From Oscillospiraceae bacterium (GTDB lineage Bacteria; Bacillota; Clostridia; Oscillospirales; CAG-272), in NCBI GenBank assembly GCA_015064005.1, contig SVTA01000002.1:1-52052 (forward strand): a DNA stretch of 52,052 nucleotides. Reading direction: 5' to 3'. Positions 1 through 52,052 of the stretch are shown here, one piece after another. The number at the start of each line of letters is the position of its first letter. Positions within the stretch are counted from its first letter, which is position 1. The notes under the pieces are model-generated. The model was given only the letters and a program-made list of their open reading frames with translations. It did no database searches and was not told the origin of the DNA. The translations under genes were made by a program, and so were the position numbers.

Positions 1-180
1 GTCGCTTCGCTCGGCTCGATATATTTGCCTTGCAGCAAATTCGATATGTTTTCGCTACGCTCAAACTCGATATGATATAAATCCGCGCTCACGCAGTGAG
101 CATATCGAGTGCGACAGCACATATCGAACGCGTTAGCGTATATCGAAAATCCGCATTAGCGGATTTATATCGATGCGTAT
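1..180. repeat. Word/mini-hairpin array A. TCGATAT occurs 3 times (16-22, 41-47, 67-73), then the inverted ATATCGA 4 times (102-108, 121-127, 140-146, 167-173). The words are separated by different short stem-loops. The array probably continues left of the window.
   Basis: Direct reading. Spacers fold as atttgc/gcaaat, gctcac/gtgagc, gtgc/gcac, acgc/gcgt and aaatccgc/gcggattt. GCTTCGC is at 4-10. The array lies downstream of the pdxK stop. Confidence 0.75.
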
Positions 181-221
181 CTGCTCTATGGCAGGTACGC
201 TACAGCCGTGCTTTTTTTATT

Positions 222-1067
222 TCAATGATTGATCGCCGCAGTCAGTATGGGAAGTGCCTTCTCGAATTTCGCGCCGTACCAATGGCTGTCGTCGTCTGCG
301 GTAGCGCGCATGGCGGCCAGCGTGAAATCCGCCGCAAGGGTGGCGGCCTCCAGCGGTGCTTTGCCCTGCACCAGTGCGCCGGTAAAGGCTGCGGCAAAAA
401 TATCACCGGTGCCATGGCAGCTTTTAGGCAGCCGCTCGTGGAAGTAATAGGAAATTTCCCGATCGCCGCGGCTGAAAACGGCCACGCCCAGCTGCTCCGG
501 CCGGTAGCTCACGCCGGTCAGCACCACGGTTTTCGCACCAAGGGCGAGCAACCGCTCCATCAGATCGCGGATATAGCTCTCGTCGTAGCCCTCGCCCACG
601 TAAGGCGCATCGGTCATCATAGCCGCCTCCGTAATATTGGGCAGCACGATATCCGCCTCGCCGCACAGGCCACCCATGGCGTGCGCATACACCTCGTCAA
701 AGCCAAAATACAGCTTGCCGTGATCCGCCATGGCCGGATCCACGATCTTCACGGCGCCGGGAGCTGCCACCCGCCGGAAGATATCCTTGATCATGTCGAT
801 CTGTCTGGTGCTGCCGAGATATCCGGTGTAGATGGCGTCGAAGGCGAGGCCCTCCTTCACCCAATGATCGACGATGCCGGGAATATCGTCGGTAAGATCC
901 CGCACCGTGAAGCCGCTAAATCCGCCCGTGTGGGTGGAAAGCACCGCTGATGGAAGAATGGCTGTTTCCACACCGCAGGCGGAAATGATGGGCAGCGCCA
1001 CCGTCAGCGAGCATTGTCCAAAGCAGGAAATATCCTGCACCGTTAATACCTTTTTATCCGTTGCCAT
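222..1067 (-). CDS. pdxK: Pyridoxal/pyridoxamine kinase (ribokinase superfamily)
   Basis: The translation MATDKKVLTVQDISCFGQCSLTVALPIISACGVETAILPSAVLSTHTGGF is typical of Firmicute PdxK. The ATG at 1067 is preceded by GGAGGTG. The longer ORF start at 1106 has no RBS. Confidence 0.85.
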   Translation of the reverse strand: MATDKKVLTVQDISCFGQCSLTVALPIISACGVETAILPSAVLSTHTGGFSGFTVRDLTDDIPGIVDHWVKEGLAFDAIYTGYLGSTRQIDMIKDIFRRVAAPGAVKIVDPAMADHGKLYFGFDEVYAHAMGGLCGEADIVLPNITEAAMMTDAPYVGEGYDESYIRDLMERLLALGAKTVVLTGVSYRPEQLGVAVFSRGDREISYYFHERLPKSCHGTGDIFAAAFTGALVQGKAPLEAATLAADFTLAAMRATADDDSHWYGAKFEKALPILTAAINH

Positions 1068-1220
1068 TGTACACCTCCGGGGTTTTGTTTCCTCATTGTA
1101 CCACAAATCTGACCCGAGAAAAATACCCAGAAAAGAACTTTTTTATCATACCAGATGGTGGTTCTAAACTTGTCCTCCGCCGCATAGATTGAACCAAAGA
1201 ACCAACAGGAGGCAAACGGT

Positions 1221-2126
1221 ATGCAAAATGTCATCATCCATCAAGGCTTTCTGCCGGATCTGCTATATCAGCTGCTGCCGGAGCGCCTGCTGGCTTCCAT
1301 TGCCGAGGTGCTGCCGCCTGACGCCACACCGGAGGAGATCCACCTGCGATGCGGGCGCTGCGCTTCCATCACCGTGCGGGGTAAGAGTCTGCGCCTTTCT
1401 GCCGTGTGGACCGGCGCGGAGCTGGAACGGCTGCTGCTGCAGCTTTGTCAGGGCTCGCGCTATGCTCATGAGGAAACCCTGCGCGAGGGATATCTGATGC
1501 TGGAGGGCGGTGTGCGGGTGGGTGTCTGCGGCCGCGCCGCCGTTGTGGACGGCAGAGTAACGGACATCGCGGCGCTGACGGCGCTGGTTTTCCGTATTCC
1601 CTGCGATATCCCCCAAAACGGTATCGATTTTTGCCATTTGCTGCGGTGTCTTCCGCAAGGGAAGGGGCTGCTGATCTACGCACCGCCCGGTGGCGGAAAA
1701 ACCACCGCCCTGCGCTGCGCCGCGGTCAGCCTTGCCGGCGGGGAGCATCCCCTGCGTGTGGCGGTGGTGGATACCCGCAGAGAGCTGCTGCTTCCCAACG
1801 ATCCCTCCCTTTTGGTGGACGTGCTGTCCGCCTATCCCAAGCACGTGGGCATTTCCATTGCCGCACGCACACTGGGAGCGGAGGTCATTCTCACCGACGA
1901 GATCGGAACCAAGGAGGAGGCCGAGGCCATTCTCGGTGCCCAGACCTGCGGCGTGCCGCTGCTGGCCACCGCCCACGGAGCAGAGCTATCGGAGCTTTTG
2001 CGGCGACCCGCTATCCGCTTGCTGCACGAGGCAAGATGCTTTGGCGCTTATGCCGGGCTATCCCGCACCGAGGCGGGGCAAGCACTGGCCGTGACCTCCT
2101 TTGAGGCCGCAGATGCTTTACTGTAA
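1221..2126 (+). CDS. spoIIIAA: Stage III sporulation protein AA (ATPase)
   Basis: Walker A motif APPGGGKTT. It is the first gene of a co-linear AA-AG cluster. RBS AGGAGG lies upstream of the ATG. Confidence 0.9.
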   Translation: MQNVIIHQGFLPDLLYQLLPERLLASIAEVLPPDATPEEIHLRCGRCASITVRGKSLRLSAVWTGAELERLLLQLCQGSRYAHEETLREGYLMLEGGVRVGVCGRAAVVDGRVTDIAALTALVFRIPCDIPQNGIDFCHLLRCLPQGKGLLIYAPPGGGKTTALRCAAVSLAGGEHPLRVAVVDTRRELLLPNDPSLLVDVLSAYPKHVGISIAARTLGAEVILTDEIGTKEEAEAILGAQTCGVPLLATAHGAELSELLRRPAIRLLHEARCFGAYAGLSRTEAGQALAVTSFEAADALL

Positions 2127-2592
2127 GCTGCTGGGCGCCGGGCTGCTCCTCGGCTGCGGATTGCTGGTAGGTGCGCTGCATGCAACGCTTTTGCGGCGGC
2201 GGGTGCAGCAGATGGAGGCCTTTTTGACGCTACTCACCGCACTGCGGGAGCAGATCGATCGCTACGCCGCGCCGCTACAGAGCGCCCTTGAAACGCTGGA
2301 TGCTTCCCTGCTTGCCGCCTGCGGCATTCACGAGCGCGTCCGACAGCCGGAGGAACTGCTGACGGCAGCGCCCCTTTACCTTTCAAAAGAAGGCGCAGAG
2401 GCGCTGAGACTGTTTGCGCGGGACGTTGTTGGCGTCGGCAAAGAGGAGCTGTTGCGGCGTTGCGATGCAGCCATCGAGCGACTGCGACTCTACGGGGAGG
2501 CCGCACGGCGCACGCTCCCCCGCGATACGCGGGCGGCGCTTTTTCTGCCATCGGCCACTGCCGCGGTGCTGGCACTGCTGCTATGGGACTAA
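2113..2592 (+). CDS. spoIIIAB: Stage III sporulation protein AB
   Basis: Supported by its position in the operon, an N-terminal TM segment and a helical remainder. The ATG at 2113 overlaps the spoIIIAA end. A TTG at 2101 is an alternative start. Confidence 0.75.
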   Translation: MLYCKLLGAGLLLGCGLLVGALHATLLRRRVQQMEAFLTLLTALREQIDRYAAPLQSALETLDASLLAACGIHERVRQPEELLTAAPLYLSKEGAEALRLFARDVVGVGKEELLRRCDAAIERLRLYGEAARRTLPRDTRAALFLPSATAAVLALLLWD

Positions 2593-2650
2593 CGGCGCCG
2601 CAAGGAAATGGAATGAGCGGCCGGATTTCCGGCCATAGGAGGATCATATC

Positions 2651-2845
2651 GTGGACGTAAGTTTGATTTTTCGCGTGGCCGGAGTGGGGATCTTAGTGGC
2701 CATTGCCGTGCAGATCCTGCAAAAGACCGGCAGGGACGAGCAGGCCACGCTGGTAACCGTATCAGGCATCGTAGTGGTATTTTTAATGCTGGTGGGCGAG
2801 ATCGGAGAGCTGTTTTCCGCTGTGCGCGAGATCTTCGGCTTCTGA
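2651..2845 (+). CDS. spoIIIAC: Stage III sporulation protein AC (64 aa, two TM)
   Basis: MDVSLIFRVAGVGILVAIAVQILQKTGRDEQATLVTVSGIVVV matches the SpoIIIAC pattern. GTG start with AGGAGG 9 nt upstream. Confidence 0.85.
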   Translation: MDVSLIFRVAGVGILVAIAVQILQKTGRDEQATLVTVSGIVVVFLMLVGEIGELFSAVREIFGF

Positions 2846-3231
2846 TGGGCGCCCTGCAGATGACGGGCGTGGCGCTTCTCGCTTCTATGCTGTTGCTGTT
2901 GCTGCGGGAGCTGCGCCCGGCGGCAGCGCCGCCACTGCGGCTGGCGGCAAGCATCTTTTTTGTCAGCGGCGCACTCTCGCTTCTCTCCCCTGCTCTCCTG
3001 CGCCTTGGCGAGCTTCTTTCATTGGCCGGCGGCGATGCTTACACCGAACTTTTGCTGACGGCGACAGGAATCGCGCTTGCTTGCGAGCTGGGCGCCGGCT
3101 TTTGCAGGGATCTGGGAGAAAGCGGCATAGCCGAGGGGCTGCTGTTCTTTGGACGGGCAGAAATACTGTTGCTGGCACTACCGCTGGTGGATCAGCTGGT
3201 GGATCTGGCAAGGGAGATGCTGTCATGGTAA
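2845..3231 (+). CDS. spoIIIAD: Stage III sporulation protein AD
   Basis: 128-aa polytopic membrane protein that directly follows AC with a TGATG overlap. Confidence 0.8.
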   Translation: MGALQMTGVALLASMLLLLLRELRPAAAPPLRLAASIFFVSGALSLLSPALLRLGELLSLAGGDAYTELLLTATGIALACELGAGFCRDLGESGIAEGLLFFGRAEILLLALPLVDQLVDLAREMLSW

Positions 3232-4376
3232 AAAAAGTGGCGAAAATGTGCGGAATATGCCTTCTTTTACTGGTCTGTTTCGCAATCAACGCCGGCGCGG
3301 CGGAGATAGAAATCGGCGCGGAAAGCGCCGCTATTGCCGAAGATTGGCAGCACTTCCTTGACGCCATCCCAGAGGAGATCGCCGATCTCCTGCCCGAGGG
3401 CTTCTTTTCTGAAGATGTGGAGGGTGCGGGGGAGGCCCTGGCGGAGGCTGGCAGCATTTCGGTGATTTTCGATACCGTTTTACGGTTAAGTGGGATTTCC
3501 ATCAAGGACGCGATAGGGCTTTTGGCGCGCATTTGCGGCATTTTGGTGCTGGCAGCAGTGCTGCGCACCGTCACCGACGGCAAAAGCGACGGTGTCTGGC
3601 GAGCGAGCTCGCTTTGCACCACAGCCACGCTTGCGTTGGTGATCCTGCTGCAGCAAAACACAAAATTCGCAGCAATCGGGGCTTGTTTCGATACCGTTCG
3701 GGGGCTTTCTACCGCACTGCTCCCGCTGATGGGCACGCTGTACGCTATGGGTGGCAACGTATCTACTGCCGTTGCGCACCACGGCGTAATGAGCGTGTTT
3801 CTGGCCATATTAGAAAATGTCTGCAGCGCCACAGCGCTGCCCTTGGCAGGCATTTGCCTGACCATGGCGCTGTTGGACAGCGTCAGCGACGGCCTTTCCC
3901 TTCGTTCCCTCACTGCCCTCATCAAGCGCACCTACACCTTTGCGCTTTCTCTGGTCATGCTGCTGCTTTGTGGAGTGCTGGGGCTGCAATCCACCCTTGG
4001 AAAGGGTGCGGACACACTGGCGCTACGCACCATCCGCTTTGCGGTGGGCAGCTTTCTGCCGGTGGTGGGAGGATCTGTTTCCGAAAGCTTGCGCACCGTG
4101 GCGGGCAGCGTGGCGTATTTGCGAGGCACAGTGGGGGTTGGCGGTATACTGGTGCTGTTTTTTGCCTTTCTCCCTTTATTTTTATCGGTTCTGTTTACCC
4201 GAATGGCCCTTCAGCTGGGTGGCTCGGTGGCGGGCATGCTCGCCTGCCAAAGAGAGGAGCGGCTCCTGGCCGAGCTCGCCGGTGTATGCGGCTACTTCAT
4301 GGCCATCATCGCCTGCCTGTTCGTCACCGTTTCCTTCTCGCTGACCCTGCTTGCCCACTGCGCGGCAGCCATTTAA
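3225..4376 (+). CDS. spoIIIAE: Stage III sporulation protein AE
   Basis: Signal-like N-terminus MVKKVAKMCGICLLLLV followed by a polytopic C-terminal half. The ATG at 3225 overlaps the AD stop. The 5' extension of the ORF track (from 3081) lies inside AD. Confidence 0.85.
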   Translation: MVKKVAKMCGICLLLLVCFAINAGAAEIEIGAESAAIAEDWQHFLDAIPEEIADLLPEGFFSEDVEGAGEALAEAGSISVIFDTVLRLSGISIKDAIGLLARICGILVLAAVLRTVTDGKSDGVWRASSLCTTATLALVILLQQNTKFAAIGACFDTVRGLSTALLPLMGTLYAMGGNVSTAVAHHGVMSVFLAILENVCSATALPLAGICLTMALLDSVSDGLSLRSLTALIKRTYTFALSLVMLLLCGVLGLQSTLGKGADTLALRTIRFAVGSFLPVVGGSVSESLRTVAGSVAYLRGTVGVGGILVLFFAFLPLFLSVLFTRMALQLGGSVAGMLACQREERLLAELAGVCGYFMAIIACLFVTVSFSLTLLAHCAAAI

Positions 4377-4392
4377 AACCGAAAGGAGTGTT

Positions 4393-4866
4393 ATGCTGCA
4401 AACAACCTTACTCGGGCTTTTTGGCATCCTCTTGGCCACTTCGCTGATGGGACTCCTATGGGGCGGAGATCGTTCACGCGGCCCTCGCGGCGCCGTGACG
4501 TTGATTACGGGGCTCTTGGTGCTGACGCTATTGCTGCAGCCCCTCTTAGCCTTGTTTCGAGGCGATATTGACCTTTCTCTGGAGGGCATACAGCCCCCCG
4601 AGGAGCTGGAAGCGCAGTATCGGGAGGCCTTTGAGGAGGCACTGGCCGCTCGAGGTGAGGAGGATCTGCGAAGCGGACTCTACGCACTGCTGAAGGAACG
4701 GTATCAGCTGGAAGTCAAGGATGCCCAAATACGCATTTTTTACGATGATGAAAAAAATCTCTCCGCCATCGGGATCACACTGCAGAAAGAGGGACTCCTA
4801 CAGGATCCGCGACGCATAGAACGCGATCTTGAAAATATACTTGAATGCAACGTGGAGGTGCGATAA
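4393..4866 (+). CDS. spoIIIAF: Stage III sporulation protein AF
   Basis: Two N-terminal TM helices plus a soluble C-terminal domain. RBS AAAGGAG precedes the ATG at 4393. Confidence 0.75.
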   Translation: MLQTTLLGLFGILLATSLMGLLWGGDRSRGPRGAVTLITGLLVLTLLLQPLLALFRGDIDLSLEGIQPPEELEAQYREAFEEALAARGEEDLRSGLYALLKERYQLEVKDAQIRIFYDDEKNLSAIGITLQKEGLLQDPRRIERDLENILECNVEVR

Positions 4867-5366
4867 TGCGAGAAAATATCAAAGTATACGGCATCCTTGA
4901 CTATTTAAAAGAGCGAAAAAAGCTACCCCTGATCATCGGCGGCCTCTTGCTGGGCATTTTTCTGCTGATTCTTGGCGGCATCAGCACCTCAAAGGGAGAG
5001 ATTTCAAATCAACCGGATGCATTGGCATTGCGGGCAGAGGAGCTGCGCCTTTTCGAGGCGCAGCTCGAAAAGGAGATTGAGGTGCTGTGCGAATCGGTGG
5101 GAGGCGTTTCGGACGCCACGGTGATGGTCAGCTTTTCACGCGGCTATTTGGTCAAGTACACCGCCGATGCCGACGGTGATCCCACCACCGTGGGCAGCGG
5201 CAGCAGCGAGGAGGCGGTCTTTGGAACGCTGGAGCCCCCCGCCGTTATCGGCGTGGGCATCGTCTGCCGCGGCGGACACAGCGCCGAGGTGCAGCAGGTA
5301 CTGGTGGAGCTGGTTTCCACCGCGCTGGGCATCCCGGCCAATCGGGTCTACATCGCGGGAAAGTGA
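4866..5366 (+). CDS. spoIIIAG: Stage III sporulation protein AG
   Basis: Single TM segment. The C-terminus PPAVIGVGIVCRGGHSAEVQQVLVELVSTALGIPANRVYI resembles the SpoIIIAG ring-forming domain. The start overlaps the AF stop (TAATG). Confidence 0.8.
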   Translation: MRENIKVYGILDYLKERKKLPLIIGGLLLGIFLLILGGISTSKGEISNQPDALALRAEELRLFEAQLEKEIEVLCESVGGVSDATVMVSFSRGYLVKYTADADGDPTTVGSGSSEEAVFGTLEPPAVIGVGIVCRGGHSAEVQQVLVELVSTALGIPANRVYIAGK

Positions 5367-5402
5367 CAAGCACCGGGAAACGGAACCGTTTCCCGGTGCT
5401 TG
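5367..5402. terminator. Perfect 17-bp stem hairpin lying exactly between two convergent stop codons
   Basis: caagcaccgggaaacgg-aa-ccgtttcccggtgcttg. There is no flanking U-tract on either strand. Confidence 0.6.
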
Positions 5403-6176
5403 TCATATCAGTCTTCTATACAGCGCGGCGCGACCCTTGGTGCCGCATTTTTCAACAGCGCCAAGTCCCGCAAAGACAAAAAGCACGTCGTAGAGGTCAT
5501 ATCCCCGCAAATGGGTCAGCTTGCCGAACTCCTTGGCAGTAAATTCCACGGGAGCATCGGTTGGGAACAGTGCGAGGTAATCCTCCTTTTTTTGCAGGTG
5601 AAAGGTATCCAGCAACGCCATGGGCATCAGCTCATAGCGGTGGGAGCCTCGCTTTTTATCTCTGCCCCAGCCGTCAAGCAGCCGATACTCGTCCACCTCC
5701 AGCAGCGGCAGGCAATAGGAAAAGCGCGGGGTGCCAATATAGTCAAGGAAGGGCTTCAGCTCCCCGAGCGCCCGCAGGGGCGTTTCGTGCAGGGGAGATT
5801 TTTTTCGCACGCTGACCTCGCCGGTGGCGGGATCCATCCAGCTGATCCACTTCTGCCCCATCAGAGGATGCACCACCGTAAGGCGGAAGTCGGTTTCTTC
5901 CATATAGAAGGCAACCTTGCGGCGCATGGGATAGAGTCCTCCCGTCTGGATCTCGTATATGTCCCCTGTGGGGGTCAGAATGTCCGCCTCGAAGCGGGTC
6001 GGCTTTCCATCCCGTCCGGGCACCTTTTTTTCATGGCACGTGGCGTCGTCCAAGATCCATCGCTTCAAAACGCTGTGGAGCCGCTTTTCCGCCAGCAATC
6101 CGATGCTATCTCTTTCCTTCGTCCGCAGCAGCTCCTCATAGCAGAGCCGCGCGAAGGTGATCTTGCCCGCCTCCAT
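5403..6176 (-). CDS. Conserved hypothetical protein, possibly PD-(D/E)XK / CoiA-like nuclease fold
   Basis: Balanced protein-like composition (the opposite-strand ORF is not). FEADILTPTGDIYEIQTG resembles a D...E-x-Q/K nuclease core. Its ATG overlaps the stop of the upstream ABC gene (ATGA). Confidence 0.6.
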   Translation of the reverse strand: MEAGKITFARLCYEELLRTKERDSIGLLAEKRLHSVLKRWILDDATCHEKKVPGRDGKPTRFEADILTPTGDIYEIQTGGLYPMRRKVAFYMEETDFRLTVVHPLMGQKWISWMDPATGEVSVRKKSPLHETPLRALGELKPFLDYIGTPRFSYCLPLLEVDEYRLLDGWGRDKKRGSHRYELMPMALLDTFHLQKKEDYLALFPTDAPVEFTAKEFGKLTHLRGYDLYDVLFVFAGLGAVEKCGTKGRAALYRRLI

Positions 6177-8155
6177 CAGGTGGCAATACCCGCAAACTGA
6201 TTGCGGTAGAGCTTGGCATACTCGCCACCCTGCTGCAGCAGCACCTCGTGGCTGCCGGATTCCGCAATGACGCCATCCTTGACCACCACGATCACGTCCG
6301 CGTCACGAATGGTGGACAAACGGTGGGCGATCACAAGGGAGGTGCGGTTCTTCATCAATGCCAGCATAGCCTGCTGAATGTGCATCTCCGTGCGGGTGTC
6401 CACCGACGAGGTGGCCTCGTCAAGAATGAGAATTTTCGGGTCGGCCAGCACCGCCCGGGCAATGGCCAGCAGCTGTCGCTGTCCTCTTGACAGGTTGCTG
6501 CCGCCCTCGGCCAGCACCGTGTCGTAGCCGTCGGGCAGACGGTTGATGAAGCGATCTGCCTTGGCATGAGCCGCTGCCGCCTCCATTTCCGCATCCGTAG
6601 CGTCGGGGCGGCTGTATTTGATATTGGCGCGAATGGTATCGTGGAACAGCACCGTATCCTGCAGCACGATGGCGATGGAGCGGCGCAGCGTCCGCTTGGG
6701 CAGCTGGCGAATATCCATACCGTCCACGGTGATATTGCCATCCACCACCTCATAAAAGCGCGTAAGCAGGTTGACCACGGTGGTCTTGCCGGAGCCGGTG
6801 GCACCCACAATGGCGATCTTCTGCCCCGCCTTGACGGTGAGATCCAGCCCCCGCAGCACTGGCTCGCCCTCCACGTAATGGAACTGCACCTTCGAGAACT
6901 GAATATCGCCCTTGATCTCGGCCGGCAGCACCTCCAGGGTACCCTCGTCGATCTCGTCGGGGCTATCCATGATCTCGAAAATGCGCTCCGCACCCGCGAG
7001 CGCGGTGAGAATGGTGGAATACTGATTGGCGATCTGGTTGATGGGATGGGTGAATTTTTTGGAATAGGAAAGCATGGACTGAATGTTGCCGATGCTGACG
7101 GTGCTGCTGCCCGAGAACAGGATCAGCGCACCTCCGGTGGCGGCAATGAGTACGTATTGCAGATTGCCGATAAAGTTCATCACCGGGCCCATAATGGAGC
7201 CCCACACCCGCGCCTTGACGGCGCAGTCCCGCAGCTCGCCGCTGATACCGCTGAAGACGTGCACTGCATCCTGCTCCTTGCCGTAGGCCACCACGGTCTC
7301 GTAGGATGTGACCATTTCCTCCACAGTGCCGTTGAGACTGCCCAGCAGCCGCTGCTGACGGATAAAATATTTCCGCATGAATTTGGCAAGCTTGGTGGAA
7401 ACAAATATGGAAAGCGGAATGGTCACCAACGCCACCAGCGTCATCACGGGGCTTAACACCAGCATCATGGAGAAGGCGCCCACCAGCGTGATCACACCGG
7501 AAAACAGCGCGGTGATGGACTGGGAAATGGCGTTGGACACGTTCTCTGCATCATTGGTCATGCGGGACATCAGGTCGCCGTGGCGATGAGTATCGGTATA
7601 GGAAATGGGCAGACGGGAGATCTTATGGAAGAGATCGCTGCGCAGATTATAGACCGTCTGCTGGGAAAGCTTGGCCGAAATGGTGCCCTGAAAATAGCTG
7701 AGCAGCGAGCTTGCAAGGAACAGCACGCCCATAGCCACGAGATTGGGCACGAGACCCGCGGTTTTGCCGCTGCGTCCCACGTAGGCGCCGGCAGTAAAAT
7801 GCACCTTAAAGGTGGTTTTTACCTCAATATCCCCCCAAACGGGGTCGTTTTTTTCGTAGTCAAAGAGAATTTCGCCGGTTTCGGCATTGCGGTAGACAGG
7901 CTCGATGGCGTCAATGGCTCTACCCTGCAAAAGCGGGCCGCAGAGATCCGCTGCCGTCACCAACAGCATGATGACAAGCAGACTGATCAGCACGTATTTG
8001 CTCCTGCCGAGATACCGCAGCAATCTGCCGATAGTCTTTTTCATATTCTTGGGCTTTTGCACCACGGCGCGGCTGTTCATATTGCCGCGGCCGGGGCGGA
8101 AATCCAACGCAGGCGCCGTCTGACGGCGCTCCTCGCGGCGTTCACCGTTATTCAT
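6176..8155 (-). CDS. ABC exporter, fused permease/ATPase subunit (MdlB/MsbA type)
   Basis: Six-TM N-terminal half. Walker A GATGSGKTT, signature LSRGQRQ, Walker B ILILDEATS. The ATG at 8155 is preceded by AGGGAGGTG and overlaps the partner gene's stop. Confidence 0.9.
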   Translation of the reverse strand: MNNGERREERRQTAPALDFRPGRGNMNSRAVVQKPKNMKKTIGRLLRYLGRSKYVLISLLVIMLLVTAADLCGPLLQGRAIDAIEPVYRNAETGEILFDYEKNDPVWGDIEVKTTFKVHFTAGAYVGRSGKTAGLVPNLVAMGVLFLASSLLSYFQGTISAKLSQQTVYNLRSDLFHKISRLPISYTDTHRHGDLMSRMTNDAENVSNAISQSITALFSGVITLVGAFSMMLVLSPVMTLVALVTIPLSIFVSTKLAKFMRKYFIRQQRLLGSLNGTVEEMVTSYETVVAYGKEQDAVHVFSGISGELRDCAVKARVWGSIMGPVMNFIGNLQYVLIAATGGALILFSGSSTVSIGNIQSMLSYSKKFTHPINQIANQYSTILTALAGAERIFEIMDSPDEIDEGTLEVLPAEIKGDIQFSKVQFHYVEGEPVLRGLDLTVKAGQKIAIVGATGSGKTTVVNLLTRFYEVVDGNITVDGMDIRQLPKRTLRRSIAIVLQDTVLFHDTIRANIKYSRPDATDAEMEAAAAHAKADRFINRLPDGYDTVLAEGGSNLSRGQRQLLAIARAVLADPKILILDEATSSVDTRTEMHIQQAMLALMKNRTSLVIAHRLSTIRDADVIVVVKDGVIAESGSHEVLLQQGGEYAKLYRNQFAGIAT

Positions 8156-9956
8156 TTGCGGCACCTCCCTTCTGCATCTGGGACGCGTAAATATCACGGT
8201 ACGTATCACTGATCCGCAAAAGCTCCTCATGGGGGGCGCAATGGCGGATGGTACCGTCCTCCACCACCGCGATGCGGTCTGCACTCTTGACGCTGGCCAC
8301 GCGCTGGGCGATCATAATGACGGTGGTATCCTGCATCCGCTCGCGAAGCGCCGCCTGCAGCTTTGCCTCGGTGGAAAGATCCAATGCCGAGGTGGCATCG
8401 TCCAGCACCAATATTTCCGGCCTTCTGGCTACGGCGCGGGCAATGGAAAGCCGCTGCTTCTGGCCGCCGGAAAGGGACGCGCCCTTCTCCGCGATCATGC
8501 TGTCATAGCCGCCGGCAAAGCCGGTAATAAAGCCGTCTGCCTGCGCGACCTTTGCCGCATCCTGCACCTCCTCGTCGGTGGCGTCCTTTCTGCCCCAACG
8601 GATATTGCCGGAAACGGTATCGGAAAACAGCTCACTTTTCTGCAAAACGAAGCCCACCTTGCGCCGCAGCTCCTTCAGCTTATAGGAGCGCACCGGCGCG
8701 CCGTCCACCAGCACCTCTCCCTCGGTGGCATCGTAAAATCGGGAGATAAGATGCACCAGCGACGATTTGCCGGAGCCGGTGGCGCCCACGATCGCCAGCG
8801 TTTCGCCTCTCCGCACCTGCAAGTTGATATCGTGCAGCACGGGGGCGCCCACGGTGCCGGGATAGCGGAAGCTGACGTTTTTGAACTCCACCGCCACAGG
8901 GGCCTCCGGCGCGGTCACGGCCCCCTCACCGTCCACGATGACAGGGGCGGTATCCATCACCTCCCGCACGCGCTTGACGGAGGCAAGGGCACGGGAAACC
9001 GAGTGGAACATGGTGGTCATCATCATGATGGAAAACACCACCTGCGTGGTATAGGTCACGGCAGCCATCACGTTGCCGGTGCTCATGCCACCCAGGCCCT
9101 CGGCAATGCTGCTGCCGCCGAGATAGATGATGGCAATGACCGCAAAATTCTGCACAAGCACCAGAACGGGGTGCGTTATGGCCATCAGACGCTGCACGCG
9201 GTAGCTGATATTCCGCAGCTCGCCGTTGGCGGTATCAAAGCGGCCGTTCTCGTATTCCTCCTGCACGGAGGCCTTCACGATACGGGCACCGCTGACATTC
9301 TCCTGCACCACGCAGTTGACGCGATCCAGCTTCTTCTGCACCACGGAAAACAGCGGCACGGCACGGGAAAGCACCAGCACCAGCGTCACCAGCAGCACCG
9401 GCAGTGAGATCAGCAGCACCATGCCGAAGCGGATATCCAGCGTCAGCAAAAATACGGTGCCGCCCACGAAAAACATGGGGGAGCGCACGAACATCCGCAG
9501 CAGCATTTCCACAAACTCCACGATCATAGCGATATCGTTGGTCATACGGGTGACCAGCGACCCCGTGGTGAAGCGGTCGGTCTGCTCAATGGAAAGGGAC
9601 ATGACCCGCGCGTAGGCATCCCGCCGCAGATCGTGGCCGAAGCCCTGTGCCGCGCGAGCCGCGGTATAGGCACAGAAGGTGCCGAAAAAGCCACCGATCA
9701 GCGTCACCAGCAGCATCAGAATACCAAACGTGATGATGATATGCAGGCTGGTGTAATTCCCATCGGGGAAAAGAATCCCCATGACGGTGGATGCCAACCG
9801 GCTCTCCCCGATATCCTCGCCAATGATGCCGTAATTAACAATAAAGGACATCAGATACGGCAGGCAAAGATCCGCCAGCACCTCGCCCATCATCAGGAGA
9901 GGCGAGAGAATGGCAAAGCCCCGATAGGGCTTCAAATAGCGAAACAGTTTACGCAA
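8148..9956 (-). CDS. ABC exporter, fused permease/ATPase subunit (heterodimer partner)
   Basis: Walker A GATGSGKSS, signature LSGGQKQR, Walker B ILVLDDATS. Confidence 0.9.
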   Translation of the reverse strand: MRKLFRYLKPYRGFAILSPLLMMGEVLADLCLPYLMSFIVNYGIIGEDIGESRLASTVMGILFPDGNYTSLHIIITFGILMLLVTLIGGFFGTFCAYTAARAAQGFGHDLRRDAYARVMSLSIEQTDRFTTGSLVTRMTNDIAMIVEFVEMLLRMFVRSPMFFVGGTVFLLTLDIRFGMVLLISLPVLLVTLVLVLSRAVPLFSVVQKKLDRVNCVVQENVSGARIVKASVQEEYENGRFDTANGELRNISYRVQRLMAITHPVLVLVQNFAVIAIIYLGGSSIAEGLGGMSTGNVMAAVTYTTQVVFSIMMMTTMFHSVSRALASVKRVREVMDTAPVIVDGEGAVTAPEAPVAVEFKNVSFRYPGTVGAPVLHDINLQVRRGETLAIVGATGSGKSSLVHLISRFYDATEGEVLVDGAPVRSYKLKELRRKVGFVLQKSELFSDTVSGNIRWGRKDATDEEVQDAAKVAQADGFITGFAGGYDSMIAEKGASLSGGQKQRLSIARAVARRPEILVLDDATSALDLSTEAKLQAALRERMQDTTVIMIAQRVASVKSADRIAVVEDGTIRHCAPHEELLRISDTYRDIYASQMQKGGAANE

Positions 9957-9965
9957 AGCTCTACC

Positions 9966-10448
9966 TCATCTTTCCTTTAAGTTTTCATATACACGCTGCA
10001 GCAGCGCCGTCAGCTGCGCCTCCTCCGCAGGGGTAAAGCCCTCCATGGCACAGCGATCGTTTTCGGTGATCAGATTGAGATGCTCACGGTCAAAAGCACG
10101 GCCCTTTTCGCTCAGTGCTACCAGCATCACACGGCGATCCTTCTGATCCGGCCTGCGGCACACATATCCCTCCGCCTCCATTTTGCGCAGCAGAATACTG
10201 ACGGTGGGGGTGGAGAAGTGGGTTTTTTCCGCCAGCGTGAGCTGACTTGCCTCGCCCAAAACCGCCAGATGTGCCATCAGCACGCGGGCCGCGTGCTGGG
10301 ACATCACGCCGGTCGCCTCATTCCGTCGCACGCGGTAGCGCAGCTGCCTGGCCACATCCATGATCAGGCGAGGCGCCTGCGGCAGGGATTGCAGCTCAAC
10401 ACGCTCCGGCATAGCAGGAGCGGGACCGTTTGGAAGATGTTCCTTCAT
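9966..10448 (-). CDS. MarR family transcriptional regulator
   Basis: Winged-helix segment LTLAEKTHFSTPTVSILLRKMEAEGYVCRRPDQKDRRVMLVALSEKG. The ATG at 10448 has a GGAGG 6 nt upstream. The ATG at 10460 is an alternative start. Confidence 0.85.
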   Translation of the reverse strand: MKEHLPNGPAPAMPERVELQSLPQAPRLIMDVARQLRYRVRRNEATGVMSQHAARVLMAHLAVLGEASQLTLAEKTHFSTPTVSILLRKMEAEGYVCRRPDQKDRRVMLVALSEKGRAFDREHLNLITENDRCAMEGFTPAEEAQLTALLQRVYENLKER

Positions 10449-10594
10449 ATTGGCCTCCATAATAATTTATTAGCAAACTAATTATAGCAGATTCCGGCAG
10501 TTTGTCAAGAGCTTTCTCTTTGATTTTATCCGGATCGCTTTATTTTTTTCGACAGCCGTGTGCCTCGACCGATAAATTGGGGCTTATCGCAATG

Positions 10595-10895
10595 TTCGCA
10601 CAAACTTTTTGTAAAAAGTTTTGATCAAACTTTTTCAAAAGTTTGCGGGTGTGGGCGGTGCCCACAAAAACGCCGTTTCTTTTTGATAACTTTTTCTTTG
10701 CGGCTCACACCTGCAAAGAAAAAGTGGCTAAGAAAACTGAAAGAGCTTGTGGCTACAGCCATTTGGCGTTTGCAAACTCCTTGCCCGCTTTTCTCTTTGA
10801 CACCGGAGGCACAAAGAGAAAAGCTACCAAAAGAGAAATGCCCTATATGGGGCTCTGCCCCATGCCCCGCCGCCTTTTGAAAAAGGCGGGCGAAA
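10595..10895. repeat. Intergenic cluster of at least 6 different short A/T-run hairpins
   Basis: Examples: ctttttctttgc...gcaaagaaaaag (about 10690-10725), cttttctctttg...caaagagaaaag (about 10789-10823), gtgggc-ggt-gcccac, cgccgcctttt-gaa-aaaggcgggcg. Confidence 0.6.
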
Positions 10896-11036
10896 ACTTC
10901 CCGAAAGGGCTTGTGCGAACAAAGCGACAAATCAACATTAAAAAAACAAATCTTGGCAACAGTTGCGTATATTGTTATTGGTGAACGGCGTTTTTTCGGG
11001 CATAGTAATAGCACAGCGAAATTTGGGGGAATTTTT

Positions 11037-12080
11037 ATGATAAAATTGGAAAACAGGGGCAAACGGGTGGCGTTTTTGGCACTTTTGCTCTGCTTTGCCC
11101 TCCTCCTTTCCCTGCCGCTTTCGGCAGTGGCAAGGCGAGAGGAGCGAGAGGTGCTGTTGGTGGGCGGCATCCCGTTTGGGGTGCGCTTTTTTACCGATGG
11201 GATCCTTGTTGTTGGGTACTGCGACGTCACCTGCGGCGGGCGAGCCAAGAATCCCGCGCGGGATGCCGGGCTCCAGCCCGGGGATTGTATTATAGAAGTC
11301 AACGGTCAACGACCGCAAAGCGTGACGGAGCTCTCCGAGGCCATTCACAACGCGGGCGGCACGCCGCTGACGCTGACCGTGCGGCACAAAGGCGAGGACA
11401 AGCAGGTGACCCTCTCACCGGTGGCCTGTGACAAGGATGGCAAATGCCGCACGGGGCTTTGGGTGCGGGATTCCGGCGCCGGCATTGGTACTGTCACCTT
11501 TGTGCGGCAGGAGGATCTCTCCTTCGGTGGGCTCGGACACGGCATTTGTGACGGAGAAAGCGGATGTTTGGTTCCCATGGCGCGGGGCAGCGTGCTGGGC
11601 GCGGAGATCGGCGGTATCAAAAAGGGCGCCGTGGGGGCGCCGGGCGAGCTGAAGGGACATTTTTCCGCAGGCAAAAGCGGCACAGTGCTGCAAAACACCG
11701 AGTGCGGCGTGTTCGGCTATTTCGGGGAGCAACCGACCCTTCCAGCCGGCGCGATGCCCATTGGCTACAGGGAGGAGCTGCGCGACGGCGCAGCGACCCT
11801 GTGGTGCACGCTGGATGACAACGTCACGCGGGAATACGGCATTGAAATTTCGGATATTCACAGAAACGCCACGGGCAACAAATGCTTCACCGTCACCGTC
11901 ACCGATATGGATCTGTTAGAGAAAACCGGCGGCATCGTGCAGGGCATGTCGGGCAGCCCCATCGTGCAGAACGGTAAGCTGGTGGGAGCGGTGACCCACG
12001 TGCTCATCGGAGACCCCACCACGGGGTATGGAATCTTTATTGAGAATATGCTGGAGAACATGGCGCAGGCGCTGGGGTAA
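11037..12080 (+). CDS. spoIVB: SpoIVB peptidase (S55 serine peptidase, PDZ domain)
   Basis: Signal/TM N-terminus, PDZ-like PGDCIIEVNG, and the catalytic-region motif [20 protein letters not shown]. The ATG at 11037 follows GGGGGA. Confidence 0.9.
   Translation: MIKLENRGKRVAFLALLLCFALLLSLPLSAVARREEREVLLVGGIPFGVRFFTDGILVVGYCDVTCGGRAKNPARDAGLQPGDCIIEVNGQRPQSVTELSEAIHNAGGTPLTLTVRHKGEDKQVTLSPVACDKDGKCRTGLWVRDSGAGIGTVTFVRQEDLSFGGLGHGICDGESGCLVPMARGSVLGAEIGGIKKGAVGAPGELKGHFSAGKSGTVLQNTECGVFGYFGEQPTLPAGAMPIGYREELRDGAATLWCTLDDNVTREYGIEISDIHRNATGNKCFTVTVTDMDLLEKTGGIVQGMSGSPIVQNGKLVGAVTHVLIGDPTTGYGIFIENMLENMAQALG
11952..12016 (+). repeat. Left copy of the 65-bp direct repeat (inside the intact spoIVB)
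   Basis: ggcagccccatcgtgcagaacggtaagctggtgggagcggtgacccacgtgctcatcggagaccc. Confidence 0.9.
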
Positions 12081-12150
12081 AGCGGACCGTCGAGGAAGCC
12101 GGTCCCTACAAGTGATGCCACAGGGGCGGGCGAAGTGGACCGCACGCAAA

Positions 12151-12187
12151 AAGGCAATATCATTCCTTCACGGTTTGATATTGCCTT
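12151..12187. terminator. Hairpin between spoIVB and the convergent cassette gene
   Basis: aaggcaatatca ... tgatattgcctt (12-bp stem). Confidence 0.55.
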
Positions 12188-12213
12188 GTGTCATGTTCGA
12201 ATCGTTATCGCAA

Positions 12214-12741
12214 TTATACCTTGAAGTATTTTTTGATCACGGCATCAACATTTCTTTCCTTAACCGAGCCATCATCATATACTTCTCCGGTTTGATATTT
12301 TTGTGTAAAAGAAGCCACATTGCCGCACTTCGCACAGGTACAAGTAAAGTCAACATGCTCTATTCTTATACCTTCAATCTGTTTTCTATCAGAGTTGGGG
12401 TTTGTTTTCTTATCTTTGATTTCAATCTCACCGACCTCCCATTCCACACAGGTCTGATAATCATATCTTGCACCGCATTCCTGGCAAAAATTTCTCCGAA
12501 TTCTCTTCAATTCTCCAGGCACCCACACCGCCAACAAAACAGCTATGGAGATCAAAGCCGCACAAATACCAATAAGAGCATTGCCCAAAAGTAACAGGCT
12601 TCCTACTATGAAAACCGCTGCTACTATTCCTGCAACAATAGCTGCCGAAATCCATACCTTTCTCTTTGAGCGCTTATATGCGCTCATATCAACCTTGATT
12701 TCATTCTTTTTTTCAACAACATCCATTTTCTTTTCCTCCAT
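12214..12741 (-). CDS. Hypothetical two-TM membrane protein with a C-terminal CxxC...CxxC zinc-ribbon domain
   Basis: Hydrophobic stretches VWISAAIVAGIVAAVFIVGSLLLL and ALIGICAALISIAVLLAVWV, then CQECG ... CAKCG. Low-GC codon usage. The internal ATG at 12726 has the better RBS (GGAGG). Confidence 0.7.
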   Translation of the reverse strand: MEEKKMDVVEKKNEIKVDMSAYKRSKRKVWISAAIVAGIVAAVFIVGSLLLLGNALIGICAALISIAVLLAVWVPGELKRIRRNFCQECGARYDYQTCVEWEVGEIEIKDKKTNPNSDRKQIEGIRIEHVDFTCTCAKCGNVASFTQKYQTGEVYDDGSVKERNVDAVIKKYFKV

Positions 12742-12912
12742 TGTGAATAAAATTGTACCAACATAGAATCATTAATGTTGGAGTGCCAATATTGTATCAT
12801 ATTTTTGGGCCGTTGTCAATACTAATAACTTAAATTTTACCTATAAATATCTTCTTTTAAAGTTATTGGTGTTGTATAATCAAGATAAACCAGCATTGCA
12901 AAAGGAGAAAAA

Positions 12913-13239
12913 ATGAATATAGATTACAAACTGATTGGCGAGAGAATCAAAAAAGCTCGCAAATCCAAAGGGCTCACACAGGATATTCTTTCGGAAAAGC
13001 TGAACGTATCCATTGGTTATGTTAGCCAGGTTGAGCGCGGTATAACAAAAATAAGCCTTGATCTGCTTGGCGCAATCTCAAGCATATTAGAGTTTGATAT
13101 TGCAAGTTTTATAACCGAAAGCGCTCCAAATTCAAACGATTATGTGGAGTCCGAGCTTCTCTCCGAAATCCGAAAGCTCGACGGGAAGAAAAAGAAATAT
13201 ATACTTGAGATTATCAAATTAACCAATGATATAATGTAA
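12913..13239 (+). CDS. XRE-family helix-turn-helix transcriptional regulator
   Basis: IGERIKKARKSKGLTQDILSEKLNVSIGYVSQVERG is a canonical HTH_3 motif. RBS AAAGGAG. Confidence 0.9.
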   Translation: MNIDYKLIGERIKKARKSKGLTQDILSEKLNVSIGYVSQVERGITKISLDLLGAISSILEFDIASFITESAPNSNDYVESELLSEIRKLDGKKKKYILEIIKLTNDIM

Positions 13240-13240
13240 A

Positions 13241-13286
13241 AAGGTAATGCTTTTCCTGAAACGGATTGGCATTACCTTTATATTTT
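13241..13286 (+). terminator. Rho-independent terminator of the XRE gene
   Basis: aaggtaatgc ... gcattacctt followed by tatatttt. Confidence 0.6.
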
Positions 13287-13323
13287 CGTTAAAATGCGTT
13301 GTCCTTTATTGACCACACTCCTG

Positions 13324-13457
13324 AGCGGCAGCCCCATCGTGCAGAACGGTAAGCTGGTGGGAGCGGTGACCCACGTGCTCATCGGAGACCCGACCACAGG
13401 CTATGGCATTTTTATCGAGAATATGCTGGCCAATATGGCCGAAGCGGCGGGAAAATA
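13324..13457 (+). pseudogene. spoIVB: Orphaned 3' fragment of spoIVB (encodes ...[44 protein letters not shown])
   Basis: The first 65 nt are identical to 11952-12016. Next come 6 synonymous differences, then a divergent C-terminus. It has no catalytic N-terminal part. Confidence 0.85.
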
Positions 13458-13540
13458 AGCAATCATAACCACCGGCTGCGCCGGGCACTCGCGTGAGCCT
13501 GCCTATCATATTATTCGTGATTCATTGGCTGTAAAAGCAC

Positions 13541-13578
13541 CAAGAACCCGCCCCATGGGGCGGGTTCTTGGCGGTTTT
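13541..13578 (+). terminator. Probable original spoIVB terminator
   Basis: caagaacccgcccc-at-ggggcgggttcttg followed by gcggtttt. Confidence 0.65.
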
Positions 13579-13684
13579 ACGTTTGCACAGGGCGGGTCTT
13601 CAGGGCAGTATAGGAATCCTCGCTGTAGCGAGGTCGGCTGCCGTCCGGTCCCGATTCCACGCATTTCTTTTTTATGATCTCCAC

Positions 13685-14605
13685 CTACGGTGTGCCTTTT
13701 TTCTGCTTTTTACCATACGGCACCGGCAGCTGCGCCACCATAATGGCGGCAAAGATCAGCATCATTCCGATCCATTCCCGGCCGCTTGGAAACGCCCGCA
13801 GGGCTACCATCCCCGCCAGCACGCCAACCACCGATTCCAGACTCAGCACAAGGCAGGCGATAGCACCGGGTAGCCGCTGCTGACCGATGATCTGCAGGGT
13901 ATAGGCAACACCCGTAGAAAGGATGCCGGCGTACAGCACCGTCCACCAGCCCTCCAGCACACCGGAGAGCGTGGGCGCTTCAAAGATGACGGCGAGAACG
14001 GCGGAGAGCACCGCCACGGTGGCAAACTGCACGGTAGAAAGGCGAATGCCATCCACGTCGGCGCCAAACACCTCCACCAGCACCATCTGCACCGCATAAA
14101 AGAGTGAGCAGATGATCAGCTGGGTGTCGGCCACGGTCAGCGCCGCGCCGTTCATGCAGAGCAGCCACAGACCGCCCAACGCCACCAGCACACATACGTA
14201 TACGTGGGGATCGGCCTTCTTTTTGAAGAAAAGCCCCAAAACGGGTACGAAAACGATGTAGAGCGCAGTAATGAAGGCCGCCTTGCCGGGCTCACCCGGG
14301 CTACCGGTGATCCCGAATTGCTGCAGCGCTGAGGCGGCGCAAAGGATGGTTCCACACACCACGCCACAGAGAATCAGCTTTTTCTTGTGCGCGGCGGTGG
14401 AGGGCTGATACACGCCCTGCTTCTTCCGCACGCGGTCCCTGATGAGGAATACGGGTAGCAGCGCCGCCACGCCCACAAAGGAGCGCAGCGCAAGATAGGT
14501 AAAGGGGGGAATGGTTCTGGCGCCCACATCCTGCGCGATGAAGGTCGTGCCCCAAAATAAAGCGGCAAGCAGGCAACAGAGGAAGCCGCTGACTTTTCGA
14601 TTCAT
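13685..14605 (-). CDS. DMT/EamA family transporter
   Basis: Ten-TM profile. The N-terminus LLAALFWGTTFIAQDVG is typical of EamA domains. Confidence 0.85.
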   Translation of the reverse strand: MNRKVSGFLCCLLAALFWGTTFIAQDVGARTIPPFTYLALRSFVGVAALLPVFLIRDRVRKKQGVYQPSTAAHKKKLILCGVVCGTILCAASALQQFGITGSPGEPGKAAFITALYIVFVPVLGLFFKKKADPHVYVCVLVALGGLWLLCMNGAALTVADTQLIICSLFYAVQMVLVEVFGADVDGIRLSTVQFATVAVLSAVLAVIFEAPTLSGVLEGWWTVLYAGILSTGVAYTLQIIGQQRLPGAIACLVLSLESVVGVLAGMVALRAFPSGREWIGMMLIFAAIMVAQLPVPYGKKQKKGTP

Positions 14606-14663
14606 CTTAAAAGCTCACTTTCTAACCGATGTTTTATCATTGTAGCATGTCAACAGCACCGTG

Positions 14664-15881
14664 TCAAGGCTTGCGGCGGTTTTGGATGCCGATCTCCTCG
14701 TTCTCATAGCACCCCAGGCGGATACTGTCCCGCCCGAAGCGGCGGCGCAGCTCGTACAGCGTGCTTTCCACGCCCTCCTGCCGCTCGGAGGGGGCGGCAT
14801 CGGCAAACATATCCAGCTGCTCCTCCACCTCGCCGGCCGCAACCAGACCTCCCGCCGTAATCGTAATGCTGCGAATGGCGTTGCCGTAGCCGTGGGCGAT
14901 CTTGATCAGCGCCATGGCGTTATCGATCAGATCCTGCCGCAGCCAAGTGGCGCGCTTCAGGGTGATTTGCCGCTGAACGGTGCGGAAATCCGGGGTTTTC
15001 ACCTGCACCTGCACCACGGTGCATTTCATATCCTCATCCCGCAGGCGGGCGGCTACAGAATCTGAAAGCGCCATCACGCCCGCACGAATCTCGGCCTCAC
15101 CCACCACGTCCCGCTTAAAGGTCATACCGTTGCCCACGGATTTGGGCGCGGGGCGGTCGTGATACGCCCGCACCGGCTCGTTATCAAGGCCATTGGCGTA
15201 ACGCCAAAGTGTTTCGCCCGCCTCGCCCAGCTCCCTTGCCAGCAGCAGACGGTCAGCAGCAGCCAGATCGCCAATGGTCAAAATACCGAAGCGTCGCAGC
15301 GCCTCGGTGGTGCGCTTTCCGGCGAAAAGCAGGTCCGAAACCGGCAAAGGGTAGGCAACGGTGCGGAAATTCGACCGATCGATGACCGTGGTGGCATCCG
15401 GCTTCTTGTAATCGCTGCCCAGCTTGGCAAACACACGGCAAAAGCTGACGCCCACCGAGATCGTAATACCGATCTCCTGCCGCACGCGGGCGCGAATGGT
15501 ATCTGCCAGCTCTCGCGGTGTCATGGGAAACAGGTGCATACTGCCCGTCACATCCAAAAAGGACTCGTCGATGCCAAAGGGGTCTACAAGGTCGGTATAA
15601 TCCAGATAAATGGCATTGACCCGACGGGAGATCTCGTGATATCTCCCGTGGTGCGGCGCCACCAGCCGGAGCGCGGGGCACTTTTCCTTTGCCTCGCGAA
15701 TGGTCTCCGCCGTACGGATGCCATAGGCCTTGGCCAGCTCGTTTTTGGCAAGAATGATGCCGTGTCGGTTCTCGGGATCGCCGGCAACGGCCATGGGCAC
15801 GCCCGCAAGGCTGGGGTCAAGCAGCGTTTCCACCGAGGCATAAAAGCCATTGCAATCGCAATGCAGGATCACACGGTCCAT
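14664..15881 (-). CDS. dinB: DNA polymerase IV (Y-family)
   Basis: ILHCDCNGFYASVE ... PMAVAGDPENRHGIILAKNELAKAYGI is a canonical DinB N-terminus. Confidence 0.9.
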   Translation of the reverse strand: MDRVILHCDCNGFYASVETLLDPSLAGVPMAVAGDPENRHGIILAKNELAKAYGIRTAETIREAKEKCPALRLVAPHHGRYHEISRRVNAIYLDYTDLVDPFGIDESFLDVTGSMHLFPMTPRELADTIRARVRQEIGITISVGVSFCRVFAKLGSDYKKPDATTVIDRSNFRTVAYPLPVSDLLFAGKRTTEALRRFGILTIGDLAAADRLLLARELGEAGETLWRYANGLDNEPVRAYHDRPAPKSVGNGMTFKRDVVGEAEIRAGVMALSDSVAARLRDEDMKCTVVQVQVKTPDFRTVQRQITLKRATWLRQDLIDNAMALIKIAHGYGNAIRSITITAGGLVAAGEVEEQLDMFADAAPSERQEGVESTLYELRRRFGRDSIRLGCYENEEIGIQNRRKP

Positions 15882-15921
15882 AGGCGGCTCCTTTCTGTAT
15901 GATTTGAAATGGTGCAGCGTG

Positions 15922-16653
15922 TCACATCAGCGACAGCAAAAACGCGGTGTCGGCGGGCAGCCCCGTACCCACGCCAAAGGGCGTACCCTTTGCGGCATAA
16001 CGGCGCAGCTCAAAGCGCTCGGCGCCGAGATAAGCTGCCAAACGGGGGGCGAAATCGACGTTTCCCAGCCATTCTGTAAAGAGGATTTTGTCGCCCTCTC
16101 TACGGTAGAGCGCGACGCATTCGTCGGGCAGTGCCAGTGCGCCGTCACTGCACAGCGACAGAAAAGCCTCATCCGGCGCGACAAAGGGCTCGGTCAGATA
16201 GCGCCGGCGGCAGGCAAGATACCTCTCTGCCGTCAGCGCCTGCGGCAAGGTGGGCAAGGACGCCGCTTCCGCTCGCCCCACCTCAGTGACGACGGGCGAC
16301 AGCGGCAAGAGCCCTGCCTTCTCATAAAACGCAAACAGCGACGGTGTGCGCGGGTGCAAAAATACGGGGAAACCCCGCTTCACCTCGTCCTCGATCAGCC
16401 CCTTCGCCAGTCCCTGCCCACGGTAGGCAGGATCGGTGGCAATGCCAAAGAGATAGCGGGCCGGAATGGTTCCCCGCTCGGTTTGCACGGCATACGGTAT
16501 AGAAAACAGCATGGAGGCCACTCGCCCACCATCACCCACCACGCGAAGATGGCGGGGAAAATATCGGGCAAAGAGCCCCTCTACCAGCGTAGGCTGCAGC
16601 TGGGGCAGCGCCGTTTCCAGCAGATGGCGACTTTCTGTGTACAGATCCTTCAT
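15922..16653 (-). CDS. GNAT family N-acetyltransferase
   Basis: Motif A-like IATDPAYRGQGLAKGLI. Confidence 0.7.
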   Translation of the reverse strand: MKDLYTESRHLLETALPQLQPTLVEGLFARYFPRHLRVVGDGGRVASMLFSIPYAVQTERGTIPARYLFGIATDPAYRGQGLAKGLIEDEVKRGFPVFLHPRTPSLFAFYEKAGLLPLSPVVTEVGRAEAASLPTLPQALTAERYLACRRRYLTEPFVAPDEAFLSLCSDGALALPDECVALYRREGDKILFTEWLGNVDFAPRLAAYLGAERFELRRYAAKGTPFGVGTGLPADTAFLLSLM

Positions 16654-16695
16654 GCTTTCACCTCATTTCCACATCAGTATAACCTATTTTTCAGA

Positions 16696-16724
16696 TTTCG
16701 TCAAGCCCATTCCCCTTGACGAAA
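16696..16724. promoter_or_regulatory. 10-bp perfect inverted repeat overlapping a candidate -35 in a divergent promoter region
   Basis: tttcgtcaag-cccattccc-cttgacgaaa. TTGACG, then 17 nt, then TAATAT lies downstream. Confidence 0.35.
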
Positions 16725-16817
16725 CGGTATTTTTGTGGTAATATAATGGTATATAAGGCGCACTTCTGCGGCAATTTGTCCCGCTGCCGTCCGCCGCAAC
16801 CCGAAAGGAACAAAACC

Positions 16818-17276
16818 ATGAAAAAGCTACTTGTGCTGCTGCTCGCGTTCGCCCTGCTTCTCCCCGCTCTTGTATCCTGTCAGGATGATGGCCCCGACAC
16901 CCCGGATCTGCCGGAGGGCAATCCCGTGCTGCTGGTGCTGCCTGAGGACGTCAATATGATCTCCATTTACCTATACGGAGGAGGCAACGGTGGCGCCGCT
17001 TATTTTGACAAAAATAACTACGGCGTGCTGCTGCAGCTGCTGGAGGAGCTGCGTGCCACTACCGTGATCCCCCTCGCCGACGAGAATGCCCTCGCGTCCT
17101 TCCCCTTTGACGATTGCATTGACGTGAACATTTATGGCACCGACGGCGCGCTGATGCAGATCTCCGTTGACAAGCAAAACCGCATCTGCATCGGGCAGGA
17201 GGTGTTCGTCCTCGCCGAGGGAGCCCTCAGCTACAAGCACGTGCAAAGCTACTATGAGGAGTTTTGCGAGGACTAA
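16818..17276 (+). CDS. Hypothetical lipoprotein
   Basis: MKKLLVLLLAFALLLPALVSC contains a lipobox. The ATG at 16818 is preferred over the ORF-track start. Confidence 0.7.
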   Translation: MKKLLVLLLAFALLLPALVSCQDDGPDTPDLPEGNPVLLVLPEDVNMISIYLYGGGNGGAAYFDKNNYGVLLQLLEELRATTVIPLADENALASFPFDDCIDVNIYGTDGALMQISVDKQNRICIGQEVFVLAEGALSYKHVQSYYEEFCED

Positions 17277-17334
17277 TGCCCCGACAAGGCGCGAAAGACG
17301 CCTTCCCCCGTGACTGCAACCGCCATATGTGAGC

Positions 17335-17373
17335 AAAAGGCCGGGAAACGGATACCGTTTCCCGGCCTTTTTT
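17335..17373. terminator. Bidirectional rho-independent terminator
   Basis: aaaaggccgggaaacgg-ata-ccgtttcccggcctttttt. Confidence 0.8.
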
Positions 17374-17543
17374 CAGCGCATGTGCATTTTGGCCTGCATC
17401 ATATCACCCATGTGCCGCGCGGTGCAGGCGGTTTTCTTCAGCAGTCGCTTTGTCTCGCTTTTGCCGCCCACGATCATCCCCACCGTGCCGCCCACCACCA
17501 TGCCGGTCACGACACCAACAGCCGTCATTGTTGCCTTGTTCAT
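17373..17543 (-). CDS. Small (56 aa) glycine-zipper membrane protein, absent from the ORF track (under 60 aa)
   Basis: MNKATMTAVGVVTGMVVGGTVGMIVGGKSETKRLLKKTACTARHMGDMMQAKMHMR. RBS AAAGGGGG lies upstream and a terminator follows immediately downstream. Confidence 0.45.
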   Translation of the reverse strand: MNKATMTAVGVVTGMVVGGTVGMIVGGKSETKRLLKKTACTARHMGDMMQAKMHMR

Positions 17544-17656
17544 TCTTGCATCCCCCTTTTTTGAATTCAGTTATAGTTTGCATCGGCCGCCGCCGATTAT
17601 ACGCCGTCGGGCTCGCTCAAAAAAGAGAAAAAATTGCAAAAAAATCCTGCAGCATC

Positions 17657-17685
17657 TTGCATTCCGCAGCGGGAAACTGTATAAT
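17657..17685 (+). promoter_or_regulatory. Sigma-A type promoter (TTGCAT, 17 nt, TATAAT with TG extension)
   Basis: cttgcattccgcagcgggaaactgtataatg, 30 nt upstream of the 17715 ATG. Confidence 0.55.
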
Positions 17686-17714
17686 GAAAAGGATGAAAAT
17701 AAAAGGAGCTTACC

Positions 17715-18434
17715 ATGGAGCAAATTTATACCATACCCGTAAACGAGGCCTTTGAGGCCTCCGCCGCCGACCGCAGCTGCGGCTGCCCCATGTGCGCGCT
17801 TTACCGCAAGCTGGAGGAAAATGAGCTGGAGCTGATCCTCGGCGCCTCCATGATGGAGCCGGACGTGCGCATCAAAACCAACGAGGAGGGCTTTTGCCGC
17901 ACCCATTACGACATGATGTTCGTCCGCAAAAACCGGCTCGGCATGGCGCTGACGCTGGAAAGCCACCTGAAGGAGCTGCAGGACGATCTTTCCGCCGGAC
18001 TTGTGGGCACGCTGACCGGCCGCCCCGACGCTCGCCCCGCCAAGCGGGTGGCAGCGCTGGAAAAATCCTGCTACGTCTGCCGCCGCATCGATTTTCACTT
18101 TCAGCACATGGCAGAAACCGTGGTGTTTCTCTACGAAAGCGAGGAGGCCTTCCTTGACAAGCTGACGGCGCAGCCCTATTTCTGTTTGCCCCACTACCGC
18201 CTGCTGCTGGAAAAGGGCGGCGCGCGCCTTGGCAAAAAGCAAATGGCCGCCTTCACCGATATTCTTTCCCGCATCACCAAAAATTATCTGGAGACCCTCA
18301 CGGAGGACGTGAGCTGGTTTTGCAAAAAATTTGACTACCGCTACGATCAGGAGCCTTGGAAAAATTCCAAGGACAGCGTGGAGCGCGCCATCAAGTTCCT
18401 GCGCTCCGACCTGCACAACACACAGCAAAAATAA
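17715..18434 (+). CDS. Conserved Cys-rich hypothetical protein (probable metal-binding)
   Basis: Motifs CGCPMC, FCRTHY, CYVCRR and FCLPHY. RBS AAAGGAG. Confidence 0.6.
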   Translation: MEQIYTIPVNEAFEASAADRSCGCPMCALYRKLEENELELILGASMMEPDVRIKTNEEGFCRTHYDMMFVRKNRLGMALTLESHLKELQDDLSAGLVGTLTGRPDARPAKRVAALEKSCYVCRRIDFHFQHMAETVVFLYESEEAFLDKLTAQPYFCLPHYRLLLEKGGARLGKKQMAAFTDILSRITKNYLETLTEDVSWFCKKFDYRYDQEPWKNSKDSVERAIKFLRSDLHNTQQK

Positions 18435-18458
18435 CACCGTTTAGGGGGATATTAAAAA

Positions 18459-19442
18459 ATGAAGCTGACAGCAAAGGAAATTTTCGCACTTTCCCACGGT
18501 GCGCTCCGCTTTGAGGAGCAGGAGGGCGGTGTCGTGCGTCTTTGTCGCTTTACCGAGAAGACCGTGGGCTTTTACGAAGCCACCAATCAGAATTTTGCCA
18601 CCAAAACCAAGGCAGGTGCCTGCATTCGTTTGGAGTTTGATACCGATGCCGACGAGTTTACCGTAGGATATACCGTCAGCAAGGCCTCCAGCCGTTCGTT
18701 TTTTTACTTTGATATTTTCGTGGACGGCGTGATGGTGGCGCATCCGGGGCAGGATCATTTAGAAAACGCCGTGGGTGAGCTTTCGCAGGAGCTGCCCGAG
18801 GGCACGCACCGCGTGGTCATCTATCTGCCCAATCTGGCCTGCGCCGATATCACCCATATGACCTTCCCTGACGGTGCTTCCGTCAAGCCCGTGGAAAAGT
18901 CCCTGAAGCTGTACGCCCTCGGTGACTCCATCACGCAGGGCTACGACGCGGAGTACCCTTCTCAGTCCTATGCCAATCTGATTGCCGACAGGCTGTGTGC
19001 CACCGCGATCAATCACGGCATCGGCGGAGAGGTCTTCAGCCCCGGTATGCTGGATGCCGCCATGGATTTTGCCCCCGACATCATCACCGTTGCCTACGGC
19101 ACCAACGACTGGAGCACGCGTACCGCCGAGGATTTCAAGCGGGATGCCGACGAGTATTATCGCCTGCTTCGCGTCACCTATCCCACCGCCAAGATTTTTG
19201 CCATCACGCCCATCTGGCGCGCCGACAAGTCCAATGAGACCAAGGCGGGCTGCTTTGAGAATGCGGTGCGCATCGTCACCGAGGCAGCGCAGGCGCAGCC
19301 CGGCGTGGTGGTGATCGACGGTGATAAAATGATCCCTCACCTGCCCACCGTCTGCTCCGACGCCTATCTCCACCCCAACGATTTCGGCTTTAAGTTCTAT
19401 GCGGATGCACTGTACGACGCGATAAAGCCGCACCTGGATTGA
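18459..19442 (+). CDS. SGNH/GDSL hydrolase with an N-terminal beta-sandwich-like domain (CE2-like esterase architecture)
   Basis: Block I LYALGDSITQGY, block II NHGIGGE, block III AYGTNDW, and C-terminal D..H (HPNDFG). Confidence 0.8.
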   Translation: MKLTAKEIFALSHGALRFEEQEGGVVRLCRFTEKTVGFYEATNQNFATKTKAGACIRLEFDTDADEFTVGYTVSKASSRSFFYFDIFVDGVMVAHPGQDHLENAVGELSQELPEGTHRVVIYLPNLACADITHMTFPDGASVKPVEKSLKLYALGDSITQGYDAEYPSQSYANLIADRLCATAINHGIGGEVFSPGMLDAAMDFAPDIITVAYGTNDWSTRTAEDFKRDADEYYRLLRVTYPTAKIFAITPIWRADKSNETKAGCFENAVRIVTEAAQAQPGVVVIDGDKMIPHLPTVCSDAYLHPNDFGFKFYADALYDAIKPHLD

Positions 19443-19449
19443 GGTATTT

Positions 19450-20022
19450 ATGGCACAGAAATACGGTAATATGATCGATCTCCTGGAGCTGCAGAAATCC
19501 TTTATCCTGAACCATCTCCGTCCCGGCGACACCGCCGTGGATTTCACCATGGGCAACGGCCACGACACGGAATTCCTCTCCAAGACCGTGGGCGAGGCGG
19601 GACGGGTCTTTGCCTTTGACGTGCAAGAGCAGGCCGTGCGCTCCACCGCCGAAAATCTCGCAAAGGCCGGCTGCCCGCAAAATTACACCCTGATCCTTGA
19701 CTCCCACCACAACGTGAAAAAGTACGTGGAGGGGCCGATCCGCGCGGGAATGTTCAATTTGGGCTACCTGCCCGGCAGCGACAAGAGCATCACCACCATG
19801 CGCGTCACCACCATGCCCGCCATTGAGGCAGCCATCGATCTGCTTGACCACGGCGGCGTGCTGCTGGTGGCGGTCTACCCCGGTCACGCCGAGGGCGAGG
19901 CTGAGGGCAAAATGGTGCTGGATTATTTTGCCACCCTTGACCGCCACGTGATCTGCTGCACCCTCATTCGCATTCTGAACTCCCCCACCTCTCCTTTCTT
20001 CATCGTAGTAGAAAAGAAATAA
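19450..20022 (+). CDS. Class I SAM-dependent methyltransferase (YtqB-like putative RNA methylase)
   Basis: AVDFTMGNGHDTEFL ... VFAFDVQ ... NLGYLPGSDKSITT. Confidence 0.75.
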   Translation: MAQKYGNMIDLLELQKSFILNHLRPGDTAVDFTMGNGHDTEFLSKTVGEAGRVFAFDVQEQAVRSTAENLAKAGCPQNYTLILDSHHNVKKYVEGPIRAGMFNLGYLPGSDKSITTMRVTTMPAIEAAIDLLDHGGVLLVAVYPGHAEGEAEGKMVLDYFATLDRHVICCTLIRILNSPTSPFFIVVEKK

Positions 20023-20040
20023 CAAATGGAGGATAATGCC

Positions 20041-21762
20041 ATGTTTCGTCCCGAATTTCCCAATCCCCAATTTCGTCGCGAGCATTGGGTGAATCTGAAC
20101 GGTCCCTGGTCCTTTTCCCTTGACGTGGAGGACAACGGCGCCGAAAAGAACTATTTTGAGCGCACAAGCTTTGATCAGACCATCGAGGTGCCCTTCTGCC
20201 CCGAATCGCAGCTTTCCGGCATCGGCCACACGGATTTCATCAATGCCTGCTGGTACGCGCGAGAGATCGATATTCCGGAAAGTGCCCTGACGGGTCGCGT
20301 TTTTCTGCATTTCGGTGCCGTTGACTACGAAGCGAATATTTACGTTAACGGCAAGCTCGCCGGCACCCATAAGGGTGGCTATACTGCCTTCGCTCTTGAC
20401 ATCACCGGCCACGTCACCGCCGGCAAGAACACGTTGGTGGTGCATGCCCGCGATAACACCCGTGACCCCCTGATCCCCTCCGGCAAGCAGTGCACCAAAA
20501 CCAACTCCTACGGCTGCTTCTACACCCGCACCACCGGCATCTGGCAGACGGTGTGGCTGGAGTTCGTGCCCTGTGCTTACATCAAATCCTTCCGCTTCTA
20601 CCCCGACATCCACAACGCCGCCGTTACCGTGGAGGTAAAGGTTGCGGGGGTAGGCAAGCTTTCCGCAAAGGTCACCTACGAGGGCAGGCACATGGCGGCC
20701 GAAACCCGCACCGTTTTGGGGGATACCGTTCGTTTCACTCTGCCTCTCGCGGAGCTGCACCTCTGGGAGGCCGGCTGCGGTCGACTCTACGACGTGGAGC
20801 TTTGCTTTGGAGAGGACAAGGTCTTTACCTACTTTGGCATGCGCGAGGTGAAATGCGACGGCCTCAAGGTGCTGATCAATGGCAAATCCGTTTTCCAGCG
20901 TCTGGTGCTGGATCAGGGCTTCTACCCCGACGGTATCTACACCGCAAAGGACGAGGCCGCGCTTGTCAACGATATTGAGATCTCTCTTGCCGCCGGCTTC
21001 AACGGCGCACGTCTGCATGAAAAGGTGTTTGAGCCGCTGTTCCTCTATCACGCCGACCGCCTCGGATATCTGGTTTGGGGCGAGTATCCCAACTGGGGGC
21101 TGGATCACACCGATATCCGCGCCTTTTATGCCATGTATCCCGAGTGGGAGGAGGCGGTAAATCGGGATTTCAACCACCCCGCCATCATCGGCTGGTGTCC
21201 CTTCAACGAAACCTGGAACATCAATGGCAAGACCCAGGAAAACGACGTACTGTTGGCCATCTACAAGATGACCAAGGCGCTGGACGACACCCGTCCCGTC
21301 ATTGACACCAGCGGCAACTGCCACGTGATGACCGATATCTACGACGTGCATAACTATAACCAAGATCCCGCCGTATTCCGGGAGAAATTCGCCCCCGAGA
21401 TCCTTGCCAAGGGCGAGGTGTGGGATCCCAATATCTACCACAAGAACGCCGTGCATCCTCAAGCGGTGCTGTGGGATGGCAAGCAGCCCCTCTTCATCTC
21501 CGAGTACGGCGGCATCCGCTGGTCAAACCTCTCCGGCTGGGGCTACGGCAATGCCCCCAAGACCGAGGAGGAGTTCAAGGAGCGCTACAAGGGACTCACC
21601 GACGTGCAGCTGGATAATCCCTACTTCTTCGGCTTCTGCTACACCCAGCTTTACGACGTGGAGCAGGAGCAGAACGGCCTTTACACCTACGAGCGCGTGC
21701 CCAAGTTTGATATGACCTTCTTCCGGGAGGTCAACAGCCGTAAGGCAGCCATTGAGGACTGA
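20041..21762 (+). CDS. Glycoside hydrolase family 2 protein
   Basis: LNGPWSF ... VFLHFGAVDYEANIYVNGKLAGTHKGGYTAFALDIT is the sugar-binding domain signature. The ATG at 20041 has a GGAGG 8 nt upstream. Confidence 0.85.
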   Translation: MFRPEFPNPQFRREHWVNLNGPWSFSLDVEDNGAEKNYFERTSFDQTIEVPFCPESQLSGIGHTDFINACWYAREIDIPESALTGRVFLHFGAVDYEANIYVNGKLAGTHKGGYTAFALDITGHVTAGKNTLVVHARDNTRDPLIPSGKQCTKTNSYGCFYTRTTGIWQTVWLEFVPCAYIKSFRFYPDIHNAAVTVEVKVAGVGKLSAKVTYEGRHMAAETRTVLGDTVRFTLPLAELHLWEAGCGRLYDVELCFGEDKVFTYFGMREVKCDGLKVLINGKSVFQRLVLDQGFYPDGIYTAKDEAALVNDIEISLAAGFNGARLHEKVFEPLFLYHADRLGYLVWGEYPNWGLDHTDIRAFYAMYPEWEEAVNRDFNHPAIIGWCPFNETWNINGKTQENDVLLAIYKMTKALDDTRPVIDTSGNCHVMTDIYDVHNYNQDPAVFREKFAPEILAKGEVWDPNIYHKNAVHPQAVLWDGKQPLFISEYGGIRWSNLSGWGYGNAPKTEEEFKERYKGLTDVQLDNPYFFGFCYTQLYDVEQEQNGLYTYERVPKFDMTFFREVNSRKAAIED

Positions 21763-21785
21763 AACGCGCACGCCCGGGATGGCAT

Positions 21786-21960
21786 AATGATGCATCGCCT
21801 GCGGCGATATGATGTTTTTCGCTTCGCTCAAAATGATGTTGCTCCACTGCGTTCCGCAATGATGCGATGTTTGCCCCAAAATGTGGCGAAGCCACACATC
21901 ATTCGCGAAGCGAACATCATTAGGCGAAGCCGTCATCATTTGCCGCAGGCAAACATCATT
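21786..21960. repeat. Word/mini-hairpin array B. (A)ATGATG occurs 4 times, then the inverted CATCATT 4 times. The words are separated by unrelated mini-hairpins, three of which contain GCGAAGC.
   Basis: Words at 21786-92, 21809-14, 21832-38, 21858-64, then 21897-903, 21915-21, 21934-40, 21954-60. GCGAAGC at 21886-92, 21905-11, 21924-30. GCTTCGC at 21821-27. Confidence 0.8.
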
Positions 21961-21961
21961 C

Positions 21962-22002
21962 AAAAAAGCCTGATTTGTCTACCAGACAAATCAGGCTTTT
22001 TT
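21962..22002. terminator. Bidirectional rho-independent terminator
   Basis: aaaaaagcctgatttgtct-acc-agacaaatcaggctttttt. Confidence 0.85.
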
Positions 22003-22004
22003 GT

Positions 22005-22079
22005 TGGAGCTGGTGGTGAGATTTGAACTCACGACCTGCTGATTACGAATCAGCTGCACTGCCCCTGTGCTACACCAGC
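22005..22079 (-). tRNA. tRNA-Thr (anticodon CGU), CCA encoded
   Basis: Reverse complement GCTGGTGTAGCACAGGGGCAGTGCAGCTGATTCGTAATCAGCAGGTCGTGAGTTCAAATCTCACCACCAGCTCCA. The acceptor stem is GCTGGTG/CACCAGC, the anticodon loop is TTCGTAA, and the T-loop is GTTCAAATC. Confidence 0.9.
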
Positions 22080-22153
22080 GACTTTGTTATTATAACACAT
22101 TTCCCCTACGATTGCAAGAGTTTTTTCAAAAAATCTTGCCTGAAAAGTTTTTG

Positions 22154-22182
22154 TTGACAAAGCTTCGCTTATATGCTATACT
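22154..22182 (+). promoter_or_regulatory. Sigma-A type promoter (TTGACA, 17 nt, TATACT)
   Basis: gttgacaaagcttcgcttatatgctatactg, upstream of the 22215 gene. Confidence 0.6.
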
Positions 22183-22214
22183 GAAATCACCATTCAAAGA
22201 ACGGAGGATCTGTT

Positions 22215-23054
22215 ATGAACAACAATATGATGCAAATTCAGCGAGAAGCCAAGTACAAATCTGCCCGTACCTCTCTGATCATAATACTGGCGGCCTCGGT
22301 GATCAACATTTTCAGCATCGCCTTTGCCGATTCCTATTTCCTCTTCAGCTCTTATTTTACCACACTGCTGGCTGCCCTCGGCGCTACCCTATATGTGGAA
22401 ACCGGCTCCATGGCGCTGTTTGTGGTCTTTGCGCTGCTGGCACTGGTGAGCTTGGTGCCCTATCTGCTCTGCTTCATTTTTTCCAAAAAGCACCCCGGCT
22501 GGATGATTGCCGCGCTGGTGCTGTTTTCCCTCGATACGCTGCTGCTGCTCCTTGACTTTGTAGCCGCATTGCTGATCGGCGATTTCGGTATGATCATCGA
22601 TATGGCCTTCCACGTCTACGCCCTCGTTTGCCTTGCTATTGCCGTCAAGCACGGCATGGCATCCAGAAAGACTCCCCAGCCGGAGAATGTACCTGCGGCG
22701 CCTCTGGTCGCTACCGAGGGGGAGGCACCGGCAGAGGGCGTCGGCGAGGAGGTCGCCGTCTCTACCAGACGCATTTACCTCCACCGCAAAAATGCGCTTA
22801 CAGGCTTTGCCCTTCAGTATAACTGCTATATCGACGGTGTACAGATCGACGTACTGAAAAACGGCAATACCGTTGGCATTACGACCAGTAGCGCCGCGCA
22901 CGAAGTGGGAATCATGGCACCCGGCGGTGAGATCGCCGTTTCCATCGCCATTCCCGCCGATGAAGCGGATCATCACTACTCCGTCCGCCTCAAATCGGGG
23001 GCATTTCAGGCTAAGCTGATCGTGGAGGAAATCCCGGATCCCAACGCGCAATAA
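22215..23054 (+). CDS. Hypothetical polytopic membrane protein with a soluble C-terminal domain
   Basis: About five hydrophobic helices in the N-terminal 150 aa. RBS ACGGAGG. Confidence 0.65.
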   Translation: MNNNMMQIQREAKYKSARTSLIIILAASVINIFSIAFADSYFLFSSYFTTLLAALGATLYVETGSMALFVVFALLALVSLVPYLLCFIFSKKHPGWMIAALVLFSLDTLLLLLDFVAALLIGDFGMIIDMAFHVYALVCLAIAVKHGMASRKTPQPENVPAAPLVATEGEAPAEGVGEEVAVSTRRIYLHRKNALTGFALQYNCYIDGVQIDVLKNGNTVGITTSSAAHEVGIMAPGGEIAVSIAIPADEADHHYSVRLKSGAFQAKLIVEEIPDPNAQ

Positions 23055-23069
23055 AAGAAGCAAGTTGAG

Positions 23070-23120
23070 AGAGGGGGGAGAGGATGCTTTTGCAAAAGCA
23101 CCCTCTCCCCCCTCTTTTTT
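23070..23120 (+). terminator. G/A-rich palindromic element copy 1, acting as a terminator (followed by T6)
   Basis: agaggggggagagg-A-tgcttttgcaaaagca-C-cctctcccccctct followed by ttttt. Confidence 0.7.
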
Positions 23121-23317
23121 GCCCTTTGGGCAAAAAATCCCCCCCCTCTCCCCCAAAACCTTAAAAAGGAAAATAGCGCACATCGCGGGAAGCCGGAAAC
23201 GGAGAAGAATTTTTAGAGTTACGAAAAAAGCAACTGTTTTTCAAAATTCCACACCGTTTATGGTGATACGCCATGTGCGTTACCCTTTTTTGAAGGTTTT
23301 TGCGGAGGTGGGGGCGT

Positions 23318-23357
23318 GGGGGAGGAGGTACTTTTTGCAAAAAGCACCTCCTCCCCC
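23318..23357. repeat. G/A-rich palindromic element copy 2
   Basis: gggggaggaggt-A-ctttttgcaaaaag-C-acctcctccccc, 24 nt past the M20 peptidase stop. Confidence 0.7.
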
Positions 23358-23380
23358 ACAAATCAACCATCTCTCCCCAT

Positions 23381-24829
23381 TCAGCATTGCCGCATCAGGC
23401 GGATATAAAACTCCACCGCGCGGGCAGCGGCCTCCGTGCGGATGCGCTCATTGTTGCCGTGAATGGTGCGGCGCTCCTCGGCGGTGAGATCCATGGCGGA
23501 AAAGCGATAGACCTTGTCGGAAATCTCCCCCCAATGGCGGCTGTCCGAGCATTGCACCATCAGATAGGGGGAAACCAGCGTCCCCGGCCAGGTGCCGCGA
23601 ATGGCCGCGCTGACCCGCGCAAAGCCTGCGGTATCGGTGCGGGAAATGCGGCTGGGATCCATCCCCTCCAGCGCCGCGATCTCCACCGCGTCACTTTGGG
23701 CAATTTTTTTGATATAGGAAATGGCACTTTCCACGGTATCCGCCGGATTCAAGCGCAGGTTGGATACCATGGTGGCGCTGGGCGGGATCACGTTGGCTGC
23801 CTTGCTGCCCTGCATCCGGGTGAAGGCCACGGTGGTGCGCATCAAGGCGTTCAGCTCGCCGCCGCTCTTGCGGCAAATGGCATCCAGCACGCCCCCAAAG
23901 CACCAGAGATTGGCAAAGATCATACGGTAAAGGAAGGTGGAATGCCGCCCAAGGGTATCGAACATGGCGGCCACGGGGGCGGTGAGATGACCGGGGAAGG
24001 GGTGCGCCTCCACCCGACAGCACACGGCAGCAAGCTCACCCACCGGCGTGTGTGGCGGGGGGGCGGAGGCGTGGCCTCCGCCGGAAACGGCGCGGTATTC
24101 GAGATTGAGCATGCCCTTTTCCGCAATGCCCACAAGGCCGCAGGGCGCCTTGACGCCGGGAAACACGTTTTCCACCACAGCGCCGCCCTCGTCCAGCACC
24201 ATGGAGGGCGTGATCCCCTGCTCCTTGAACCAATCAACAATATTTTTGGCGCCGGGGCCGTTGACCTCCTCGCCGCCGGAGAAGGCAAAATAGATGCCGT
24301 TTTGGGGGATAAAGCCCTCGGCGGTCAAGTGATCTGCGGCAGAAAGCACGCCGTTGAGGGTCACCTTGGTATCCAGCGTGCCCCGCCCCCAAAGCACGCC
24401 GGCCTCCAGCACGCCCTCAAAGGGGGGCTTCTCCCAGCCGGCCTCCTCCACGGGCACGACGTCGTAATGCGCCATCAGCACCGTGGGGTCGCCCTGCTCC
24501 CGCCCCGGCCAATGAAAGAGGAGCGCGCGGCCGGGCAGGCGGGTCAGTGTACAGACCCGGAAAACGTTGGGATACAGCGTGGGCAAAAGGCCGATCAGCC
24601 GTTCGAATTCGCCGTCATCCTCCAGCGCAGGATCACTGTAGGAAACGGTCTTGCATTGCACCAGCCGCTGCAGATTGGCAACGCAGCCCTCACGGTCAAA
24701 TTTCTCCGGCGTCGGCGTCACGTCAGCCTCAACCTTCGGGCGAAAACGCAGCGTGCGCACCAAAACCACCGCAAGAAAAGTTACCAGCGCTCCGCCGAGC
24801 ACGGCGGGCAGGATCCACAAATATTCCAT
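23381..24829 (-). CDS. M20 family metallopeptidase with an N-terminal membrane anchor
   Basis: LMAHYDVVPV ... GRGTLDTKV ... FAFSGGEEV. N-terminal TM segment ILPAVLGGALVTFLAVVLV. Confidence 0.85.
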   Translation of the reverse strand: MEYLWILPAVLGGALVTFLAVVLVRTLRFRPKVEADVTPTPEKFDREGCVANLQRLVQCKTVSYSDPALEDDGEFERLIGLLPTLYPNVFRVCTLTRLPGRALLFHWPGREQGDPTVLMAHYDVVPVEEAGWEKPPFEGVLEAGVLWGRGTLDTKVTLNGVLSAADHLTAEGFIPQNGIYFAFSGGEEVNGPGAKNIVDWFKEQGITPSMVLDEGGAVVENVFPGVKAPCGLVGIAEKGMLNLEYRAVSGGGHASAPPPHTPVGELAAVCCRVEAHPFPGHLTAPVAAMFDTLGRHSTFLYRMIFANLWCFGGVLDAICRKSGGELNALMRTTVAFTRMQGSKAANVIPPSATMVSNLRLNPADTVESAISYIKKIAQSDAVEIAALEGMDPSRISRTDTAGFARVSAAIRGTWPGTLVSPYLMVQCSDSRHWGEISDKVYRFSAMDLTAEERRTIHGNNERIRTEAAARAVEFYIRLMRQC

Positions 24830-24869
24830 ACCGTATCCCCCTTAAATGAAAATTTGCAGGCAATCGCCC

Positions 24870-25610
24870 TCAGGAAAGATCATATTCCGGATAATACTGA
24901 TATCCCAAGGGCGGCATGACGGTGACGTCGCTGCCGGGCACCGGAATTTGCAGCGTCACGGTGCCGATCAGCACCACGTCCTCGCCCTTCAGCTCCAGCG
25001 TCAGCGCGCAAGCGGTCACGTAGTCGCCGTCCACCGTCATCTGCAGCGTGCCGCCGGAAAGCGTAAAGGCGGTGCCGTCGGACGCGGCGTCTTGACCGGG
25101 ACGCGCCTGCCACAGGCTCTCCGCCAGCGGCAAAAACAACGTGGAAAGGGTCGTGCCATCCGGCGAAAACAGGGCAGTTTCTCCCTCCATCTCTACGTTT
25201 TCCCATACCGTTTGGGGGTATTCCCGCAAAAGCGCCTCTACGGCGGTGAGATAATCGTATTTCTCGGTAAAGTCGGGCACACGGGATTTGAAGCTGGTGC
25301 TGTTGGCGGTCACGTAAAACCATTCCCCTACCTGATAGACCGCGGCGCTTTGGCTCTTGCCGTTTTTGGTGACGGTGGCGGCTGCATTCATACTACCGTC
25401 CCGGCGGTTCACGGCAAGCTCGGCCGAAAGGGTCAGCGCCGCTTCTGCGCCTGCCACCGCCAGCTCCACGTCGAGAAGCATGCCGCAGGATTCCAGCGCG
25501 GCGGTGCGCTTCATTGCCTTTTCCACCCTCCGCGCCGGGTCATTGCTGCAGGCAGGCAGCAGCCACAGCAGGCAGAGTGCCATGATAACGGCTATCCATC
25601 TTTTTTTCAT
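24870..25610 (-). CDS. Hypothetical lipoprotein
   Basis: MKKRWIAVIMALCLLWLLPAC contains a lipobox. The ATG at 25610 is preceded by AAAGAGGGA. Confidence 0.7.
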   Translation of the reverse strand: MKKRWIAVIMALCLLWLLPACSNDPARRVEKAMKRTAALESCGMLLDVELAVAGAEAALTLSAELAVNRRDGSMNAAATVTKNGKSQSAAVYQVGEWFYVTANSTSFKSRVPDFTEKYDYLTAVEALLREYPQTVWENVEMEGETALFSPDGTTLSTLFLPLAESLWQARPGQDAASDGTAFTLSGGTLQMTVDGDYVTACALTLELKGEDVVLIGTVTLQIPVPGSDVTVMPPLGYQYYPEYDLS

Positions 25611-25630
25611 CGCATTTCCCTCTTTGAACG

Positions 25631-25662
25631 CCAAAACGGTGCGAGCTCTCGCACCGTTTTGG
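25631..25662. terminator. Hairpin downstream of livF
   Basis: ccaaaacggtgcgag-ct-ctcgcaccgttttgg. Confidence 0.55.
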
Positions 25663-25672
25663 CACTTTTTCA

Positions 25673-26389
25673 TTATGCACCGAGATAGGCCTTGCGCACA
25701 CGGTCGTCCTCAGAAAGCTCCTTGGCATCACCGGACATGGTGATCACACCATTCTCCAGCACGTAGGCACGGTCGGAAATGGCCATGGCCATCTTAGCGT
25801 TCTGCTCCACCAGCAGCACGGTCTTGCCTGCTGCGTGGAAGGACTTGATGATCTCGAATACCTCACCCACCAAAAGGGGAGAGAGGCCCATGGAGGGCTC
25901 GTCCAGCACGATCAGCTCGGGACTGGCCAGCAGGGCTCGGCCCATGGCCAGCATCTGCTGCTCGCCGCCGGAAAGTGTGCCTGCCAGCTGGCGGCGGCGC
26001 TCCTCCAGACGCGGGAACTGCCGGAATACCATCTCGAGATTACTCTCAATCTCAGCCTTATCCTTGCGGGAGTATGCCCCCAGCAGGAGGTTTTCATACA
26101 CCGAAAGGTTCTGGAAAATGCGACGCCCCTCCGGCACGTGGGAGATACCCATCGTCACGATCTTGTGGGCGGGGGTGCGGGTGATCTCGGCATCCTTATA
26201 GAACACCTTGCCGCTTTTGGCACGGATCAGGCCGGTAATGGTGTGCAGTGTGGTGGTCTTTCCCGCACCGTTTGCGCCGATCAACGAAACGATCTCACCG
26301 CGGTTGACCGAAAAGGAAATGCCCTTCAGCGCTTGGATCACACCGTAATAAACAGAGAGATCCTCTACTCTCAATAAGGTTTCAGACAT
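25673..26389 (-). CDS. livF: Branched-chain amino acid ABC transporter ATP-binding protein
   Basis: GANGAGKTT, LSGGEQQML, LIVLDEPSMGLSP. Last gene of the liv-type operon. Confidence 0.9.
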   Translation of the reverse strand: MSETLLRVEDLSVYYGVIQALKGISFSVNRGEIVSLIGANGAGKTTTLHTITGLIRAKSGKVFYKDAEITRTPAHKIVTMGISHVPEGRRIFQNLSVYENLLLGAYSRKDKAEIESNLEMVFRQFPRLEERRRQLAGTLSGGEQQMLAMGRALLASPELIVLDEPSMGLSPLLVGEVFEIIKSFHAAGKTVLLVEQNAKMAMAISDRAYVLENGVITMSGDAKELSEDDRVRKAYLGA

Positions 26390-26404
26390 ATCGCACTTCC
26401 TTTC

Positions 26405-27175
26405 TCACTCACCAAGGTAGGCCTTGATGACTGCGGGATTGGCCAGCACCTCGGCGGTGGGGCCGGTGACCAGCTCGGTGCCGAAATTCAGCACCGTCAG
26501 CTTTTCGCAGATGCCGCCAACCAGACGCATATCGTGCTCGATCAGCAGAATGGTCATGCCAAATTCCCGCTGCACAAACATAATATCGTCCATCAGCTCC
26601 TGGGTCTCGTTGGGGTTCATACCGGCAGCCGGCTCATCCAGCAGCAGGAGCTTCGGATTGGTGGCAAGAGCTCTGGCGATCTCCAGCTTTCTCTGCTTGC
26701 CGTAGGGCAGATTGGCAGCCAGATAATCGCTGTAGGCATCCAGCTTAAAGACGCGCAAAAGCTCCATTGCCCGCTCTCTCGCCTCCCGCTCGGAGCGCTT
26801 GTGGCGGGGCAGACGCAGAATGGATTCAAATACGTTGCAGGGGATCTGATTGGCAAGGCCAACCATCACGTTTTCCAGCACCGTCAGATTGTGGAACAGA
26901 CGGATGTTCTGGAACGTACGGGCAATGCCCTTGCGGTTGATCTCAGCAGGCGCCTTGCCGCCGATCTGCTCGCCGCAAAGGTAAATGCGGCCGAGGGTAG
27001 GCTTGTAAACACCGGTCAGCAGGTTGAAAACCGTGGTTTTTCCCGCACCGTTGGGGCCGATCAGACCGTAAAGCTCACCCTTCTTGATCTCCAGATTCAC
27101 ATCGTCCACAGCCTTCAGACCGCCGAACTGGATGGCAAGATGCTCCACCTTCAGAATGGTTTCGCGTTCACTCAT
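26405..27175 (-). CDS. livG: Branched-chain amino acid ABC transporter ATP-binding protein
   Basis: GPNGAGKTT, LPYGKQRKLEIARAL, LLLLDEPAAGMNPNE. Confidence 0.9.
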   Translation of the reverse strand: MSERETILKVEHLAIQFGGLKAVDDVNLEIKKGELYGLIGPNGAGKTTVFNLLTGVYKPTLGRIYLCGEQIGGKAPAEINRKGIARTFQNIRLFHNLTVLENVMVGLANQIPCNVFESILRLPRHKRSEREARERAMELLRVFKLDAYSDYLAANLPYGKQRKLEIARALATNPKLLLLDEPAAGMNPNETQELMDDIMFVQREFGMTILLIEHDMRLVGGICEKLTVLNFGTELVTGPTAEVLANPAVIKAYLGE

Positions 27176-28214
27176 GGGGCACCTCCTCCTCTGCCGGCTT
27201 CTTCTTCAGCTTGGACAGCAGTGTGTTCAGATTATACTTTTCGCGGAAGCCCTTGAGACCGGGGGCGTTCTTGTAAATCACGATGGTGATGAGAATGAGG
27301 GCGTAGAACACGTTCTGCAGCACCGCCAGGTTGCCGGTCAGCACCGTTTGGAGCTTGGTGTTGATGAAGGTGATCAGCGCCGCGGCAATCAGAGAGCCGT
27401 TGACGGAGCCCATGCCGCCCAGCACCACCATAACCAGGATCTCAATGGAGTAATTGTAATCAAAGGTTGCGCTCTGCACGCGGGAAACGGTATAGCTGTA
27501 AAGCACGCCCGCCACGCCCGCAAAGAACGCGGAAACGGTAAATACAAAGAGCTTGTACTTGGTGATATCAATGCCCATGGCGCGGGCTGCGATCTCATTG
27601 TCCTTGATGGAAATGATGGCGCGGCCGTGCTTGGAGCGAATGAGGTTCTGCGTCACGGCAAGGCAAAGCAGCACCATGACCAGCGCCAGCACAAACAGAT
27701 ACTTGCGGTCGAAGCGGGGGGTTTCCAGACCCAGCGTGCCACCGAACCAGGACATCGGCAGGTTCATCACCACATTACGCACGATCTCACCGAAGGCAAG
27801 AGTCACGATAGCCAGATAGTCACCCTTCAGACGCAGCGCGGGCAGACCGATGACAAAGCCAAGCACTGCCGCAGCGCAGCCGCCGGCCACGCAGGCCACC
27901 AGCAGTGTGACAATGCTATTCTGATTGCCGGAGGCAGCGGTCATGGCCGCAGCCAGCTTACCGCCCAGATATGCACCGGCACACATAAAGCCGGCGTGGC
28001 CGAGGGAAAGCTCGCCAAGGAAGCCCACCACCATGCTGAGAGATACGGCAAGCAGCGCCGCAATGGCGATCTGCTCCAGCAAGAACTGGTTGCCCATCTT
28101 GAGGCTGCCGGTCATAGACAGAATGCCAAAGACCAGTGCCACCAGCACGACGACGGCGTAATTTGCGTAGTTGCGCAGGAAGGATTTTTTGAAGAACGAT
28201 GCAATACGGTTCAT
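27168..28214 (-). CDS. livM: Branched-chain amino acid ABC transporter permease
   Basis: Polytopic LivM-type permease. Overlaps both neighbouring genes. Confidence 0.85.
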   Translation of the reverse strand: MNRIASFFKKSFLRNYANYAVVVLVALVFGILSMTGSLKMGNQFLLEQIAIAALLAVSLSMVVGFLGELSLGHAGFMCAGAYLGGKLAAAMTAASGNQNSIVTLLVACVAGGCAAAVLGFVIGLPALRLKGDYLAIVTLAFGEIVRNVVMNLPMSWFGGTLGLETPRFDRKYLFVLALVMVLLCLAVTQNLIRSKHGRAIISIKDNEIAARAMGIDITKYKLFVFTVSAFFAGVAGVLYSYTVSRVQSATFDYNYSIEILVMVVLGGMGSVNGSLIAAALITFINTKLQTVLTGNLAVLQNVFYALILITIVIYKNAPGLKGFREKYNLNTLLSKLKKKPAEEEVPHE

Positions 28215-29086
28215 ACCTTTTCCCTCCTTGCCTTGCCGAGCAGGCCTGCGGGCTTCACCAGCAGAATCACGACCAGAACGGCAAATTCAATGGCATCCGT
28301 AAAGGGTGCCAGCTTGGGGACACTGAGCGCCAAGCTCTCGATCACACCCAGCAGCACACCGCCCAGCATGGCGCCGGGAATGGAGCCAATGCCGCCGATC
28401 ACCGCCGCCGTGAAGGCCTTGATGCCGGGCATGGCACCCAAAGTGCTGGAAAGCGTGGGAGCCTTCATCAGCATCAGATAGGCCGCCACAGCCGCCAGCG
28501 CGGAGCCGATGGCAAAGGTGACGGCAATGATGCGGTTGGTGTTGATGCCCATCAGCTGAGCAGCGCCGCGATCCTCGGAAACAGCCACCATGGCGCGACC
28601 GGTCTTGGTGTACTTGACGAATACCGTCAGCACGGCCATGATGACCACCGTCACCGCCAGCGTCACCAGCGTACTGTAATTGATACGGAAGCTGCCCAGC
28701 ACGACGGTGCCGTTGATCATAAACCGGGTGGGCATTTTGGGAGCTGCGCCAAAGATGATCTGGGCAAGACTCTGCAAAAGCGAGCTGACACCGATGGCGG
28801 TGATCAGCACAGCCAGTGAGGAGGCGCCGCGCAGGGGCTTATAGGCCAGCCGCTCCACCGTGATGCCCAGCAGCACGCACGCAAGAATGGCAAACGCCAG
28901 CGCCAGCAGAGGCTGATTCAACAGCATCAGCGACACAAACATGGCATAGCCGCCCACCATGATGATATCACCGTGGGCAAAGTTCAGCATTTTGGCAATG
29001 CCGTACACCATGGTATAGCCAATGGCAATGATGGCGTAGGTGCCGCCGGAGCTAAAGCCGTTTAAAAGTGCGGATAAAAATTCCAT
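28211..29086 (-). CDS. livH: Branched-chain amino acid ABC transporter permease
   Basis: GGTYAIIAIGYTMVYGIAKMLNFAHGD is a LivH signature. Confidence 0.85.
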   Translation of the reverse strand: MEFLSALLNGFSSGGTYAIIAIGYTMVYGIAKMLNFAHGDIIMVGGYAMFVSLMLLNQPLLALAFAILACVLLGITVERLAYKPLRGASSLAVLITAIGVSSLLQSLAQIIFGAAPKMPTRFMINGTVVLGSFRINYSTLVTLAVTVVIMAVLTVFVKYTKTGRAMVAVSEDRGAAQLMGINTNRIIAVTFAIGSALAAVAAYLMLMKAPTLSSTLGAMPGIKAFTAAVIGGIGSIPGAMLGGVLLGVIESLALSVPKLAPFTDAIEFAVLVVILLVKPAGLLGKARREKV

Positions 29087-29169
29087 AATCTATCTTCCTA
29101 TTACGACAAGTTTGCTGGCGTGGAAAACCGCGCCAGCAAACCGAAAATGTATGGGGGTGGGACTGCCTA

Positions 29170-30312
29170 TCAGTTGGCAGCAGCCTCCTTGAGCACGTGA
29201 ACAAGAGCCTCCTTGTTAACGAAGCCCTCGGAGGTCCACTTCACCTCGCCGGTACCGGTCACGGCGCCGCTGTAGGTGTAGCCGCCGTTGAGCTGACCCT
29301 TGAGGATCTCGCACATATCGGATGCGGAGGTGTTAGCGTCAACGGTCTTGCCGTCAGCAATAGCAGCCTTGAGAGCGCCAACGATAGCGTAAACGCAGTC
29401 GTAAGCGGAAGCGCCGAACTGGTTGAGAGTATCGGTGCCGTACTTAGCGGTGTAGTTGGCAACAAAGGTCTTGGCGTTATCAGCATCGCTCTTGAAGTGA
29501 GTCAGCATGGTGATCGCCTGAGGAATGGTGGAAAGATCCAGCACGCTCTCCAGACCGTCCAGACCGTCGCAGCCGTAGTAGGTCTTGATGCCGGCCTCTG
29601 CCTTAGCCTGAGTCATGAAGAGGGATGCCTCGGAGTAGTAGATGGGCATGAAGATGAACTCGCAATCCTTCAGAGAGGAAACCTGCGTGGTAAAATCAGC
29701 CTTGGTCTGTTCGGTGAAGGAAGCCTCCACAACGGTAATGGTGTCGTTGAGGTTGGCCTTGAACTCGGTGAAAATACCCTGAGAGTAGTCGATATCAGAC
29801 TGGTAGAACACGCCGATCTTGGTGAGACCCAGGCCGTTTACGTAGTTAGCGGCGGCAACACCCTGCTTCTTATCAGCGAAGCACATCTGGTAGCCGTTGG
29901 ACTCAGCACGAACGGCGTCAGCAGAGGCGGAGGGGGTCATAAAGAAGATGTTGTCGTTCTTGGACAGATTCTTGAACTCCAGTGCGGGCTGCGTGGTAAC
30001 CGTACCGAGAGATACCTGCATGCCCCAGTCAACGAGAGCGGCATAGTTGGTAGCAACCTTGGTGGGGTCGTTCACGTCGTCCATGACCTTCAGCTCAAGC
30101 TTGATGCCGTTGAGACCGCCGTTGGCGTTGATCTCATCAACAGCCATCTGAGCAGCATTGGCAACGCCCTTGCCGTAAACGGCAGCAGAGCCGGTGAGGG
30201 GACCGGAAAGACCGATCTTGATGGTGTCCTCGCTCTTCTTGCAGGAAGAGAAAGCGATGCAGGTGCCGGCGATCATCAGTACAGCCAGCAGCAGTGCGAG
30301 AAGCTTTTTCAT
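29170..30312 (-). CDS. livJ: Branched-chain amino acid ABC transporter substrate-binding lipoprotein
   Basis: Lipobox AFSSC and periplasmic-binding-protein type 1 features (IKIGLSGPLTGSAAVYG). Confidence 0.85.
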   Translation of the reverse strand: MKKLLALLLAVLMIAGTCIAFSSCKKSEDTIKIGLSGPLTGSAAVYGKGVANAAQMAVDEINANGGLNGIKLELKVMDDVNDPTKVATNYAALVDWGMQVSLGTVTTQPALEFKNLSKNDNIFFMTPSASADAVRAESNGYQMCFADKKQGVAAANYVNGLGLTKIGVFYQSDIDYSQGIFTEFKANLNDTITVVEASFTEQTKADFTTQVSSLKDCEFIFMPIYYSEASLFMTQAKAEAGIKTYYGCDGLDGLESVLDLSTIPQAITMLTHFKSDADNAKTFVANYTAKYGTDTLNQFGASAYDCVYAIVGALKAAIADGKTVDANTSASDMCEILKGQLNGGYTYSGAVTGTGEVKWTSEGFVNKEALVHVLKEAAAN

Positions 30313-30367
30313 GGTAATTCTCCTTCAAAATAAATATAAACTTTTCGGCTTGCGCCGTAACGAAGCC

Positions 30368-30396
30368 ATTATATCGCACTTTGGGTCTGTTGGCAA
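30368..30396 (-). promoter_or_regulatory. Sigma-A type promoter of the liv operon (TTGCCA, 17 nt, TATAAT)
   Basis: On the minus strand: attgccaacagacccaaagtgcgatataatgg. Confidence 0.55.
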
Positions 30397-30780
30397 TAGT
30401 CATCTTGCACAAAAATTTGTATTTTACTCAAAAATATAAACATTTTTTGCAAAAAAACCGAAAAAATGAAAGATTATTCCTTGTTTGGATAGTAAAACAA
30501 AAACAAACCGCAACATTCAGAAGAGGGCTTTTCTTTCCGGCAAAACTGTGCTATAATAAATTCAGATGTTTGCCCATACACCACACCCGCCCTTCGCGGC
30601 CCCCGCGCGCGAGCCTTGAACGGGTTTATTGGTCATCATTCTACCGGCATTTACATTGACGGCGCGCCTGTTCGGCGTGCCGTCAACAGCCGGTAGGAAC
30701 GATGATATATAATAAATGTCGCATAAAAATCCGCCACCGGCACAAAATAGCAGCATCGACACCGCCCGGAGGGGGATCTT

Positions 30781-32178
30781 ATGCGCTTTACCTCGTTCGT
30801 TTTTTTATTTTGGTTTTTACCCTTGGTGCTTTTGCTGTATGTTGGGCTACCGACGCTACTCCACCGCTTTTTCCGCCCACGATGGCGCGCAGCTTTGCTG
30901 CAAAATGGGATCCTGCTCTCGTCGGGGCTCCTTTTTTACGCGTGGGGAGAGCCGCTTTACGTGCTGCTACTCCTCGGCACCGTCCTTTTCGATTACTGCG
31001 CCGGCCGCGCCATCGCCCAAAGCAAGCGCCCGAGACCGCTGCTGTGGGGCGCCGTAAGCCTGCACGTGATGCTGCTGCTTTATTTCAAATATGCAGCTCT
31101 GCTGATCCCATCGCCACCGCGCATGCCGCTTGGCCTTTCCTTTTACACCTTCCTTGGCATTTCCTACGTGGCGGATGTCTATTCGAGCCGCATACGGTGT
31201 GAGGAAAGCCTGCTTTCCTTTGGCACCTATATGACCCTTTTTCCCCTGCTGACCGCCGGCCCCATCGCACGGTACGAAACGGTGGCCGGCCCCCTGCGAC
31301 AGCGCGCCGCCACCGCCGCGGACGCCGCTGCGGGCGCCAGACGCTTTTTGGCAGGGCTTGCCAAAAAGGTGCTGCTGGCCAATCCCGCCGGGGGGCTGTT
31401 CCACACCTTTGCCGCATTCCCGAAGGGAGAATTGACGGTAACGGGCGCGCTTTTGGCGCTCTTCGGCTTCTTTTTTCAGATCTATTACGATTTTTCTGGC
31501 TACTCGGATATGGCCATCGGCCTCGGACGCATGTTCGGTTTGCCGCTGCCGGAAAACTTCAATTATCCCTATACCGCCATAGGCTTCCGGGACTTCTGGC
31601 GACGGTGGCACATCACCCTCTCCGCATTCTTCCGGGATTACGTGTATATCCCTCTTGGTGGCAGCAGGCGGGGCGTTTTTCGTACTGTTCTGGCCCTTTT
31701 TGCGGTCTGGAGCCTAACGGGCCTTTGGCACGGCGCCACGCTTAATTTCCTTTTGTGGGGACTTTACTACTTCCTGCTGATTGTGGCGGAGCGCTGGCTG
31801 CCGCAACGGCTAAAAACGGCATTCCCCCGCCCCGTTTGCCGGGTAATCACCATTTTGGGGGTGCTTTTGGGCTGGCTGATATTCGCCTTTGACAGCAGCG
31901 CGGATTACCTCACGCTGTCGGCGCTGGGCAGCTTTTTAAAAGGGCTGCTCGGCCAAAACGGCGTTGCCGCCGGCGCCGATCTGTACGATCTCCTGCGGCA
32001 TCTCCCCTTTTTCGCCGTGGCCGCCATCGGCGCCACGCCCCTGCCACGCCGTCTGTATCATCGCGCCGCCGCGCGATTTCCCGCCCTTTCTCTCCTGCTG
32101 CCGGCCGCCGCGCTGCTGCTTTCCGTGGCCTATCTGGCCGATGCCTCGTTCCTGCCCTTCCTGTACGCCCGTTTTTAA
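30781..32178 (+). CDS. MBOAT family O-acyltransferase (AlgI/DltB-like)
   Basis: FWRRWHITLSAFFRDYVYIPLGGSR contains the conserved MBOAT His region. Polytopic. Confidence 0.9.
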   Translation: MRFTSFVFLFWFLPLVLLLYVGLPTLLHRFFRPRWRAALLQNGILLSSGLLFYAWGEPLYVLLLLGTVLFDYCAGRAIAQSKRPRPLLWGAVSLHVMLLLYFKYAALLIPSPPRMPLGLSFYTFLGISYVADVYSSRIRCEESLLSFGTYMTLFPLLTAGPIARYETVAGPLRQRAATAADAAAGARRFLAGLAKKVLLANPAGGLFHTFAAFPKGELTVTGALLALFGFFFQIYYDFSGYSDMAIGLGRMFGLPLPENFNYPYTAIGFRDFWRRWHITLSAFFRDYVYIPLGGSRRGVFRTVLALFAVWSLTGLWHGATLNFLLWGLYYFLLIVAERWLPQRLKTAFPRPVCRVITILGVLLGWLIFAFDSSADYLTLSALGSFLKGLLGQNGVAAGADLYDLLRHLPFFAVAAIGATPLPRRLYHRAAARFPALSLLLPAAALLLSVAYLADASFLPFLYARF

Positions 32179-32205
32179 TTTTCTTCATCATAGAAAGGAT
32201 ACCAC

Positions 32206-33378
32206 ATGATCCGTTTGCTTACCCGTCTGTTCGTAAGGGACAGCGAAAACATCAAAAAGCCTGCCGTGCGCCACGCCTACGGCACCATGGTGTCAGTGAC
32301 CTGCATTGCTTTGAACGTGGTGCTGTTCATCATCAAGCTGATCGCCGGCACGCTTTCCGGCTCCATTGCCATCCGCGCCGACGCGGTCAACAACCTCTCC
32401 GATGCCGGCTCGTCACTCATCTCCCTGGTCAGCTTCCGCATTGCCGCAAAGCCCGCCGACCGGGATCATCCCTTCGGCCACGCCCGCATTGAATACGTGG
32501 CCTCCATGATCGTTTCCTTCCTCATTTTGTTTGTGGGCGTGGAGCTGGTGCGCGGCTCCTTCGAAAAGCTGCTGGCTCCCGTGGCCACTCAGTTCCACCT
32601 TGCCACCGTCATCATTCTGGCGGTTTCCATCCTCTTTAAGCTGTGGATGGGGCTTTTCAACCGCACGATCGGCAAAAAGATCGACTCCGGCGTCATGCGT
32701 GCCACCGCCGTGGATAGCCTTTCCGATGCGGCAGCTACCACCGCGGTGCTGCTGGCAAACCTTGCCACCCTGATCCTTCCCGCACACATCAGCGTTTATA
32801 TCGACCCTGTTATGGGTCTTTTGGTGGCGATCCTCATTTTCGTGGCGGGGCTGCGCGTGCTGAACGAAACCAAAAACTCCATCCTCGGTGAGGCCCCCGG
32901 CGAGGAGATCGTGGCCGAGATCTGCCGCGTGGTAGGCGAGTATCCCGACGCCCTGGGCATTCACGATCTGGTGGTACACCAATACGGCCCCAACCGCATT
33001 CTTGCCTCACTGCACGTGGAGGTAGACGGCAAAAAAGACGTATTTGAAACCCACGATACCATCGACCTCATCGAGCGGCGACTGCTCGCCGAATGCGGCG
33101 TGGAATGCACGGTACATCTTGACCCCATTGTCACCGATGACGAAGCGCTGAACCTCTGGCGCGAAAAGACCGAGGCACTGGCAAAGCTTTTGGATGAGCG
33201 AATCCAGGTGCACGATTTCCGTATGGTGCCCGGCCCCACTCACACCAATCTCATTTTCGATATTGCCGTCCCCTTTGAGGTGACGCTGACCGACAAGGAG
33301 CTGAAGGAAAAGCTGGCCGCCGGCATTCAGGTGGTCAGCGATACCCACTTCGCGGTGATCACCGTGGATCGGGTCTGA
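32206..33378 (+). CDS. Cation diffusion facilitator family transporter
   Basis: SIAIRADAVNNLSDAGSS ... DRDHPFGHARIEY, plus a C-terminal cytoplasmic domain. Confidence 0.9.
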   Translation: MIRLLTRLFVRDSENIKKPAVRHAYGTMVSVTCIALNVVLFIIKLIAGTLSGSIAIRADAVNNLSDAGSSLISLVSFRIAAKPADRDHPFGHARIEYVASMIVSFLILFVGVELVRGSFEKLLAPVATQFHLATVIILAVSILFKLWMGLFNRTIGKKIDSGVMRATAVDSLSDAAATTAVLLANLATLILPAHISVYIDPVMGLLVAILIFVAGLRVLNETKNSILGEAPGEEIVAEICRVVGEYPDALGIHDLVVHQYGPNRILASLHVEVDGKKDVFETHDTIDLIERRLLAECGVECTVHLDPIVTDDEALNLWREKTEALAKLLDERIQVHDFRMVPGPTHTNLIFDIAVPFEVTLTDKELKEKLAAGIQVVSDTHFAVITVDRV

Positions 33379-33529
33379 TATCGAATCCTTCATTCCCGTT
33401 TTGATCCGCCCCAAAAGCGCGCTCTTCTTCCGCATGATAATAGATGTGGGAATAGGAACGCGCTTTTTCGTTTTCCGAGGTCGGGTGCGCCCCGTGTATA
33501 TTCGATGTAAAAATTATCCGAAAAATTTT

Positions 33530-33544
33530 TTAGAATTCTTCTAA
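33530..33544. promoter_or_regulatory. Fur-family (PerR-like) 7-1-7 box candidate
   Basis: TTAGAAT-T-CTTCTAA (6 of 7 symmetric) abuts the -35 of the rubrerythrin promoter. Confidence 0.45.
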
Positions 33545-33551
33545 AAAACGC

Positions 33552-33580
33552 TTGACAAAGAGAAAAAAGTGTGCTAAAAT
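33552..33580 (+). promoter_or_regulatory. Sigma-A promoter (TTGACA, 17 nt, TAAAAT with TG extension)
   Basis: cttgacaaagagaaaaaagtgtgctaaaatg. Confidence 0.65.
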
Positions 33581-33643
33581 GAAATCGTTCCAAAAGAACC
33601 TCGGCTGTGCCGATGACATTTATGATAAAAAGGAGATTTTGAT

Positions 33644-34195
33644 ATGAAGAAGTGGAGATGTACCATTTGCGGTGAGATCGTGGAGTCCGACGTACGCCCC
33701 GACAAGTGCCCCCTTTGCAAGGCACCCGGTGAGAAGTTCGTTGAGGTCGTTGAGGAAGGCATGACCTGGGCTGCCGAGCACGTGGTTGGCGTTGGCAAGG
33801 CTGAGGGCGTTCCCATGGAGATCATTGAGGGTCTGCGCGCAAACTTCCAGGGCGAGTGCACCGAGGTTGGTATGTATCTGGCTATGGCTCGCGTGGCACA
33901 CCGCGAGGGCTACCCCGAGATCGGCCTGTACTGGGAAAAGGCTGCATGGGAAGAGGCTGAGCACGCTGCCAAGTTCGCAGAGCTGCTGGGCGAGTGCGTT
34001 TCCACCTCCACCAAGGAGAATCTCTCCGTGCGCGTTGCTGCCGAGAACGGCGCTACCGCAGGCAAGTTTGAGCTGGCCAAGATGGCAAAGCAGCATAACC
34101 TCGACGCCATTCACGACACCGTTCACGAGATGGCTCGCGACGAGGCCCGTCACGGACGCGCCTTTGAGGGACTTCTCAAGAGATATTTCGGCTGA
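33644..34195 (+). CDS. rbr: Reverse rubrerythrin (N-terminal rubredoxin-like CxxC...CxxC, C-terminal ferritin-like diiron domain)
   Basis: WRCTICGE...CPLCKA is followed by [10 protein letters not shown] and EEAEHAAKF (ExxH) motifs. Confidence 0.9.
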
Positions 34196-34201
34196 TATTG
34201 T

Positions 34202-34238
34202 AAAAAATCCCGTTCCGCTTGGCGGAACGGGATTTTTT
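34202..34238. terminator. Bidirectional rho-independent terminator
   Basis: aaaaaatcccgttccgc-ttg-gcggaacgggatttttt. Confidence 0.8.
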
Positions 34239-34260
34239 GTTTTCTCGCCCCGTTTGGGGG

Positions 34261-34731
34261 TTAAAGGATCTTTTCCATACCGATCTTCTGGGGCAGGAGA
34301 CCGCATTTTTCGTAAAAGCGGAGAGCGCTTTCGTTGCAGCTCCACACGTTGAGCGTCAGATTATAGCAGCCGGAGCGTTTGGCGAAATCCACGGCAAATT
34401 CATACAGCGCGCGGCCCACGCCCTGGCCGCGGGCAGCCTCGTCCACACAAAGGTCGTCGATGTAAAGGGTTTTGATATCCGTGAGGATATGGCTATCCTT
34501 GTGCTGCTGAAAAATGCCGAAAACGTACCCCGTTACGGCACCAAATTCATTTTCCGCCACAAAAACGGGGGTGCTGTCGTCAGCGATGATGGAGAGCAGC
34601 TCCTCGTCGGTATATTTCTTCACACCGCCGTAAAACAGGTCGGGGCGCCCCTTGTGATGCACCTCTAATACCTGATAAAGCAGGCGGTTGATGTCCGCGA
34701 GATCCCGCGGCTCGGCTCTTCTGATCAGCAT
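34261..34731 (-). CDS. GNAT family N-acetyltransferase
   Basis: LCVDEAARGQGVGRALY is motif A. The ATG at 34731 overlaps the thioesterase stop. Confidence 0.8.
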   Translation of the reverse strand: MLIRRAEPRDLADINRLLYQVLEVHHKGRPDLFYGGVKKYTDEELLSIIADDSTPVFVAENEFGAVTGYVFGIFQQHKDSHILTDIKTLYIDDLCVDEAARGQGVGRALYEFAVDFAKRSGCYNLTLNVWSCNESALRFYEKCGLLPQKIGMEKIL

Positions 34732-35468
34732 TGGCGCTCCTTTCCGGCTCTGGGGGCGGTTTTCAGCATAGCCTCCAGACACAGGATATCATCCTTATAG
34801 GTGCGGAAATAATACACACCGTCCGCGCCGTCGGCGCGCTCCACCCGCACGGTGTCCCCGAAATGCGCCTCACGCAGGTAGGAAAAGGACATGCCCACCA
34901 CCCTCGTTTGATCGGGATCGGGCAGAAAATCGCATACCATATCGGGGTATTTCGTATTATTCATGTGCATATTGTAATCCAGATCCGACCACACGATGGG
35001 GCGCTCGCCTACGGTACGAAAAGCAAGCTCGCGGGGAGCGCGGTGCCGCAGCGGCATTTCGGTGGTAAGGATCGGCTCGTTTTCAAAGCCAAGGGGGGCA
35101 TCCTCCACCCGCACCAGCGTGCGGTCGGCAATGCGCATCAGCGCCCACATAGAATGGCACCGCGCCACCAGCTCCTCACCCCGGTAAACCTCAAAGCCGC
35201 GGGGATAGCTGAGGCCGTGCCCCTCGCAGGTGAAGGTCTCCACCCGGATCTCATCGTAAGCGTATAGCGGCTGCAGGATATCCACCGCAATGCGGCTGAG
35301 AATAAAGCCCACACCCTCTCGATCGCGCAGATCGTCAAGGGACCTGCCCACGCGGTGAAACTGCAGATTGCTGGTCTCCTGCATCAGGGCAAGCAGCGCC
35401 GAAGGGCGCATCATTTTGCCGGCGTCGGTATCGTGCCAGCGAACGGTATAATGCTCGATATGTTTCAT
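34725..35468 (-). CDS. Acyl-ACP thioesterase
   Basis: YTVRWHDTDAGKMMRPSALLALMQE and a second hotdog half with DLDYNMHMNNTKY. The ATG at 35468 follows AGGAGAG. Confidence 0.8.
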   Translation of the reverse strand: MKHIEHYTVRWHDTDAGKMMRPSALLALMQETSNLQFHRVGRSLDDLRDREGVGFILSRIAVDILQPLYAYDEIRVETFTCEGHGLSYPRGFEVYRGEELVARCHSMWALMRIADRTLVRVEDAPLGFENEPILTTEMPLRHRAPRELAFRTVGERPIVWSDLDYNMHMNNTKYPDMVCDFLPDPDQTRVVGMSFSYLREAHFGDTVRVERADGADGVYYFRTYKDDILCLEAMLKTAPRAGKERQC

Positions 35469-35483
35469 TTTTGAAAGCTCTCC

Positions 35484-35514
35484 TAAAAACGGGGCTGTTG
35501 CGTGCAACAGCCCC
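35484..35514 (-). terminator. fba terminator
   Basis: ggggctgttgc-g-gcaacagcccc followed by gttttta on the minus strand. Confidence 0.7.
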
Positions 35515-35530
35515 GAAACAAACTTTTAGA

Positions 35531-36490
35531 TTACAGAGTATTAGAAGAACCGAGCACGTTCTTGATCTTATGCTGCACCATCTTCTTGACCTCTGCGCGG
35601 GCAACAGTCAGGTAGCCGCGGGGGTCGAATACGCCGGGCTCAGCTGCAAATACGCGGCGAATGCCGGCGGTCATGGCGAGACGGATATCGGAGTCGATAT
35701 TGATCTTACAAACGGCCATGGAGGCAGCCTTGCGGAGCTGCTCCTCGGGAATGCCCACTGCATCGGGCAGCTGGCCACCGAGGGCGTTGATCTCCTTCAC
35801 GTAATCCTGAGGAACGGAGGAGGCACCGTGCAGCACGATGGGGAAGCCGGGCAGACGCTTCTCGATCTCGGCAAGAATATCAAAGCGGAGAGGAGGCGGA
35901 ACAAGAATGCCCTGCTCGTTGCGGGTGCACTGCTTGGCGGTGAACTTGTAAGCGCCGTGAGAGGTGCCGATGGAGATGGCAAGGGAGTCAACGCCGGTGC
36001 GGTTGACGAACTCCTCGACCTCCTCGGGACGGGTATAGGAGGAATGCTCGGCCACCACGTCATCCTCGACGCCGGCCAGCACGCCCAGCTCACCCTCTAC
36101 CACAACGCCATGGGCGTGTGCGTACTCTACCACCTTCTTGGTGAGGGCGATGTTGTCCTCAAAGGAATGGTGGGAGCCGTCGATCATCACGGAGGTGAAG
36201 CCACCGTCGATGCAGGACTTGCAGATCTCAAAATCTGCGCCGTGGTCAAGATGCAGGGCGAAGTCTACGCCGCTATCCTCAACGGCAGCCTTGGCAAGAG
36301 CCAGCAGGTAAGCGTGCTTTGCGTACTTGCGGGCACCGGCAGAAACCTGCAGAACCACAGGGGACTTTTCCTCGGCAGCAGCCTCGGTAATTGCCTGAAT
36401 GATTTCCATGTTGTTGATGTTGAAGGCGCCGATGGCATATTTGCCCTCATAGGCCTTTTTGAACATCTCCTTGGTTGTAACAAGAGCCAT
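35531..36490 (-). CDS. fba: Class II fructose-1,6-bisphosphate aldolase
   Basis: YAIGAFNINNMEIIQAI ... LHLDHG ... SVMIDGS ... VLHGASSVP. Confidence 0.92.
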   Translation of the reverse strand: MALVTTKEMFKKAYEGKYAIGAFNINNMEIIQAITEAAAEEKSPVVLQVSAGARKYAKHAYLLALAKAAVEDSGVDFALHLDHGADFEICKSCIDGGFTSVMIDGSHHSFEDNIALTKKVVEYAHAHGVVVEGELGVLAGVEDDVVAEHSSYTRPEEVEEFVNRTGVDSLAISIGTSHGAYKFTAKQCTRNEQGILVPPPLRFDILAEIEKRLPGFPIVLHGASSVPQDYVKEINALGGQLPDAVGIPEEQLRKAASMAVCKINIDSDIRLAMTAGIRRVFAAEPGVFDPRGYLTVARAEVKKMVQHKIKNVLGSSNTL

Positions 36491-36612
36491 TTTGATTCTC
36501 CTTTGTGTTGTAGTTTTTTACCACCTTACATTGTACCGAAAAAGCAGGAAAAAATCAAGGGCTTTTGCCAAAATAATGCAAAAATTTACTTTTTAGCGGT
36601 CTTTTGCGGCCG

Positions 36613-37089
36613 TCAGGTATAAAACTCGGGACGTTTCCCCTCCCCCTCTGCGGCGGATGCCACCGCTGCCGGCACGCCGCTGCCGATTTCCGTTGCGGCG
36701 GGCTGGTGCTCCTGCTCCCGCGGGGGGTGCACGTCACCGCGGGGCACCAGCCCCAAGCTGACCGCGATGGCGGTGTCAATATCCGCCATCAGCGCCTCGT
36801 CCAGATGCCCCATCTTCTCCTTCAGGCGGCGCTTGTCAAGGGTGCGCACCTGCTCCAGCAGCACAATGGAATCTCTCGAAAGCCCCGCCCGCTCTGCGTA
36901 CACGTCGATGTGGGTGGGCAGCTTGGTCTTTCCCATACGGGAGGTGATGGCTGCCGCGATCACCGTGGGGCTGTAGCGATTGCCCACGTCGTTTTGTATG
37001 ATCAGCACCGGGCGCATGCCGCCCTGCTCTGAGCCGACCACGGGGCTGAGATCGGCGTAATAGATATCTCCGCGCTTTACAGTTATCAT
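36613..37089 (-). CDS. mazF: MazF/PemK (EndoA-like) endoribonuclease toxin with a ~45-aa C-terminal extension. No adjacent antitoxin gene.
   Basis: [47 protein letters not shown] is nearly canonical EndoA. All three upstream frames (37090-37270) are closed. Confidence 0.85.
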
Positions 37090-37271
37090 AGCGTTTCCTC
37101 CGTTATGTTTCGTCTGGTTCTATTTTTCGCAAAAAATCCCTCGCTTAATCAGCGCATTGCGCTTTTGGCGGCGGTTTTTTGCTCCCCTTCACTGCCATTT
37201 TATGCAGGCGGTGTCGCAAAGGGTCGAAATCAGAAGAAACAAAACGGAGCCACGCCCAGGACCGTGTCCTG

Positions 37272-37312
37272 AAAAGCAGAGGCTCCCGGCATGCCGGGAG
37301 CCTCTGCTTTTT
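37272..37312. terminator. Strong bidirectional terminator separating the TIR gene from mazF
   Basis: aaaagcagaggctcccggc-at-gccgggagcctctgctttt. Confidence 0.85.
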
Positions 37313-37321
37313 GATATATGA

Positions 37322-38878
37322 TCAGAACTTTGTTAATTTTACATCCTTTGGCAGCATTTTTTTGAGCGCGCGATAACAGTGGGCCTTTTTGGAGATCCTA
37401 ATTTCCTTCAGCGCGGGGCAATCATCGAAGGCAAGCGCGCCGACCTTGGTCACCGTATCGGGAATCTCAATGCTCTTTATGCTCTCACATCCCTTAAAGG
37501 CCCAATCTCCTATTTCAAACAGGCCGTGGGCAAACGTAACAAGCTCCAGATTCTTGCAGCCCTCAAAGGCGGATTTGCCGATCTTATGCACAGTGCCCGG
37601 CACGTTTACACTAAGAAGCTCTGTACGGTTCAAGAACACGCACGCGCCGATCTCTTTGGCAGACACGGGAATCGTAATGCGCTTGCACTCGCCGCGGCAA
37701 GCGCGGAGAACGCCGTCTACGATATCAAACAGAGGCTTCGGCGCAGGGGCAGCCTTCGGCGCGGGAGGCGGTGTGGGGGTTGTCTTCTCAGTCTTCAGCA
37801 GCACGCCGTTTTCGTCTACGAATTTCACCGTTGCGGGGAAGCTTCTCTTACTGCCCTCCTTGGCGTAGCTGACGCCCTCCGGCAGATGTAGCCGCGTGAG
37901 GCTCTTACAGCCCTTGAAGGCCTCCTCACCGACGGTTTTCAGCGATTTGGGCAAGCCCACGTAGGAAAGGGAGGTGCAATCCTTAAAGGTGGCAATGCCC
38001 ACGGTGGTCACGCCCTCCGACAGGATCACCCGTTTCAGGCCGGAGCCCACAAACAAATTGCTGGATACCACCTCAACGCCACCGGGGATCGTAATTTCCT
38101 CCAGCGCGGGACAGTCCGCAAAGGCCCATGCGCGGATGGTAACCAGACTCCGGGGCAGGCGAATGCTTTTCAGCGTGGCGTTACGCTTGAACACCTCCGA
38201 GCCAATGACCGTAACGCCCTCGGGGATCTCTACCCGCTCCTTTTGCCCGTGATAGCGCTCCAAAACGCCGTCAACCACCGTCATTTCATCGTTTTTCAAG
38301 TTGAAAAGCCCAGGGGCAGCGGGCGCGGGCGCAGGTGCGGGTTCGGCAGGGGCCGGCGCAGGCTCGGGGGCGGGAGCAACGCTGGATTGGGCGGCAGACG
38401 GTGCGGGTTTTTCCGCATTTTCGGGGGGTAAGGGCGACTCCTCACGGCAGTCCGAGATCACATCCGCCTTGACCAGCTCCCTCATAAAGGAATCCAGCGA
38501 GTCGTGACGGTGATAGAACATGGCCTGGGTCAGTCCCAGCTGCATTTCCAAGCCCATCGGGAGCTTCACGTCCTCCAGGAACACTGTCAGCATCGAGCGG
38601 TCACGGCTCAGCGCAAAGGTGATCTCCTGGCGGCAGTTTTTCGAGGCAATGGACGAGGGCGACAAAAAGGCCAGCACACAGTCGGCACCCGCCAGATGCG
38701 ACGCAATGTATTCGGGCCACTCCGTGCCAGCCTCAATGCCCGCATCGTACCAAACGCGGAACCCTTGATCGATCAGCGACGAAATGATCGGCAGCACGCG
38801 CGCGGAATCCTTGTGCGCATAGCTGACGAATATGTAGGGCTGCTTTCCCTCGTAGGCCGTTGGCGTCCGTTCCATCAT
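37322..38878 (-). CDS. TIR domain protein fused through Pro/Ala linkers to two blocks of BspA-type leucine-rich repeats
   Basis: YIFVSYAHKDS...GFRVWYD...LAFLSPSSIASKNCRQEI matches the TIR fold. IPEGVTVIGSEVFKRNATLKSIRLPRSLVTIRAWAFADCPALEEITIP-type repeats match LRR_5. The ATG at 38878 follows GGGAG. No signal peptide. Confidence 0.85.
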   Translation of the reverse strand: MMERTPTAYEGKQPYIFVSYAHKDSARVLPIISSLIDQGFRVWYDAGIEAGTEWPEYIASHLAGADCVLAFLSPSSIASKNCRQEITFALSRDRSMLTVFLEDVKLPMGLEMQLGLTQAMFYHRHDSLDSFMRELVKADVISDCREESPLPPENAEKPAPSAAQSSVAPAPEPAPAPAEPAPAPAPAAPGLFNLKNDEMTVVDGVLERYHGQKERVEIPEGVTVIGSEVFKRNATLKSIRLPRSLVTIRAWAFADCPALEEITIPGGVEVVSSNLFVGSGLKRVILSEGVTTVGIATFKDCTSLSYVGLPKSLKTVGEEAFKGCKSLTRLHLPEGVSYAKEGSKRSFPATVKFVDENGVLLKTEKTTPTPPPAPKAAPAPKPLFDIVDGVLRACRGECKRITIPVSAKEIGACVFLNRTELLSVNVPGTVHKIGKSAFEGCKNLELVTFAHGLFEIGDWAFKGCESIKSIEIPDTVTKVGALAFDDCPALKEIRISKKAHCYRALKKMLPKDVKLTKF

Positions 38879-39072
38879 ACAATCTCCCAAAAATTGATAT
38901 ATGTATTAGTATAGCACGCTTTTTCGACAAAATCAAGACGCACACAGCAACAAGTTGAAAAATTATTTCCCCCTCGTCCGAATTTATTCAAAATCTTGCG
39001 CTGTATAATCTTGTAATTTTATGATAAATATGTTATACTGAAGAGGATTGCACATCATAGCACGGAGGCTTT

Positions 39073-40188
39073 ATGGAAATCCTTTCGCCACAACAGAAAA
39101 AAGCACCGCCCTGCATCAGCCGGCGGGACGCGGAGCGCCGCAGCCTTCTGACGGAGGAGGAGCTGCTGAAAATGCATCTGCAGCCCACGGCCGATCCCGT
39201 CGCCTGCACCGCCAAAAGCGACGGCGCGGTGGTCTATTACTATCATCCCAACAGGGTAAAGGAGGCGCCCCCCGCCCATTGGTACGAGCGCCCCACGGCG
39301 CCCAAAAGGGAGCTGCCTGCCGAAGCGGAGCCGGTGACCGTTTCAACCGAGGCGGGAGAGCTGCGCCGTATCAGCGGTCGCCGCGCCGAGCTTTTGGGAT
39401 ATTTCTCCGCCGAGTCGCTTTTCCAAATGTATTACGAGCCCACCCAACCGCCCGTGGCGTGCATGGTGCGCAAAAGCGGCGAGGTGGTACTGCTTTACGA
39501 CAAGGCCACCTGCAGCAGACTGCCGCTACCCTGTGTCAAATGCGGCAACAGCACCCGCTACCGCAGCAAGCTCTGCTATGACTGCTACGCTGAGGAGTTG
39601 GCAGATCGCCGCGCCAAGGGTGACGCCAAGCGGGCACAAAAATACGGAAACGACCCGAAACGGGTGCTGTTTTTTGACCTGGAGCTGACCGGTGTGTTTG
39701 AGCGGGACGAGATTCTTTCCGTGTCTATTATCAACGGCCTCGGTGAGGTGATCTTTGATTCCTACACCCGCCCCGTGCGCAACCGCAAATGGAACCGCAC
39801 CGAAAAGATCCACGGCATTACCCCCGCCATGGTACAGGATGCCCCTACCCTTGCCGAGATCGCGCCCCGTTTGCGGGAGATCGTGGCAGGTGCCGATCGG
39901 ATGATCGCCTACGGCACCTCCACGGACTATTCCCATCTGCGGAAGATCTACAGCACCAAGACGGAGCGCAATCAGCTGAAGGACAAGCTGGTGGACTGCG
40001 CCGCGGAATTTTCCCGCTATGTAGTGGAGCATGAGATCGAGCTTTCCCACCACTCCCTCACCGACGCCATGGCTCACTTTGGCTTTGACTGGAGCGGGAT
40101 CGCCCACACCTCCACCGCCGATGCCCGAGCCTGTCGGTTGGTATTTGAAGCACTTTTCCCCCATTATTACGAAAGCGAGGACGCTTGA
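39073..40188 (+). CDS. DEDDh (DnaQ-like) 3'-5' exonuclease with a duplicated N-terminal module and a zinc ribbon
   Basis: ExoI FFDLELTG, ExoII AYGTSTDYSHL, ExoIII HTSTADA. CVKCG...CYDC. Internal repeat at aa 24-66 and 109-151. Confidence 0.8.
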   Translation: MEILSPQQKKAPPCISRRDAERRSLLTEEELLKMHLQPTADPVACTAKSDGAVVYYYHPNRVKEAPPAHWYERPTAPKRELPAEAEPVTVSTEAGELRRISGRRAELLGYFSAESLFQMYYEPTQPPVACMVRKSGEVVLLYDKATCSRLPLPCVKCGNSTRYRSKLCYDCYAEELADRRAKGDAKRAQKYGNDPKRVLFFDLELTGVFERDEILSVSIINGLGEVIFDSYTRPVRNRKWNRTEKIHGITPAMVQDAPTLAEIAPRLREIVAGADRMIAYGTSTDYSHLRKIYSTKTERNQLKDKLVDCAAEFSRYVVEHEIELSHHSLTDAMAHFGFDWSGIAHTSTADARACRLVFEALFPHYYESEDA

Positions 40189-40500
40189 ATGGATCGTTTA
40201 TTTGGATTGGAGCACACCACTGCCGACGAGGGGCTTTCCCTTCTCGTTACGCTCTATGACGACGTACTGGTGGCTATGTACGAGGAGCTTCTGAAGGAGG
40301 AAAAGATCCCCTATCTGAAAAAGGACAGAGGCACCGGCAGCGCCATGCGCATCATGATGGGACAGAGCTTTTACGGCACGGATATCTACGTACCCGAGGA
40401 GCTGCTGGAAAAAGCCCTCGAACTGATTACACCCCCGGACGGTGCGGATTTTGAGGAAGAAGAGAACGCACCGGAGGATACGCAGGAGAGCGAAAAATGA
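40189..40500 (+). CDS. DUF2007-like small protein with an acidic tail
   Basis: LVTLYDDVLVAMYEELLKEEKIPY pattern. The start abuts the exonuclease stop (TGAATG). Confidence 0.6.
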   Translation: MDRLFGLEHTTADEGLSLLVTLYDDVLVAMYEELLKEEKIPYLKKDRGTGSAMRIMMGQSFYGTDIYVPEELLEKALELITPPDGADFEEEENAPEDTQESEK

Positions 40501-41675
40501 AAGAGATCTTACTTTGCAAATACGGCGAGATCGTGCTGAAGGGCGCCAACCGCCGTTACTTTGAGGATATGCTGGCCAAGGAGCTGCGCTACCGCGCAGC
40601 CTCCTTTGGCAATTTCAGCGTCCACTACGCCCAAAGCACAGTCTACGTAGAGCCGCAGGACGATTTTGCCGACCTTGACGGTATGTTTGAGGCCGCAAGA
40701 CGGCTGTTTGGCATCGCGGGCGTGGTGCGCGCCGCCGTGGCCGAAAAAAATATGGAAAGCATCCTTGCCACAGCCAAGGCCTACCTACCCGATTTTCTCC
40801 AAGGCAAAAAGACCTTTAAGGTGGAGGCCAAGCGCTCGGATAAGACCTTTCCGCTGGATTCCCCCGCCATTTGTCAGGAGGCGGGCGGTGCGGTGCTTTC
40901 GGTCTGCCCGTGGCTACGGGTAGACGTACATCATCCCGACGTGACCGTGCGTGTGGAGGTGAGGGAAACCGCCGCTTACGTCCATGCAGGACAGTTCAAG
41001 GGCGCGGGCGGCCTCCCTGTTGGCACCAACGGCAAGGGACTGCTTCTGCTTTCCGGCGGCATTGATTCCCCCGTTGCCGGCTGGATGATGGCCAAACGGG
41101 GTGTGAAATTGGAGGCTCTGTACTTTGAATCCATCCCCTACACCAGTGAGCAGGCACGGCAAAAGGTGCTGGATCTGGCGGGCCTTGTAGCCCGCTGGGG
41201 CGGCAGCATGCAGGTCAATGTAGTATCGCTGACCAAGATTCAGGAGCTGCTGGTGAAAAACTGCGATGAGGAGTATTTTACGCTCCTTTTGCGCCGCTAC
41301 ATGATGGCCATTGCCAATAAGGTGGCAGAAATGCGGGGCTGTGAGGCGCTGATTACGGGCGAGAGTCTGGGGCAGGTGGCCTCCCAGACCATGCAGGCAT
41401 TGAACGTGACCAACGATATGGCGGCATACCCCGTATTTCGTCCTTGCATCGGCATGGACAAGGAGGAAATCGTGCAGATCGCCCGGATGATCGACACCTT
41501 TGAAACCTCCATTCTCCCCTATGAGGACTGCTGTACCGTCTTTACCCCCCGTCATCCCAAAACAAGGCCCGTGCTCTCCAAGGTGGTCGAGCAGGAGCAG
41601 AAGCTACCCTTCGATGAGCTCTGTGAGGAGGCGCTCGGCACCCTGCAGACCTTTTACGTCCGCGCGAAATTTTAA
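40497..41675 (+). CDS. thiI: tRNA 4-thiouridine(8) synthase
   Basis: ILLCKYGEIVLKGANRRYFE (ferredoxin-like/THUMP N-terminus) and PP-loop LLSGGIDSPVA. Confidence 0.9.
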   Translation: MKEILLCKYGEIVLKGANRRYFEDMLAKELRYRAASFGNFSVHYAQSTVYVEPQDDFADLDGMFEAARRLFGIAGVVRAAVAEKNMESILATAKAYLPDFLQGKKTFKVEAKRSDKTFPLDSPAICQEAGGAVLSVCPWLRVDVHHPDVTVRVEVRETAAYVHAGQFKGAGGLPVGTNGKGLLLLSGGIDSPVAGWMMAKRGVKLEALYFESIPYTSEQARQKVLDLAGLVARWGGSMQVNVVSLTKIQELLVKNCDEEYFTLLLRRYMMAIANKVAEMRGCEALITGESLGQVASQTMQALNVTNDMAAYPVFRPCIGMDKEEIVQIARMIDTFETSILPYEDCCTVFTPRHPKTRPVLSKVVEQEQKLPFDELCEEALGTLQTFYVRAKF

Positions 41676-41696
41676 CCCAAAAAGGAAGTGTAACTG

Positions 41697-42950
41697 ATGA
41701 AAACCAAAATTGATATTTTTTCCGGCTTTCTCGGCGCCGGTAAGACCACACTGATCAAAAAGCTGATCGCCGAGGCATACGAGGGCGAAAAGCTGATGCT
41801 GATCGAGAACGAGTTCGGCGAGATCGGCATTGACGGCGGCTTCCTTGAGGACGCCGGCATCAACATCACCGAAATGAACTCCGGCTGCATCTGCTGCAGC
41901 CTGGTGGGTGATTTCAGCACCGCGCTGGAAAAGGCCGTACGCGAGTACGCCCCCGACCGCATCCTCATCGAGCCCTCGGGCGTTGGAAAGCTCTCCGATG
42001 TGATCCGCGCCGTGGAAAGCGTGGGCTCCGATAAGCTGGAGCTCTCCTCCTTTGTGACCGTGGTGGACGCTGCCAAATGCCGTATGCATATGAAGAATTT
42101 CGGCGAGTTCTTCAACGATCAAATCGAAAGCGCCGGTGCCATCGTGCTCAGCCACACCAAAAATCTTTCCGAGGAAAAGCTCACCGCCGCCGTAGAGGCG
42201 ATCCGCGCCCACAACGAAAAGGCAGTAATCGTCACCACCGATTGGGACGAGCTCAGCGGCGCACAGCTCCGTGCCGCCATAGAAGGCACCGACACGCTGA
42301 AGTCCGCCATGGAAAGCCTTGAAGCCGAAAAAATCTGCCCCGTTTGCGGACATTCTCACGATCATGAGCATCACGACCATCACGAGCACTGCCATGAGCA
42401 CGAGCATCACCACCACGATGAGCACGGTGATTGCCACGAGCACCACGACCATGATCATCATGAGCATGAGCATCATCATGAGCATGAGCATCATCATGAG
42501 CATGAGCATCATCATGAGCATGAACATCACCATGAGCATGAACATCACCATGAACATGAACATCACCATGAACATGACCACCATCACGAGCACGGTGAGC
42601 ACTGTACCTGCGGCTGCCATGATCACCACCACGACCATCACGGTCACGAGCACCACCATCATCACGCCGACGAGGTATTCCAGAGCTACGGCGCCGAAAC
42701 CGCCAAGCGCTTCTGCCCCCATTGCATCGGCGAGGCGCTCGCCGCTCTTGTGGACGAGGCAAAATACGGCAAGGTGCTGCGCGCCAAGGGTATCGTAGCC
42801 GGCGAGGATGGCTGGATCCACTTTGATTACGTGCCCGGCGAGCCCGACGTACGCGCGGGCTCTGCCGGCGTGATCGGCCGCCTGTGTGTCATTGGTTCCG
42901 ACCTCAACCGTGAAGCGCTCTGTGCCCTCTTCGGCGTGGAGCTGAAATAA
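41697..42950 (+). CDS. COG0523 (CobW/ZigA-like) G3E GTPase metallochaperone with a giant His-rich insertion
   Basis: P-loop GFLGAGKTT, CxCC motif GCICCS, and a His/Cys tract from 42336 to 42666. Confidence 0.85.
   Translation: MKTKIDIFSGFLGAGKTTLIKKLIAEAYEGEKLMLIENEFGEIGIDGGFLEDAGINITEMNSGCICCSLVGDFSTALEKAVREYAPDRILIEPSGVGKLSDVIRAVESVGSDKLELSSFVTVVDAAKCRMHMKNFGEFFNDQIESAGAIVLSHTKNLSEEKLTAAVEAIRAHNEKAVIVTTDWDELSGAQLRAAIEGTDTLKSAMESLEAEKICPVCGHSHDHEHHDHHEHCHEHEHHHHDEHGDCHEHHDHDHHEHEHHHEHEHHHEHEHHHEHEHHHEHEHHHEHEHHHEHDHHHEHGEHCTCGCHDHHHDHHGHEHHHHHADEVFQSYGAETAKRFCPHCIGEALAALVDEAKYGKVLRAKGIVAGEDGWIHFDYVPGEPDVRAGSAGVIGRLCVIGSDLNREALCALFGVELK
42459..42584 (+). repeat. In-frame 18-bp tandem repeat, 7 units, encoding (HEHEHH)n
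   Basis: catgagcatgagcatcat x3, then the variants catgagcatgaacatcac x2, catgaacatgaacatcac and catgaacatgaccaccat. Confidence 0.9.
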
Positions 42951-42959
42951 GGAGCGGCC

Positions 42960-43907
42960 ATGGCAAGCAACGGCATTCCGGTCTATCTTTTTACCGGCTT
43001 TCTCGAGGCCGGTAAGACCCAAATGATCCAGGATACCCTCACGGACGAGGGCTTCAACGACGGCTGCAGCATTCTGCTGCTGGTCTGCGAGGAAGGCATC
43101 GAGGAATACGATCCCTCCCGCTTTGCCCACCCGAACGTGCGGCAGGTGCTGGTAGAAAACGAAAGCGATCTCACCCCCAAGCTGCTGGAAAAGCTGACCC
43201 GGGAGCACAAAATTGACCGGGTAATGGTGGAATACAACGGCATGTGGCAGCTGGACAGCTTCTACGCCGCCATGCCCCGGAGCTGGTATATCTTCCAGCA
43301 GATCCTGTTTGCTGACGCCACCACCATCCTCAGCTACAACGCCAATATGCGCAGCCTCACCGTAGACAAGCTGCAGGATGCGGAAATGGTGATCTTCAAC
43401 CGCGCCGACAACGCCGACCGCATGGCGCTGCACAAGCTGGTGCGGGGCATCAGCCGCCGGGCGCGCATCGCCTTTGAAACCTCTGCGGAGGAGCTGGAAT
43501 ACGACGACATTGAGGATCCCCTCCCCTTTGACGTCAACGCCCCCGTGGTGGCTGTCAACGACGAGGATTACGCGCTCTTTTATCGCGACCTGGCCGATGA
43601 GCTGCCGAATTATCACGGAAAAACCGTGAAATTCAAGGGCATGGTCGCCCGTGACCGTCAGCTTGGCAAAAAAGCGCTGGTGGTGGGCAGACACGTAATG
43701 ACCTGCTGCGAGGACGACATTACCTTCAGTGGTCTTGTGTGCAATTTCGAAAAGGAGATTGGATTTGAAACCGGCGATTGGATCGTGGTGACCGCCAGGA
43801 TCAGCGTGGAGCCCCACAAGCTCTACGGTCAGCCGGGGCCGGTTCTTTACGCCACCGACGTGGCACTCTCCTCCGCCCCCAAGCAGCAGGTGGCTACGTT
43901 TTATTAA
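42960..43907 (+). CDS. COG0523-like GTPase paralog lacking the CxCC metal motif
   Basis: P-loop GFLEAGKT. The CxCC position reads LLVCEEG. Confidence 0.7.
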   Translation: MASNGIPVYLFTGFLEAGKTQMIQDTLTDEGFNDGCSILLLVCEEGIEEYDPSRFAHPNVRQVLVENESDLTPKLLEKLTREHKIDRVMVEYNGMWQLDSFYAAMPRSWYIFQQILFADATTILSYNANMRSLTVDKLQDAEMVIFNRADNADRMALHKLVRGISRRARIAFETSAEELEYDDIEDPLPFDVNAPVVAVNDEDYALFYRDLADELPNYHGKTVKFKGMVARDRQLGKKALVVGRHVMTCCEDDITFSGLVCNFEKEIGFETGDWIVVTARISVEPHKLYGQPGPVLYATDVALSSAPKQQVATFY

Positions 43908-43984
43908 AAAGGCCGCAAACGGTGCGGAAAAACGCCGCTTGCTCCGTGAATTTTGATTTGTTTTCCTGCGAAAGGAGTCGCTTC

Positions 43985-46396
43985 ATGAAGGAAATTCATC
44001 TGATTTGCAACGCCCATATCGATCCCATCTGGCAATGGGATTGGCAGGAGGGCGTCAGCGCCACCCTTTCCACCTTTCAATCCGCCGTCAACCTTGCCAG
44101 GGATTTTGATTATATCTTCTGCCACAACGAGGTGACGGTCTACAAATACGTGGAGGAATACGCCCCCTTGCTGTTTGAGGAGATCAAGGCCTTGATCAAG
44201 GCGGGCAAATGGCATATCATCGGCGGCTGGTATCTCCAGCCCGATTGCAATATGCCCTCGGGCGAAAGCTTTGTTCGTCAGATCCGCGAGGGACACCGCT
44301 ATTTCAAGGAGAAATTCGGCGTTACCCCCAAAACGGCCATCAATTTTGACCCCTTCGGGCACACCGTGGGGTTGGTGCAGATCATCAAAAAATGCGGGCA
44401 GGACAGCTACATCTTCATGCGCCCCTACAGCCACGAAATGAAGCTCCCCGCCGAGCAGTTTATCTGGGAGGGCCTTGACGGTAGCGAGATCAAGGCTTGG
44501 CGTTCCCCCTCCTACAACACCCCCCTCGGCAAGGCCGCCGAGACCGTAGCGCGTCGCGGCCTTCGTCAGCCGCAGGATGTGGTGGCGGTTCTGTGGGGCG
44601 TGGGCAACCACGGCGGCGGCCCCTCCCGCAAGGATCTGGCCGACATCAAAGCTCTGCAGGAGCGAAGCACCGAGGCACGCTTTATCCACTCCACGCCCGA
44701 GGCGTTTTTTGAAAAAATCAACCCCGTTGACAGGGTAAATTCCTCTCTGCTCATTTCCATGCCCGGCTGTTACACCTCCATGAGCCGCATCAAGCGCGCC
44801 CACGCCAAGCTGGAAAACGAGCTGTGGACGGCAGAAAAAATGCTGACCGCAGCCCACGCGCGCGGTCTGCTTGACTGCTATCCCGAAAAGGAGATCCGCA
44901 CCGTTACCGAGGATCTTCTGAACGCGGAATTCCACGACGTATTGCCCGGCACCGTCATCCAAAGCGGTGAGGAAAATGGCCTTTGCCTCCTGCACCACGG
45001 TCTTTTGGAGGCGGAGCGGCTGAAGACCAAGGCCTATTTCGCCCTTTCCGCCGCCGAGCCCCCTGCCGCCGAGGGCGAGTTCCCCTTGCTGATCTTCAAT
45101 CCCCATCCCTACCCCATCCGTGAAAACGTGGAGTGCGAGTTCGTGCTGGCCGACCAAAACTGGGAGGAATCCGTGCACTCTGCGGTGACGCTTCTCGATA
45201 AGGACGGTAACCCCGTAAAATATCAGCTGGTCAAGGAGGAAAGCAACCTCAATCTTGATTGGCGCAAGCGCATCGTCTTTGAAGCGGAGCTGGCGCCTCT
45301 TTCCATGACCCGATATAGTGCCTACATCAAATTTGAAGAGCCGAAGGAGCAAAAACAAGAAGGAAATTTGGTGTTTGACGACGGCAGAAAGCGCGTGGAG
45401 ATCGACGGCAAAACAGGGCTTCTCAAGAATTACACCGTAAACGGTGTGAATTTTGTGGAAAACGGCTTCGAATTGGTGAGCTTTGATGACAATGCCGATC
45501 CGTGGGCCATGGGTGCGCATCAGCTGAAGCGTCTCGGTGAAAACGAGCAGCCCTTCACCCTTTCCGCGCACCCCTCCGGCGTATTTGAGGGGATGCAGAG
45601 CCTGCAGGTCATTGAGGACGGCGATATTTATCTCGGCATCGAGGCCTTCTTTGAAAAGGATAACACCCGCGCCCGCATCGGCTATAAGATCTACAAGAAC
45701 AACGACTTTGTGGACGTGGACGTGACGCTCTTTATGGGCGACATCAACAAGATCGTAAAGCTCAAGCTCCCCGTGGGCACGGAGGGTGAGCTGCTCGGCC
45801 AGACCGCCTTCGGCACTGTGCCCCTCTTTACCGATGCCCGCGAAAACGTGGCCCATCGCTTTGTGGCAGTGGATGGCGGTGAGCAATGCCTTGCCCTCTT
45901 CAACGATGGCGTATACGGCAGTCATTTTGAGAACGGTGCTCTGTACACCTCTCTGGTACGCGGTGTCACTTACTGCGCTCACCCCATTGCCGAGCGTCAG
46001 CTGATCCCCACCGACCGCTTTGTGAAAAAGATCGACCAGGGCGAGCATCAGTTCCGCTTCCGTCTGGGCGTCGTAAAGCGCGGCGAGCTGGAGCGTCGGG
46101 CGCAGGAGTTCGTACAGCGACCCTACGGCTTCAACATCTTCCCCACGGCAAGCAACGTAACGCCTCTGCCCTTTGAGATCTCCATCGGTGACGATACCGT
46201 CTCCCTTATCACCGCCAAAAAAGCGGACGGCAGAGACGCGCTGGTATTCCGTTTGCTGAATAACACCCCCAACGGTGTGGAAACAAGCCTCACCGCAGGT
46301 GGTGTAACCCTGCCCCTCTCCTTCGGCAAATACGAGGTCAAGACCGTCGTTCTTGAAAACGGCACGCTGACCGAAAGTGCCGAGCTGGTGATTTGA
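43985..46396 (+). CDS. Glycoside hydrolase family 38 alpha-mannosidase
   Basis: MKEIHLICNAHIDPIWQWDWQEG ... GGWYLQPDCNMPSGES ... NFDPFGH. The ATG at 43985 follows AAAGGAG. Confidence 0.88.
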   Translation: MKEIHLICNAHIDPIWQWDWQEGVSATLSTFQSAVNLARDFDYIFCHNEVTVYKYVEEYAPLLFEEIKALIKAGKWHIIGGWYLQPDCNMPSGESFVRQIREGHRYFKEKFGVTPKTAINFDPFGHTVGLVQIIKKCGQDSYIFMRPYSHEMKLPAEQFIWEGLDGSEIKAWRSPSYNTPLGKAAETVARRGLRQPQDVVAVLWGVGNHGGGPSRKDLADIKALQERSTEARFIHSTPEAFFEKINPVDRVNSSLLISMPGCYTSMSRIKRAHAKLENELWTAEKMLTAAHARGLLDCYPEKEIRTVTEDLLNAEFHDVLPGTVIQSGEENGLCLLHHGLLEAERLKTKAYFALSAAEPPAAEGEFPLLIFNPHPYPIRENVECEFVLADQNWEESVHSAVTLLDKDGNPVKYQLVKEESNLNLDWRKRIVFEAELAPLSMTRYSAYIKFEEPKEQKQEGNLVFDDGRKRVEIDGKTGLLKNYTVNGVNFVENGFELVSFDDNADPWAMGAHQLKRLGENEQPFTLSAHPSGVFEGMQSLQVIEDGDIYLGIEAFFEKDNTRARIGYKIYKNNDFVDVDVTLFMGDINKIVKLKLPVGTEGELLGQTAFGTVPLFTDARENVAHRFVAVDGGEQCLALFNDGVYGSHFENGALYTSLVRGVTYCAHPIAERQLIPTDRFVKKIDQGEHQFRFRLGVVKRGELERRAQEFVQRPYGFNIFPTASNVTPLPFEISIGDDTVSLITAKKADGRDALVFRLLNNTPNGVETSLTAGGVTLPLSFGKYEVKTVVLENGTLTESAELVI

Positions 46397-46403
46397 TCCA
46401 AGC

Positions 46404-46453
46404 AAAAAACAGACCGTATCCCACCCCGTTCGGGGGGATACGGTCTGCTTTTT
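46404..46453. terminator. Bidirectional rho-independent terminator
   Basis: aaaaaacagaccgtatccc ... gggatacggtctgcttttt. Confidence 0.8.
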
Positions 46454-46463
46454 CCATTTTGTA

Positions 46464-48011
46464 TTACAGCTCGTCAGCCTCGGCAGAGGTTGCCGCGTCA
46501 AAGATATCGGTCACGGCCTTTTCCGGCTCCTTGGTGAGGAAGGAAACGGCCACGGCAAGGATCGCGCCGATCACAAAGCCGGGCACGATCTCGTAGATGC
46601 CGGTGTTGTAAACCAGCGCGGGGCGCAGGGTGCTGGTGAAGAGCAGCAGCCACAGGATATCGGCTACGGCACCGCCGATGATGCCGGCCACGGCGCCCTT
46701 GTAGTTAAAGCGGCGCCAGAAGAGGGAGAGCAGCACTGCAGGACCAAAGGCTGCACCAAACAGGCCCCATGCGTTCTCTACCATGTTCATGATATTGCTG
46801 GCCCATGCGCCGCTGTCGCCAAGACCGCTGGCAGCAATGAGGAAGGCCACCACAGAAACCGCAAGCACCACCAGACGGCTGGCCCAGGTTACCTCGTTAT
46901 CGCTGGCCTTGCCCTTGCGGATAAGGGGCTTGTAAAGGTCGGAGGCAAAGGAGGAGGAGGCCACCAGCAGCTGAGAATCGGCGGTGGACATGGAGGCCGC
47001 GATGATGGCGGCAAGAAGCAGACCCGCGATGAAGCCGGGGAAGATAAACTGCACGACCTCAATGAAGATATTCTGCTGATTGCCTGCCAGCAGCAGCTTT
47101 TCGGCAAGAGAGACATCGCCCATCATGTAGGAGCGGCCAAGGAAAGCAATGAAAATGGCGGCAGAGAGGGTCAGCACCAGCCAAACGATGGCTACGGTGG
47201 CGGATTTTTTGATCATAGACGCCTTCTTGATGGACATGAAGCGCACCAGAATGTGGGGCATACCGAAGTATCCAAGACCCCAGCCGAGGCCGGAGATGAT
47301 ATCGGCGGCGGAGGCGGTGAAGGGGTTGGAATTGAAGGCGGTCACACCCTCGGCAAAAGCACCGAGGTAGCTGTTATCGCTGACACCCATGGCCATGGCG
47401 ATGGGCACGAGCAGGAGGGCACACAGCATCAGAAGACCCTGGAAGAAGTCGGTCCAGCAAACGGCCTTAAAGCCGCCGAGGAAGGTATAGCACAGTACGA
47501 TGGCGGCGAAAATGGCCATGGCCAGCATCTCGCGACCCGCAAATACGGAGGGGAGCACCGCCACGAACACCTTGGTGCCCGCATTGAAGGCGGAGGCCAC
47601 GTAAACCGTAAAGCTGACAAGGAAAATGACGGCGCAGGTCACCTTCAGCACCGGGTTGGCGGTAGCAAAGCGGTTGGTGAGGTACTGGGGCAGGGTGATG
47701 GAGTCGCCTGCGGCCTTGGAAAAGTTGCGCAAACGCTTGGCCACCAGCAGCCAGTTGGCGATAGTGCCCAGTGCAAGACCGATGCCGATCCAGACCTTGC
47801 CCATACCGAAGGCCAGAATACTGCCGGGGAAGCCCATCAGGAGCCAGCCCGACATATCCGAGGCCTGGGCGCTCATAGCGGTGACGAAGGGACCCATCTG
47901 ACGGCCGCCGAGGAAGTAGTCGGCATCGTTTTTACTGCGATCCTTCAAAAAGAAATAGAGACCGATGCCGAGCATCAGCAAAAAGTAGAGTACAAAGGCT
48001 AAAAATTGCAT
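46464..48011 (-). CDS. putP: Sodium:solute (proline) symporter, SSS family
   Basis: DYFLGGRQMGPFVTAMSAQASDMSGWLLMGFPG is a PutP signature. Confidence 0.88.
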   Translation of the reverse strand: MQFLAFVLYFLLMLGIGLYFFLKDRSKNDADYFLGGRQMGPFVTAMSAQASDMSGWLLMGFPGSILAFGMGKVWIGIGLALGTIANWLLVAKRLRNFSKAAGDSITLPQYLTNRFATANPVLKVTCAVIFLVSFTVYVASAFNAGTKVFVAVLPSVFAGREMLAMAIFAAIVLCYTFLGGFKAVCWTDFFQGLLMLCALLLVPIAMAMGVSDNSYLGAFAEGVTAFNSNPFTASAADIISGLGWGLGYFGMPHILVRFMSIKKASMIKKSATVAIVWLVLTLSAAIFIAFLGRSYMMGDVSLAEKLLLAGNQQNIFIEVVQFIFPGFIAGLLLAAIIAASMSTADSQLLVASSSFASDLYKPLIRKGKASDNEVTWASRLVVLAVSVVAFLIAASGLGDSGAWASNIMNMVENAWGLFGAAFGPAVLLSLFWRRFNYKGAVAGIIGGAVADILWLLLFTSTLRPALVYNTGIYEIVPGFVIGAILAVAVSFLTKEPEKAVTDIFDAATSAEADEL

Positions 48012-48075
48012 GGTGAAAATCCTTTCCTATTAAGAGAATGACAACAGTATAGCATAAAACAACAAAGAATGCAAT

Positions 48076-48115
48076 AGAGAATGCCGTATAGAATGCATTC
48101 TATACGGCATTCTCT
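48076..48115. promoter_or_regulatory. Perfect 40-bp palindrome between the TetR stop and the putP start (terminator and/or operator)
   Basis: agagaatgccgtatagaatg|cattctatacggcattctct. An additional direct AGAATGC lies just upstream. Confidence 0.5.
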
Positions 48116-48194
48116 GTTTTCGGGTGAAAGCGTTTATTTGCAACAAGCTGTGGCAAGAATAAAACATAGAACGAGAACTATACCGAAAACAAAA

Positions 48195-48779
48195 TTATTT
48201 TTTTAGCGAGGAAAGAAGCATCGGCAACGTGCGGGTTGCGTAGTCTGCAAGGGCATAATCCCCTCCTCGCAGGCACCACTCGTAGAGCATCGCCCGCTCG
48301 GTCATGGCGTACAGTCGCACGGTCTCGCTGACGGTCAAGGCTTCAGTCAGCTCGCCCCTTTGCCTCCCCTCGGTAATGATGCGCCGCAGCAGCTTGAAAT
48401 AGACCCGATTGTGATCCAGCAGCTGCTTGCTGCCCTGCAGGGTCAGCTGGGTGGAGAGCAGGCGCGCGAGCAGCGCGATGTCGATACGGTTTTCAATCAT
48501 TGAAAACAGCTCTCTGTTCAGATACAGCAGCGTGTCGAGCGCAGAGGCCGTCGGATCCAGCGCCGCCGCCAGCTCCTCATATTTTTCGTCAAACAGATAG
48601 GCCAGCGAGCCGATCAGATCATCCTTGCTCGCAAAATAGTGATAAAACGAGCCCTTGGAGGTGCCGGAAAGCGCCACGATGTCCTCCACGGTCGTACCCT
48701 CGTAGCCCTGCTCGTAAAACAGCTTCCAGGCTGCGTCAACAATGCGGCTTTTGGTGCCGCCGGAGCTTTTCTTTGCCAT
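48195..48779 (-). CDS. TetR/AcrR family transcriptional regulator
   Basis: IVDAAWKLFYEQGYEGTTVEDIVALSGTSKGSFYHYFASKDDL. Confidence 0.9.
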   Translation of the reverse strand: MAKKSSGGTKSRIVDAAWKLFYEQGYEGTTVEDIVALSGTSKGSFYHYFASKDDLIGSLAYLFDEKYEELAAALDPTASALDTLLYLNRELFSMIENRIDIALLARLLSTQLTLQGSKQLLDHNRVYFKLLRRIITEGRQRGELTEALTVSETVRLYAMTERAMLYEWCLRGGDYALADYATRTLPMLLSSLKK

Positions 48780-48788
48780 GGCGTTTCC

Positions 48789-50273
48789 TTATCTGTGATA
48801 GAGCTTTTTCGTCTGATAGCGAGGCTCGCAGGTCATCTGCACACCCAGCTTCTTCAGCACGTTCTCGTCGGTCTGCGCAAGGATCACGGTAGAATGCGCG
48901 TCACAGTGCCGCAGCTGCCCGAGACAGTCCAACGCCCGTTTGGCGGGCTCCTCGTGCACGGCGGAAATGGAAAGCGCGATCAGCACCTCATCGAGATGCA
49001 GACGGGGGTTCTGGTTGCCAAGCCGCTCCACCTTCAAATCCGACACGGGGGTGAGAATGTGGGGGGAAATGAGATCCACGTCCTTCGGGATCCCGGCCAA
49101 AGTCTTCAGAGCGTTGAGCAGCATAGCCGAAACGGCACCCAGCAGCTTGGTGGTCTTGCCGGTCACGATCCGACCGTCTGCCAGCTGCAGCGCCACGGCA
49201 GGAGCATCGGTCTCCTCTGCCCGCTGCACGGCGGCACCGATAACGCTGCGGTAGGTGGCGTCGATGCCAAGAGATTGCATCAGCATCTTGATCTTGTTTG
49301 CCTCCGAGCCGTCGCTGTCGCCCTTGCGCTGAGCGCAGAGCGCATGATAATAGCGTCGCAGGATCTCATCCTTGGCTCCCTCGCACACAGCCTCATCATC
49401 ATAAATGCAAAAGCCCACCATATTCACGCCCATATCCGTGGGAGATTTGTAGGGGCAGCTGCCGTAAATGTGCTGCAGCATGGCCTTGACCACAGGAAAG
49501 ATCTCCACGTCTCTGTTATAGTTTACGGCGGTCTGACCGTACGCCTCCAGATGGAAGGGATCGATCATATTCACGTCCTTCAGGTCGGCGGTAGCGGCCT
49601 CGTATGCAAGGTTCACCGGGTGCTTGAGAGGTAGGCTCCACACGGGGAAGGTCTCAAATTTGGCATAGCCGGAGCAAATGCCTCGCTTGTGGTCGTGGTA
49701 CAGCTGAGAAAGGCAGGTCGCCATCTTACCGGAGCCGGGGCCGGGGCCGGTGACCACCACCAGCGAGCGGGAGGTTTCGATGTAATCGTTGATGCCGTAG
49801 CCCTCGTCGCTGACGATGCGATCCACGTCCATGGGGTAGCCGGGAATGGTATAATGTCTGTACACCCGCAGTCCCAGGGCCTCCAGCCGCTTCTGAAAAG
49901 CAGCGGCGGCAGGCTGATCGGCATAGCGGGTCAGCACCACGCTGCCCACGTAAAGACCAAAGTCCCGGAAGGCGTCGATCAAGCGCAGGGTGTCGAGATC
50001 GTAGGTAATGCCAAGATCGCCCCGCACCTTGTTCTTTTCAATATCCGCCGCGTTGATGGCAATGACCACCTCTGCCTCGTTTGCCAGCTCCGCCAGCATA
50101 CGGATCTTACTGTCCGGCGCAAAGCCCGGCAGCACGCGGGAGGCGTGAAAATCGTCAAAAAGCTTGCCGCCAAACTCCAGATAGAGCTTGCCGCCAAACT
50201 GCGCAATCCGCTCTCTGATGTGCTGGGATTGCGTGCGAATATATTTGTCGTTGTCAAAGCCGATCTTGAACAT
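48789..50273 (-). CDS. DUF1846 (UPF0371) family protein
   Basis: [47 protein letters not shown] is the family N-terminus. The ATG at 50273 follows GAGGGGGA. Confidence 0.85.
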
Positions 50274-50396
50274 AAGTCCCCCTCGCGCGTTTGAAATCAA
50301 TATCAATAGTATATCACATTCTCCCCGCCTCGGCAAGGGGTTTTTTCTTTTTTATAAAAAAGAAAATTTATTTGTAAGGGGGAGGCGGGCTTCGGA

Positions 50397-50437
50397 GGGG
50401 GAGGAGGGCACTTTTGATAAAAGCGCCCTCCTCCCTC
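50397..50437. repeat. G/A-rich palindromic element copy 3
   Basis: gggggaggagggc-A-cttttgataaaag-C-gccctcctccctc. Confidence 0.65.
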
Positions 50438-50572
50438 TTTGATCCCACTACGGCAATTTTCATTTTTTGCTCCATAATAAACATATTTTGAACGCGTTGT
50501 GCGTTCACATATCACATTTTAACACAAAATAGGTGTAAAGTAAATATAAAATAAGCATAAAATGAGGTTTAT

Positions 50573-50746
50573 ATGGCTACAAAAAGCTTATCCATCAGAA
50601 TTGAAGAGGAAATGCTGGACAAATTGCACGTGATCGCTGATTACGAAGGCAGAAGTGCCAACGGTCAGATATTGGTGCTGATCCGTGATTTGATTGAGGC
50701 TTATGAAGCAAAGCACGGCGAGATCAAAACCGGTAAAAGATCCTGA
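50573..50746 (+). CDS. Ribbon-helix-helix (CopG/Arc-like) DNA-binding protein, 57 aa, absent from the ORF track
   Basis: MATKSLSIRIEEEMLDKLHVIADYEGRSANGQILVLIRDLIEAYE has a beta-strand/helix/helix pattern. RBS GAGG. A terminator follows. Confidence 0.7.
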   Translation: MATKSLSIRIEEEMLDKLHVIADYEGRSANGQILVLIRDLIEAYEAKHGEIKTGKRS

Positions 50747-50753
50747 CGAATGT

Positions 50754-50789
50754 AAAAAGAGAGGCTGTTTTCAAACAGCCTCTCTTTTT
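50754..50789. terminator. Bidirectional rho-independent terminator
   Basis: aaaagagaggctgttt-tc-aaacagcctctctttt. Confidence 0.8.
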
Positions 50790-50816
50790 ACAACCGCGCA
50801 GGCGGCAAAGATCAGA

Positions 50817-52052
50817 TTATTTCAGATCAAAAAACGTACCGTTGAGGTAGAGGTCGTCCACCGCTTCGAAAACAGGGTGGGAGATCGGTTGATTTTTTGC
50901 CGCCAGACGGGTGGCAAACTTGGTAGGGATATCCTCGTAGCCGATCTGACTGAAGCGACAGTCGGTAAAGCCGATATGATCCACGTGGCAATCGGCTCTG
51001 CCTCTGACCACGGGCATTCCTACGGAAAAGGCGCGAATGCCGCTGAAATACACGTGGCGGATGCCACGACAAAGGTTGTGGGGGTCGATCCCGATAAAAA
51101 CAGGCGCGTCGTAATTGCGGTCGATGGTGATATTGGAAAAGCTGATGTTTTCAATCAGCGTAGCCTCGTGTCCCTGGTCGCTCATGCGCGCCTCGGCGGG
51201 ATTGGCGGGCAGATACATGCAAATGCCCATGCGGGATTCGGTGATATTCAGATTGGAAAAGGTGCAGTTACGCATGGTGCCGTCGTTGATCCAGCCCACC
51301 CGCACGGCGCAGGTGTGGCTGGTCAGGTTGCAGTTGCTAACGGCCACCTTTTCGCATACCGTATCCTGTCCAAGCGGCGCGGAATAGGCACGCACCACGA
51401 TGCAATCGTCGCCGCAGGTAATATTACAGTCCGAAATTGTCACGTTCGCAGAGCAGTTGACGTGAATGCCGTCGTTGTTGGGCATATCCACGGCGGCGTT
51501 GATCGCGGCACGGTGAAAATGCACGTTGCAGCAGCCCGAAACCCAATAGCTCCAGCCTGCAAACTGATTCTGCATGGTGATATCCTCCACCAGCACGTTC
51601 CGACAGCCCATCAGCATCACCACACGGGCGGGAGCAAGGCTGGTATTGCGAGGGTCGAGAGGGTGAGGGTATGCTCCCACCATGGTGGTGGCCTCGGAAA
51701 GCGGCGTGCTGCCCTCGGGCAGAGGCATGGGCTTGCGCACGAAGGACATCAGCGGCCGAGCCGCCATTTCTGCCTCGGTCATGGGCACCACGTAGGCCTC
51801 GCCCTGGCAGTCAATGACACCGCGCCCCGTGATGGCAATATCCTCGCAGTTTTCGGCATAGATAAAGCACCGCTTGTTAAAGCGAGGGGCGTATGCCGTG
51901 TCCCAGAAATCGGTCTCCACGTCGGGAAAATCCGCAGCATTTGCGGAACCAAGCAACACCGCACCCCGTTCGATATGTAATTCCACGCCGCTTTTCAGGT
52001 CAATGCGCCCACAAAGATACCGCCCCTCTGCCAGAGTCACACGGCCACCGCC
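50817..52052 (-). CDS. Glycoside hydrolase family 28 (polygalacturonase-like beta-helix), 5' end outside the window
   Basis: NNDGIHVNCSANVTISDCNITCGDDCIVV contains the GH28 NxDG and GDDC motifs. The frame stays open to the window edge. Confidence 0.8.
   Translation of the reverse strand, partial: GGGRVTLAEGRYLCGRIDLKSGVELHIERGAVLLGSANAADFPDVETDFWDTAYAPRFNKRCFIYAENCEDIAITGRGVIDCQGEAYVVPMTEAEMAARPLMSFVRKPMPLPEGSTPLSEATTMVGAYPHPLDPRNTSLAPARVVMLMGCRNVLVEDITMQNQFAGWSYWVSGCCNVHFHRAAINAAVDMPNNDGIHVNCSANVTISDCNITCGDDCIVVRAYSAPLGQDTVCEKVAVSNCNLTSHTCAVRVGWINDGTMRNCTFSNLNITESRMGICMYLPANPAEARMSDQGHEATLIENISFSNITIDRNYDAPVFIGIDPHNLCRGIRHVYFSGIRAFSVGMPVVRGRADCHVDHIGFTDCRFSQIGYEDIPTKFATRLAAKNQPISHPVFEAVDDLYLNGTFFDLK

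Follow-up and report, generated by a model that had tools for sequence, protein, structure and literature searches.

The window analysed here, a stretch of 52,052 nt from an Oscillospiraceae bacterium, carries an intact spoIVB gene (11037-12080, plus strand) whose 347-aa product matches Peptidase_S55 (7.8e-74) and has a PDZ domain, together with an orphaned second copy of the gene's 3' end. The two copies share a core of 65 nt, one inside spoIVB (11952-12016, plus strand, encoding 21 residues; attL) and one downstream (13327-13391, plus strand, located by repeat comparison and by the allele table of junctions; attR). A prior reading of the sequence alone, hereafter the sequence-only reading, had called the two blocks identical, and they are so over all 65 nt in our alignment; without gaps the repeat lengthens to 125 nt at 89% identity. 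The attL core starts right after TCG (11949-11951), the serine codon of the catalytic motif. Past the identical block the copies encode 14 further shared residues with exactly six synonymous differences and then part into the two C-termini that had been described: spoIVB closes with an end that we call A-type (12017-12080, plus strand, ...ENMAQALG, stop at 12078-12080), and the downstream copy with a B-type end (13392-13458, plus strand, ...ANMAEAAGK, stop at 13456-13458). This downstream copy is a 54-aa ORF that matches only positions 175-210 of the Peptidase_S55 profile, in agreement with the view that it is a fragment beside a complete gene. The good terminator noted behind it at 13541-13578 is real: a 25-nt inverted repeat spans 13531-13580 on the plus strand (dG -39.5 kcal/mol, z -6.8).

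The insertion that separates the two ends measures 1,375 bp and can be written as 12017-13391 or, equivalently, 11952-13326. It had been described as an AT-rich insert in a GC-rich window, and both overall GC and third-position GC set it clearly apart from its flanks: GC drops to 0.28-0.44 over about 12150-13300, where all remaining 1-kb bins of the window lie at 0.55-0.63, and GC3 is 0.39 and 0.42 in the two genes of the insert versus 0.68-0.77 in the flanking host genes. GC3 of the A-type end is 0.33. A terminator hairpin, AAGGCAATATCA...TGATATTGCCTT (12151-12187, plus strand; dG -22.9 kcal/mol, z -5.1), follows the A-type end and is conserved among relatives.

Two divergently oriented genes make up the cargo. 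The first (12214-12741, minus strand) encodes 175 aa, or 170 aa from the ATG at 12726, with two long transmembrane helices and a C-terminal CxxC...CxxC zinc-ribbon beta domain. It has no match in Pfam or PHROG, a weak SLATT match in PADLOC (E 3e-4) and 14 homologue clusters only, every one of them unnamed; its AlphaFold2 model (pLDDT 82) finds no fold match in PDB or BFVD. A putative sigma-70-like promoter for this gene, TTGACA-17-TACAAT with an upstream TG (12791-12819, minus strand; 11 of 12 positions, by consensus match), sits between the two divergent genes, in the AT-rich stretch 12742-12912. The second gene (12913-13239, plus strand) encodes a 108-aa XRE-family helix-turn-helix regulator (HTH_3, 5.7e-12; phage repressor PHROGs) and is followed by its own terminator hairpin (13237-13282, plus strand; dG -22.4 kcal/mol, z -5.2). 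The XRE repressor probably controls the membrane zinc-ribbon protein; by analogy with the cargo of other cassettes in the family, one might guess at an addiction or defence-type module. The right end of the insert (13283-13326, plus strand) consists of the A/T-rich TTTTCGTTAAAATGCG, a 25-nt motif TTGTCCTTTATTGACCACACTCCTG at 13299-13323 and the serine codon AGC, which is derived from the element.

Domain and profile searches found neither integrase nor recombinase among the ORFs between the repeats, as the sequence-only reading had stated, nor is there a recombinase of any kind in the whole 52-kb window. Since the cassette lacks a recombinase of its own, it can only be a non-autonomous dependant, and the earlier label of non-autonomous element is the right description of a unit with two cargo genes, neither of them a recombinase or transfer gene. 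Rfam returned sub-threshold chance matches on the terminators and nothing more in the window. We rejected an island of the tRNA type, the sole tRNA of the window lying at 22005, and an insertion sequence or transposon with inverted terminal repeats, the window having no inverted copy of the right-end motif. What lies at the locus is a foreign gene cassette of 1.4 kb within the end of spoIVB that leaves the gene unbroken.

Relatives without the cassette show which 3' end is the older. Empty sites, as had been predicted, occur in an 88% relative (L010; L numbers denote the loci and contigs compared), in two 95% strains (L085, L086) and in a contig of the same strain (L084) whose flanks are 100% identical and which comes from the same sample as the cassette contig L008. 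At each of them spoIVB runs into ...ANMAEAAGK and the 13541 terminator, and the 1,375 bp are missing. The B-type end of the window is identical to the uninterrupted 3' end in L084, L085 and L086 and collinear with that in L010, where the terminator at 13531-13580 is kept directly 3' of spoIVB; the A-type end is missing from all four. Because the empty sites end in this way, the ANMAEAAGK orphan is the ancestral end of the gene, with its original terminator, and the ENMAQALG end is imported. The spoIVB of the window is a hybrid, host up to the exchange point and imported after it; the otherwise same protein with a B-type tail is known as P0008/P0005.

The reciprocal product is also present. Contig L009 joins the right end of the cassette to the A tail, with all the discriminating positions of that tail, and is an attP-like circle or tandem junction. 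It stops exactly 126 nt beyond the last cassette-specific base, where a genuine 127-mer path would be expected to stop. Four junction types are thereby seen: attL with attR (window, L001, L080), attB (L084) and attP-like (L009), and presence or absence of the cassette is polymorphic. The serine codon reads TCG in attB and attL and AGC in attR and attP, which places the last exchange inside the 65-nt identity. L009 and L084 are one contig each, and reciprocal assembly chimeras across the 65-nt repeat would look alike. The earlier interpretation, an element that brings its own copy of the target gene's 3' end and leaves attL and attR, both of which the window retains, is supported by the empty sites, the reciprocal junction and the GC contrast. 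That the record itself is an artefact of assembly or duplication, for which nothing speaks save the presence of the repeat, has a negligible probability: it is refuted by L001/L079 and L080, independent JGI metagenome assemblies of two samples that show the same arrangement and are 99.99-100% identical, and by several short contigs that show it too, and the insert has a coherent gene content with its own promoters and terminators. The exact 65-nt core had no match in the viral and metagenome collections other than those holding L001-L009.

The window cassette is one member of a large, undescribed family of recombinase-less cassettes at spoIVB. In related Clostridia of the ruminant and human gut, one to three tandem cassettes follow the gene, each built of a replacement spoIVB 3' end, a terminator, cargo and a conserved right-end motif of about 30 nt (TTGTCCYTNNTTGAMCACACTCSTG) that runs straight into the codon of the catalytic serine motif (SGSPI). 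Copies of the spoIVB 3' end from residue 304 onward were found in duplicate in L011, L020, L035 (twice), L037, L039, L040, L061, L065, L069, L109, L120 and L121, with cargo unrelated between loci: AraC-regulated sugar genes, glycyl-radical enzymes, EamA transporters and Phd/Doc toxin-antitoxin pairs are all represented. The left-end hairpin recurs after element-borne spoIVB 3' ends in L011, L020, L035, L037, L042, L049, L053, L054, L065, L072 and L074. The 54-aa orphan ORF has 3,470 homologues, the best 120 of which are without exception orphan ORFs of 47-95 aa, and the N-terminus is encoded by the motif in all 14 of those inspected. Small homologous cassettes occur in distant hosts, in L037 at the same site and in L075 adjoining the motif. 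In L037 the regulator is 86% identical to that of the window and SpoIVB only 62%; from this, and from a cargo GC3 so unlike that of the host genes, it follows that the cassette moves horizontally. No recombinase was found among the cargo of more than 40 cassettes (among the best 25 families listed by a bulk scan of 84 proteins, and in ten unannotated ORFs taken individually), nor did one lie less than 10 kb from the L109, L120 and L121 arrays. Records labelled as phage that carry an intact spoIVB (L088-L090) were rejected as ordinary spoIVB-spo0A loci, and plasmid matches were likewise rejected as elements, being ordinary spoIVB genes. We found no report in the literature of spoIVB as an attachment site.

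The key diagnostic feature of the locus is not the 65-nt identity; it is the motif at 13299-13323, which is not spoIVB sequence and had gone unremarked in the sequence-only reading. It matches once in the window, with 0 matches expected by chance. In relatives it adjoins every orphan spoIVB copy, every junction begins at the same spoIVB codon, and in 33 of 38 motif-bearing metagenome contigs the motif is fused in frame to SGSPI. Across 16 junctions discovered by protein search, positions -30 to -1 carry 1.3-2.0 bits each, whereas the sequence before them stays below 0.5 bits and synonymous sites have 0.2-0.8 bits; to judge from this alignment the motif shows the conservation of a functional site. 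At many loci it is one arm of a palindrome of about 47 bp. In the attP-like junction of the window cassette, the second half is spoIVB sequence with no inverted copy of the motif.

A candidate enzyme is suggested by the company the motif keeps. It adjoins operons of three large serine recombinases in three independent lineages (L087/L093, L122 and L123/L124), the only places where a large serine recombinase (Resolvase, Recombinase and zinc-ribbon domains) stands beside the att site; the window cassette is not among them. In L087/L093 and L123/L124 the operon lies 17-200 nt upstream of the junction between motif and SGSPI, and there the motif is fused to an orphan spoIVB end that begins at the same codon as in the window. 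The third recombinase of these two lineages is 52% identical between them, and in L122, a 56% relative, the motif stands at the end of the element's own cargo. Larger elements with a recombinase at the same site had been predicted, and the three tandem genes upstream of orphan spoIVB ends in L087/L093 and L123/L124 bear this out. The motif had no match in viral contigs, where a relaxed junction pattern retrieved the L093 contig only. The left junction of the autonomous triple-recombinase element was not recovered: the 31.8-kb viral contig ends first (20 kb walked upstream). Homologues of the three recombinases were absent from the window and from every cassette-bearing locus.

Our preferred explanation, which we regard as probable though well short of certain, is that the window holds a non-autonomous integrative cassette, a member of the spoIVB tandem-array family, mobilised in trans by three serine recombinases. 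It would have entered by one reciprocal exchange between a chromosomal attB (...GGGCATG TCG-core-B tail) and the attP-like site of a circular cassette (motif-AGC-core-A tail). Because the cassette carries the last ~43 codons of the gene and a terminator, spoIVB stays intact and its old 3' end is orphaned. The motif within 13283-13326 would be the P-type half-site of the attachment site, a predicted recombinase-binding sequence, and the enzyme a heteromeric set of three large serine recombinases supplied by autonomous relatives. The cassettes are probably moved by such a trio encoded elsewhere, and the trio, as the presumed catalyst of the exchange, would have to occur in this genome or population. 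Integration modules made of a serine integrase triplet are known (PMC4701971). The attP sites of serine integrases are about 50 bp long and pseudo-palindromic, with half-sites of about 25 bp around a central dinucleotide (PMC3783163), a layout that the 25-nt motif and the palindromes of about 47 bp resemble, although the second half of the window cassette's own attP-like junction is spoIVB sequence. Canonical single serine integrases do not recombine sites of the attR type (P+B') without a directionality factor (PMC3783163); the motif-core junction is formally such a hybrid, so the scheme needs a non-canonical, possibly heteromeric, mode of site recognition. As to where the strands would cross, a serine integrase would act at a fixed 2-nt crossover irrespective of extended homology. 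All junctions start at one codon; the geometry of the palindrome suggests the TG before the serine codon, and the alleles put the last exchange within the 65-nt identity.

This last point is also what would result from homologous recombination by RecA only, acting between spoIVB 3' segments that are similar over about 125 nt. The substrate would be the circular cassette, or a linear piece with such a segment on either side, and the motif a passenger from one ancestral junction, for example one half of the palindromic terminator that many genomes have after spoIVB. It is consistent with this that the last exchange maps within the 65-nt identity and not to a fixed dinucleotide beside the motif, that the longest identity tract shifts by locus (on the left in the window, on the right in L037, 14-17 nt in L035/L020), that no recombinase is encoded in cis, and that a terminator-like palindrome located after spoIVB stop codons has the motif as its left arm. 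Yet some 30 non-coding nucleotides are conserved like non-synonymous positions even though the SpoIVB proteins are only 43-70% identical and the cargo is unrelated; the single-codon position of all junctions and the proximity of the motif to triple-recombinase operons in three lineages are left unexplained, and the 14-17 nt shared by the L035/L020 copies would make a poor RecA substrate. We hold this account to be unlikely.

The cassette could instead be an immobile, decayed remnant of a large triple-recombinase element, reduced to 1.3 kb by internal deletion, in which case the empty sites would be ancestral alleles into which nothing had ever inserted, and L009 would be a mis-assembly. Decay is the standard route to cis-mobilizable elements (CIMEs) (PMC5704250), the circle or tandem junction comes from one contig, and the regulator gene is frameshifted in assembly L080 (102 aa). 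The same deletions, however, would have had to end precisely at the motif each time, as no recombinase, phage or conjugation genes were found beside it in more than 40 cassettes, and homologous small cassettes exist in the distant hosts L037 and L075. An empty site with 100% identical flanks in the same sample, and an L009 end that falls where a genuine assembly path probably would, also speak against decay, which we consider quite improbable.

The closest analogues of the proposed trans-mobilised cassette are CIMEs and the ccr-less cassettes of the SCC family, and its relation to the autonomous elements would parallel that of a CIME to an ICE or of a ccr-less SCC cassette to SCCmec. CIMEs and the accretion of ICEs and IMEs at the 3' ends of conserved genes are described for the Streptococcus ICESt1/ICESt3 family (PMC5704250). 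Like CIMEs, the spoIVB cassettes are bounded by attL and attR, lack integration and transfer genes, restore the 3' end of a conserved gene and form tandem arrays that share internal att sites. Described CIMEs depend on tyrosine integrases, have repeats of tens of bp and are regarded as decay products of an ICE or IME, mobilised in cis once they have accreted with an ICE (PMC5704250), whereas the spoIVB cassettes are linked to three serine recombinases, restore about 130 nt of coding sequence and have the look of minimal cargo units, in which no debris of decay was seen; no ICE adjoins the cassette within the window. SCC and SCCmec, ccr-less pseudo-SCC and ACME form composite islands at rlmH (orfX) (PMC7029136). 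They share with the present family large serine recombinases, a target at the 3' end of a conserved gene that stays intact, diverse cargo, many cassettes that lack a recombinase and rely on a neighbour's, and direct repeats between successive cassettes; such repeats and an analogous composite architecture are seen in L035, L109 and L065. Membership of SCC was rejected, the target being spoIVB and not rlmH (orfX), and the likeness is one of mode of operation: the linked recombinases number three, in place of CcrAB or CcrC, the hosts are anaerobic spore-formers, and the repeat is about 125 nt here versus about 18 nt in SCC.

Streptococcus ICEs of the Tn5252/Tn1549 type also carry a three-gene serine recombinase module at the extremity of the element, by the att site, but the genes within which they insert, mutT, traG or hsdM, are disrupted; spoIVB is not among their reported targets, and neither a replacement gene end nor an array of recombinase-less cassettes has been described for them (PMC4701971). 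Integrons resemble the family in their one-directional arrays of small units, each ending in a conserved, partly palindromic site, and in an enzyme encoded outside the cassette, but the spoIVB cassettes have their own promoters and regulators and their repeat is a gene fragment, not attC. An integron was rejected, with no IntI tyrosine recombinase or attI flanking the arrays in the window, L001, L109, L120 or L121. A tyrosine recombinase in L111 interrupts a cassette.

Two well-known elements, skin in sigK with SpoIVCA and SP-beta in spsM with SprA, likewise pair a sporulation-gene target with serine recombinases. Both split their gene, which must be rebuilt by excision in the mother cell; spoIVB, in Bacillus, is a forespore-expressed gene. 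The sequence-only reading had linked the cassette to such intervening elements: the sporulation-gene target stands, and gene splitting of the skin type does not, as spoIVB is a complete 347-aa ORF with a full-length Peptidase_S55. A skin-like element was rejected on this ground; unlike sigK and spsM, spoIVB is never split, and developmental excision is neither needed nor implied.

Beyond the single cassette, it is possible, and we offer it tentatively, that spoIVB offers at its 3' end a dedicated cassette platform, comparable to integrons and SCC, with reversible stacking driven by the recombinase trio in sporulating gut Clostridia. The trio would recognise an asymmetric site composed of the motif half-site and the coding region of the catalytic serine. 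As the element's second half-site is the same spoIVB sequence that the host carries, each integration would re-create one attB-like site at the gene and one attP-like site at every boundary between cassettes. No directionality factor would then be needed for the reaction to run freely both ways, and further cassettes could stack at the gene-proximal end.

Uncultured spore-forming anaerobes of the ruminant and human gut have, at the spoIVB 3' end, a hotspot of gene flux that had not been reported before. It is also a natural example of how an element can target an essential developmental gene where that gene is most conserved, at the codons of the SpoIVB catalytic serine, without the cost of inactivation. 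With the signature of motif plus SGSPI codons, metagenomes can be mined for cassettes and their cargo. The locus also provides a candidate new attachment site and recombinase set with unusually well-defined half-sites; triple serine recombinases are poorly understood, and this set is testable and may become a genome-engineering tool. If the platform proposal is true, small cassettes with metabolic, transporter, toxin-antitoxin and defence genes would circulate in this way in their thousands.

The 3' end of spoIVB is present twice in the window. Positions 11952-12016 and 13327-13391 align over 65 nt without a mismatch (the core), and ungapped extension lengthens the repeat to 125 nt at 89% identity, by far the longest of the region. 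The first copy belongs to an intact spoIVB (11037-12080, 347 aa; Peptidase_S55, E 7.8e-74, and PDZ domains), the second to a 54-aa ORF whose Peptidase_S55 match is restricted to the last 36 profile positions. Past the core, the copies show six synonymous differences and then diverge into the C-termini ENMAQALG* and ANMAEAAGK* (A-type and B-type tails), and the detached copy, or orphan, is followed by a strong hairpin, the spoIVB terminator (13531-13580; dG -39.5 kcal/mol, z -6.8). GC content is 0.28-0.44 between the copies versus 0.55-0.63 in the remaining window, and GC3 is 0.39 and 0.42 in the two enclosed genes versus 0.68-0.77 in neighbouring host genes. The sequence-only reading had described the perfect repeat, the synonymous divergence, the orphaned end, the terminator behind it and the AT-rich insert; all of them stood, the last by both sliding GC and codon composition.

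The 1,375-bp cassette begins with an imported spoIVB 3' end (12017-12080) and a terminator hairpin (AAGGCAATATCA...TGATATTGCCTT, 12151-12187; dG -22.9 kcal/mol, z -5.1). A minus-strand gene of 175 aa (12214-12741), with a near-consensus promoter (TTGACA-17-TACAAT, 12819-12791, minus strand), diverges from that of a 108-aa XRE/HTH_3 regulator (12913-13239), which has its own terminator (13237-13282; z -5.2). At the right end, after an A/T-rich stretch, the 25-nt motif TTGTCCTTTATTGACCACACTCCTG (13299-13323) directly abuts the orphan's Ser codon. The 175-aa protein had no match in Pfam or PHROG searches and a weak one to SLATT in PADLOC (E 3e-4); its homologues form only 14 clusters, all unnamed. 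Its confident predicted model (pLDDT 82), which found no fold match in PDB or BFVD, combines two long transmembrane helices with a four-cysteine zinc-ribbon beta domain. Because sister cassettes carry Phd/Doc and AAA_21/DUF4417 cargo, our guess is that it might be a repressor-controlled membrane effector, addiction or defence-like. Two JGI samples, assembled independently, show the identical layout (L001/L079 and L080; 99.99-100% identity). In L080, otherwise 99.99% identical, a 1-nt indel within 7478-7786 (window 12913-13239) cuts the XRE regulator to 102 aa.

The nearest species-level relative found, a roe-deer caecum MAG (L010, 88% nucleotide identity), has an uninterrupted spoIVB ending in ANMAEAAGK*; through this gene end and onward it is collinear with window 13327-16756, sharing the terminator and the EamA and DinB genes. 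The SpoIVB protein P0008, from the 90%-identity cluster of the window protein, is identical to it over about 338 residues and then takes the B-type tail; its contig, L084, fuses window 10112-12016 to 13392-13987 at 100% identity and is thus a precise empty site. Sample ERZ27248436 yields both L084 and a cassette-bearing contig (L008), and two 95%-identity strains (L085, L086) are also empty. Just such a site, with spoIVB ending in ANMAEAAGK before the terminator at 13541, had been predicted for relatives. Conversely, a contig from JGI 3300022660 (L009) runs from the cassette right end (to 13326) through the core into the A-type tail, with the A-type base at all discriminating positions, as would be expected if the cassette were circular after excision or repeated in tandem. 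The empty sites L084, L085 and L086 (attB) read ...CATG TCG - core - B tail and L009 (attP-like) reads motif - AGC - core - A tail, while the window junctions read ...CATG TCG - core - A tail (attL) and motif - AGC - core - B tail (attR). By these alleles, a single exchange within the core gave rise to the window arrangement as its reciprocal product, as the proposed attL/attR crossover implied. L084 and L009, each represented by one contig, would look the same if they were reciprocal assembly chimeras across the 65-nt repeat; however, the L084 assembly used k=141, L009 ends exactly 126 nt past the last cassette-specific base, which in our reading also counts against a chimera, and empty sites were found independently in other strains. 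An insertion event, with the orphan as the original gene end and the cassette polymorphic for presence and absence, is therefore very probable.

The flanks show further variation. At window 13734, about 150 nt past the spoIVB terminator and within the EamA 3' end (gene at 13685-14605, minus strand), perfect matches to contigs L004 (1375-1479) and L006 (925-1349) give way to unrelated sequence, a second strain-level breakpoint. EamA transporters account for 6 of the 84 cargo proteins scanned, which ranks them with the most frequent cassette cargo, and the neighbouring EamA gene may be old cargo. The 570 nt 5' of spoIVB (10460-11037), where gene callers place a 111-aa ORF, are AT-rich (GC about 0.40-0.50) with many nested inverted repeats (AAGTTTTGATCAAACTTTTTCAAAAGTTTGCGGG and others); L085 and L086 differ there by indels and an inverted match to 10584-10727.

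A SpoIVB scan of one genome per species gave 31 loci, all in animal-gut Clostridia/Oscillospiraceae MAGs. Intact spoIVB is followed by one or two orphans, all from residue 304, in a set counted as five (L011, L020, L035 twice, L037); L039 and L040 hold orphans only, and in L036 and L038 the contig breaks at residue 304. Inserts span 0.8 to 5.3 kb, and cargo varies: a Phd/Doc toxin-antitoxin pair (L011, L040), an AraC regulator with a glycyl-radical enzyme and activase (L020, L065), two successive sugar-utilisation cassettes (L035), or, in L037, whose host SpoIVB is only 62% identical to the window's, an XRE regulator with 86% identity to that of the window, together with a different membrane zinc-ribbon protein. 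Long contigs place arrays in ordinary chromosomal contexts: in L109, spoIVB is followed by an AAA_21/DUF4417/CPCC cassette, a BspA-LRR cassette and Fic/Phd; the L120 array has a single 241-aa gene, and that of L121 a LysR regulator and an aminotransferase. Order is constant and orientation single: a spoIVB 3' end comes first, then a terminator or palindrome, the cargo and the motif, after which the next spoIVB 3' end begins. Searched against 5.8 billion proteins, the 54-aa orphan ORF gave 3,470 matches, the best 120 of which are all orphan ORFs (47-95 aa); among these, the 14 orphan ORFs that were read have motif-encoded N-termini such as CCPYLTTLVSGSPIIQNGK. The window cassette thus belongs, with high confidence, to a large conserved family at the spoIVB catalytic-serine codon.

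Other elements also visit these arrays. L111 represents one version of the L109 array in which the BspA-LRR gene is cut short by a 309-aa tyrosine recombinase (Phage_int_SAM_3 and Phage_integrase) plus a 171-aa ORF (926-1855, minus strand); here a cassette has itself been invaded by a different mobile element. A second repeat family of about 95-150 nt, GC-rich with internal hairpins and starting ATACTCCTT..., interrupts orphans at varying positions, always after TT (L041 3691-3843; L061 3122-3216; L067 2266-2360; L035 18069-18131; L066 1386-1412; none of these in the window), and resembles an independent insertion of MITE or PATE type that decays them. On contig L119, the 10 kb upstream of a motif-plus-orphan junction (10001-10210) contain an ATP synthase operon but lack an intact spoIVB, and another junction, this one degenerate, follows 4.8 kb farther down (14833); arrays can thus either be very long or be relocated.

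The same non-spoIVB motif precedes every orphan, with its end precisely at the serine codon of GMSGSPI, the catalytic motif. It occurs once in the window (0 expected by chance) and, in fetched loci, only beside orphan copies; a metagenome scan with it found 38 contigs, 33 of them with an in-frame fusion to SGSPI. Across 16 junctions from protein searches alone, a set hence unbiased for the motif, the information content per position is 1.3-2.0 bits from -30 to -1 versus less than 0.5 bits farther upstream and 0.2-0.8 bits at synonymous positions of the adjoining coding sequence, which argues that the motif is under constraint. At many loci it is also one arm of a palindrome of about 47 bp just past a spoIVB stop codon (L054 829-875; L077 1349-1392; L035 10963-11007, TTGTCCCTATTTGAACACACTC-CAC-GAGTGAGTCATATAGGGACAA, dG -27.4 kcal/mol, z -6.6). 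Further TTGTCCYTAT copies often come after these motif-plus-inverted-copy structures, which may be terminators, complete symmetric att sites or the origin of the half-site.

No recombinase was seen among the 25 most frequent families of the 84 cargo proteins scanned, in ten unannotated ORFs scanned singly, or within 10 kb of several arrays (L109, L120, L121). A tblastn search of phage records with the SpoIVB C-terminus returned one orphan-only match, in a human faecal virome (MT836038.1, L087). There, three tandem large serine recombinases (LSRs; 472, 568 and 528 aa; Resolvase, Recombinase and Zn_ribbon_recom domains) are followed 17 nt later by a diverged motif, TTGTCCCATATTGACATCAACCGTG|AGCGGCAGCCCC. 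A 31.8-kb IMG/VR contig (L093) holds the same element and junction, and its sequence stops short of the left junction of this element. The att-proximal recombinase has a large homologue family: in L123/L124 (Candidatus Ventricola MAG, Logan contig; 52% identity) behind the triple operon come TTGTCTCTATGGGAAAACGCTCATG|AGCGGAAGCCCGATC... (an orphan SpoIVB end) and, after it, spo0A, and a 56% relative (L122) carries cargo of its own with TTGTCCCATATTGACATCACTCCTG at the distal end. The larger recombinase-bearing elements sought at this site are thus represented, and the motif accompanies the triple-recombinase family in three lineages. Neither the window nor any cassette-bearing locus contains a homologue of the three LSRs. 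At L122 14862-14914, the motif is followed by GCTGGTGGTTCCGGGAACGGACGG, which is not spoIVB sequence, and the contig ends 27 nt on; the site may belong to another target gene or represent a genuine attP.

In serine-integrase attP sites, 25-bp half-sites flank a central dinucleotide and form a pseudo-palindrome (PMC3783163), and triplets of serine integrases are a known module with which ICEs integrate into genes (PMC4701971). Together with the 25-nt length, the palindromes and the co-travel with triple LSRs, this suggests that the motif would act as the P-type half of an attachment site and that the cassettes, non-autonomous themselves, would rely on a triple serine recombinase supplied in trans. 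Such mobilisation is the best-supported mechanism, and we infer it with moderate confidence. Motif|core is formally P+B' (attR-like), a site that a canonical single serine integrase would not recombine with attB (PMC3783163); speculatively, three different subunits on an asymmetric site would lift this problem. The palindrome centre points to a crossover at the TG before the Ser codon, whereas the TCG/AGC alleles put the last exchange within the 65-nt identity. The latter is equally what RecA would give, and homologous exchange there may account for at least the excision behind L084. The longest identity tract between gene and orphan shifts from locus to locus, consistent with later gene conversion. 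Overall, the sequence-only observation is confirmed and its interpretation supported.

Intervening elements of other sporulation genes had been named as a reason to look for one targeting spoIVB; spoIVB-targeted insertion stands, and a skin-like, gene-splitting type is ruled out because spoIVB is never split. An integron is likewise ruled out, since IntI and attI are absent and the cassettes have their own promoters. CIMEs (PMC5704250) similarly keep attL and attR without integration or transfer genes and accrete in tandem at a conserved gene 3' end. Closer still are the ccr-less SCC of composite rlmH islands (PMC7029136), with serine recombinases, an intact target gene, direct repeats between successive cassettes and varied cargo. 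The cassette belongs to neither, however, as target, recombinase number and type, repeat length and host range differ. In full-text searches we found no paper that ties spoIVB to an integrase, attB or intervening element. What these gut Clostridia show is cassette accretion of the SCC/CIME kind, in which both the target and the site signature are unreported.

Follow-up and report, generated by a model that had tools for sequence, protein, structure and literature searches.

A divergent XRE regulator and predicted zinc-ribbon membrane protein on an integrase-less cassette at the 3ʹ end of spoIVB: a candidate conflict-type module

The window, meaning the whole stretch of 52,052 nucleotides analyzed here, carries spoIVB on the forward strand at 10911–12080 (likely start 11037; Pfam Peptidase_S55, 1e-73), which encodes the SpoIVB signalling peptidase with S55 and PDZ domains. 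A low-GC, integrase-less cassette of 1375 bp replaces the 3ʹ end of this gene; the native end has been displaced and persists as an orphan copy. The sole ORFs under selection on the cassette are two divergent genes, one for a membrane zinc-ribbon protein on the reverse strand (12214–12741) and one for an XRE-family regulator on the forward strand (12913–13239). The preliminary description had put two divergent ORFs around an AT-rich region of about 170 bp; the region measures 171 nt, or 186 nt when counted as far as the likely start of the membrane protein, with a GC fraction of 0.27–0.30. The same description had taken the cassette for foreign DNA, which is borne out by the flanking repeat, by a GC content of 27%–46% over 12150–13300 versus about 58% for the genome, and by the closest relative, L017 (SpoIVB 88% identical), in which the site is uninterrupted, that is, empty, and relative to which the insertion is clean.

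The flanking repeat is a direct repeat of the spoIVB 3ʹ end (125 nt, 89% identical). Copy 1, the attached spoIVB end, lies at 11952–12076 (+), and copy 2 at 13327–13451 within the orphan 3ʹ end (13321–13458, +), which starts at the catalytic-serine motif (L-SGSPI). The two copies were compared with the empty site of L017 in a three-way comparison. Copy 1 is host-like to 12042 and foreign from 12056, and the crossover in the window was inferred to lie within 12043–12055 (GAGAATATGCTGG). The orphan end is cassette-like to 13417 and native, that is, L017-like, from 13431, and it continues into the native downstream sequence with its terminator (13531–13580). spoIVB is still a full-length ORF, the last eight or so codons of which (from about 12056) are cassette-derived according to the mosaic comparison. 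Also brought in with the cassette was a GC-rich spacer (12081–12213, +), which neither L017 nor the native downstream sequence contains. It contains a terminator-like hairpin (12150–12187, +; GGCAATATCA...TGATATTGCC) that usually serves to terminate spoIVB in many related species but not at the native locus of this genome; it follows spoIVB in L011, L018, L024, L027, L031, L034, L035, L037, L042, and L044. Rfam held no family for the region or its hairpins.

Other cargo was found at the same spot of spoIVB in at least seven other ruminant-gut Clostridia, and cassettes accrete in tandem at this hotspot. The sister cargo comprises Phd-Doc in L018 and probably in L047, which shares the L018 end sequence, Fic in L003 and L001, an XRE-TPR regulator with a small membrane protein in L036, and also metabolic genes with their own regulators (AraC with a glycyl-radical enzyme). 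Given Phd-Doc and Fic, conflict-type cargo is common at the site, and given the plain metabolic cargo, the site does not imply defence. The right-end motif of the cassette family (TTTTCGTTAAAA-n3-GTTGTCCTTTATTGACCACACTC) lies at 13283–13320 (+), with a core at 13298–13320, and abuts the orphan spoIVB fragment; the cassette-end sequence ahead of the spoIVB 3ʹ fragment is GTTGTCCYTNNTTGRNCACACTC. The motif occurs once in the window, with zero occurrences expected by chance, and is absent from IMG/VR. Whatever the cargo, it is present at the same junction in L003, L010, L011, L018, L023, L027, L042, L044, L046, and L047. This end motif of about 40 nt is related to a 49-nt hairpin with GTT...AAC at its outer ends, in which the target junction falls in the loop. 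The stretch at 12097–12142 was considered as a diverged copy of the 49-nt hairpin and dropped, because its folding does not match that hairpin (z = −1.1).

The repeats come from the 3ʹ end of the target gene, the target is left intact, and the element has no recombinase or transfer genes, which makes it resemble a cis-mobilizable element (CIME). No integrase family was present among the 25 listed of the 35 Pfam families found for the 39 ORFs of the window, and no integrase-bearing relative was found at the spoIVB site in 31 related loci. In L044, the crossover falls in the interval from nt 45 to nt 105 of the repeat, compared with 12043–12055 in the window, and the border codons are element-borne, a pattern that differs from the fixed-core crossover made by the site-specific integrase of a related ICE or IME. 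As the crossover points vary, homology-driven insertion is suggested. Metagenome contigs on the locus contained no in-register empty-site or circle joint at 99% identity, where the depth was only 3–6×, and at 90% identity the signal was swamped by the spoIVB ends of other species. In L001 and L002, the module lies beside spoIVB without a long flanking repeat.

A repeat of about 125 nt at a gene 3ʹ end, 89% identical to a second copy 1.4 kb downstream, would also be seen with a diversity-generating retroelement, and an island without an integrase could be a decaying prophage or ICE remnant in which the two genes are incidental leftovers. We consider these origins very improbable, as there is no reverse transcriptase, the differences between the copies are of all kinds and not adenine-specific, one copy is the displaced native end, and a clean insertion is seen against L017. 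Moreover, the same site and end motif recur with seven other cargos, none of which includes phage or conjugation genes, and both cassette genes are under purifying selection. The retroelement reading of the repeats was rejected, being contradicted by the L017 comparison, the purifying selection, and the crossover analysis.

The membrane protein has 175 aa when read from the first ATG. The product probably has 170 aa and starts at the ATG at 12726, because a GGAGG Shine–Dalgarno sequence, located within codons 2–3 of the 175-aa ORF, precedes this second ATG and homologs align from there; gene callers picked 170 aa as well. The predicted layout is a cytoplasmic basic N-terminus, a hairpin at about residues 29–74, and a cytoplasmic, beta-rich CxxC...CxCxxC domain. 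In the AlphaFold model (pLDDT 82), helices 20–52 and 55–84 make up the membrane hairpin and are followed by three long beta strands and a C-terminal helix. Basic stretches bracket the hairpin, KRSKRK before it and KRIRR after it, and both termini and the cysteine domain are therefore predicted to be cytoplasmic under the positive-inside rule. Among 47 diverse superfamily members, C86, C89, C136, and C139 are invariant and C134 is nearly so. Two CxxC knuckles on beta hairpins, flanking the strands in the model, and the conserved cysteines agree with the zinc-ribbon fold class; Pfam zinc-ribbon matches (DZR, Zn_Ribbon_1, CpXC) were sub-threshold only. The protein is thus predicted to be an N-in/C-in hairpin with a cytoplasmic zinc ribbon and putative metal binding, and the basic N-terminus, two transmembrane helices, and CxxC pairs first read in a protein of 170–175 aa have their counterparts in the model and in the four invariant cysteines.

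Searches with the membrane protein gave no family above threshold in Pfam, NCBIfam, PHROGs, or PADLOC and no match in a sequence-profile search of the PDB. Foldseek searches of the model against PDB and BFVD gave best E values of 0.11 and 0.008, respectively, with TM-scores below 0.3, none of them usable, and the extra domains of fused long members of the family were not informative. Sequence, profile, and fold searches placed the protein in no described family and brought out no enzymatic motif, as the preliminary description had already stated. The RTasSLATT match of the window protein in PADLOC (E = 3e-4) is below threshold, occurs in 1 of the 47 family members, and is best explained by transmembrane composition. 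The Phage_holin_3_6 match has an E value of 0.034 and 14.7 bits versus a cutoff of 28.4.

The XRE regulator has 108 aa, with the helix-turn-helix (HTH) at residues ~8–65 and a C-terminal tail of about 40 aa, and belongs to Pfam HTH_3 (45.9 bits versus a cutoff of 23; E = 5.7e-12; residues 12–63), in keeping with the XRE HTH protein described earlier. It has the same layout and length as SinR; the nearest PDB sequences are SinR, ClgR, and C.BclI (8e-5 for the last), and its PADLOC matches are generic HTH models only (HTH_VI, capH, and Control_protein, the last down to 1e-7). A hairpin follows the stop codon (13237–13282, +; AAAAAGGTAATGC...GCATTACCTTT), found by inverted-repeat search and conserved in L003, L010, and L044, and it is likely the XRE terminator. 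With synonymous sites saturated, dN/dS was 0.02–0.10 for the XRE gene and 0.07–0.23 for the membrane protein gene, indicating strong purifying selection on both, so these are real genes and not chance ORFs. A natural frameshift in the XRE tail was present in two samples (L005 and L007), in which the partner is intact.

In a promoter scan, the membrane protein gene was found to have a sigma-A-type promoter close to the consensus (12791–12819, −), consisting of a −35 box TTGACA at 12819–12814, a 17-nt spacer, and an extended −10 box TGnTACAAT at 12799–12791. It agrees with the consensus at 11 of 12 positions in addition to the TG and is kept in seven related modules. The XRE promoter region (12848–12880, +), marked by an invariant TATCTTCTTTT block in the alignment of related modules, has a weak −35 box TTCTTT (12852–12857) and a −10 box TATAAT (12875–12880). 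Between the two promoters, a conserved alignment block contains a 20-bp palindrome (12825–12844, consensus ATARCTAAAATTTTAGYTAT), the candidate XRE operator, with its centre some 51 nt upstream of each predicted transcription start; the block is conserved also in L044, where the partner gene differs. A candidate third half-site, TTTTAAAGTTAT at 12855–12866, was read from the sequence and overlaps the XRE −35 box and spacer. The control region is kept at the nucleotide level despite the saturated synonymous sites in both genes. At about −41 to −61, the main candidate operator precedes both −35 boxes, a position that suits activation as well as repression.

The membrane protein superfamily comprises 295 representative clusters at 50% identity, all unannotated, and is absent from Pfam, PADLOC, and PDB. 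A small XRE/HTH gene lies head to head beside every homolog with a readable flank, down to 26% identity; this holds for 8 distinct genes at ≥51% identity, the close homologs, and for 4 of 4 distant ones (26%–35% identity) at unrelated genomic sites. The two genes therefore form a genuine two-gene module, and the suggestion that the XRE protein is cognate to the membrane protein was well placed. Among loci with readable flanks, the membrane protein was never found without an XRE gene, and the XRE gene was found without this partner in L021, where the partner is truncated, and in L044, where an XRE protein 86% identical and the same operator region go with a different, multi-TM zinc-ribbon partner. 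In every higher-GC host, the pair is a low-GC islet (0.37–0.41 vs 0.47–0.58). At none of the loci examined was a reverse transcriptase, SMODS, or similar sensor or enzyme gene found beside the module, and no lysin or phage genes lay near it. tblastn against 50,697 phage and 72,556 plasmid records yielded no homologs of the membrane protein; the family alignment had no match when scanned against GTDB genomes and IMG/VR, and in JGI metagenomes it matched only the L010 contig already known. We discarded the idea that the membrane protein is functionally tied to SpoIVB, as distant homologs (L048–L053) and two close ones (L009 and L014) are not beside spoIVB. The preliminary description had looked to gene neighbourhoods for two things: co-occurrence with XRE was seen everywhere readable, but the distant homologs sit beside genes for sialidase, sulfatase, dihydroorotase, and similar functions, not in defence islands or prophages. 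A housekeeping context without the XRE partner, which would have spoken against such a module, was not encountered, because the partner is present at every readable locus.

Taken together, the cassette cargo is a self-contained, conserved two-gene module of an XRE repressor/controller and a small inner-membrane protein with a zinc ribbon. We tentatively read it, with less than even confidence, as an XRE-controlled membrane effector of the conflict type (toxin-like, abortive-infection, or exclusion) on an integrase-less cassette. An XRE dimer would bind the 20-bp palindrome between the divergent promoters, together with the third half-site in its own promoter, and would thereby autoregulate and set the expression level of the membrane protein, whose near-consensus promoter would otherwise fire constitutively. 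The membrane protein would be the effector, with the cytoplasmic zinc-ribbon sheet sensing or binding a partner and the glycine/alanine-rich hairpin acting on the membrane, and the module might stabilise the cassette in the host, protect the host, or both. What the evidence establishes is that the module exists, is conserved and mobile, and has this regulatory layout; the sign of the XRE regulation and any toxicity of the membrane protein are what we infer here. The strict XRE pairing, the asymmetry of partner loss, the conserved control region, the foreign origin, the purifying selection, and the confident model argue for a conflict role, for which the Phd-Doc and Fic genes of sister cassettes are circumstantial support. 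Against it stand the finding that the membrane protein resembles no known toxin, holin, SLATT, abortive-infection, or exclusion protein in sequence or fold, the lack of phage, plasmid, or IMG/VR homologs, the metabolic neighbours of the distant homologs, the coexistence of the frameshifted XRE tail with an intact partner, an operator position that suits activation too, and the metabolic cargo of other cassettes at the site.

The tight pairing of the two genes and their co-evolution would also be expected of a signal-transduction pair. In such a pair, the membrane protein would act as a sensor or anti-repressor and bind, via its cytoplasmic zinc ribbon, either the XRE protein or the DNA of the latter; on an envelope or extracellular cue, it would release or sequester the XRE protein, in the manner of CylR1/CylR2 or of SinI acting on SinR. 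The pair would control itself and perhaps genes of the host. The SinR-like length and layout of the regulator fit such a pair, since the C-terminal tail could be a protein–protein interface, as does the strong purifying selection on the whole cytoplasmic domain, which is expected of a specific binding surface. The operator position is compatible with it, and L036 has its XRE-TPR regulator and small membrane protein at the same site. However, the 1.4-kb cassette offers no other gene to regulate, the XRE proteins of distant modules (69–80 aa) have no tail, and the tail frameshift persists in two samples. We regard a signalling role as unlikely. A locally regulated accessory function of an ordinary kind at the membrane, such as metal or zinc handling or protection from envelope stress, would need no conflict role at all. 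Cysteine-rich small membrane proteins occur in metal pathways, distant homologs neighbour ordinary metabolic genes, sister cassettes combine metabolic cargo with their own regulators, and weak, inconsistent Pfam matches such as FeoB_associated turn up in 1 of 47 family members. Nevertheless, a transporter or enzyme partner was never adjacent in the loci examined, the pair travels alone as a low-GC islet, and no family match is consistent, so that an accessory function appears quite unlikely.

Besides the conflict-type reading of the pair, the locus raises a broader and rather doubtful proposal, namely that these elements make up a previously undescribed recombinase-less cassette system in gut Clostridia, within which the XRE/zinc-ribbon pair is a new membrane-acting addiction or defence family. 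As a portable homology arm, each cassette would carry the best-conserved part of spoIVB, which begins at the catalytic-serine codons and ends with the stop, together with a conserved end motif that would derive from the 49-nt hairpin. A single crossover could then insert it into the spoIVB of any host without inactivation and allow tandem stacking, and units of regulator and effector (XRE/zinc-ribbon, Phd-Doc, Fic, AraC/glycyl-radical enzyme) would shuttle between species. The cassette system is the more novel result, more so than the gene pair. The work defines a widespread unannotated family and, because this family always has its own XRE, a clean and very small candidate membrane-acting toxin, defence, or signalling module, as compact as two genes and a 170-nt control region. 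It also reveals that the end of an essential sporulation gene is a hotspot for recombinase-less cassettes with diverse cargo and one end motif, whose landing pad appears to be the conserved sequence that codes for the catalytic site. If true, this would be a simple, so far undescribed route of gene movement between spore-forming gut bacteria and a possible natural template for targeted insertion in hard-to-engineer Clostridia.

Among known systems, type II toxin–antitoxin modules with an XRE-type antitoxin (HigBA, HipBA, MqsRA) likewise have a small XRE protein tightly linked to one partner, and the present pair is a mobile, AT-rich islet with bona fide Phd-Doc in sister cassettes. In contrast to those modules, its genes are divergent with separate promoters instead of forming a co-transcribed operon, and the partner is a membrane protein of no Pfam, NCBIfam, or PADLOC toxin family. 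In PADLOC-DB 2.0, the pair matches the models of no defence system, as the XRE matches are generic and the partner has no consistent match. The controller (C) proteins of restriction–modification systems (C.BclI, C.AhdI) are small XRE HTH proteins as well, consistent with the Control_protein and C.BclI matches, and share a palindromic box just upstream of the −35 box and a second candidate site overlapping the regulator's own promoter, a layout by which a dangerous gene on incoming DNA is expressed late and in a self-limiting way. Unlike in those systems, no restriction or methylase gene is present here, and the controlled gene has its own strong promoter. SLATT proteins, the 2TM effectors of CBASS and retrons, and class II holins resemble the membrane protein in the small predicted N-in/C-in hairpin with a cytoplasmic C-terminal domain. 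They differ in that no sensor enzyme, reverse transcriptase, cyclase, or endolysin is found here and in that the zinc-ribbon domain belongs to this protein and not to those families; with a profile match in a single one of 47 members and no linked sensor or enzyme gene, the protein does not fall among SLATT/2TM effectors, and with a sub-cutoff match, no adjacent lysis genes, and no phage homologs, it does not fall among holins. CylR1/CylR2 consists of a small membrane protein and a 66-aa XRE HTH protein, and SinI antagonises SinR. Both resemble the present pairing of a small membrane or antagonist protein with a short XRE protein; unlike the present pair, which has nothing else on its cassette, they control neighbouring operons.

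With respect to the cassette itself, CIMEs, reportedly defined in ICEberg 2.0 and classically the fda-linked elements of Streptococcus thermophilus, and other integrase-less 3ʹ-end islands share with it the repeats of a gene 3ʹ end, the intact gene, the absence of integrase and transfer genes, and the tandem accretion. Differences are that no cognate ICE or integrase was found for the spoIVB site, that the crossovers vary, up to about 100 nt from the element border, which fits homologous and not site-specific recombination, and that all cassettes here have the hairpin-related end motif of about 40 nt in common. The cassette departs from integron cassettes in having no IntI gene or attI site, in carrying its own promoters and regulators, and in a GTT...AAC hairpin of opposite polarity to attC with the target junction in the loop; by this polarity, the own-promoter cargo, and the absence of any integrase among the Pfam families listed, it does not belong to that class. 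Its end motif bears no resemblance to dif, in contrast to the pdif modules of Acinetobacter plasmids. What it shares with integron cassettes and pdif modules is the organisation into small, recombinase-less, single-function units with a conserved, hairpin-related end, stacked at one locus and including toxin–antitoxin pairs among their cargo.

The spoIVB gene (10911–12080; S55 peptidase and PDZ domains, E 1e-73) ends in a sequence that is present twice. The last 125 nt form a direct repeat, with one copy attached to the gene (11952–12076) and an orphan copy at 13327–13451, which are 89% identical and 1375 nt apart. Among the loci and contigs compared with the window (handles beginning with L), L017 was the closest, with a SpoIVB 88% identical and an uninterrupted site. 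The spoIVB 3ʹ end of L017, with its stop codon and the terminator that follows, matched the orphan and the sequence beyond it, and the upstream sequence of L017 matched the attached copy. The 1375-bp insert comprises, in order, a replacement tail for spoIVB, a GC-rich spacer of 133 nt, two genes, and a conserved end motif. It encodes no recombinase, and none appeared in the 39 other window ORFs among 25 Pfam families listed of 35. The insert is a recombinase-less cassette carrying a two-gene module and leaving spoIVB intact.

A scan of GTDB for SpoIVB returned 31 loci, all from metagenome-assembled genomes of Clostridia, Eubacteriales, Oscillospiraceae, Lachnospiraceae, or Ruminococcus, and those with a stated source came from ruminant guts. 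Upstream of spoIVB in the window are spoIIIA operon genes (AA, AB, AE, and AF) and a MarR regulator (1221–5400, 9966–10460). As L001 and L004 share the order spoIIIA-MarR-spoIVB, the host is a spore-former whose sporulation gene neighborhood is conserved. Elsewhere in the window, there is a MazF/PemK-type toxin gene (36613–37089, minus strand; Pfam E 1.3e-35), and a TIR_2 domain (E 4e-21) is present in one of 39 scanned ORFs.

The spacer contains a terminator-like hairpin (12150–12187) with the conserved stem GGCAATATCA...TGATATTGCC, which is absent from L017 and from the native locus of this genome; many relatives have it as their usual spoIVB terminator. The same hairpin was located just 3ʹ of spoIVB in L011, L018 (twice), L024, L027, L031, L034, L035, L037, L042, and L044, and the species sharing it have SpoIVB proteins only 50–70% identical. 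Because the hairpin is foreign to both L017 and the native locus, the left arm was brought from the spoIVB locus of another species. Such strong stem conservation is unusual for a plain terminator. The stretch 12009–12182, covering the spoIVB 3ʹ end and the hairpin, was matched with 90% likeness in faecal metagenome contigs at mean depths of 4000–6000x, and the flanks on both sides of the hairpin varied among these contigs.

The attached copy follows L017 as far as 12042 and departs from it from 12056 on, and the orphan is cassette-like up to 13417 and native from 13431. Read from the alignment, these mosaics appear to be the footprint of one reciprocal crossover within GAGAATATGCTGG, roughly 100 nt away from the border. 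In L044, with its relatives L028 and L029 as the reference, the switch falls somewhere from nucleotide 45 to nucleotide 105 of the repeat. In both the window and L044, the orphan has AGC as its first serine codon and the host gene has TCG, indicating that the border codons arrived with the cassette. A site-specific recombinase cutting at the motif border would give an all-native orphan and an all-foreign attached copy, which was not observed. The crossover points vary between insertions, which is consistent with a Campbell-type insertion by homologous recombination, in which a circular or looped-out cassette would recombine through its spoIVB arm and would be excised again by recombination between the repeats. 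Alternatively, site-specific integration may have been followed by gene conversion. In metagenome contigs of this species, the island was present at only 3–6x depth, too shallow to weigh either way, and no empty site or circle was seen.

In related gut Clostridia, insertions cluster at the spoIVB 3ʹ end, a hotspot with loci at L018 7038–8051, L023 6993–11100, L027 6945–11327, L042 6942–9927, L036 6966–8829, and L044 7050–8548. Orphan 3ʹ fragments were found in L003, L010, L011, L018, L023, L027, L042, L044, L046, and L047, all beginning at the catalytic-serine motif, with [V/L]SGSPI in place of GMSGSPI. The orphan of L018 carries an internal insertion of ~50 nt (7917–7970) and that of L023 (11026–11085) is truncated, decay as expected for non-functional remnants. 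Directly upstream of every orphan (at least ten loci), whatever the cargo, was an end motif of ~40 nt, TTTTCGTTAAAA-n3-GTTGTCCYTTMTTGACCACACTC, which occurs once in the window (13283–13320; 0 expected by chance) and also at L003 1803–1840, L018 7835–7874, L027 10885–10924, L042 9777–9816, L044 8375–8413, L046 435–472, and L047 977–1014. The motif stays conserved despite saturated synonymous sites in the neighboring genes.

The cargos differ, and none of the listed loci encodes a recombinase. The XRE and zinc-ribbon pair is carried by the window, L010, and L011, by L012/L013 (abutting spoIVB on the attached side), and, together with a 295-aa Fic protein, by L003. L001 combines the zinc-ribbon protein with Imm26, a short Fic protein, and an HTH gene, and L018 pairs a Doc toxin with a Phd-like antitoxin; L047, which shares the sequence beside the end motif of L018, probably carries the latter pair too. 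The other cargos are AraC with a PFL-like glycyl-radical enzyme and its activase (L023 and L027), AraC with a 569-aa protein (L042), an XRE-TPR regulator with a small membrane protein (L036), and XRE with a 4-TM zinc-ribbon protein (L044). L027 looks like two cassettes in tandem, its foreign-type orphan being followed by further sequence of the cassette type.

A perfect 49-nt hairpin (GTTGTCCCTTATTGAACACACTC...GTAAGGGACAAC, GTTGTCCC...GGGACAAC) has the motif as its left half in L014 (1929–1977), L015 (1311–1359), L036 (7074–7122 and ~7163–7235), L042 (6962–7010 and 7051–7073), and L027 (11113–11160 and ~11192–11250). A and T runs flank it, and a second hairpin with the same stem often comes next. 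The inner stem is kept by differing sequences in L042 and L014, and folding of hairpins of this type was far above that of shuffled sequences (z = −5 to −8), with no matching family in Rfam. The spoIVB junction falls at the would-be loop, and possible roles of the hairpin are those of terminator, recombination site, or transfer origin.

The cassette cargo comprises two divergent ORFs at the coordinates given in the preliminary description. Their start codons are separated by 171 nt, and the DNA here has a GC content of 27–30%, compared to ~58% in the surrounding genome. The membrane protein gene (12214–12741, minus strand) encodes 175 aa counted from the first ATG. As a GGAGG ribosome-binding site lies within codons 2–3, 9 nt 5ʹ of the second ATG (12726), where homologs begin to align, the true product is probably 170 aa, also the choice of gene callers. 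An AlphaFold model based on 14 homologs (mean pLDDT 82, confident) has a membrane hairpin of helices 20–52 and 55–84, followed by three long beta strands, one short strand, and a C-terminal helix. Because basic clusters flank the hairpin (KRSKRK before the first helix and KRIRR after the second) and the loop of 2–4 residues is uncharged, the positive-inside rule predicts a cytoplasmic location for both termini and for the Cys-rich domain. In 14 close homologs, C86, C89, C134, C136, C139, an NPNS loop, W30, and P75 were invariant. Searching 1.84 billion representative proteins with a profile gave 295 clusters with E ≤ 1e-3 and 120 with E ≤ 1e-10, almost always of 140–190 aa and with a common plan of membrane hairpin, CxxC, 37–50 residues, and CxxC. 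Only C86, C89, C136, and C139 were invariant in 47 diverse members, a putative metal site of the classical four-cysteine zinc-ribbon type. The basic N-terminus, two TM helices, and zinc ribbon recognized earlier were thus all recovered.

The earlier failure to assign the protein to a described family also held. There was no above-threshold match in Pfam, NCBIfam, PHROGs, or PADLOC, and no significant match by Foldseek against PDB and BFVD or by PDB sequence-profile search; the family is undescribed. A reverse-transcriptase-associated SLATT model (E 3e-4) spanning the membrane helices matched 1 of the 47 members and was treated as compositional, so SLATT kinship was rejected.

The XRE gene (12913–13239, plus strand) encodes 108 aa with an HTH_3 domain (Pfam E 5.7e-12) and matches PADLOC Control_protein models (1e-7) and C.BclI in PDB (8e-5); by sequence, its closest PDB relatives are SinR and ClgR. 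In two metagenome samples with the same island (L005 and L007), a single-base indel relative to window 13173 frameshifts the last ~20 residues (102 aa versus 108), and the membrane protein gene is identical to that of the window.

Seven modules were aligned and their control-region blocks mapped onto window coordinates. The membrane protein gene has a near-consensus predicted promoter on the minus strand (−35 TTGACA, 12819–12814; 17-nt spacer; TGnTACAAT, 12799–12791), and the XRE promoter has the invariant block TATCTTCTTTT and a −10 TATAAT (12875–12880, plus strand). The main operator candidate, a 20-bp palindrome (12825–12844, consensus ATARCTAAAATTTTAGYTAT), lies between both −35 boxes, ~51 nt upstream of each predicted start, and a further candidate half-site (TTTTAAAGTTAT, 12855–12866) overlaps the weak XRE −35 and spacer. 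This layout resembles the autoregulatory circuits known for controller proteins in restriction-modification systems, and from it XRE most likely acts on both promoters and is its own repressor; the operator is placed to suit either repression or activation of the membrane protein gene. An 8-bp inverted repeat (ACCAACAT...ATGTTGGA, 12757–12782) in the predicted 5ʹ leader of the latter was not conserved in other modules.

Pairwise dN/dS was 0.07–0.23 for the membrane protein and 0.02–0.10 for XRE, with synonymous divergence saturated (dS > 1.5) for most pairs, indicating that both ORFs are real and old and that any non-coding sequence still conserved between module copies is constrained. That XRE is cognate to the membrane protein, as first supposed, was supported by a small HTH gene head-to-head with the membrane protein gene in every homolog with a readable flank, namely a 108-aa HTH_3 or 80-aa HTH_26 protein in the close family (51–100% identity) and a 69–80-aa HTH_3 gene in 4/4 distant homologs (L048, L051, L052, and L053; 26–35% identity). 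A membrane protein lacking an adjacent XRE gene was never seen among the loci examined. The XRE of L044 is 86% identical to that of the window, with an identical-type control region and a different partner (pair at 7147–7824, minus, and 7998–8324, plus), a 225-aa 4-TM protein with a C-terminal CxxC...CxxC ribbon that is, by alignment (hhalign probability 37%), at best a remote relative. L021 has an XRE 74% identical (6458–6784, minus) and a truncated partner ORF only. XRE and its operator thus behave as a portable unit, with the same XRE and control region in L044 and L021.

The module is a low-GC islet in all hosts with GC ≥ 0.47 (0.37–0.41 versus 0.47–0.58), which, with the empty site in L017 and the non-native spoIVB terminator hairpin, bore out its proposed origin as foreign DNA. 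Close homologs away from spoIVB adjoin an M24 peptidase gene (L009) or gpsA (L014, which has the 49-nt hairpin and no orphan within its short contig), and the distant homologs also occupy other sites, which rules out a functional tie of the module to spoIVB; the link is a property of the cassette vehicle and not of the function of the pair. Homologs had been sought in prophages and defence islands, a setting that was not found: tblastn of 50,697 phage and 72,556 plasmid records and a search of IMG/VR gave zero homologs of the membrane protein, and the distant ones lie among mutually unrelated metabolic genes (sialidase, sulfatase, dihydroorotase, and AdoMet decarboxylase). Together, these comparisons show a two-gene module that is conserved, autonomous, and horizontally moving and that has a conserved control region.

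As to function, we tentatively suggest, at somewhat less than even odds, that XRE restrains a membrane-acting effector of toxin, abortive-infection, or exclusion type. In favor of this are the strict pairing and one-sided loss pattern, a strong predicted promoter for the effector gene, the foreign base composition, and the presence of Phd-Doc and Fic in sister cassettes. Zero similarity to any known conflict protein and the absence of phage, plasmid, and defence-island contexts count against it, as does an operator equally suited to activation, which leaves some room for the main rival, in our view rather unlikely, in which the pair would work through a sensor or anti-repressor in the manner of CylR1/CylR2 or SinI/SinR. 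The plain metabolic cargo in other same-site cassettes also counts against a role in conflict; a harmless accessory membrane function seems less likely still. A small regulator with a membrane effector on mobile DNA, the arrangement we tentatively prefer, is not a new idea.

The part most worth following is the cassette system, which is recombinase-less, carries the conserved 3ʹ end of its target, and features a shared end motif, tandem stacking, and variable crossovers. No description of a spoIVB-tail cassette system was found in the literature searched. Cis-mobilizable elements are its closest described relatives, and integron cassettes and pdif modules are looser ones; the system departs from the defining tests of each of the three wherever these are testable.

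Follow-up and report, generated by a model that had tools for sequence, protein, structure and literature searches.

A bacterial TIR domain fused to BspA-type leucine-rich repeats: a possible single-chain sensor-effector encoded outside defence islands

Introduction

Can a single bacterial polypeptide that joins a TIR domain to leucine-rich repeats (LRRs), with no NTPase domain, act as both sensor and effector of innate immunity? The question is raised by a gene of a gut bacterium of the Oscillospiraceae (assembly GCA_015064005.1, contig SVTA01000002.1), which lies in the stretch of 52,052 nt that we analysed (hereafter, the window). An earlier note on this DNA had read the gene as a plausible one-gene, intracellular TIR-LRR defence or sensor system following the logic of plant TNL receptors without their NB-ARC module. 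Taken as a whole, this interpretation is partly supported by our analysis: the TIR-LRR protein looks like an innate-immune sensor-effector, yet its gene is found outside defence islands.

Results

The gene and its signals

The gene and its accompanying signals occupy the following positions of the window.

37322-38878, minus strand: coding sequence of the TIR-LRR protein, 518 amino acids plus the stop codon (37322-37324), from the open reading frame, Pfam and the syntenic ortholog
38884-38888, minus strand: ribosome-binding site GGGAG with a 5-nt spacer to the ATG at 38878, read from the sequence
38908-38936, minus strand: candidate sigma-70-like promoter, TTGATT, 17-nt spacer, TG-TATACT, by consensus (9/12 matches, extended -10 TG)
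37272-37311, minus strand: predicted intrinsic terminator hairpin, 18-bp perfect stem and 4-nt loop followed by UUUU, from RNA folding

The listed open reading frame extends to an upstream TTG (37322-38890, minus strand); the ATG at 38878 is favoured as the start, on account of the ribosome-binding site upstream of it and the coinciding N-termini of the orthologs (MEHMPTAYEG / MKQTTTAYEG). A full-length ortholog (P0002), 80% identical, is found at a syntenic locus. Ribosome-binding site, ortholog starts and Pfam domains all agree that the open reading frame previously called at 37322-38878 is a genuine gene. The AT-rich divergent intergenic region (38879-39072) holds the promoter-like site of the gene, located some 30 nt before the start codon and recognised by consensus match alone, and a second, divergent promoter-like site at 39011-39039 faces the neighbouring gene. 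The terminator hairpin has a predicted dG of -36.1 kcal/mol (z = -8.6), and none of 200 shuffled sequences was as stable; a consensus terminator scan overlooked it because its T-run is short. With a promoter-like site of its own and a strong terminator hairpin, the gene is likely a monocistronic unit, as had been proposed.

Architecture and predicted location of the protein

From its N-terminus, the protein consists of a TIR_2 domain, a Pro/Ala linker, a first LRR_5 module (A), a second, Pro-rich linker and a second LRR_5 module (B), with the following boundaries.

38444-38878, minus strand: TIR domain, residues 1-145, from Pfam TIR_2, AF2, Foldseek and profile matches
38309-38443, minus strand: flexible Pro/Ala-rich linker 1, residues 146-190, from composition and pLDDT
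37811-38308, minus strand: LRR_5 module A, residues 191-356, from Pfam LRR_5, the repeat parse and PDB entries 4fs7 and 4oju
37730-37810, minus strand: Pro-rich linker 2, residues 357-383, from composition and pLDDT
37325-37729, minus strand: LRR_5 module B, residues 384-518, from Pfam LRR_5, PDB matches, AF2 and the repeat parse

Both linkers that the earlier note had pointed out were confirmed by their composition and low pLDDT. Linker 1 contains 15 Pro and 14 Ala in its 45 residues, with pLDDT below 50 at 150-172 in the AF2 model; linker 2 has 8 Pro in 27 residues, with pLDDT below 50 at 364-372. The Pfam LRR_5 model matched three stretches of the protein (E = 2.3e-59; 199 bits against a cutoff of 27.7), the best stretch in module A spanning residues 214-328. 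Module A is capped by an N-terminal b-hairpin (MTVVDGVLERYHG..VEIPEGV) and a C-cap (KRSFPATVKF), which enclose five repeats of 22-23 residues each, starting at 218, 241, 264, 286 and 309. In module B, four repeats (at 403, 426, about 449, by eye, and 472) are framed by a hairpin (FDIVDGVLRACRG..ITIPVSA) and a C-cap (KKMLPKDVKLTKF). Solved relatives of the repeats were retrieved by phmmer (4fs7, E = 2.8e-43) and by Foldseek (4fs7, E = 5.9e-14; 4oju, rmsd 1.4 A, TMt 0.69-0.72), and 4gt6 and 4h09 align to residues 425-502 of module B. The top PDB matches (4fs7, 4gt6 and 4oju) thus place these repeats in the BspA type to which they had been assigned.

The 518-aa protein shows no signal peptide or transmembrane (TM) segment (the maximum 19-residue Kyte-Doolittle mean is 1.11), which supports the cytoplasmic location suggested earlier. 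Neither LPXTG nor any other sorting domain was found in it, and the TIR domain begins at about residue 14-16. Searches of Pfam and NCBIfam retrieved no NTPase domain, and the protein has no Walker A motif or P-loop, so that NB-ARC is indeed absent. The AF2 model of the whole protein reaches a mean pLDDT of 86.3 and a pTM of 0.48; a pTM this low gives no reading of any autoinhibitory TIR-LRR interface.

The TIR domain and its predicted catalytic site

That the N-terminal domain adopts a TIR fold, as the first reading held, is borne out by Pfam, AF2 and Foldseek alike. TIR_2 (PF13676) matched residues 16-123 with E = 3.9e-21 (76.2 bits against a cutoff of 28), and the 10-residue blocks of the domain were modelled with pLDDT of 75-97. 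The model shows a flavodoxin-like b/a fold of five strands, with bA 16-19, aA 25-37, bB 42-44, aB 56-64, bC 67-72, aC 80-91, bD 95-100, aD 108-114, bE 119-121 and aE 128-144. Foldseek matched it to solved TIR domains including AbTir (7uxu, TMt 0.74), Hydra TRR-2 (0.79) and BtpA (0.65), as well as SARM1, the SPARTA TIR-APAZ, RPP1 and RPS4. The non-enzymatic TIR domains of TLRs and MyD88 are also among the Foldseek and profile matches. The leading profile matches are enzymatic TIRs (Cat1, the 7uxr TIR and AbTir), and the closest PDB relatives are reached at the profile level only (E >= 1.6e-9).

The residue singled out before as the catalytic Glu was located as follows.

38624-38626, minus strand: GAG codon of Glu85, the predicted catalytic residue, in helix aC (80-91), from alignments and codon reading

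Glu85 sits in NCRQE-I and is found at the codon that had been claimed for it. It is invariant in 54 homologs (alignment A1) and in a second alignment (A2), and at least 90% conserved across 94 family members with differing C-termini. In profile alignments it takes the position of the catalytic Glu in AbTir, Cat1 and SARM1/TIR-1, and that of the Glu in the 7uxr TIR. The segment S-K-N-C-R-Q-E85 aligns with SDWCWDE of Cat1, KDWTNYE of AbTir and SCWCQYE of TLR15 (profile against PDB). Ser79 and Cys82, the latter at position -3 from the Glu, are likewise invariant in the 54 homologs. In plant TIRs, the Cys at this position was linked to product chemistry rather than to bulk NADase activity (bioRxiv 10.1101/2021.11.09.467869).

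Position -4 is Asn81, and at least 90% of the family carries Asn here; in Cat1, AbTir, TLR15 and the 7uxr TIR the corresponding residue is Trp, so that the W-x-x-x-E pattern is not found in this protein. A Trp at this position is conserved in nearly all TIRs, and its replacement by Asn81 suggests that the chemistry may differ. An NADase activity and a defence role of the 518-aa protein are both putative.

A large family with swappable C-terminal modules

The TIR domain belongs to a subfamily of about 4,000 clusters at 50% identity (E<=1e-30) in gut and rumen Clostridia, whose members share an N-terminal TIR followed by swappable C-terminal modules. Among 94 TIR proteins from 78 loci, the C-terminal module was LRR_5 in 33, Sel1 in 17 and an FtsK motor in 7, with TPR (2), DUF6273 (2) and a tubulin-like domain (1) being rarer. 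In nearly all relatives the TIR takes up the very N-terminus, and a weak ThsB_TIR signal was seen in 39 of the 94. About a quarter of the members (24/94) have a TM segment after the TIR, which would place the C-terminal module, LRR_5 in some of them, outside the cell. In two such cases (P0075 and L023) the TIR is followed by a TM segment at about 164-182, a Ser/Thr/Pro linker and LRR_5, and the positive-inside flank of P0075 puts its TIR in the cytoplasm. The LRR_5 homologs that lack a TIR have signal peptides.

Paralogs often form tandem arrays, and single metagenome-assembled genomes (MAGs) carry 4-5 loci. One 11-kb array (L016) combines TIR-LRR5, LRR5-only and TIR-FtsK genes. TIR and LRR_5 also occur as adjoining separate genes, a fission/fusion link between the two forms. 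In the full-text literature we found no description of a bacterial family that joins TIR to BspA/LRR_5 or TIR to Sel1, and the TIR-LRR_5 family is not mentioned in a survey of gut TIR proteins (PMC9092222) or in a TIR classification (PMC7075850). The family appears to be uncharacterised.

A housekeeping neighbourhood with no conserved partner

The neighbours of the gene in the window encode MazF, FBA and an exonuclease. The window is ordinary chromosome with a flat GC profile and neither a GC anomaly nor mobile-element genes, and no secretion-system genes were seen near the TIR-LRR gene. The flat GC profile gives no signature of horizontal transfer. In three species the gene is flanked by yicC and remA-rpoZ, all on one strand, and this retained position makes it look stably inherited.

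Clustering of all open reading frames up to 5 kb from each of 105 TIR genes (78 loci) revealed no partner gene that recurs across these loci; the largest neighbour cluster, present in 8 of the 78, is itself LRR_5. The expectation of a single-gene system thus holds, and any effector function must be in cis. An enrichment next to defence genes, for which the earlier note had proposed a check, was not found. When the 149 nearest proteins from 69 loci (within 2.5 kb) were searched with PADLOC and Pfam, no enrichment of defence islands was observed, and the few PADLOC matches were generic (mad3/mad8, a radical-SAM 'pVip', one AriA and one PD-Lambda-2_B). The Pfam profile of these neighbours is one of housekeeping, with YmdB, DJ-1, RemA, RpoZ, CstA, IMPDH and GS.

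The family is also essentially absent from phage collections, in which phage records matched the LRR part alone and IMG/VR gave one distant TIR. A scan of metagenomes with the neighbouring exonuclease, for presence/absence polymorphism at the locus, returned nothing. The same scan with FBA returned 80 loci; synteny upstream of FBA was lost in all 80, so that no indel can be defined.

Sequence evolution of the LRRs

Hypervariability of the LRRs, which the earlier note had suggested looking for, was not seen in the two nearest orthologs. In these, identity over LRR module A is 95% and its dN/dS 0.12-0.14, dN/dS for the LRRs ranges by domain from 0.12 to 0.44, and all domains, including the LRRs, are under purifying selection. 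A more distant syntenic trio (L008-L010) has LRRs that diverge faster than the TIR, with 57-62% against 78-86% identity, measured at the protein level only. Synonymous divergence is mosaic between the TIR and LRR module A, and one ortholog carries a nonsense codon and is possibly a pseudogene. Together, the faster LRR divergence of the trio, the mosaic synonymous divergence and the nonsense codon resemble the evolution of conflict genes.

Relation to known systems

Like single-protein TIR anti-phage systems, the protein unites its TIR and putative sensor on a single chain, and no partner gene is obligatory; its gene lacks the defence-island or mobile-element location of such systems. PADLOC and NCBIfam revealed no homology to validated single-protein systems beyond the TIR domain, all matches falling within residues 10-124, with E-values of 5.4e-7 to 4.3e-4 for PADLOC and scores far below the family cutoffs for NCBIfam.

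One of the closest parallels is SpbK of Bacillus subtilis ICEBs1 (PDB 9phb), a single-protein TIR NADase of abortive infection that is activated when it binds the oligomeric phage portal YonE and whose defence is abolished by E192Q (PMC11984713). In both proteins one polypeptide holds a non-TIR sensor, a linker and a TIR with its catalytic Glu, there is neither an NTPase nor a partner gene, and clustering on an oligomeric phage protein is the proposed trigger. SpbK differs in its small N-terminal sensor and C-terminal TIR, as opposed to the N-terminal TIR and ~330 aa of LRR_5 found here, and in being encoded on a mobile element rather than in housekeeping chromosome. The family profile matched the SpbK TIR with E = 2.8e-4, but the two proteins have no close sequence relationship.

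Among the E. coli TIR proteins tested by Wang et al. (2024), 37.5% defend against phage, and most of the defending systems are single proteins, including TIR+TPR (TIR-II) and TIR+TM forms (PMC11350192). TIR-II and BcTir/BcTpr of Bacillus cereus resemble our family in that a TIR is combined with a solenoid repeat sensor, fused or in adjoining genes, a duality also found at L016, and TIR active-site residues are required for their defence. Their repeats are TPRs and not BspA-type LRRs, however, an ATPase accompanies about 30% of TIR-II systems, and they come from Proteobacteria or Bacillus, whereas the TIR-LRR family is found in Clostridia.

Plant TNLs (RPP1, Roq1, RPS4) share with the protein an N-terminal TIR, the S..(W)C..E motif with Cys(-3), C-terminal LRRs, paralog clusters and a structurally similar TIR (7dfv and 4c6r, by Foldseek). 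Unlike them, it has no NB-ARC/STAND ATPase, its LRRs are BspA/LRR_5 and position -4 is Asn; moreover, no EDS1-like pathway is known from bacteria. A TNL-like STAND architecture (TNL, bacterial TIR-STAND or Avs) is excluded, since there is no P-loop NTPase and residues 146-190 form a disordered linker. Animal TLRs also combine LRRs with a TIR, and P0075 and L023 have their topology with the domain order reversed (TIR inside, one TM helix, LRR_5 outside). The 518-aa protein itself is without TM segment and wholly cytoplasmic, has kept the catalytic Glu and is presumably enzymatic, and carries LRRs of another class; having no TM segment, it does not fit the Toll-like receptor plan of LRR ectodomain, TM helix and cytoplasmic TIR.

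Thoeris ThsB is likewise a bacterial TIR that acts on NAD+, with weak HMM similarity to ours (PADLOC ThsB, 5.4e-7; Pfam ThsB_TIR, 0.0086, 16.9 bits against a cutoff of 21.2). Membership in Thoeris is excluded by this sub-threshold score and by the lack of a ThsA-type neighbour (SIR2/SLOG or Macro/TM) in the 78 loci. BspA-like surface LRR proteins (4fs7, 4gt6, 4h09 and 4oju) have the identical LRR_5 repeat and cap architecture, but they carry signal peptides, lack a TIR and are secreted or displayed on the surface, while our protein is cytoplasmic and TIR-fused. Lacking any hydrophobic segment and any anchoring or sorting domain, it is not one of these surface proteins.

Discussion

The best explanation of these results, to which we give a little less than an even chance, is that the protein is a NOD-less, cytoplasmic sensor and effector in a single polypeptide: its LRRs would bind a ligand, the TIRs would thereby be clustered, and NAD+ cleavage would begin, on the model of SpbK or the E. 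coli TIR-TPR protein. TIR enzymes generally require self-association for formation of the active site. The LRR modules would bind a protein ligand, most likely an oligomeric phage protein or another foreign protein, and this binding would gather several TIR domains. The assembled TIRs may then cleave NAD+ (or NADP+), leading to its depletion or to ADPR-type products, and the cell would be arrested as in abortive infection. A multivalent ligand, and not a STAND ATPase, would supply the oligomerisation, an arrangement also proposed for SpbK and the phage portal.

This explanation is favoured by the domain calls and fold, the conserved catalytic residues, the precedents of SpbK and the E. coli TIR proteins, and the evolution reminiscent of conflict genes. 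The modular TIR with its exchanged C-termini suggests an effector plus a swappable sensor, and the paralog arrays with 4-5 loci per MAG point the same way. Against it we count the missing defence-island signal, the apparently stable inheritance and the lack of a GC anomaly or mobile genes, as well as the purifying selection on LRRs that are not hypervariable. The sub-threshold, TIR-level PADLOC and NCBIfam matches, Asn81, the low pTM and PDB relatives found only at the profile level also weigh against it.

The housekeeping neighbourhoods, the operon-like place between yicC and remA-rpoZ in three species, the native GC content and the purifying selection on all domains are what would be expected if the TIR protein were an enzyme of normal physiology, not of immunity, with a part in signalling or regulation. 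The soluble and transmembrane family members would then be TIR-output receptors for endogenous or environmental cues (envelope state, nutrients, development or sporulation), with NAD+ or ADPR-type metabolites as output. The 24 of 94 members with a TM segment and an outward sensor would be blind to intracellular phage proteins, and the near absence of the family from phage collections (plasmid collections lay outside the search) fits this alternative as well. We nevertheless consider it unlikely, if a serious contender: tandem arrays, rampant module swapping and multicopy genomes are unusual for housekeeping regulators, the fusions to an FtsK-type motor and a tubulin-like NTPase bring conflict systems to mind, one ortholog may be a pseudogene, and no housekeeping TIR enzyme of bacteria was found in the literature searched.

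The TIR might instead generate a signal in trans, making a cyclic or linear ADPR-type messenger, like ThsB or plant TNLs, for a shared, unlinked receptor or effector on which many TIR sensors converge as on one hub. Genomes with many paralogous TIR sensors but no adjoining effector, the weak ThsB_TIR signal in 39 of 94 members and the invariant plant-type Cys(-3)-x-x-Glu motif would suit such a scheme. It appears quite improbable, as no SLOG, Macro, SAVED or STING-type receptor was seen within 5 kb of any locus (2.5 kb for the Pfam/PADLOC census) and known bacterial systems seldom have their sensor and effector unlinked.

A non-catalytic scaffold, with LRRs that recruit a partner and a TIR that serves protein-protein assembly only, like those of animal TLR adaptors, could account for the loss of Trp(-4) to Asn81 and for the matches to non-enzymatic TLR and MyD88 TIRs; the invariance of Glu85, Ser79 and Cys82, together with Cat1, the 7uxr TIR and AbTir being the strongest profile matches, makes it very improbable. 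Least probable of all is export of the protein by a non-classical route, to act on the host or on competitors as a TIR effector resembling Tcp or as an adhesin resembling BspA. In its favour, LRR_5 is typical of gut-bacterial surface proteins (4gt6 'cell surface protein', PcpA, TpLRR), the TIR-less homologs carry signal peptides and Pro/Ala/Thr-rich linkers are common in wall-associated proteins. Against it, this protein lacks a signal peptide, a TM segment, LPXTG and any other sorting domain, nearly all relatives have the TIR at their very N-terminus, the positive-inside flank of P0075 makes the TIR cytoplasmic in TM paralogs, and no secretion-system genes are nearby.

If the sensor-effector explanation is true, bacteria could couple a TIR effector directly to a sensor made of LRRs, with no need of a STAND ATPase, which is the minimal form of the TIR-LRR logic of plant TNLs and animal TLRs. 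The BspA-type LRRs, known solely as modules of surface proteins, would have acquired an intracellular recognition role, and thousands of sequence clusters would have been missed by defence-island discovery due to their location among core genes. A wider proposal, which we place on the unlikely side, is that gut and rumen Clostridia possess a large set of paralogous TIR receptors, NOD-less and either cytosolic or transmembrane, with BspA-type LRRs that directly recognise foreign proteins, encoded among housekeeping genes. Its cytosolic members would be the TIR-LRR_5, TIR-Sel1, TIR-TPR and TIR-FtsK proteins, and its transmembrane members those with the TIR inside and an extracellular module, LRR_5 in some. 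Such a set would be a bacterial counterpart of TNL/TLR logic; its sensors might converge on NAD+-derived chemistry, even on a shared unlinked receptor, and the housekeeping location would hide the receptors from guilt-by-association screens. If, on the other hand, the family serves housekeeping NAD+-linked signalling, bacterial TIR domains would have a physiological role that is new for them. The family allows TIR switching to be compared between soluble and transmembrane forms, between fused and split forms, and between LRR, Sel1 and FtsK partners.

Gene structure and domain layout

The TIR-LRR gene has its own promoter-like site and terminator hairpin and encodes a protein of three domain blocks joined by two linkers:

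37322-38878, minus strand: TIR-LRR open reading frame, start ATG at 38878, stop ending at 37322, product of 518 aa
Residues 16-123: TIR_2 (Pfam E = 3.9e-21; score 76 bits, cutoff 28)
Three stretches: LRR_5 (Pfam E = 2.3e-59)
Residues 146-190 (15/45 Pro, 14/45 Ala) and 357-383: linkers
38936-38908, minus strand: sigma-70-like site with an extended -10, by sequence match
Divergent: second promoter-like site, serving the neighbouring gene
37272-37311: terminator, 18-bp perfect hairpin (dG -36.1 kcal/mol, z = -8.6)

In the window sequence a GGGAG motif stands 5 nt ahead of the ATG at 38878, a start that agrees with the N-termini of orthologs (MEHMPTAYEG..., MKQTTTAYEG...). The earlier note had described a TIR domain fused to BspA-type LRRs through two Pro/Ala-rich linkers, in a protein free of export signals and with its own promoter region and strong terminator, and this description held in every part: both linkers are present, and no signal peptide or TM segment was found (top hydropathy over 19 residues, 1.11). 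A motif scan detected no Walker A motif in the protein. Matches to PADLOC and NCBIfam models were weak and confined to the TIR segment, and NCBIfam LRR-adhesin matches were sub-threshold.

Predicted structure and active site

Modelling with AF2 from a 54-sequence alignment gave a mean pLDDT of 86.3 and a pTM of 0.48; this low pTM suggests that the three folded modules behave as independent beads on a string, and the two stretches predicted to be disordered fall on the two linkers. Foldseek searches of the PDB matched the LRR modules to the BspA-like surface proteins 4fs7 (E = 5.9e-14), 4gt6 and 4oju (the last with TMt about 0.7 and rmsd 1.4 A), and the TIR to AbTir (7uxu, TMt 0.74), SARM1, SPARTA TIR-APAZ, RPP1, RPS4 and BtpA. 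Searching all PDB sequences with a profile made from 26 of the family's TIR domains retrieved Cat1 (1.6e-9), the 7uxr TIR (3.7e-9), TLR15, AbTir, C. elegans TIR-1, SARM1 and SpbK.

The predicted catalytic residue, Glu85, lies in 'SKNCRQE-I' with its codon at 38624-38626, exactly where the earlier note had placed it, and within modelled helix aC (residues 80-91). The family motif S-x-N-C-R-x-E aligns with SDWCWDE of Cat1, KNWTEYE of 7uxr, SCWCQYE of TLR15 and KDWTNYE of AbTir; since these alignments superpose Glu85 on the Glu of all four, we place it at the catalytic-Glu position. Glu85 is invariant in the 54 homologs, as are F17, S19, Y20, H22, W43, D45, G47, G51, W54, P55, S79, C82 (codon 38633-38635) and C144 (codon 38447-38449, at the TIR end, '…PC[RKL]'). 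Cys82, at position -3 from Glu85, forms the C-x-x-E pair of plant TIRs. The L7 pair is C132/E135, AbTIR has Thr at the Cys position, and the plant-TIR Cys influences product chemistry, not bulk NADase activity (bioRxiv 10.1101/2021.11.09.467869). At position -4 the family has Asn81, where almost all TIRs carry Trp. Judged from these residues, the TIR is likely to be catalytically competent, and its reaction product could be unusual.

A large family with exchangeable modules

A word-indexed protein search returned 280 relatives, among them orthologs that are 80% (P0002) and 61% (P0003) identical. Dozens are TIR_2+LRR_5 proteins of 310-650 aa; others share the TIR alone (50-62% identity), attached to Sel1 repeats, TPRs, a zinc ribbon, DUF6273 or membrane segments. 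Almost all relatives carry the TIR at the extreme N-terminus, and LRR_5 relatives without a TIR mostly open with a signal peptide. In an exhaustive profile search the number of 50%-identity clusters was 3,994 with E<=1e-30 as the limit and 40,015 with E<=1e-10. The gene is a real and well-defined member of a very large unstudied family.

Scanning one genome per species yielded 370 loci, from which we kept 78 distinct ones, all from MAGs. Almost all of these MAGs are Clostridia of the gut or rumen (Oscillospiraceae, Acutalibacteraceae, Faecousia, Lachnospiraceae); one is assigned to Coriobacteriaceae. Up to five separate loci lie in a single MAG. ORF and HMM analysis found 105 TIR-bearing ORFs and numerous tandem arrays (for example three ORFs in locus L014 and four in L016). 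In the Pfam census, which covered 94 of the 105, the partner was LRR_5 in 33, Sel1 in 17, an FtsK/SpoIIIE motor in 7, TPR in 2, DUF6273 in 2 and a tubulin-like domain in 1. A TM segment follows the TIR in 24/94. In P0075 and L023 the order is TIR, TM helix with a positive-inside flank, Ser/Thr/Pro linker and LRR_5, which points to a TIR inside the cell and an LRR outside it.

An 11-kb same-strand array (L016:3111-13808) reads TIR-LRR_5, three LRR_5-only genes, TIR-LRR_5, LRR_5-only, TIR-LRR_5 and TIR-FtsK(alpha-beta-gamma). Its LRR_5-only genes are cytoplasmic, lack signal peptides and start at the hairpin cap that trails the linker in the fusions; TIR and LRR_5 are therefore associated in two ways, as fusions and as neighbouring genes.

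In the seven motor fusions the TIR is attached to a soluble DNA-translocase motor of the FtsK/SpoIIIE type. One of them bears a TIR at each end, and one has two motor domains and adjoins a canonical 4TM FtsK. This subfamily is also joined to a Tubulin_2 domain. Motor and tubulin fusions lie at:

L019:408-3083
L066:5964-9083
L016:11715-13805
L081:6225-9266

The strongest matches of the TIR profile (P0121-P0125, P0130) are proteins of 610-2,208 aa with 4-7 tandem TIR domains; P0121 keeps the Glu in three of its four copies and has Asp in the other.

Genomic context

In the window the gene is surrounded by an orphan MazF/PemK toxin, class II fructose-bisphosphate aldolase (FBA), acyl-ACP thioesterase, a CDF transporter, a divergent DnaQ-like exonuclease, DUF2007, ThiI and CobW-type GTPases, with ABC transporters, DinB, a glycoside hydrolase and a solute symporter farther out; GC content is flat. 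The loci of the two closest orthologs, L001 and L004, are syntenic with it. No partner gene emerged: a neighbour family is present at 8 of the 78 loci at most, and LRR_5 itself heads the list, ahead of ABC/FtsX, MatE, PPDK and YmdB.

The association with defence islands that the earlier note had proposed to look for did not appear in a census of the 149 nearest neighbours at 69 loci. PADLOC matches (E<=1e-8) were limited to mad3 (3), mad8 (3), radical-SAM 'pVip' models (2+2), and PD-Lambda-2_B, mad1 and AriA (1 each), and Pfam returned YmdB, DJ-1, RemA, RpoZ, CstA, DAHP synthase, YicC, IMPDH and glutamine synthetase. In three species a TIR-LRR ortholog is flanked by yicC and remA-rpoZ-aaRS-ppdK, on the same strand and 21-22 nt upstream of remA, an operon-like housekeeping context:

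L008:10004-11443
L009:8207-9670
L010:9992-11392

Phage records matched only the LRR half of the protein, and IMG/VR held one distant TIR relative. Together with the census, these searches of phage and viral collections indicate that the family is chromosomal and not phage-borne, and does not reside in defence islands. The phage matches (H1-H15), which come from human-gut phage contigs and from a Lachnospiraceae phage, are LRR_5 proteins that share 24-34% identity with the LRR half, none with a TIR; BspA-type LRRs are thus common to gut phages, surface proteins and cytoplasmic fusions.

Sequence evolution

Nei-Gojobori dN/dS by domain, window against L001 and L004
TIR: dN/dS 0.16; 83-84% aa identity; dS 0.64-0.67
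LRR module A (residues 191-356): dN/dS 0.12-0.14; 95-96% aa identity; dS 0.15-0.17
LRR module B (residues 384-518): dN/dS 0.27-0.44

The LRR hypervariability that the earlier note had suggested looking for among strains was not seen in these comparisons (dN/dS 0.12-0.44). Across 37811-38878 dS forms a mosaic, about four-fold higher in the TIR than in module A, a pattern suggestive of recombination or gene conversion between alleles or paralogs. Within the syntenic trio L008-L010, identity is 78-86% over the TIR and 57-62% over the LRR region. The closest genome ortholog (L004:10001-11605, 82% identity; MAG RGIG4064, roe deer cecum) carries a TGA in frame within module A ('VILS*GVTT'), either a pseudogene or an assembly error, and NCBI annotates its N-terminal 286 aa only (P0004).

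Proposed function and alternatives

The architecture, conserved catalytic-type Glu, cytoplasmic location, absence of both an NTPase and a partner gene, modular family and paralog arrays are what the analysis shows. The function that we infer is that of an immune sensor-effector, a reading we favour only tentatively. TIR enzymes need self-association, so ligand binding would cluster and activate the TIRs: the LRR solenoids would bind a ligand, the TIRs would be brought together on a multivalent target or by LRR dimerisation that the ligand induces, and the clustered TIRs would cleave NAD(P)+ and arrest growth. There is direct precedent in the single protein SpbK, in which binding of the dodecameric portal YonE to the non-TIR domain activates the TIR NADase (PMC11984713), and in an E. 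coli survey where 37.5% of tested TIR proteins were antiphage, mostly single proteins, TIR+TPR and TIR+TM among them (PMC11350192); the split pair BcTir/BcTpr is a further precedent (bioRxiv 10.1101/2023.05.26.542521).

Housekeeping neighbourhoods, TM paralogs with outward-facing sensors and purifying selection keep two other readings alive: a role in non-immune signalling, which we consider rather unlikely, and a messenger acting in trans, which is a long shot. Less likely than either are a TIR serving only as a scaffold, which is improbable, and an exported effector, which is more improbable still.

As an immune sensor-effector, the protein would work much like SpbK and TIR-II; it follows the logic of a TNL minus the NB-ARC and of a TLR minus the membrane. 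Its membership in a validated system is not demonstrable. We rejected Thoeris (Pfam ThsB_TIR score under its cutoff, ThsA absent), STAND/TNL (NTPase absent) and TLR (TM segment absent in the window protein); homology to the validated single-protein TIR systems stops at the generic TIR domain. Neither full-text literature searches nor targeted papers described a family that joins a bacterial TIR to BspA-type LRRs, and source annotations are generic ('TIR domain-containing protein', 'leucine-rich repeat protein').

Adjoining genes

36613-37089, minus strand: PemK/MazF toxin homolog (Pfam E = 1.3e-35)
39073-40188, plus strand: DnaQ/RNase_T-type exonuclease, divergent from the TIR-LRR gene, exonuclease domain at residues 200-354

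The PemK/MazF homolog carries a C-terminal extension of about 45 aa, and no antitoxin-sized ORF lies in the 230 bp upstream or 123 bp downstream. The orphan MazF also adjoins the TIR-LRR gene in L001 and L004, and in FBA-anchored relatives at 82-89% identity both genes are missing upstream of FBA. A JGI metagenome scan found no relatives of the exonuclease, whose exonuclease domain is preceded by an N-terminal ~40-aa module in duplicate (…LQPTADPVAC… / …YEPTQPPVAC…) and by a zinc ribbon of the form CxxC…CxxC.
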